In this document: piece after piece, positions 1 to 276 of the stretch | Position numbering within the stretch: the stretch's first letter is position 1 | Layout: each line of letters starts with the position of its first letter | Assembly (NCBI RefSeq): GCF_003334405.1 | Contig: NZ_QOWM01000072.1 | Reading direction: 5' to 3' (one strand) | Source: Escherichia coli | Lineage (GTDB): Bacteria; Pseudomonadota; Gammaproteobacteria; Enterobacterales; Enterobacteriaceae | DNA: 276 bases | Program-made: the position numbers and the translations under genes | The notes under the pieces: generated by a model | The model's input: only the letters and a program-made list of their open reading frames with translations | Told to the model about the DNA's origin: nothing | The model's database searches: none

Positions 1-28
1 GGGAACCTGCGGTTGGATCACCTCCTTA
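1..28 (+). rRNA. rrs: 16S (small subunit) ribosomal RNA, 3'-terminal 28 nt; the gene is truncated at the 5' side by the window edge
   Basis: Seen in sequence: GGGAACCTGCGGTTGGATCACCTCCTTA at 1-28 is the universally conserved bacterial 16S 3' terminus (helix 45 3' strand plus single-stranded tail), with the anti-Shine-Dalgarno core CCTCC at 21-25 and the mature end ...CCTCCTTA-3' at 28. Established knowledge: the E. coli 16S rRNA ends with this sequence. The specific operon (rrsA-H) cannot be assigned from 28 nt. Confidence 0.93.
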
Positions 29-199
29 CCTTAAAGAAGCGTACTTTGCAGTGCTCACACAGATTGTCTGATGAAAAGTGAATAGCAAGGCGTTTACGCG
101 TTGGGAGTGAGGCTGAAGAGAATAAGGCCGTTCGCTTTCTATTAATGAAAGCTCACCCTACACGAAAATATCACGCAACGCGTGATAAGCAATTTTCGT
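29..199 (+). other. 16S-23S internal transcribed spacer (ITS1), 5' portion, of the tRNA-Glu spacer type; transcribed and removed during processing, non-coding
   Basis: Seen in sequence: it lies between the 16S 3' end (28) and the tRNA 5' end (200), and has no long ORF. Established knowledge: enterobacterial rrn operons carry either tRNA-Glu or tRNA-Ile plus tRNA-Ala in this spacer. The spacer text (CCTTAAAGAAGCGTACTTTG...GCTGAAGAGAATAAGGCCGTTCGCTTTCTATTAATGAAAGCTCACCCTACACGAAAATATCACGCAACGCGTGATAAGCAATTTTCGT) matches my recollection of the E. coli tRNA-Glu type spacer; this was not verified by alignment. Confidence 0.85.
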
Positions 200-275
200 G
201 TCCCCTTCGTCTAGAGGCCCAGGACACCGCCCTTTCACGGCGGTAACAGGGGTTCGAATCCCCTAGGGGACGCCA
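200..275 (+). tRNA. tRNA-Glu, anticodon UUC (decodes GAA/GAG), 76 nt with encoded 3' CCA; spacer tRNA of an rrn operon (one of the gltT/gltU/gltV/gltW paralogs in E. coli, paralog not assignable from this window)
   Basis: Seen in sequence, a full cloverleaf folded by hand: acceptor stem 200-206 (GTCCCCT) pairs perfectly with 265-271 (AGGGGAC); discriminator G272; CCA at 273-275; D stem 209-212/222-225 with a 9-nt D loop at 213-221; anticodon stem 227-231 (CCGCC) pairs with 239-243 (GGCGG); 7-nt anticodon loop CTTTCAC at 232-238 with anticodon TTC at 234-236, preceded by T233 and followed by A237; 4-nt variable loop at 244-247; T stem 248-252 (AGGGG) pairs with 260-264 (CCCCT); T loop TTCGAAT at 253-259 (the canonical T-Psi-C-R-A motif). 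Established knowledge: the sequence matches E. coli tRNA-Glu as I recall it. Confidence 0.96.
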
Positions 276-276
276 C

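Follow-up and report, generated by a model that had tools for sequence, protein, structure and literature searches.

The stretch of Escherichia coli DNA analyzed here (276 nt in full, hereafter the window) comprises the 3' end of a 16S rRNA gene, the adjoining part of the 16S-23S internal transcribed spacer, and a tRNA-Glu(UUC) gene. All of its 276 bases match the rrnG operon of E. coli K-12 MG1655 with 100% identity (276 of 276) and with the same feature boundaries. The following features can be recognized.

1-28, + strand: 3' end of 16S rRNA, rrsG in K-12 rrnG, from the end of the Rfam SSU_rRNA_bacteria model and PGAP annotation.
29-199, + strand: long allele of the 16S-23S internal transcribed spacer, the 171 nt between 16S and tRNA-Glu, from annotation gaps and alignment.
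33-100, + strand: predicted 3' strand of the 16S leader-trailer processing stem, from RNAduplex with the K-12 rrnG 16S leader.
94-199, + strand: 106-nt block of the long allele, from alignment of the four K-12 Glu-type operons and rrnG of three other lineages.
102-160, + strand: predicted three-way junction (domain A of the block), from folding, independent folds in other genera, and covariation.
162-199, + strand: predicted bulged hairpin (domain B of the block) that stops at the RNase P site, from folding, RNAalifold, and covariation.
200-275, + strand: tRNA-Glu(UUC) gene, gltW in K-12 rrnG, from ARAGORN, Rfam RF00005, and PGAP.
276, + strand: first base of the 3' trailer that follows tRNA-Glu, in the tRNA-to-23S part of the spacer, from sequence and annotation.

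Positions 1-28 match the last 28 positions (1506-1533 of 1533) of the SSU_rRNA_bacteria model (RF00177) with 17.6 bits, a score that falls below the gathering score because just 28 nt of the 16S rRNA are present. They correspond to 1515-1542 in the E. coli 16S numbering, that is, to the loop and the 3' strand of helix 45; counting from the annotated 16S end, positions 4-5 are A1518/A1519, two modified positions of the 16S rRNA. The anti-Shine-Dalgarno core CCTCC is found at 21-25, in the 16S 3' end directly upstream of the spacer. When the K-12 context is used, the full-length SSU model and the PGAP annotation both stop at the base equivalent to window position 28 (L001 9028).

The tRNA-Glu at 200-275, with the anticodon TTC at 234-236 and the encoded CCA at 273-275, is the only gene called by ARAGORN, and the Rfam tRNA model (RF00005) matches positions 200-272 with 60.1 bits (E 7e-13, gathering score 29). 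This gene is identical across all four K-12 Glu-type operons and at least 99% identical in 5397 records; E. coli genomes carry a median of 4 copies, 21632 places overall. A few genomes depart from this pattern, with no match in 32 of the 5,426 complete genomes and up to 12 copies in some others, which could be due either to faulty assembly or to genuine rrn rearrangement. The jumbo phage Aeromonas phage AP1 (MT713136.1, 254 kb) also carries, at positions 252327-252403, a tRNA-Glu gene with 98.7% identity to window 200-276.

A megablast search of 5,426 complete E. coli genomes revealed many chromosomes with a 100% full-length match to the window, annotated as 16S ribosomal RNA and tRNA-Glu, an agreement well above anything that chance could produce. 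Matches of at least 99% were found in 2408 records, and those listed at 100% include strains other than K-12. The median number of window-matching places per E. coli genome is 7; one genome has 20 such places, which may be an assembly problem or a real rrn rearrangement. In K-12 the identical locus lies in an intact rrnG operon with the order clpB, 16S-tRNAGlu-23S-5S, kgtP. Covariance models run on this context returned the full-length SSU (1579 bits), tRNA, LSU (2879 bits), and 5S, with boundaries exactly as annotated, and the 23S rRNA begins 184 nt past the window end. The window is almost certainly a segment of a Glu-type rrn operon of E. coli (or Shigella) identical to K-12 rrnG. That it belongs to a working operon is suggested by the identical loci elsewhere, the window itself being 276 nt long.

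These results agree with the sequence-only reading in all essential respects. It had divided the window into the 16S 3' end, the ITS1 spacer, and tRNA-Glu(UUC), and ARAGORN, Rfam, and the annotation place all three at the coordinates listed above. Its expectation of near-identical BLAST matches to Glu-type rrn spacers was borne out; the covariance models recovered the 16S end at 1-28 and the tRNA, with full models matching in the K-12 context, and ARAGORN called the tRNA-Glu at 200-275. The 23S gene that it had placed a few hundred bases downstream is indeed close, at 184 nt in K-12 rrnG. It had also counted four tRNA-Glu operons among the seven of K-12; these are rrnB, rrnC, rrnE, and rrnG in MG1655, and the medians of 4 tRNA-Glu copies and 7 window-matching places per genome agree with that count. 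The isolated remnant that it had named as a contrary outcome was not what was found: an intact operon surrounds the identical K-12 locus, and because the models in extended context gave SSU, tRNA, LSU, and 5S at exact boundaries, its assignment stands. Its view that no undescribed system is present is likewise upheld: the locus is already known, a textbook rrn segment, and there is no new system here. One refinement is needed, as the spacer is not featureless but belongs to the long allele, whose additional 106-nt RNA block is optional and conserved in structure.

One paper gives the Glu-type operons as B, C, D, and G. This list does not conflict with the one for MG1655, because it uses the naming of W3110, which follows an inversion that swapped rrnD and rrnE.

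The Glu-type operons of K-12 differ from each other in the 16S-to-tRNA distance, which is 171 nt in rrnG and rrnB and 85 nt in rrnC and rrnE. The other long-allele operon, rrnB (rrsB - gltT), has the same architecture as the window and an identical 106-nt block and tRNA; the 4 substitutions between the two, at positions 49, 73, 74, and 83, are all in the processing-stem region. The short spacer, found in K-12 rrnC and rrnE and in rrnG of O157:H7 and other lineages, shares with the window the 16S end, the stem strand up to position 93, and the sequence from the tRNA-Glu on, but has the 20-nt sequence CTTGCGAAGCAGACTGATAC where the window has the structured 106-nt block (94-199). The window was expected to serve as a landmark and typing region, and the exact match to rrnG, the 4 differences from rrnB, and the 106- versus 20-nt difference from rrnC and rrnE show that it does.

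Between tRNA and 23S, the spacer measures 184 nt in rrnG (L001 9276-9459) and 193 nt in rrnB, rrnC, and rrnE (L002 9365-9557, L003 46427-46619), and this length therefore represents a second, smaller rrnG-specific difference, located outside the window. Also outside the window, just upstream of the 23S gene, StyR-44 (RF01830), the sole curated spacer family besides tRNA, matches L001 9353-9452 with 105 bits.

The upstream part of the spacer is predicted to act in rRNA maturation. The duplex between window 33-100 and the rrnG 16S leader (L001 7330-7399) has an RNAduplex energy of -74.7 kcal/mol, whereas 500 shuffles of the trailer against the same leader gave a mean of -32.0 kcal/mol (sd 4.2) and a best value of -46.9 kcal/mol; the core of this stem, around positions 48-73, is near-perfect. 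The leader-trailer stem is a classical RNase III substrate, whose cleavage frees the pre-16S rRNA. The cut, reported at about +33 from the mature 16S 3' end, would fall at window position ~61. The whole window can be expected to be transcribed within the primary transcript of the operon, in which 33-100 would pair with the 16S leader ~1.7 kb upstream to form a long duplex for RNase III, yielding pre-16S; the pairing is predicted from the sequence, and the cleavage follows what is established for such stems. After the RNase III step, trimming would produce the 16S 3' end at base 28, and the tRNA-Glu would be released by RNase P cleavage at 199/200 and by 3' processing after 275.

The segment 70-199, which contains the 106-nt block, was detected in 2791 of the 5426 complete E. 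coli genomes (∼51%), in 4008 places in all, with a median of 1 and a maximum of 7 per genome. Compared with the 21632 tRNA-Glu places, the long form makes up ∼19%, or roughly one in five, of the Glu-type spacers. The block is clearly dispensable in E. coli, being absent from most Glu-type operons (∼80%) and about half of the genomes, and a segment so often missing is not essential. At least one E. coli genome has 7 copies of the long block, which again may be an assembly problem or a real rrn rearrangement.

The short form occupies the rrnG locus downstream of clpB in three divergent strains, O157:H7 9234, MS10858, and Ecol_743, and the long and short spacers therefore represent an allelic polymorphism at rrnG. 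Such a polymorphism fits the gene conversion, including spacer exchange, that has been documented among E. coli rrn operons (PMC8022953). Most likely, recombination (gene conversion) among the rrn operons both introduces and removes the 106-nt block. The 20 nt that replace it in the short allele (beginning TTGCGAAGCAGACTGA...) agree with window 101-116, the 5' strand of the junction closing stem, at 11 of 16 positions. This similarity hints that the short form may have arisen from the long one by internal deletion, although it is too weak to decide the matter.

An optional segment of the E. coli rrnB 16S-23S spacer, the "spacer loop" (rsl), lost by exchange between operons, was reportedly described by Harvey, Hill, Squires, and Squires in 1988. 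Its length is reportedly 106 nt, the same as that measured for the block at 94-199, and, given this match in length, the two are probably the same element. The structural conservation across genera described below, however, was established in the present analysis and does not come from that paper.

No Rfam match overlapping positions 29-199 was found at E<=10 with permissive filters. When window 101-199 was folded, its energy of -31 kcal/mol corresponded to a z score of -4.24, none of 200 shuffles was as stable, and the minimum free energy structure coincided with the centroid. The extra 106 nt are predicted to fold on their own into a three-way junction and, directly next to the tRNA 5' end, a bulged hairpin. 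The closing stem of the junction (domain A) pairs 102-105 and 107-110 with 153-160, with a bulged A106, and encloses two hairpins, 111-129 and 134-152. Domain B consists of an outer stem (162-168/193-199), a 3' bulge (188-192), an inner stem (169-176/180-187), and a triloop (177-179), and its 3' strand finishes exactly at the tRNA 5' end. When the tRNA was included in the fold, the hairpin and the cloverleaf formed side by side. The block most likely acts as an independently folding module that separates the 16S stem from the tRNA.

RNAalifold lengthens domain B to 160-201 by two invariant pairs, A160-U201 and C161-G200, which reach into nucleotides 1-2 of the tRNA-Glu. Their formation would be in competition with the acceptor stem and would bring a stable helix right up to the RNase P site. 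Such a placement of a stable hairpin is not obviously a favourable context for the substrate.

Relatives of the long spacer were sought by scanning one genome per species for a 16S end followed, after 155-185 nt, by the start of a tRNA-Glu. Six loci fit this pattern, one each in Pantoea stewartii, Cedecea colo, Limnobaculum eriocheiris, and Avibacterium paragallinarum and two in Tatumella morbirosei. Four Enterobacterales spacers, from three families, align with the window block at the same position, with lengths of 98-112 nt. These spacers, from Cedecea, Limnobaculum, Tatumella, and Pantoea, are only about 70% identical by column to the window block and show, with compensatory substitutions, the same three-way junction and the same bulged hairpin adjoining the tRNA. 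In Avibacterium the spacer is of comparable length, but its block is not homologous and was not matched by the covariance model, and this spacer was left out. Because scans of metagenomes for further long-form spacers, anchored on the 16S end or on the processing-stem core, returned zero matches, the comparative set stayed at five genera.

Independent folding, with no alignment imposed, gave the same two-domain architecture in E. coli, Cedecea, Limnobaculum, and Pantoea. Pantoea differs in having a different domain B inner stem and a shortened second hairpin. The Tatumella sequence on its own formed domain A and the inner hairpin stem, with the outer arms paired elsewhere, so that the full hairpin was obtained only through the alignment. 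The architecture was also recovered by RNAalifold, with 11 of the 32 pairs changed on both sides. In plain MAFFT alignments of the two domains, indels were placed out of register with the helices; pairs were therefore counted on a covariance-model realignment instead. In this realignment of five distinct sequences, which was fitted to the structure, 92.3% of the cells were paired, compared to 30-51% when the partners were slid by 1-3 columns; the 11 double-change pairs compare with 0-2 in the slid controls, and the observed covariation score was reached by none of 500 shuffles. The best-supported helices were helix 3 (hairpin 134-152), 100% paired and with compensatory changes in 3 of 6 pairs, and, in domain B, helix 4, whose 10 pairs were 100% paired with 4 compensatory; in helix 5, also in domain B, 2 of 4 pairs were compensatory. 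The covariance model R1 matched window 99-204 with 96.3 bits as well as K-12 rrnG and rrnB, and gave no match in rrnC, rrnE, or Avibacterium. Judging from these comparisons, the fold of the block looks ancient in the Enterobacterales and appears to have been selected, and the long form looks ancestral in this order.

Some rrn sequences are found in database records with plasmid or phage labels. Among the complete E. coli genomes there are 10 "plasmid" places with rrn sequence, and rrn sequence with the long block lies at positions 1351869-1352144 of CP061244.1 (1.41 Mb, labelled plasmid); the megabase size suggests that such records are mislabelled chromosome fragments or chromids. Enterobacterial 16S-spacer-tRNA-Glu fragments of 90-99% identity occur in six phage-labelled records (OR850364.1, OR850889.1, OR844775.1, PQ800148.1, PV358070.1, and KM209255.1), which are short and mostly unannotated, one of them being labelled as a Staphylococcus phage. 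These look like host rDNA contamination or mis-deposited sequences.

The presence of the block in some operons and strains and its absence from others, together with its abundance of inverted repeats, might suggest that a small mobile or repetitive element recently entered a spacer that was short to begin with. However, the copy number of the block (no more than 7 per genome, median 1) is limited by that of the rrn operons, the short allele carries 20 different nucleotides rather than an empty site, and homologous blocks of matching structure are found at this position in three families of Enterobacterales, which argues for ancient ancestry. A mobile origin is rejected, and can be regarded as very improbable, because no direct repeats flank the block and because it is absent from the plasmid and phage collections, save for a single 1.4-Mb E. 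coli record labelled plasmid, apparently in error. That same record is the only one with a plasmid or phage label to carry the long block, a fact that also bears on whether the window itself could be an isolated rrn-derived fragment, such as a pseudogene remnant or a plasmid- or phage-borne piece. Such an origin could be imagined given that a few rrn fragments do occur under these labels and that 276 nt are too few to show the window's own flanks. It is nonetheless even less probable than the insertion of a mobile element: among the matches listed, every one at 100% falls under an annotated 16S and tRNA-Glu, the plasmid and phage matches are megabase "plasmids" or very short unannotated records resembling mislabelled or contaminating chromosomal DNA, and the functional elements of the window all remain intact, among them the tRNA (60 bits) and the complementarity of the processing stem. 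As for coding capacity, five open reading frames of 20-33 aa can be drawn, the longest of which (145-246, 33 aa) runs into the tRNA gene. All five overlap rRNA, tRNA, or the structured spacer and are rejected as coding for this reason; moreover, the substitutions between genera are paired changes in RNA stems and indels rather than codon-like, and a promoter scan found no promoter-like site, so that the probability of an encoded peptide is close to nil.

A segment of a known rrn spacer that is optional in E. coli and conserved in structure is the reading favored here, and the alternative that deserves most attention is that the block is itself a functional RNA, for example one that modulates the access of RNase P to the pre-tRNA-Glu or that outlasts processing as a stable piece of ∼138 nt (window ∼62-199), active in its own right. 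Several observations point in this direction, including the retention of the structure with compensatory changes across distant genera, the unusual stability of the fold, and the position of the hairpin, which stops exactly at the RNase P site and can add the two invariant pairs into tRNA nucleotides 1-2. A separate internal transcript over this spacer has also been reported: an internal promoter in the 3' part of the 16S gene, upstream of the window, produces "riRNA," which spans the spacer and tRNA-Glu (PMC5179076). Other small RNAs derived from rrn transcripts are known (PMC8144298). Within the window, the promoter scan found no sigma-70-like site, and the single terminator-like site, on the minus strand at 169-187, is the antisense of the domain B inner hairpin followed by a T-run, with 1 such site found versus 0.5 expected by chance, a difference of no note. 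Against a function of its own stand the dispensability of the block in about half of the E. coli genomes and ∼80% of the Glu-type operons, the fact that helices conserved in spacers are widespread and might do no more than assist folding or processing, and the derivation of the covariation from five sequences only. On balance, a functional RNA is an unlikely explanation, albeit a far better one than those considered above. A little more doubtful is the fuller proposal that the block is an undescribed conserved structured RNA of the Enterobacterales Glu-type rrn spacers, which might adjust how RNase P matures tRNA-Glu or survive as a stable by-product that has a function of its own.

The window is chiefly a landmark. 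It marks its locus as a Glu-type rrn operon, and the 4 diagnostic substitutions together with the block further assign it to an rrnG-type long allele; as such, it can be used in operon and strain typing and in tracing gene conversion among rrn copies. The sole residue of novelty is the optional 106-nt block with a conserved fold that has no Rfam family, and the presence/absence figures and the cross-genus conservation of the fold represent a small addition to a known locus. These results raise the question of an ancient, well-folded spacer module that is kept in some operons and lost from others. Should the block indeed tune the maturation of tRNA-Glu or persist after processing, long- and short-allele operons would be functionally different.

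Follow-up and report, generated by a model that had tools for sequence, protein, structure and literature searches.

The spacer that follows the 16S rRNA gene in an rRNA operon of Escherichia coli contains a perfect 6-bp inverted repeat, and this raises the question of whether the repeat forms a real helix of the rRNA primary transcript and whether such a helix takes part in processing. The window, that is, the whole stretch of 276 nucleotides (nts) analyzed here, is 100% identical to E. coli chromosomes. The operon that it matches in a K-12-derived genome is located downstream of clpB, at the position of rrnG. The 3′ end of the 16S rRNA occupies positions 1-28 of the + strand, according to an Rfam SSU match (model positions 1506-1533) and to the annotated 16S in matching E. 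coli records. The tRNA-Glu(UUC) gene, detected by ARAGORN and by the Rfam tRNA model (60 bits), occupies positions 200-275 of the same strand, and the spacer between the two genes is 171 nts long. Positions 34-70 (+ strand; about 1548-1584 in 16S numbering) are the trailer strand of the 16S leader-trailer helix and pair with the leader when leader and trailer are co-folded; how far the helix must extend to be functional is taken from Warner et al. 2023 (PMC10250234). An Rfam search of the window returned only the tRNA and the SSU 3′ end, and positions 29-199 had no match even at E values up to 10. In the RefSeq record of ER1709, tRNA-Glu is found in the operons adjoining murI (rrnB), yieP (rrnC), purH (rrnE) and clpB (rrnG). 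Two published texts (PMC4696680 and PMC5179076) assign tRNA-Glu to rrnB, C, D and G, and this listing looks like a slip in those texts.

The preliminary description of this DNA took GCTTTC at 134-139 to be the exact reverse complement of GAAAGC at 147-152, with TATTAAT as the loop, and re-reading the sequence bears this out. Written as RNA, the element (134-152, + strand) pairs GCUUUC with GAAAGC over 6 bp and has UAUUAAU as its 7-nt loop. One explanation is that it is a chance inverted repeat in neutral spacer DNA and that its structure is not selected. The frequency of such repeats speaks for this explanation, as at least one perfect 6-bp hairpin with a loop of 3-10 nts was found in 37% of the dinucleotide shuffles of the window and in 27% of the shuffles of the spacer. 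Because 27-37% of the shuffles contain one, the inverted repeat alone is not beyond chance, and the dispensability of the surrounding block, described below, also counts in favor of this explanation. When a 31-mer carrying the hairpin was folded in isolation, its energy was -7.2 kcal/mol (z = -4.8), a value equaled by one of 200 shuffles. The hairpin is present in both the minimum-energy and the centroid fold of the spacer. Folding in precursor context, proposed earlier as a check, gave the same result, since the pairing probability of the hairpin was at least 0.95 with the whole leader, the trailer and the tRNA folded together. In these co-folds, the leader starting from P1 or P2 paired with about 34-105 of the window and the hairpin was untouched.

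Inspection of the minimum-energy folds places the hairpin in a predicted Y-shaped fold, a three-way junction at 102-160 of the + strand, of which it is arm 2. The outer stem is formed by a 5′ strand at 102-110, with A106 bulged, and a 3′ strand at 153-160; the predicted pairs are T102-A160, G103·T159, G104-C158 and G105-C157 in its outer part, and G107-C156, T108-A155, G109-C154 and A110-T153 in its inner part. Arm 1 (111-129) is a stem of 4 bp, GGCT/GGCC, with an 11-nt loop, and its predicted pairs are G111-C129, G112-C128, C113-G127 and T114·G126, the last being a U·G pair. An unpaired linker, GTTC (130-133), separates arm 1 from arm 2. Since no base lies between arm 2 and the outer-stem pair A110-U153, arm 2 and the 8-bp outer stem can stack on each other. 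The earlier suggestion that the hairpin might be part of a longer helix thus agrees with the predicted fold, in which the hairpin would be one arm of a junction and would abut an 8-bp stem.

The junction is followed by a second structure, the tRNA-proximal hairpin (162-199, + strand), which consists of an 8-bp basal stem (162-169/192-199) and an 8-bp upper stem (169-176/180-187) and terminates exactly at position -1 of tRNA-Glu. It is the strongest structure of the spacer, and a substrate paired as far as position -1 is unusual for RNase P. The spacer also contains a perfect 8-nt inverted repeat, ACGCGTTG (96-103) and CAACGCGT (176-183), with 72 nts between the two copies; if these copies paired, the entire junction would lie between them, and the upper stem of the proximal hairpin would have a competitor. 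A terminator call on the minus strand at 187-169 is made up of the same upper stem and a T-run. This call was a single match within the shuffle expectation, and is probably incidental.

Whether the predicted helix is maintained was judged from spacers of other taxa. In a MAFFT alignment, the hairpin aligns column for column in six junction-bearing taxa, E. coli and five others. The stem is GCTTTC/GAAAGC in E. coli, CGTTTC/GAAACG in Cedecea, GGTTTT/AAAACC in Tatumella and GATT/AATC in Pantoea, and in Cronobacter and Limnobaculum it is GATTTT/AAAATC with one extra C-G pair. The loop, in contrast, is TATTAAT in E. coli only; GTTAA, TCAC, ATCT, CTGAAGA and CCCG are found elsewhere, with lengths of 4-7 nts. 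RNAalifold independently picked the hairpin helix, as the best supported one in the alignment. Over the six genera, 100% of the cells of this helix pair and double changes are seen at three of its six pairs. Among the cells with letters across taxa, there is no one-sided variation and no broken cell in the hairpin pairs. When the partner strand was slid by 1-3 columns, pairing fell to 30-70% (five taxa). The preliminary description had named an alignment of the spacers as the way to look for compensatory changes, and the alignment supplies them, because three of the six stem pairs are doubly changed and every cell remains paired.

The basal stem of the proximal hairpin behaves in a similar manner, with compensatory changes at 4 of its 8 pairs. 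For the hairpin and this basal stem taken together, 98.8% of the cells pair in the six taxa and 7 of the 14 pairs are compensatory. None of 500 shuffles reached their covariation score, and sliding the partner left 24-66% of the cells paired. These counts rest on six sequences in two lineages and include shared ancestry. When the junction domains were folded alone, all six taxa gave the same three-way junction, with an outer stem of 8-11 bp, arm 1 of 4-8 bp and arm 2 of 4-7 bp. The comparative data, with all cells paired and compensatory change at three of six pairs in six genera, lift the hairpin above the chance level. The idea of a chance repeat in unselected DNA is largely refuted by this covariation, because six genera keep the pairing despite changes at half of the stem pairs, the slid-partner controls collapse and the entire junction architecture is conserved; we consider it very improbable. 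Within E. coli, the copy of strain KD0845 carries G151A, which breaks the C135-G151 pair without compensation, and differs at two further positions, both in the proximal hairpin's loop. This copy is the most divergent among about 4,000 and could be a sequencing error.

Watson-Crick covariation by itself fits an inverted repeat in DNA as well as a hairpin in RNA, and a DNA-level element has to be considered, either a palindrome bound by a dimeric protein, or a cruciform or a site of recombination that serves gene conversion among the rrn operons. The 19-mer falls just short of a full palindrome, because the ATTAAT of its loop is palindromic as well, and the block that contains the hairpin has been gained and lost between operons, both of which would suit such an element. 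However, the spacing of the half-sites (4-7 nts) and their sequences differ by taxon, which suits a hairpin in RNA and is a poor fit to a dimeric site of fixed spacing, and the boundaries of the block, at 94 and 199, lie away from the hairpin. Further evidence comes from the neighboring helices of the same fold. G·U pairs are found in the outer stem or in arm 1 of every one of the six junction domains, and the reverse complement of the domain gives a less stable fold in all six cases. The G·U pairs indicate that the + strand RNA is the folding species. In accordance with that, two sampled E. coli variants carry C157T, which converts G105-C157 to G105·U157; this still pairs in the + strand RNA and is a C·A mismatch on the other strand, and therefore favors RNA. 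Given these observations, a role for the repeat as DNA seems most unlikely. The description of the element as an RNA stem-loop in a transcribed spacer is upheld by the covariation, the G·U pairs and the weaker folds of the reverse complements, with transcription deduced from the position within the operon.

The AT-rich loop, TATTAAT, matches TATAAT at 4 of 6 positions, and it could be read as the -10 element of a promoter within the spacer, perhaps the weak 'Pi' of rrnB, that would drive tRNA-Glu or downstream transcription. PMC5179076 places Pi somewhere in the rrnB spacer (citing Zacharias & Wagner 1989), which is compatible with this reading. A consensus scan of the window and of the whole spacer, however, gave no promoter, and A2 and T6 are never combined in one hexamer in or near the loop, on either strand. 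At a distance of 16-18 bp, the best candidates for a -35 element (AGAGAA, GAGAAT and AGAATA) match TTGACA at no more than 2 of 6 positions. In addition, the loop is not conserved in the other taxa, and the confirmed internal promoter for the spacer tRNAs sits inside the 16S gene (PMC5179076). We find the promoter hardly credible, and its dismissal in the preliminary description holds, given that there is no -35 element, no hexamer with A2 and T6 and no conservation of the loop.

Three other signals were tried as candidates and rejected. For an intrinsic terminator, three of the six stem pairs are G-C, the stem is followed by UCACCC and not by a U-run, and the scan gave no site on the + strand. 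For an RNase III processing stem, the hairpin has 6 bp, and stacking with the outer stem brings this to 14 bp, compared with the near-continuous duplex of about 20 bp or more in such stems. For the rrn boxB-boxA signal, no boxA (a TGCTCTTTAACAA-like sequence) occurs in the window, and the spacer boxA comes after tRNA-Glu.

The location of the hairpin becomes clearer when operons of one genome are compared. An alignment of the four Glu operons showed that the hairpin belongs to an optional block of 106 nts at 94-199 of the + strand; rrnB and rrnG carry the block, and rrnC and rrnE have the 20-nt sequence CTTGCGAAGCAGACTGATAC instead. The distance from 16S to tRNA-Glu is accordingly 171 nts in rrnB and rrnG versus 85 nts in rrnC and rrnE, and the Glu-type spacers fall into size classes of 440 nts in rrnB versus 354 nts in rrnC. 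The two sizes in which ribotyping finds the Glu-type spacers of E. coli are thus explained by the presence or absence of the block. With positions 76-199 of the window as query, the block was found at 4,008 places in 2,791 of 5,426 complete E. coli genomes, and a 39-mer query agreed; the flanking 16S and tRNA-Glu sequence was matched in every genome. The number of copies per genome ranges from 1 to 7 with a median of 1, and all of the about 4,000 copies are at least 96.8% identical. In the one single-copy genome that was checked, the block is in the operon adjoining clpB (rrnG). Strain C9 (NZ_CP010129.1) has the block at seven places, versus one or two in most genomes. Because seven long Glu spacers leave no space for the Ile/Ala operons, this is likely an assembly artefact in the rrn repeats. 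The optional status of the block, which the preliminary description overlooked, is the main fact about this region.

We take the block at 94-199 to be the one described by Harvey and co-workers in 1988 under the name rsl (ribosomal spacer loop), which reportedly measures 106 nts in rrnB and is replaced by 20 nts elsewhere, because these sizes match the numbers of our alignment (106 versus 20 nts). The two also share the place between 16S and tRNA-Glu and the same pattern of presence and absence among operons and strains, the latter being seen here as a strain polymorphism that leaves the block in about half of the genomes. The name refers to a heteroduplex loop between operons and not to an RNA fold. 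On this identification, the block is a polymorphism known since the 1980s. PMC4696680 cites the title of that work (Harvey, Hill, Squires & Squires 1988, J Bacteriol 170:1235).

A patchy distribution is also seen among the relatives of E. coli. Glu-type spacers of 85-87 nts without the block were found in Salmonella, Citrobacter, Enterobacter, Klebsiella, Proteus and Intestinirhabdus, the Klebsiella sample comprising two species and three operons, and the spacer from 16S to tRNA-Glu is 58 nts in Plesiomonas. Spacers of 164-176 nts with a homologous block are present in Cedecea colo, Cronobacter dublinensis, Pantoea stewartii, Tatumella morbirosei and Limnobaculum eriocheiris. Providencia has one long hairpin where the junction would be, and the genome CP033106.1 has either the tRNA-proximal hairpin alone or neither module. 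In Aeromonas and Zobellella the spacer is long, contains several hairpins and closes with a tRNA-proximal hairpin of the same type. From this distribution the spacer looks modular. The proximal hairpins of Aeromonas and Zobellella indicate that this hairpin is older than the junction and, as it extends beyond Enterobacterales, that the short form probably derives from an old long form. The short forms have GCGTCTTGCG in common with the 5′ end of the long form of Limnobaculum and AAGCA in common with the 3′ part of the long forms, which also suggests this order. The rrn spacers of CP033106.1 precede either a 76-nt tRNA-Glu starting with GTCCCCATCG or a 75-nt tRNA-Glu with a different D-arm, and are 107 nts and 91 nts long, respectively.

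The sampling behind this distribution was of several kinds. A scan of a genome collection, anchored on the 16S end and tRNA-Glu, gave 10 loci; it was not exhaustive, and neither Escherichia, Salmonella nor Klebsiella was among these loci. Anchoring on murI gave a usable long form from Cronobacter alone, with two assemblies that have N-gaps in the spacer and P. phytobeneficialis, whose locus is without the 16S end, left out. The operon downstream of murI is of the Ile/Ala type in Salmonella, Kosakonia, Intestinirhabdus, Franconibacter, Pantoea alhagi and P. vagans. When the blocks of Cronobacter and Cedecea were compared by BLAST with plasmid records and with E. coli genomes, no additional copies appeared. 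Of two metagenome scans, one gave no match and the other gave two chance matches inside a GC-rich coding gene, and a scan of viral contigs gave no match. An 84-codon ORF is called inside the 16S gene (L025, 5901-6155; L043, 6044-6298). This ORF is spurious and matches the 252-bp 'ORF16' of PMC5179076. Used as an exact-match handle for rrn operons, it returned the operons of two genomes, none of which has the junction.

An alignment of window positions 85-199 with the five other taxa separated the blocks into two lineages by sequence, which do not follow the family tree. The block of Cronobacter, a member of the Enterobacteriaceae, is 85% identical to that of Tatumella (Erwiniaceae), and 62% and 52% identical to those of E. 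coli and Cedecea, respectively. This suggests, as far as sequence comparison goes, that the two lineages are old alternative spacer alleles or the outcome of lateral exchange.

The preliminary description also held that the stem-loop most plausibly contributes to the folding or processing of pre-rRNA, but a meaningful role in processing found no support. The block is missing from rrnC and rrnE, from about half of the E. coli genomes and from the Glu spacers sampled from five other genera. When the trailer was truncated to nt 1589 or 1584, which corresponds to window position 75 or 70 and removes the block, 30S activity was unchanged (Warner et al. 2023, PMC10250234). The RNase III signals determined by RNA-seq all fall within the leader-trailer helix, at about +21 and +49 from the end of 16S, with the signal of rrsB-gltT at about +21 (PMC5371410). 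The evidence that the block is dispensable is strong, because 2 of the 4 Glu operons of the K-12 type, about half of E. coli and many genera are without it and 30S activity withstands trailer truncations that remove it.

On the other hand, a structure conserved in Enterobacteriaceae, Erwiniaceae and Budviciaceae is more than an inert spacer needs, and a specific function is therefore possible. The junction with its hairpin could be a specific functional RNA, either a site at which a protein or nuclease tunes the maturation of 16S or tRNA-Glu, or the structured core of a trans-acting spacer RNA (about 62-199) that would persist after cleavage by RNase III and RNase P. Such a function would be in line with the compensatory changes that preserve the structure across three families, the identity of at least 96.8% among the E. 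coli copies and the pairing of the proximal hairpin up to position -1 of the tRNA. A passive insulation of the tRNA found no support as the alternative, since about 64-66% of the shuffled blocks left the predicted cloverleaf of tRNA-Glu at least as intact as the native block did. Against a specific function, the block is missing in half of the E. coli genomes and in many genera, and 30S activity was the same after its removal (PMC10250234). The block contains none of the listed RNase III sites (PMC5371410), positions 29-199 drew no match from Rfam, and our literature search found no stable RNA or binding partner from the region. The loops also vary in sequence and length, which makes a sequence-specific loop contact or seed unlikely. 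Taken together, we regard a specific functional RNA as rather unlikely.

A bolder form of this idea, which we hold to be quite improbable, is that selection maintains the 106-nt module as an RNA cassette that can be exchanged and has a particular task. In certain operons it could slow or guide the processing of tRNA-Glu by RNase P and RNase E, or it could be the source of a stable spacer-derived RNA. If this were true, the two lineages that depart from the family tree would represent lateral or inter-operon spread of a functional element and not drift.

We consider it probable that the primary rRNA transcript really forms this hairpin, as arm 2 of the junction, and that the hairpin belongs to an accessory and optional module of 106 nts. 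The hairpin would fold locally, probably as soon as it is transcribed, and selection would keep the helices paired wherever the module exists, while 16S rRNA and tRNA-Glu would mature in operons without the module as well. The likely role of such compact, self-contained helices would be to hold about 100 extra nts of spacer that would otherwise be a loose single strand. Cuts by RNase III (near window position 61) and RNase P (199/200) would then free the spacer piece for decay.

The hairpin can be compared with other helices of the same transcript. Its closest counterparts are the trailer-trailer helices of pre-16S, for which examples such as Geobacillus are discussed (Gemler et al. 2024, PMC11404451); these are local, lie downstream of the leader-trailer helix, covary and differ between operons of one species. 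The hairpin resembles them, being local and on the transcribed strand and showing compensatory substitutions in six sequences. An earlier analysis of Enterobacteriaceae (PMC10250234) covered a short trailer segment that ends well before the hairpin. The leader-trailer helix belongs to the same transcript and spacer and is likewise a covarying helix in which structure is kept over sequence. However, it is a long-range pairing of leader and trailer with 25-40 bp, is essential for 30S biogenesis and is cut by RNase III, whereas the hairpin is local, has 6 bp, lies about 65 nts past the functional part of that helix, is dispensable and is without reported cleavage. The boxB of the rrn boxB-boxA-boxC signal is also a short hairpin in the leader and spacer RNA of rrn operons, but the spacer boxB-boxA comes after tRNA-Glu, outside the window (TGCTCTTTAAAAA in the rrnG operon of ER1709), and no boxA follows the hairpin.

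For biology at large the finding carries little weight, as the operon is among the best studied. Its use lies in annotation, where the hairpin can be entered as a real and conserved helix of the pre-rRNA within an accessory module, and not as a promoter or a processing signal. The covariation also shows that spacer RNA keeps a defined fold even where it is dispensable, which fits the view that the structures flanking the mature sequences in pre-rRNA are diverse but constrained.

Follow-up and report, generated by a model that had tools for sequence, protein, structure and literature searches.

The DNA analyzed here, referred to as the window, is a 276-nt stretch of an Escherichia coli rRNA operon. 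It runs from the 3' end of the 16S rRNA to tRNA-Glu, and positions 29-199 constitute the first half of the 16S-23S spacer, in the E. coli K-12-type 16S-to-tRNA-Glu arrangement. Three features define the layout:

1-28, + strand: 3' end of the 16S rRNA (Rfam match and annotation)
94-199, + strand: optional structured spacer block of 106 nt, probably 'rsl' (long/short spacer alignment)
200-275 by ARAGORN, 200-272 by Rfam, + strand: tRNA-Glu with anticodon UUC

K-12-type E. coli genomes match the window at 100% identity, and one copy is carried by the clpB-linked operon rrnG of one K-12-like genome. The only open reading frames are mechanical ones of 20-33 aa inside the rRNA operon, and a coding reading was rejected. 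A promoter reading was also rejected, with no promoter found in the window.

Alignment of long and short spacers showed that short-form spacers possess 20 unrelated nt in place of 94-199, and that the 3' edge of the block is exactly the tRNA 5' end. The block was present in 2,791 of the 5,426 complete E. coli genomes and absent from the remaining 2,635. A total of 4,008 block places were found, from one up to seven per genome (median 1), all of them intergenic and in rRNA operons and nearly all at least 99% identical. In these 5,426 genomes the block is always located upstream of tRNA-Glu and never ahead of tRNA-Ile. The 42-nt hairpin described below occurs at the same 4,008 places and nowhere else. 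A dispersed repeat palindrome of the REP/BIME, ERIC or MITE kind was rejected, since all copies adjoin tRNA-Glu in rRNA operons. A scan of a plasmid collection gave only one match, on a 1.4-Mb E. coli replicon, and a scan of viral contigs gave none.

Going by MG1655 coordinates, we take the block to be absent from two of the four K-12 tRNA-Glu operons. Because about half of the E. coli genomes lack it, the block is not required for tRNA-Glu release or maturation. The 2,635 genomes without the block imply that any effect is modulatory. The leader of the short form displays no significant structure (z 0.03), with its last 6 nt unpaired. The best hairpin copy is 95-99% identical in 84 records, and the sequence of the variant allele comes from two of them (loci L014 and L016). 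In both, the loop AAC is changed to AGA at bases 178-179 and both stems are intact.

Spacer alleles also differ outside the block, by substitutions at window positions 43, 49, 73-74, 80 and 83. Long and short forms are told apart by 73-74 and 83 (GATGAAAAG...ATAGC versus GATAGAAAG...AAAGC, respectively). Both spacer forms vary at positions 43 and 49, and one long-form allele has a different base at position 80. Judged from the sequences, these substitutions suggest recombination tracts longer than the 106-nt block.

A spacer element of E. coli designated rsl behaves in the same way, as a 16S-tRNA-Glu block present in some rrn operons or strains and absent from others. Harvey and colleagues reportedly found 106 nt of rsl replaced by 20 nt, and these sizes match our long/short alignment exactly. 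Their description is said to treat rsl as a polymorphism of unexplained function and to contain no cross-genus covariation. Going by the title of that paper and the matching sizes, the block is probably rsl. The original report appears as a cited reference in PMC4696680 (Harvey, Hill, Squires & Squires 1988, J Bacteriol 170:1235); in the literature searched, 'ribosomal spacer loop' or rsl was found only in a reference list.

The last part of the block folds into a hairpin with two helices stacked in tiers, composed of the following elements:

160-201, + strand: two-tier leader hairpin P4, 42 nt, with an outer helix of 9 bp, 160-168/193-201 (fold, covariance model)
169-187, + strand: inner (apical) helix P4b of 8 bp, 169-176/180-187, with loop AAC at 177-179 (folding, pair probabilities)
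188-192, + strand: 3' bulge AGCAA between inner and outer helices (comparison of genera)
193-199, + strand: tRNA-Glu 5' leader from -7 to -1 (UUUUCGU), which is the 3' strand of the outer helix (folding)

The inner helix had been recognized in the first-pass annotation as a perfect inverted repeat ending 12 nt before the tRNA. Both points agree with our check: TATCACGC (169-176) is the exact reverse complement of GCGTGATA (180-187) around AAC, and ARAGORN and Rfam both start the tRNA at 200. Taken alone, the 8-bp repeat is nominally unusual and not compelling: when the spacer or the window is dinucleotide-shuffled, 1.5-2.3% of the shuffles contain some perfect 8-bp inverted repeat with a loop of 3-8 nt. 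We judge it real because the structure is conserved in other genera.

A longer imperfect palindrome, 160-201, has this repeat at its tip. Its outer helix pairs 160-168 (ACACGAAAA) with 193-201 (UUUUCGUGU), and the final two pairs involve G+1 and U+2 of the tRNA. The 19-mer at 169-187 folds with -7.6 kcal/mol (z -3.4), and the 42-nt hairpin with -16.6 kcal/mol (z -5.26), where none of 200 shuffles was as stable. The 19-nt hairpin proposed earlier as the functional unit is replaced by the larger unit 160-201, which itself lies inside the block 94-199.

Partition-function folds gave pair probabilities of 0.95-1.0 from 170/186 to 175/181. For the innermost pair C176-G180 the value was lower, 0.84-0.87 across the contexts compared, in line with the earlier remark that this pair may open. 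The outermost pair of the inner helix, U169-A187, reached 0.60-0.76. The outer helix (162-168/193-199) is context-dependent, with pair probabilities of 0.4-0.8, and the acceptor pairs 1-72 and 2-71 compete with it in the partition-function folds. In the full-window minimum-energy fold, the leader bases G(-2) and U(-1) at 198-199 pair with C74 and G73 at 272-273 and lengthen the acceptor stem to 9 bp. C74/G73 is thus a third competitor for the leader besides the outer helix in that fold.

A separate complementarity was noticed between ACGCGTTG (96-103) and CAACGCGT (176-183), which are perfectly complementary, 72 nt apart, and both contain the self-complementary ACGCGT. It would be a possible alternative pairing of the 3' strand of the small hairpin P0, described below, with the apex of the leader hairpin. 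Checked by eye in the spacers of Cedecea, Pantoea and Tatumella, this complementarity is not conserved.

Related spacers were sought in about 100,000 genomes, one per species, with a pattern consisting of the 16S 3' end and the tRNA-Glu start at a distance of 141-201 nt; the hairpin itself was not part of the pattern. A total of 10 loci from 7 species were found. When the last 40-45 nt before the tRNA were folded independently, the same architecture was obtained in Cedecea, Limnobaculum, Tatumella, Pantoea, Providencia and Zobellella. The outer helix has 9-11 bp and the inner one 4-9 bp, with 4-7 nt in the 3' bulge and 3-5 nt in the loop. The leader hairpin has z values from -3.2 to -6.0 in these six other genera. 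Conservation among relatives with the long spacer, which the first-pass annotation had made a test of its hairpin, thus extends to six genera, and within E. coli the one variant allele sampled differs in two loop bases.

Several features are common to all of them. The 3' strand of the outer helix ends at -1 in 7/7 genera and is A/U-rich in each, and an upstream AC able to pair with G+1/U+2 is invariant in all seven. The bulge is always asymmetric, on the 3' side, with 4-7 nt (AGCAA, AGCAA, GUCAA, GACAGCA, GUGCAA, AAAG and AACC), and a GCAA or CAA motif is usual in it (6 of the 7 genera counted). The inner stem is fully paired in every genus and its sequences differ entirely, as is seen from its two arms:

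E. coli: UAUCACGC / GCGUGAUA
Cedecea: UAUCACCC / GGGUGAUA
Limnobaculum: UAUCGAACC / GGUUCGAUA
Tatumella: GCGAAUC / GAUUCGC
Providencia: GCCAAUC / GAUUGGU
Zobellella: CGCGAAG / CUUCGCG

Between E. coli and Cedecea, 7 of the 42 positions differ, and these amount to two full compensatory pairs (164/197 and 175/181) and three loop bases. A long spacer by itself does not denote the block: the 161-nt 16S-to-tRNA-Glu spacer of Avibacterium paragallinarum (locus L007, 1340-1500, minus strand) has no leader hairpin (z +0.35), so long spacers are not all homologous to it. A covariance model of the hairpin matched only tRNA-Glu leaders, with E values of 1e-7 to 1e-10, and gave no match to the short-form loci and about 72 kb of flanking DNA. 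Two metagenome scans, one with an anchor outside the hairpin and one with the bulge and 3' strand, also returned no matches.

Pairs were counted on the covariance-model alignment of 8 distinct sequences from 7 genera, which is a small set. For the whole hairpin, 86% of cells are paired, compared with 67% in shuffles, and 13 of the 18 pairs have changed on both sides; 0 of 500 shuffles reached any of these measures, a comparison in which related sequences may beat column shuffles without structure. When the register was slid as a control, the paired cells dropped to 29-49%. This drop and the full turnover of inner-stem sequence argue against an artefact of kinship here. The outer helix is 100% paired in the 8 sequences, with 7 of 9 pairs compensatory. 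The corresponding 70% for the inner helix is an underestimate owing to a one-column offset between E. coli and Cedecea in both the MAFFT and the covariance-model alignments. The offset arises from length differences, and the inner helix was therefore counted sequence by sequence. Covariation of the two arms, which had been proposed as a check, is present as compensatory changes in both helices across the 7 genera.

The pairs also tell which strand is concerned. Three G·U pairs were found on the + strand, two in Providencia and one in Pantoea, and no A·C pairs; the remaining block has many G·U pairs on the + strand as well. The Providencia fold is weaker by 5 kcal/mol when the minus strand is folded. 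The G·U pairs together with the strand-asymmetric bulge point to RNA of the + strand, that is, the rRNA precursor. The compensatory changes in both helices in seven genera, with G·U pairs on the + strand only, support the hairpin as an RNA-level structure under selection. The earlier idea of a leader hairpin that shapes processing holds in this part, and its extent has to be changed: in our folding models the 19-nt unit becomes a 42-nt hairpin that reaches the cleavage site.

Two readings at the level of DNA or of the opposite strand are affected by these data. Perfect 8-bp arms around a 3-bp centre could constitute a DNA palindrome, serving as the operator of a dimeric protein or extruding as a cruciform, and the outer hexamers TATCAC (169-174) and GTGATA (182-187) presumably recall half-sites of the phage lambda operator. 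Yet the half-sites differ between genera (GCGAATC, GCCAATC, CGCGAAG) and it is the pairing that is kept, along with G·U pairs and a strand-asymmetric bulge, and no promoter-like site was found in the window. We consider this reading very improbable. The lambda-like hexamers are spaced by 7 bp instead of 5, and other genera do not share the arm sequences.

Alternatively, the hairpin may serve as a terminator for antisense transcription, as on the minus strand it is directly followed by UUUUCGUG. The terminator scan did flag this site in E. coli (minus strand, 187-169) and its counterpart in Cedecea. However, Limnobaculum and Pantoea were not flagged, and the sequences of Tatumella, Providencia and Zobellella, read by eye, show a short or displaced U-run. 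On the minus strand each G·U pair would turn into an A·C mismatch, and both the 3' bulge and the outer helix would be left unexplained. We give this explanation hardly any credence.

Other signals of transcription were screened and rejected. No intrinsic terminator site was found on the + strand in the window, where the five bases AGCAA separate the stem from UUUU, as opposed to the 0-2 nt that such a terminator allows. A boxB-boxA antiterminator was rejected, as the boxA consensus TGCTCTTTAACAA was unmatched at up to 3 mismatches. In the Limnobaculum locus L012, the minus strand at 204-231 contains TTGACT-16-GATAAT inside the hairpin, promoter-like at 10 of 12 positions; chance alone predicts 0.6 matches of this kind in the locus.

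The leader hairpin is the last of the domains in the block. It is preceded by a small hairpin and then by a three-way junction:

86-103, + strand: small hairpin P0 (CAA.GCG UUUA CGC.UUG), which lies across the left boundary of the block (less well supported, with 77% of cells paired)
104-158, + strand: three-way junction of P1 (104-110/153-158), P2 (111-114/126-129) and P3 (134-139/147-152) (single-sequence folds, consensus fold)

Single-sequence folds gave the same block architecture in E. coli, Pantoea, Tatumella, Limnobaculum and Cedecea. In a five-genus alignment, 91% of cells are paired and shuffles give 82%, none of 500 reaching the observed value; all cells of P3 are paired (100%), and 3 of its 6 pairs are compensatory. 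The hairpin was found in all three Providencia alcalifaciens loci (L008, L009 and L010), where one long hairpin (GGAGAUACGUUUU...GAAGCGUAUCUU) stands instead of the three-way junction. According to these folds, the hairpin adjoining the tRNA is the part kept in Providencia alcalifaciens. At 94-199, Rfam 15 returned no family at E<=1 for the window and four relatives; the only families found were 16S, tRNA and StyR-44, which is downstream of the tRNA. StyR-44 (RF01830) lies in the tRNA-Glu-to-23S half, above the gathering score in Cedecea (L013, 575-707) and below it in Pantoea (L004, 534-654) and Limnobaculum (L012, 395-512).

The conservation of the other domains suggests that selection may concern the module as a whole and not the RNase P site. 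A rival explanation is harmless compaction: the block would be an optional insert resembling an expansion segment with no specific job, whose helices are kept only because 106 nt of unfolded insert between 16S and the tRNA would form wrong structures with adjacent sequence or draw in nucleases or Rho. This conforms to a block that is dispensable and polymorphic within E. coli, sporadic in Enterobacterales (10 loci in 7 species among the roughly 100,000 species genomes) and locally folded in all its parts, and to the published literature searched, in which neither a phenotype nor a processing site was found. It leaves unexplained why the 3' strand ends at -1 in seven genera, why the asymmetric 3' bulge carries a recurring (G)CAA, and why the upstream AC able to pair with tRNA +1/+2 is invariant. 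On balance we regard compaction as a rather unlikely explanation that still deserves serious weight.

The conserved multi-helix fold of the whole block is also what a stable spacer RNA would possess. Such an RNA, of about 138 nt, would be released by RNase III (about 33 nt after 16S) and RNase P and would act in trans as a sponge or by binding a protein. Its 3' end would be left base-paired by the RNase P cut. Precedents from rRNA operons are StyR-44 and the rrA/rrB/rrF sRNAs (PMC8144298). StyR-44 is likewise an RNA of the 16S-23S spacer of Enterobacterales, derived from the rRNA precursor and seen on Northern blots. It differs in being located between the tRNA and 23S, in occurring in all seven operons and in having an Rfam model, whereas the block is upstream of tRNA-Glu, optional and without a model. 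The StyR-44 authors themselves could not rule out a processing intermediate, of a metastable kind, which weakens the precedent.

Regulatory RNAs derived from trailers or spacers are exemplified by 3'ETS-leuZ. Both 3'ETS-leuZ and rrA/rrB/rrF are pieces of stable-RNA precursors, released by processing and ended by a hairpin, as the block might be. Their partners are known (sRNAs, Hfq, CsrA), while the block is dispensable and has no known target or partner, and no such RNA was found in the literature searched. A stable spacer RNA is accordingly unlikely in our view. The same low standing is given to the broader notion of the block as a spacer-encoded RNA, stabilised by its 3'-terminal hairpin, that acts in trans or gates the supply of tRNA-Glu. 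To our knowledge, the tRNA-Glu genes of E. coli are located only in rRNA operons.

We favor a role in cis at the RNase P site. Starting from what is demonstrated, namely a fold conserved by compensatory change, anchored at the tRNA 5' end, linked only to tRNA-Glu within rRNA operons, and dispensable, we propose that selection may act through the processing or decay of the precursor. The hairpin would form in the primary rRNA/tRNA transcript as the last domain of the folded 106-nt module. Its outer helix would use leader positions -1 to -7 and could invade +1/+2 of the tRNA. As the helix spans these positions, the RNase P cleavage site would be placed at its foot rather than after a single-stranded leader. 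RNase P would then meet a sequestered leader and may cut more slowly or later than on the leader of the short form. After the cut, the excised spacer would end flush in a helix, which might hinder 3'-to-5' exonucleases. Sequestration of the leader at the RNase P site, with an effect on processing or decay of the precursor, has in our estimate an even chance of being the selected role.

Published work on RNase P provides a basis for this proposal. The RNase P protein binds the single-stranded leader, and a stable stem-loop near the cleavage site in the leader reduces the RNase P rate by about 10-fold (PMC10731613). Leaders with G(-2)U(-1) can pair with RCCA, extend the acceptor stem and slow the reaction (PMC10731613). 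The closest known case is the inhibitory stem-loop in the 5' leader of valV in the valV-valW precursor, described as giving about 10-fold slower cleavage and setting the order of processing (Zhao & Harris 2019, summarised in PMC10731613). In both cases a stable helix occupies the part of a bacterial pre-tRNA leader bound by the RNase P protein. The valV type has its helix over leader positions of about -1 to -8, and here the predicted outer helix 162-168/193-199 is conserved by covariation. They differ in that the helix predicted here reaches -1, may invade +1/+2, and is set within a 106-nt module of an rRNA operon.

Our search found no literature on the processing or stability of the long-form leader, and none specific to the mosaic pattern or secondary structure of this spacer. 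The long-form leader is not mentioned in Romero 2014, Stead 2011 and Shinhara 2011. The published processing maps consulted, which mostly display short-form operons, list no cut at the hairpin.

These maps bear on a further explanation, in which the hairpin is an entry site for an endonuclease. RNase III might cut at the bulged hairpin, as at the single-cut hairpins of phage T7, or RNase E might be guided to the AU-rich 3' strand, where AA|UUU fits the motif RN|WUU. In either event RNase P would be left with a short leader. The 17 bp in two coaxial helices, the 3' bulge of conserved size and the A/U-rich 3' strand in all genera would be in agreement with this. RNase III hairpins of the T7 R1.1 type consist of two coaxial helices of about 8-10 bp with an asymmetric internal loop. 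We take the present hairpin to resemble them, and its 3' strand to resemble the RNase E motif. Unlike the T7 R1.1 type, it has an uninterrupted 5' strand and bulges on the 3' side only. Moreover, among the sites listed in two genome-wide RNase III maps, which may have dropped reads mapping to both identical copies, rrsB-gltT has only a 16S-proximal site and a site 3' of gltT, and no cut at the leader. The predicted RNase E motif is low in information, and its bases are paired in the outer helix. We regard endonuclease entry as decidedly unlikely.

The significance of the block depends on which of these explanations is right. As nothing more than a well-folded optional insert, it would illustrate selection for harmless folding. 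If it encodes a stable RNA, a structured RNA family would have gone unnoticed in the best-studied operon of the best-studied bacterium, and strains with and without the block would differ in a regulated step. In any case, an RNA fold supported by covariation and absent from Rfam is located in a spacer usually used as a marker for strain typing. If the hairpin governs how fast or in what order RNase P cuts, K-12 would possess two kinds of tRNA-Glu precursor (rrnB/rrnG versus rrnC/rrnE) that mature differently. Natural strains would then differ in the same respect, which would bear on the coupling of rRNA and tRNA-Glu output.

Follow-up and report, generated by a model that had tools for sequence, protein, structure and literature searches.

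Within an Escherichia coli ribosomal RNA operon, a spacer separates the 16S rRNA gene from the tRNA gene that follows it, and the locus analysed here raises the question of what role is played by the first bases of that spacer, immediately beyond the mature 3′ end of the 16S rRNA. The whole stretch of DNA under analysis (276 nucleotides; hereafter, the window) is of the E. coli rrnG type and consists of the 16S 3′ end (1–28), the spacer (29–199), and a tRNA-Glu gene (200–275), all on the plus strand. The entire window is 100% identical to rrnG of K-12 MG1655 (positions 2601–2876 of the K-12 rrnG locus, L001), where the matching copy sits downstream of clpB and is thereby identified as rrnG; the same full-length identity is found in many complete E. 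coli genomes. Positions 1–28 correspond to nt 1515–1542 of mature 16S rRNA, matching positions 1506–1533 of the 1533 in the Rfam SSU_rRNA_bacteria model, and include the anti-Shine-Dalgarno CCUCC (21–25). The RefSeq 16S annotation stops at L001 2628, equivalent to position 28 of the window. The tRNA-Glu(UUC) gene at 200–275 was identified with ARAGORN and with the Rfam tRNA model (60.1 bits, at 200–272), in agreement with the RefSeq annotation, and its presence makes the spacer one of the Glu-type rrn spacers; on the same strand, the 16S is followed by tRNA-Glu and then by the 23S.

The original prediction had assigned positions 29–75 to the 3′ strand of the 16S processing stem, quoting sequence that is indeed present at 29–73, and had singled out a lack of extended complementarity to the 16S leader of the same operon as the result that would speak against it. 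With the 250 nt that precede the mature 16S in K-12 rrnG taken as the leader, the best intermolecular duplex for 29–75 was formed between window positions 34–75 and leader positions −89 to −131, a helix of 40 bp (3 G-U) with an energy of −57.4 kcal/mol. Dinucleotide-preserving shuffles of the trailer against the same leader (n = 1000) had a mean of −25.2 kcal/mol (sd, 3.1; best, −39.1), and none was as good as the native duplex (z = −10.5). When a 47-nt segment was slid over the locus (16S, spacer, and the included portion of the 23S), the top three partners of the leader all overlapped window positions 27–93. The unconstrained minimum free energy (MFE) structure of the 1,893-nt pre-16S again paired 34–75 with −89 to −131, about 1,700 nt apart and in competition with all of the 16S. 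In cofolds of the leader and spacer, pair probabilities were at least 0.9 for 40–75 and 0.67–0.85 for 34–38.

Based on the duplex, the full-length MFE structure, the pair probabilities, and the conservation described below, positions 34–75 are almost certainly the trailer strand of the pre-16S leader-trailer helix (hLT), in its rrnG allele. The assignment of 29–75 to the processing stem thus stands for 34–75 and falls for 29–33, a single-stranded linker (CCUUA) from the mature 3′ end to the helix with leader pairing probabilities no higher than 0.17. The full-length MFE structure does pair 29–32 with 16S positions 1179–1182, though this pairing is probably spurious.

Several parts can be distinguished within the trailer strand. 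The 16S-proximal part of the helix (34–56) corresponds to nt 1548–1570, as delimited by a published truncation series (PMC10250234) and placed on the window by arithmetic (1542 = position 28). This part is interrupted at position 39, where, from the duplex pair list, an unpaired G lies in an internal loop opposite leader G−95 and A−94 (varying as G/A/C among relatives), and at position 49, a single-base bulge (C in rrnG) that is unpaired in both the duplex and the consensus and varies as C/U/A among operons and genera. From position 50 to 75 the duplex pair list gives an uninterrupted helix segment of 26 bp with leader −106 to −131. Within this segment, positions 54–61 are the complement of the GU-rich leader sequence TGTGTGGG at −117 to −110 (pairs 61 through 54), which is boxC. 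BoxC has been located in the 5′ strand of the hLT (PMC10250234). The leader boxA (TGCTCTTTAACAA) occurs at −144 to −132, upstream of the leader strand of the helix, and its numbering agrees with the published mutation U−141G (PMC10250234), as −141 is a U in the leader numbering computed here.

The original prediction also placed the RNase III cut a few tens of nucleotides beyond the mature 16S 3′ end, which is correct: three independent papers give the 17S precursor released by RNase III 5′ and 3′ extensions of 115 and 33 nt, respectively (PMC3985665, PMC8708148, bioRxiv 10.1101/2019.12.18.880849), and these ends have been detected by native RNA sequencing (bioRxiv 10.1101/2019.12.18.880849). 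With the mature end at position 28, these values place the cuts at window 61|62 (between +33 and +34, after 16S nt 1575) and leader −116|−115. On the computed helix, −115 pairs with position 59 and −117 with position 61, such that the published ends fall on the helix, directly opposed, and leave a 2-nt 3′ overhang. Such an overhang is characteristic of RNase III cleavage, and the computed structure is thereby internally consistent with the coordinates that others have measured. The 33-nt tail kept on the 17S pre-rRNA after the cut occupies positions 29–61 (PMC3985665; PMC10250234, discussion). In rnc mutants the precursor (17S*) carries 133 extra nt at the 5′ end and 49 at the 3′ end (PMC8708148); both ends fall 2 nt outside the helix (−131 paired with 75), as would be expected if single-stranded flanks were trimmed back to a stable duplex. 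That the 3′ end is finished by other nucleases, as had also been proposed, agrees with the published roles of YbeY and RNases II, R, and PH and PNPase (PMC3985665, PMC10250234), while RNases E and G mature the 5′ side (PMC3985665, PMC10250234). All of these published coordinates presumably apply to the rrnG allele.

The helix has been characterised by Warner, Bundschuh & Fredrick (2023; PMC10250234), using rrnB constructs for the mutagenesis and activity data, with the trailer defined as nt 1543–1589, exactly positions 29–75 of the window. Their E. coli hLT is from the same organism, at the same position (nt 1543–1589), with the same partner (−131 to −89, including boxC) and the same cuts (+33/−115), and there is no difference of substance between the two; the window holds the rrnG allele, which within the helix differs from rrnB only at position 49 (C versus U) and at 73–74. 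Replacing the trailer with a ribozyme that generates a near-mature 3′ end yielded 30S subunits without activity (PMC10250234). Truncation of the trailer to nt 1584 or 1589 (positions 70 and 75) was harmless, truncation to 1574 or 1579 cost about 75% of the activity, and truncation to 1569 (position 55) or less left zero activity, with the pairs between −113 to −89 and 1548–1570 being the most critical for active 30S (PMC10250234). Substitutions of four or six bases, whether in boxC or in the trailer bases opposite it, caused a 15- to 100-fold loss that compensatory double mutants restored (PMC10250234). [quoted passage not shown]

These results bear on the narrower framing of the original prediction, in which the helix forms but serves solely as an RNase III substrate. 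The account holds for the stem as a substrate, since the RNase III cuts map onto the helix with the correct geometry, but it needs an addition, as the pairing is essential for 30S while the cleavage is dispensable (PMC10250234). Beyond rnc itself being dispensable and the truncation effects in leader and trailer being the same in Δrnc (PMC10250234), 16S expressed with mature ends and without the helix yields no active subunits (PMC10250234, PMC11404451). A role confined to that of substrate is therefore highly improbable, and the reading of 34–75 as the trailer strand of a helix with a function in 30S biogenesis is preferred.

Each of the seven K-12 rRNA operons has the helix, with duplex energies from −56.6 to −57.4 kcal/mol. 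Among these operons the leaders are identical in the helix region and the trailers differ only at position 43, at position 49 (C/U/A), and from position 73 onward. It is very unlikely that the rrnG-specific features (C at 49, GA at 73–74, and a 171-nt spacer) tune stability or processing in an operon-specific manner, in which case precursors from different rrn operons would mature differently; the differences themselves are the sole observation in its favour, and the seven predicted duplex energies lie within 0.8 kcal/mol of one another.

Scanning species-representative genomes gave 69 loci, of which 28 included the 16S and its leader (two of these with a truncated trailer); as the scan pattern included spacer bases, only close relatives were returned, and many of the matches were short contigs without a leader. 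The resulting alignment contained 13 distinct combinations of leader and trailer, from Escherichia, Enterobacter, Citrobacter, Klebsiella, Kluyvera, Pseudenterobacter, and Phytobacter, for which RNAalifold predicted the same helix. Standard pairs filled 99.6% of the cells, compared to 33–49% when the 3′ partner was slid by one to three columns. A majority of the helix pairs (22 of 31) were invariant among the 13 operons, and six had one-sided exchanges that kept the pairing (G-C/G-U or A-U/G-U), such as a G-C/G-U swap at positions 54/55 facing an invariant leader GGG. The single compensatory change (A-U to G-C) occurred in Pseudenterobacter, where each strand has also lost one base. For these 13 close relatives (93% mean column identity; one compensatory pair), 30 of 500 shuffles scored at least as high in covariation as the alignment itself, and covariation is not claimed from this sample because the sequences are too closely related. 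Variable positions were enriched in unpaired columns as a trend only (5 of 10, compared to 8 of 37; p = 0.11). From position 76 onward the spacer diverges freely among operons, unlike the helix strand.

Covariation for the helix has been reported from an analysis of 1441 Enterobacteriaceae sequences, with instances in Yersinia, Serratia, Proteus, Xenorhabdus, and Pectobacterium (PMC10250234). The pairing of −99 to −96 with nt 1554–1557 (positions 40–43) had no covariation support in that analysis (PMC10250234), and the present alignment likewise lends it none; its predicted pair probability in E. coli is high, and one Citrobacter operon has, at this site (40–43 and −96 to −99), a leader of the E. 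coli type facing a trailer of the Enterobacter type. Two further departures from the common sequence were observed among the relatives. The Kluyvera ascorbata locus (L068) has an A for G at the equivalent of position 62, creating a C-A mismatch at the RNase III cut, and a G for A at position 71. In Enterobacter sp. EA-1 (L029, L032, L033), the CACACA run of the trailer is short of one CA, with the leader of L029 also lacking the facing TG. The 16S lengths in the EA-1 assembly range from 1533 to 1549 nt, and for this reason the CA and TG losses are probably assembly errors and not biology.

Some complementarity to the leader could arise by chance or composition, leaving 29–75 as a mere non-functional spacer between the 16S and the tRNA-Glu. 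Many segments do reach fairly low duplexfold energies (native 47-mers against the 250-nt leader; median, −28.6 kcal/mol), and one 16S region (nt 73–125, helix 6) reaches −52 kcal/mol by way of long interior loops around a 12-bp core. The duplex of 34–75 is, by contrast, near-continuous, with its 26 uninterrupted bp and the z-score given above, and no shuffle (n = 1000) came within 18 kcal/mol of it. Further, the helix survives competition in the full-length fold, and it is invariant or compatibly substituted in the 13 operons while the spacer from 76 is free to diverge. Together, the shuffle test and the published compensatory mutagenesis, which shows function (PMC10250234), refute chance as the explanation and leave it a negligible probability. 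The core of the helix 6 match is a 12-bp complementarity (one G-U) between L001 925–936 (leader approximately −162 to −151, in the boxB-region hairpin) and L001 1173–1185 (16S nt approximately 88–99); it is probably not meaningful, as a rough estimate gives about eight such cores expected by chance.

That 29–75 acts instead as a local element (a hairpin, a terminator, or a boxA-like antitermination site) and not by long-range pairing can be dismissed as having next to no likelihood, for although a weak local fold exists and rrn spacers contain a second boxA, the self-fold of the trailer amounts to only −6.4 kcal/mol compared to −57.4 kcal/mol for the duplex. Within 29–75, no match to boxA was found, even with three mismatches allowed, and no promoter-like or terminator-like site; no Rfam family matched 29–199 at E ≤ 1. 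Two open reading frames that overlap the segment (13–81 on the plus strand, 22 aa; 26–88 on the minus strand, 20 aa) are not credible, lying inside an rRNA operon.

Downstream of the helix, the spacer itself shows several features. The Glu-type spacer between 16S and tRNA in K-12 occurs in two forms, one of 171 nt (rrnB, rrnG, and the window) and one of 85 nt (rrnC and rrnE). The two share approximately the first 65 nt, as far as AAGGCGT (ending near position 93), and are unrelated from there to the tRNA (94–199 in the window; 1903–1987 in L074 and L076). Matches spanning at least 80% of the window were found in only 2791 of 5426 complete E. coli genomes, so the long form is polymorphic in E. 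coli. The two forms are reminiscent of the heterogeneity reported in the 1980s–90s under the name ‘ribosomal spacer loop’. The spacer from 76 to 199 folds at −35.8 kcal/mol (z = −2.7). A strong, near-palindromic hairpin occurs at 162–199 (CGAAAAUAUCACGC...GCGUGAU...AUUUUCG), ending one base before the start of the tRNA-Glu (200); it is present only in the long form, and the palindrome was flagged as terminator-like on the minus strand.

A different feature was observed in spacers of the Ile/Ala type (L072 1903–1970, L073, and L075 in K-12; also L003, L013, L019, L031, and L041), which carry GAGCAGT, or xAGCAGT, just past the helix. GAGCAGT can pair with ACTGCTC, which comprises the 5′ half of the leader boxA and 2 further nt. 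This pairing of spacer and boxA had energies of −8 to −12 kcal/mol and in several operons beat all or nearly all of 300 shuffles. The Glu-type spacers, including that of the window, are without this boxA complement. For the Glu-type spacers, an extension of the helix past position 75 onto boxA (78–87 with −134 to −144) was considered and rejected; cofold probabilities were 0.6–1.0, yet a fraction of 0.68–0.94 of shuffles did as well.

The same logic applies to the helix of the E. coli pre-23S, in which sequences flanking an rRNA pair, are cut by RNase III, and are needed for subunit assembly (Liiv & Remme 1998, as cited in PMC10250234). The pre-23S helix differs in that it flanks the 23S, lies outside the window, comprises about 27 bp, and persists in part as H1 of the mature 23S; its cleavage offsets are +3/+7 (5′) and +7–8 (3′) (PMC8708148, bioRxiv 10.1101/2019.12.18.880849), unlike the +115/+33 of the 16S. 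Extensive leader-trailer pairing that brackets the 16S has likewise been reported in every phylum of bacteria and archaea (Gemler et al. 2024; PMC11404451). The helices of other bacteria and archaea are highly diverse in sequence and detailed architecture, while the near-invariant 26-bp segment containing boxC is a feature of the Enterobacteriaceae.

In all likelihood, the trailer, on leaving RNA polymerase just past the 16S 3′ end, pairs with leader −131 to −89, about 1,700 nt upstream, in the boxC-containing region just downstream of boxA. The resulting helix of about 40 bp clamps the 5′ and 3′ ends of the pre-16S together, and published truncation and compensatory mutagenesis show that this pairing is required in vivo for active 30S, also in Δrnc. 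RNase III would then cut both strands (−116|−115 and window 61|62) to give a 17S pre-rRNA with a 33-nt 3′ tail, and the tail (29–61) would later be trimmed to position 28 by YbeY and/or RNases II, R, and PH and PNPase. The complementarity, its significance, the full-length fold, and the conservation come from the present analysis, while the literature supplies the sites of cleavage, the nucleases involved, and the evidence that the helix is essential.

Positions 34–75 are thus an already known element that had been identified correctly, not a new finding, and the value of the identification is one of correct annotation only. The processing stem of the E. coli 16S, as a substrate of RNase III, is reportedly due to Young & Steitz (1978), and its standing as a substrate has been textbook knowledge since 1978. 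Cells require the helix although in vitro it is dispensable, and the window offers nothing new on the reason for this difference. What the element means for E. coli has been known since 2023, namely that the hLT is essential for 30S biogenesis in vivo, independent of RNase III.

What the first reader, a model, noticed from the sequence alone, without database searches (positions are those of the whole stretch)
29..199. A few spacer positions may differ from the E. coli K-12 reference (unverified)
From memory, reference E. coli spacers read ...CTTTGTAGTGCTC... and ...GTCTGATAGAAAGTGAAAAGCAAGG... where this window has CTTTGCAGTGCTC (around 45-57) and GTCTGATGAAAAGTGAATAGCAAGG (around 66-90). If real, these would be ordinary inter-operon or inter-strain ITS polymorphisms, useful only for typing. 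My recollection of the reference is not reliable at single-base resolution, so this is flagged with low confidence.
Basis: inference. Interest (0 to 1): 0.1.

Follow-up and report, generated by a model that had tools for sequence, protein, structure and literature searches.

The report
Ordinary E. coli rrnG spacer allele

Summary
The window holds the 16S rRNA 3' end (1-28), a 171-nt spacer (29-199) and tRNA-Glu(UUC) (200-275). All 276 bases are identical to the rrnG operon (rrsG-gltW) of the E. coli K-12 MG1655 reference. They are also identical to the same locus in many other E. coli strains.

They are the rrnB versions, and the second string is also in rrnE. Window and rrnB differ at exactly four sites: 49 C/T, 73 G/A, 74 A/G and 83 T/A. 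So these are differences between operons of one genome, not departures from K-12.

In the predicted leader-trailer helix that RNase III cuts to release pre-16S, sites 49 and 83 are unpaired in both alleles. Sites 73/74 swap G·U+A-U for A-U+G·U at the same predicted energy, so the changes look neutral.

The exact allele occurs in about 1,293 of 5,426 complete E. coli genomes. Its GA...T signature also occurs in Citrobacter and Phytobacter Glu spacers.

Verdict: real, already known, and useful only for operon or strain typing.

The parts
1..28 (+). 3' end of 16S rRNA, including the anti-Shine-Dalgarno CACCTCCTTA
   Evidence: Rfam SSU_rRNA_bacteria model positions 1506-1533. Annotated 16S ends here in all exact-match genomes.
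29..199 (+). 16S-tRNA-Glu internal transcribed spacer, long form (171 nt), rrnG allele
   Evidence: Identical to K-12 rrnG. It has the same length as rrnB, against 85 nt in rrnC and rrnE.
29..61 (+). 33-nt 3' trailer retained on the 17S precursor; the RNase III cut is inferred after position 61
   Evidence: 17S rRNA carries 115 extra nt at the 5' end and 33 at the 3' end (PMC3996153). Predicted leader-trailer duplex pairs trailer +33/+34 with leader -117/-118. The cleavage position is inferred, not measured here.
49..49 (+). Variable site: C in the window, rrnG, rrnC, rrnD, rrnE and rrnH; T in rrnB; A in rrnA
   Evidence: Unpaired in the predicted processing helix in both rrnG and rrnB. Also C/A/T among E. 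coli strains.
73..74 (+). Variable dinucleotide: GA in the window, rrnG, rrnA, rrnD and rrnH; AG in rrnB, rrnC and rrnE
   Evidence: It pairs with leader UU at -129/-130 as G·U+A-U or A-U+G·U, with identical duplex energy of -70.1 kcal/mol.
83..83 (+). Variable site: T in the window and rrnG only among the K-12 Glu operons; A in rrnB, rrnC and rrnE
   Evidence: Unpaired in the predicted helix in both alleles. T is also present in Citrobacter youngae and Phytobacter ursingii Glu spacers.
94..199 (+). 106-nt segment specific to the long-form spacer (rrnB and rrnG), replaced by 20 nt (CTTGCGAAGCAGACTGATAC) in rrnC and rrnE. By my recollection of Harvey et al. 1988 this is the 'spacer loop' (rsl). 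It contains none of the four variable sites.
   Evidence: Alignment A1 and sequences. It folds into two hairpin domains. The paper is cited in PMC4696680 but could not be read.
200..275 (+). tRNA-Glu (anticodon UUC) with encoded CCA; identical in all four K-12 Glu operons
   Evidence: ARAGORN, Rfam tRNA 60.1 bits, alignment A1.

Best explanation
The window is the rrnG-type copy of the E. coli 16S-tRNA-Glu spacer. E. coli has seven rrn operons whose spacers are near-identical paralogues. Four operons carry tRNA-Glu, and two of those (rrnB and rrnG) carry the long 171-nt form. Its 5' part pairs with the 16S leader to form the helix that RNase III cuts, 33 nt after the 16S 3' end. The tRNA is then excised. 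The four variable sites sit at positions that are unpaired or wobble-tolerant in that helix, so they are effectively neutral. They persist as paralogue and strain markers, shuffled occasionally by gene conversion between operons. Shown here: the identity to rrnG, the exact list of differences, the allele frequencies and the predicted pairing. Inferred: neutrality, the RNase III cut position and the role of gene conversion.
For: The window is 276/276 identical to K-12 MG1655 rrnG in two assemblies. The recalled 'reference' strings are exact in rrnB. There are exactly four substitutions against rrnB. Three exact-match strains that were examined all have the allele between clpB and kgtP, which is the rrnG locus. 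The rrnG spacer bases 29-76 are identical to those of the Ile/Ala operons rrnD and rrnH, after which the sequence is Glu-type, giving a mosaic pattern. The leader-trailer duplex is predicted at -70.1 kcal/mol for both the rrnG and rrnB alleles; sites 49 and 83 are unpaired and 73/74 swap a wobble pair for a Watson-Crick pair. The exact 81-nt allele is the best match in about 1,293 of 5,426 complete E. coli genomes, the rrnB allele in about 711, and a long-form spacer is present in 2,791. The GA...T state is also found in Citrobacter youngae and Phytobacter ursingii Glu spacers. Gene conversion between E. coli rrn operons has been measured experimentally, at about 3.6e-4 per genome per generation (PMC8022953). 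Spacer sequence differences among the four Glu operons are already documented (PMC5179076 S3 Fig; PMC4696680).
Against: Nothing contradicts it. Several caveats apply. The window is too short to show its own flanking genes, so the assignment to the rrnG locus rests on sequence identity and on three sampled genomes. The source strain cannot be named, because well over a thousand genomes share the allele. Neutrality rests on a thermodynamic prediction, not on processing assays. The population counts come from BLAST identity bands for the best place per record, so they are approximate. That mutation-accumulation study saw no conversions in rrnG itself.
Confidence: 0.95

Rival explanations
1. The differences are inter-strain polymorphisms: the window comes from a non-K-12 strain or a related species whose spacer has diverged from K-12.
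For: The same 276 nt occur in many non-K-12 isolates from humans, poultry, pigs and water, so the source need not be K-12. Other strains do show further spacer variants at 43, 49 and 80.
Against: K-12 itself carries the window sequence exactly at rrnG. No strain divergence is therefore needed to explain any of the four sites. All four are differences between paralogous copies in one genome.
Confidence: 0.03
2. The apparent differences are errors in the first reader's memory of the reference.
Against: Both recalled strings are present letter for letter in K-12 rrnB. The recollection was accurate but referred to a different operon.
Confidence: 0.01
3. The rrnG-specific bases are functional: they tune processing or expression of the rrnG transcript or its tRNA-Glu differently from rrnB. 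T83, unique to rrnG among the K-12 Glu operons, is the main candidate.
For: The haplotype is stable at the same locus in unrelated strains. The GA...T signature is conserved in two other genera. The published literature argues for functional heterogeneity among rrn operons in general.
Against: The predicted processing helix has identical energy for both alleles, and the sites are unpaired or wobble-compatible. Many E. coli genomes lack the long-form spacer or carry other combinations. No known protein- or RNase-recognition element is affected, as far as established knowledge of the 16S processing stem goes.
Confidence: 0.02

Closest known systems
E. coli K-12 MG1655 rrnG operon, rrsG-gltW spacer (NC_000913.3 2729445-2729615, complement)
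   Same: Every base of the window, 276/276, including the 171-nt spacer.
   Different: Nothing.
E. coli K-12 rrnB operon, rrsB-gltT spacer (the classic textbook rrn sequence)
   Same: Same long-form architecture, same 171-nt length, the same 106-nt long-form segment and the same tRNA-Glu; 272/276 identical.
   Different: Four substitutions at 49, 73, 74 and 83.
E. coli K-12 rrnC and rrnE short-form ITS-Glu (85-nt 16S-tRNA spacer)
   Same: Same 16S end, the same first roughly 65 spacer bases apart from a few substitutions, and the same tRNA-Glu.
   Different: The 106-nt segment 94-199 is replaced by 20 nt. They carry T at 43, AG at 73-74 (rrnC also has G at 75) and A at 83.
E. coli K-12 rrnD and rrnH ITS (Ile/Ala type)
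   Same: The first 48 spacer bases (window 29-76) are identical to the window, including C49 and GA73-74.
   Different: From position 77 onwards the sequence is different and leads to tRNA-Ile and tRNA-Ala.

Membership tests
E. coli rrn ITS, tRNA-Glu type, long form, rrnG allele | Begins immediately after the 16S rRNA 3' end | tested here: met
   Rfam SSU model end at window 28. The annotated 16S end coincides in matching genomes.
E. coli rrn ITS, tRNA-Glu type, long form, rrnG allele | A single tRNA-Glu(UUC) follows the spacer | tested here: met
   ARAGORN places it at 200-275. It is identical to gltT, gltU, gltV and gltW.
E. coli rrn ITS, tRNA-Glu type, long form, rrnG allele | 171-nt 16S-tRNA spacer containing the 106-nt long-form segment, not the 85-nt short form | tested here: met
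   Alignment A1 against rrnB, rrnG (long) and rrnC, rrnE (short).
E. coli rrn ITS, tRNA-Glu type, long form, rrnG allele | Haplotype C49 / G73 A74 / T83, which distinguishes rrnG from rrnB in K-12 | tested here: met
E. coli rrn ITS, tRNA-Glu type, long form, rrnG allele | Chromosomal position between clpB and kgtP | not testable with these tools
   The window has no flanking genes. In three genomes with an exact match the sequence lies between clpB and kgtP.
E. coli K-12 rrnB spacer allele | T49 / A73 G74 / A83 | tested here: not met
   The window differs at all four sites.
16S rRNA RNase III processing stem (leader-trailer helix) | Extended complementarity between the spacer 5' part and the 16S leader, with a staggered cut site near -115/+33 | tested here: met
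   Predicted duplex of -70.1 kcal/mol using the rrnG leader from K-12; trailer +33/+34 pairs with leader -117/-118. This is consistent with the 115-nt and 33-nt extensions of 17S rRNA (PMC3996153). The leader itself is not in the window.
16S rRNA RNase III processing stem (leader-trailer helix) | Actual cleavage by RNase III at this site | not testable with these tools
   This needs an experiment. It is established for E. coli rrn transcripts in general.

The most novel reading that the evidence does not exclude
The rrnG haplotype, in particular T83 and the GA73-74 state shared with Citrobacter and Phytobacter, is maintained by selection because it gives the rrnG transcript operon-specific processing or tRNA-Glu maturation behaviour. 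On this reading it is not a neutral paralogue marker.
Probability: 0.02. Interest if true: 0.25.

Novelty: already known. Interest (0 to 1): 0.03.

Why it matters
It matters very little. The result fixes the identity of the window as the rrnG-type long ITS-Glu of E. coli. It also shows that the four single-base "differences" are paralogue markers already present in the reference genome. Their practical value is for operon-resolved or strain-level ITS typing. They are also a reminder that "the E. coli reference spacer" is really seven sequences, so any comparison must be made against all copies.

Tried and rejected
1. Sequencing or assembly error: rejected, because the identical sequence is present in well over a thousand independent complete genomes.
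3. A compensatory change in the 16S leader matching the spacer differences: checked and not found. The rrnG and rrnB leaders are identical across the pairing region (they differ at one base near the 16S 5' end, outside it), and the spacer changes are tolerated without compensation.
4. Reading Harvey et al. 1988 on the spacer loop: the paper is not held, and the phrase 'ribosomal spacer loop' returned no papers. The link to 'rsl' therefore rests on my own knowledge, on the 106-nt versus 20-nt length match seen, and on the citation.
5. The related-genera scan used an exact 25-mer degenerate at only three sites. It can only find species that keep the rest of the motif, and it returned just 7 loci. 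It shows that the GA...T state exists outside Escherichia, but it is not a survey.
6. A search for mosaic or ECOR ITS papers returned nothing specific to E. coli ITS-Glu.

Full report
**What is in the window.** The 276 bases read as three parts. Positions 1-28 are the last 28 nt of 16S rRNA (Rfam SSU_rRNA_bacteria model positions 1506-1533). Positions 29-199 are a 171-nt spacer. Positions 200-275 are a tRNA-Glu with anticodon UUC and an encoded CCA. The finding's coordinates, 29-199, are exactly the 16S-to-tRNA-Glu internal transcribed spacer.

**Checking the observation.**
CTTTGCAGTGCTC lies at 44-56, one base off the stated 'around 45-57'. GTCTGATGAAAAGTGAATAGCAAGG lies at 66-90.
- I fetched all seven rrn spacers from the E. 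coli K-12 MG1655 reference record NC_000913.3. The two 'reference' strings recalled from memory are also real. CTTTGTAGTGCTC occurs only in rrnB. GTCTGATAGAAAGTGAAAAGCAAGG occurs in rrnB and rrnE.
- The window and K-12 rrnB have the same length and differ at exactly four positions: 49 (C vs T), 73 (G vs A), 74 (A vs G) and 83 (T vs A).

**The window does not differ from K-12 as a whole.**
- A megablast against 5,426 complete E. coli genomes gives 100% identity over all 276 bases to many strains. These include K-12 MG1655, C600 and J53.
- In MG1655 the match lies between clpB and kgtP, which is the rrnG operon (rrsG-gltW).
- A direct string comparison confirms that the window equals NC_000913.3 2729368-2729643 on the minus strand.
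Its memory was accurate, and it was a memory of rrnB.

**How the four sites sit among the seven K-12 operons.**
- Site 49: the window's C is the majority state (rrnC, D, E, G, H). T is private to rrnB and A is private to rrnA.
- Sites 73-74: the window's GA is shared with the three Ile/Ala operons (rrnA, D, H). The other Glu operons (rrnB, C, E) have AG.
- Site 83: T is private to rrnG among the K-12 Glu operons.
- Spacer positions 29-76 of the window are identical to rrnD and rrnH, after which the sequence becomes Glu-type. This mosaic is what is expected for paralogues that exchange segments. Gene conversion between E. coli rrn operons has been measured directly at about 3.6e-4 per genome per generation (PMC8022953).
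- All four sites lie upstream of the 106-nt segment (94-199) that distinguishes the long spacers of rrnB and rrnG from the short ones of rrnC and rrnE, where 20 nt stand in its place. From my own knowledge, this 106-nt versus 20-nt difference is the 'spacer loop' (rsl) polymorphism of Harvey et al. 1988. That paper is cited in PMC4696680, but I could not read it.

**Functional context.**
- The 5' part of this spacer pairs with the 16S leader to form the helix cut by RNase III. The cut leaves the 17S precursor with 115 extra nt at its 5' end and 33 at its 3' end (PMC3996153). It should therefore fall after window position 61.
- I took the 175-nt leaders of each K-12 operon and computed the best leader-trailer duplex.
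- For both rrnG and rrnB the duplex energy is -70.1 kcal/mol, and trailer +33/+34 pairs with leader -117/-118.
- Position 49 is an unpaired mismatch in both alleles, and so is position 83.
- Positions 73/74 face leader UU and simply exchange G·U+A-U for A-U+G·U.
- No compensatory change in the leader is present or needed.
- The four differences are therefore predicted to be structurally neutral. This is a thermodynamic prediction and not an assay.
- On its own, the spacer folds into hairpin domains with a modest z-score of -2.1.

**Population and phylogenetic spread.**
- I used an 81-nt query (window 40-120), for which 99% identity or more means an exact match. The window's allele is the best match in about 1,293 of the 5,426 genomes. 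The rrnB allele is the best match in about 711. A long-form spacer is present at all in 2,791. These figures come from BLAST identity bands for the best place per record and are approximate.
- In two further unrelated strains with exact matches, the sequence is again between clpB and kgtP.
- Sampled near-matches show other variable sites (43 A/T, 49 C/A/T, 80 G/A) but keep the GA...T signature. One strain's best match to the window was a copy identical to the K-12 rrnB allele over the 220 nt compared.
- One exact-pattern scan of species-representative genomes allowed either state at 73, 74 and 83. It found the GA...T state in all five Glu spacers retrieved from Citrobacter youngae and Phytobacter ursingii, which are short-form spacers.
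- This suggests the rrnG state is old and the AG...A state of rrnB, C and E is derived. The scan only finds species that conserve the rest of the 25-mer, so this is a hint and not a survey.

**Comparison with what is known.** The window is a member of the E. coli ITS-Glu long-form family and, within it, carries the rrnG allele. Every defining feature that could be tested is met. The rrnB allele is excluded by four mismatches. Sequence differences among the four Glu-type spacers are already documented (PMC5179076 S3 Fig). Nothing here is new.

**Verdict.**
The window does not deviate from K-12; it is K-12's rrnG copy, shared with many other strains.
- Novelty: already known.
- Interest: very low.
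- The only non-trivial reading left open is that the rrnG-specific bases have an operon-specific function. I rate this at about 2%.

Noticed in passing
L017 (JAHAYL010000010.1, 'MAG: Oxalobacter sp. isolate MBin.057'), 9676-13266: A contig binned as Oxalobacter carries a complete Enterobacteriaceae-type rrn segment: 16S end, tRNA-Glu, 23S and 5S. Its spacer is identical to E. coli K-12 rrnE for 359 nt. The adjoining 8 kb (L017:1-8000) has no megablast match in any complete E. coli genome. This looks like a chimeric contig or a mis-binned one.
   Followed up: partly
L014 (E. coli strain E69, CP089930.1), around 12508-12720: The tRNA-Glu copy here reads GAATCCCTAGGGG, one C fewer in the T-arm than the invariant GAATCCCCTAGGGG. 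The spacer also has extra substitutions (AAACGT, TTGAAG). This is probably a homopolymer sequencing error in that assembly.
   Followed up: no
window 1-276 versus the E. coli genome collection: Only 2,791 of 5,426 complete E. coli genomes have any spacer covering at least 80% of the window. About half of the sequenced strains therefore lack the long (106-nt segment) form of ITS-Glu in every operon.
   Followed up: partly
window 1-276 versus the E. coli genome collection: Ten matching places lie on records labelled as plasmids, which means rRNA-spacer sequence on plasmid records. They could be real rrn fragments or mis-assigned replicons.
   Followed up: no
window 162-199: The last 38 nt of the spacer form a strong nested hairpin (CACGAAAAUAUCACGC-AAC-GCGUGAU...AUUUUCGU). 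Its 3' arm ends directly at the tRNA-Glu 5' end, so the RNase P site abuts a stable helix in the long-form spacers.
   Followed up: no
literature (PMC4696680, PMC5179076) versus NC_000913.3 annotation: Papers based on strain W3110 list rrnD as a Glu operon and rrnE as an Ile/Ala operon. This is the reverse of the MG1655 annotation used here. It arises from the W3110 inversion between rrnD and rrnE, and it is a naming trap when comparing spacer alleles.
   Followed up: yes
L017 12813-12921: The Rfam family StyR-44 ('Salmonella Typhi npcRNA 44') matches the tRNA-Glu-to-23S part of the spacer, just downstream of the region covered by the window.
   Followed up: no

Follow-up and report, generated by a model that had tools for sequence, protein, structure and literature searches.

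The question raised by this locus is whether the putative glutamate tRNA gene at the 3' end of a 276-nt stretch of Escherichia coli DNA (the whole of which is called the window here) is an intact and ordinary gene, and which of the tRNA-Glu copies of an E. coli chromosome it represents. Positions 200-275 of the window encode tRNA-Glu(UUC), the only glutamate tRNA species of E. coli, and represent the gltW copy, located between the 16S and 23S genes of the rrnG operon, a reading to which a probability of about 98% is assigned. The data examined contained no evidence against this identity. The gene comprises 76 nt including the CCA and lies on the plus strand, as do the other features described below unless stated otherwise. 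One gene, tRNA-Glu (ttc), was predicted by ARAGORN at exactly 200-275, and the Rfam tRNA covariance model (RF00005) matched 200-272 over its full length (1-71/71) with 60.1 bits against a gathering score of 29 (E = 7.1e-13), so that the match is far beyond chance. The call of the Glu isotype was based on the anticodon, on a check of the identity elements and on the identity to annotated genes. Standard tRNA numbering was assigned by script, with G1 at window position 200.

The secondary structure of the gene is that of a complete cloverleaf. The acceptor stem (200-206/265-271) consists of seven pairs, the D stem (209-212/222-225) of four, G10-C25, U11-A24, C12-G23 and, as the last, U13-G22, and the anticodon stem (227-231/239-243) of five. 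The D arm (209-225) forms an 'augmented' D stem around a 9-nt loop, AGAGGCCCA. The anticodon loop (232-238) reads CTTTCAC, corresponding to C32 U33 U34 U35 C36 A37 C38, and is separated from the T arm (248-264, stem and loop) by the 3' strand of its stem and a variable region of 4 nt, UAAC (244-247), which has no nucleotide 47 and in which A46 is window position 246. Each of the 21 cloverleaf pairs, distributed over stems of 7/4/5/5 pairs, is of the Watson-Crick or G-U type. None of the universal residues is missing, these being U8, A14, G18, G19, U33, G53, T54, Psi55 (encoded as U), C56, A58 and C61. Folded in isolation, the RNA of the 76-mer has the cloverleaf as its minimum free energy structure (-32.8 kcal/mol, z = -2.5). 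Matches to three further Rfam models, mascRNA-menRNA, Tymo_tRNA-like and Plastid-psbl-rps4, were rejected, as they remained below their gathering scores and represent tRNA-like models reading the tRNA shape.

Every coordinate and base which an earlier note, made from the sequence alone, had given for a tRNA-Glu at 200-275 was found to be correct by ARAGORN, by the Rfam match and by renumbering. This includes the anticodon TTC (U34 U35 C36) at 234-236 within the loop CTTTCAC, recovered by direct reading, by ARAGORN and by renumbering, as well as the discriminator G73 at position 272 and the templated, genome-encoded 3' CCA at 273-275, both read directly from the sequence and placed identically by renumbering. 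The description of the anticodon loop as 'U-rich' is accurate insofar as three of its seven residues are U, but these are only the universal U33 and two anticodon bases, and the wording is loose.

Glutamate identity was assessed against the determinants listed for E. coli glutamyl-tRNA synthetase (GluRS) in PMC9976931. In that set, U34 with its mnm5s2 modification, U35, C36 and A37 are strong determinants, G1-C72 and U2-A71 are weak ones, the major determinants beyond the anticodon loop sit in the 'augmented D helix', and the discriminator base is dispensable for recognition in E. coli. The four anticodon-loop determinants are present in the window (T, T, C and A at 234-237), as are the two acceptor pairs, G1-C72 (G200/C271) and U2-A71 (T201/A270). 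The augmented D helix is present as well, with U11-A24 (T210/A224), U13-G22 (T212/G222), A46 at position 246 and nucleotide 47 absent. Every GluRS identity determinant of the PMC9976931 set is thus found in the gltW sequence. The earlier note had called mnm5s2U34 a major identity element for GluRS, which agrees with its rank as a strong determinant in PMC9976931, and had left the augmented D helix unmentioned.

The assignment of the tRNA to gltW, rather than to another tRNA-Glu gene, was made because of its flanks. Positions 1-28 are the 3'-terminal 28 nt of the 16S rRNA gene rrsG, as seen both from the Rfam SSU_rRNA_bacteria model (model positions 1506-1533) and from the RefSeq annotation, and contain the anti-Shine-Dalgarno motif CCTCC at 21-25. 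The presence of this 16S end places the tRNA in an rrn operon. The next 171 nt, positions 29-199, are the 5' portion of a 16S-23S internal transcribed spacer of the long type, delimited by the annotation gap between rrsG and gltW and by alignment to rrnB, rrnC and rrnE; the last base of the window, C276, is outside the tRNA gene. With its 16S end at 1-28 and its tRNA at 200-275, the window has the layout of an enterobacterial type-A operon, in which one tRNA-Glu gene lies between the 16S and 23S genes. In genomes which match the window, the 23S gene starts 184 nt past the tRNA.

The K-12 tRNA-Glu loci gltW (b2590, rrnG), gltT (rrnB), gltU (rrnC) and gltV (rrnE) were aligned with the window. 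The tRNA itself was identical to all four genes over 76/76 nt (100% identity to the NC_000913.3 annotation), so that a count of mismatches to E. coli tRNA-Glu gives zero, and a search for stem-disrupting substitutions relative to the reference tRNA-Glu yielded none, with 21/21 pairs standard. The flanks discriminate between the copies. The window is contained without change in the rrnG extract, the entire 276-nt rrsG-gltW segment showing no difference from K-12, whereas four spacer positions differ in the rrnB flank and the rrnC and rrnE flanks both lack a spacer block of 86 nt, their tRNA being preceded by a spacer of 85 nt, against 171 nt in rrnG. The gene order in NC_000913.3 is clpB-rrsG-gltW-rrlG-rrfG, and at the matching locus of MG1655 it was recorded as clpB, 16S, tRNA-Glu, 23S, 5S and kgtP. 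The window is accordingly the textbook E. coli rrnG locus, comprising the end of rrsG, the spacer and gltW.

The 16S 3' end also contains a GGAACC loop, whose two A residues are at window positions 4-5, equivalent to 16S positions 1518/1519 when calculated as an offset from the 1542-nt gene. These we take to be the sites of dimethylation by KsgA/RsmA.

Conservation within the species was determined by megablast against 5426 complete E. coli genomes. The whole window was found at 100% identity over 276 nt in many chromosomes, K-12 MG1655 among them, and the annotation beneath the match in E. coli chromosomes is '16S ribosomal RNA | tRNA-Glu'. The 76-mer was found in 5394 of the 5426 genomes with a median of four copies, and its best copy was at least 99% identical in 5397/5398 records. 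The 32 genomes without a megablast match to the 76-mer, even though the full window has a match in every one of the 5426, possibly reflect assembly quality or a quirk of the search. In E. coli HS1496 (NZ_CP142382.1) the tRNA-Glu has 97.4% identity and is annotated as 74 nt, having lost one base from the CCC of the D loop and one from the CCCC of the T stem. It was rejected as a real variant of the tRNA, since the two deletions are in homopolymers and are probably errors of long-read assembly; the neighbouring 16S gene in the same record is also short, being annotated at 1523 nt against 1542.

Since the tRNA body is not confined to E. coli, an origin of the window from another enterobacterial species, or from a phage or plasmid carrying a copy of the tRNA, was weighed against the chromosomal rrnG origin. 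The exact 73-nt body (without CCA) was searched in a scan with one genome per prokaryotic species, a sample rather than a census from which E. coli itself was absent, and 68 exact loci were obtained in the genomes of other species. Many genera of the Enterobacterales have the identical body (Enterobacter, Citrobacter, Kluyvera, Leclercia, Cedecea, Morganella, Dickeya, Brenneria, Tatumella, Rosenbergiella, Pantoea, Mixta and others), and among the other Gammaproteobacteria it was found in Alcanivorax/Alcanivoracaceae, in Rheinheimera and in one Thiotrichales MAG. A CCA directly follows the 73-nt body in 68/68 loci. Wherever a 16S end was within 400 nt upstream, mostly in Enterobacterales, it was about 81-87 nt from the tRNA, and in Tatumella and Cedecea colo 169-174 nt; in the non-enterobacterial Gammaproteobacteria no 16S end was present within 400 nt upstream of the tRNA. 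The exact body was also recovered from two Chryseobacterium contigs (455 and 249 nt) and one Oxalobacter MAG contig. These were rejected as an extension of the distribution, as they have flanks of the Enterobacteriaceae type and look like contamination or mis-binning, and one of the Chryseobacterium contigs shares its project with a Citrobacter assembly.

Exact copies of the tRNA-Glu were likewise present in database records labelled as mobile elements. Several phage-labelled records of 1.6-7 kb, one of them labelled 'Staphylococcus phage', contain it; these are mostly unannotated and at least some are rrn-like in layout. It is also contained in many 'plasmid' records, either of 5-10 kb or of megabase size, almost all of them non-mobilizable. 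Such short 'phage' records and these 'plasmid' records look like mislabelled host rrn or chromosomal DNA, which speaks against rather than for a mobile origin of the window. The remaining evidence points in the same direction, as the bases just upstream of the tRNA differ in other genera, most of which have a spacer of about 85 nt, while all 276 nt of the window, the fast-evolving spacer included, are 100% identical to E. coli chromosomes. An origin outside the E. coli chromosomal rrn operons was considered very improbable for these reasons, and the rrnG copy of E. coli is retained.

The earlier note had also regarded the tRNA as typical of the gammaproteobacterial type on account of its encoded CCA and its anticodon loop. 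For comparison, tRNA-Glu(UUC) genes were taken from a phage collection, in which the records for Listeria, Enterococcus and Staphylococcus are marked UNVERIFIED_ORG and the taxon label, being only the host that the record names, is weak. The tRNA-Glu of these Firmicute-phage-labelled records has an anticodon arm, ACACCGCCCUUUCACGGCGGU, identical to that of E. coli including the loop CUUUCAC, an identical variable region UAAC and a T arm differing at one or two positions. It differs from the E. coli tRNA in having A73 instead of G73, no encoded CCA, an acceptor stem beginning GGCCCGU.. or GGCUCCU.. and another D loop. A cyanophage tRNA-Glu in the same comparison is without an encoded CCA as well. 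Because the same anticodon arm is found in the Firmicute-phage-labelled records, the loop does not mark the gammaproteobacterial type, and of the two features only the encoded CCA stands. Judged from this comparison of sequences, the lineage-typical features are G73 together with the encoded CCA, as well as the acceptor stem and D loop.

A near-identical gene was found in Aeromonas phage AP1, whose tRNA-Glu(UUC) (AP1_0476; MT713136.1 252328-252403) shares 75/76 nt with the E. coli gene, has the same anticodon and encodes the CCA. The one substitution is in the D loop (CCC to CCU), and the gene is located in a 254-kb Straboviridae phage genome, not in an rrn operon.

With the identity of the gene as gltW established, its expression can be outlined from what is reported for the tRNA-Glu species. 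The gltW tRNA would be transcribed within the rrn precursor, starting from promoters upstream of the 16S gene; a promoter scan of the 276-nt window found no sigma-70-like site. The later steps are those of established rRNA and tRNA processing, involving RNase III, RNase P, a downstream endonuclease and trimming by exonucleases. RNase III would part the rRNA precursors from one another, RNase P would be expected to cleave at the 199/200 junction, leaving G200 as the 5' end of the tRNA, and an endonuclease would cut downstream, after which exonucleases would trim the 3' end to the encoded CCA. As trimming would stop at the encoded CCA, synthesis should need no CCA addition. The spacer 29-199 would be removed in the course of maturation.

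In PMC5179076 the four tRNA-Glu genes are described as identical and as situated in 'type-A' rrn operons, mature tRNA-Glu was detected, and the spacer tRNA-Glu genes are transcribed together with the rRNA from upstream promoters. An extra promoter within the 16S gene is reported there to sustain the synthesis of spacer tRNAs in stationary phase, and this internal promoter may add to gltW transcription under that condition. In the mature tRNA, U34 would be converted to mnm5s2U, and GluRS would charge it on recognising the anticodon loop, the acceptor pairs G1-C72 and U2-A71, and the augmented D helix; both the mnm5s2U34 modification and glutamylation are reported for the identical tRNA species (PMC9976931) and probably apply to the gltW product. 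The Glu-tRNA-Glu formed would decode GAA and GAG and would also supply glutamyl-tRNA reductase (HemA) for the synthesis of 5-aminolevulinate. The latter role, the C5 route invoked in the earlier note, agrees with PMC6399207, according to which HemA makes 5-aminolevulinate from glutamate bound to tRNA. How the gltW copy is expressed, processed, modified and charged would follow what the literature describes for the tRNA-Glu species.

The importance of tRNA-Glu is apparent from its median of four copies per genome, from the location of all four K-12 copies in rrn operons and from its additional contribution to haem synthesis. gltW is an already known, functional housekeeping gene, its sequence identical to the annotated K-12 gltW, gltT, gltU and gltV, and the view that the gene is intact and that nothing about it is unusual is shared here for a known locus. 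There is nothing new in the tRNA itself, and the locus has no use beyond that of a sanity check.

The spacer upstream of tRNA-Glu occurs in E. coli in two forms, a long one of 171 nt (rrnB, rrnG) and a short one of 85 nt (rrnC, rrnE). Comparison of window 94-199 with rrnC and rrnE identified the 86-nt block missing from the short form, and a copy covering at least 80% of the window, that is, the long form, was present in only 2791 of the 5426 complete E. coli genomes. The 3' end of the 86-nt block is a hairpin, located at 161-200 directly 5' of the tRNA (CACGAAAAUAUCACGC-AAC-GCGUGAUAAGCAAUUUUCGUG, predicted at -15.4 kcal/mol), of which the closing pair C161-G200 uses the tRNA base G1. Since tRNA-Glu genes of the same sequence, evidently functional, follow the long as well as the short spacer, production of tRNA-Glu does not require the hairpin.

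Folding of the precursor segment 150-276 gave a predicted minimum free energy structure of -47.9 kcal/mol in which CCCUA (156-160) pairs with the 3' acceptor strand and no acceptor stem is formed, compared with -45.8 kcal/mol when the cloverleaf was enforced. That gltW is a decaying or non-functional copy, a pseudogene or a mere tRNA-like processing signal with tRNA-Glu supplied by other operons, has next to no probability: four redundant copies per genome would in principle make one dispensable and the precursor fold prefers the alternative pairing to the acceptor stem, but the idea is unsupported since the copy matches its three paralogues exactly, with no substitutions, no stem mismatches and intact identity elements, the same long spacer precedes gltT in rrnB, and a gap of 2 kcal/mol in a prediction that ignores tertiary structure is no evidence of misfolding. 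For the functional gltW gene, it is conceivable though improbable that, specifically in the long-spacer operons rrnB and rrnG, the predicted 161-200 hairpin modulates how the tRNA-Glu precursor folds or how readily RNase P gains access to it. Such a role would amount to an operon-specific control of tRNA-Glu maturation.

A single terminator-like match in the window was rejected, since it is on the minus strand and corresponds to the apical portion of the spacer hairpin. A hairpin of the same architecture is found in the long spacers of Cedecea colo and Tatumella morbirosei. Relative to E. coli, Cedecea has two compensatory double changes, one in the basal stem (G-C to A-U) and one in the apical stem (G-C to C-G). 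A 'spacer loop' of rrnB is named in the title of Harvey et al. 1988 (reference 50 of PMC4696680), and the 86-nt block including the hairpin is probably this spacer loop.
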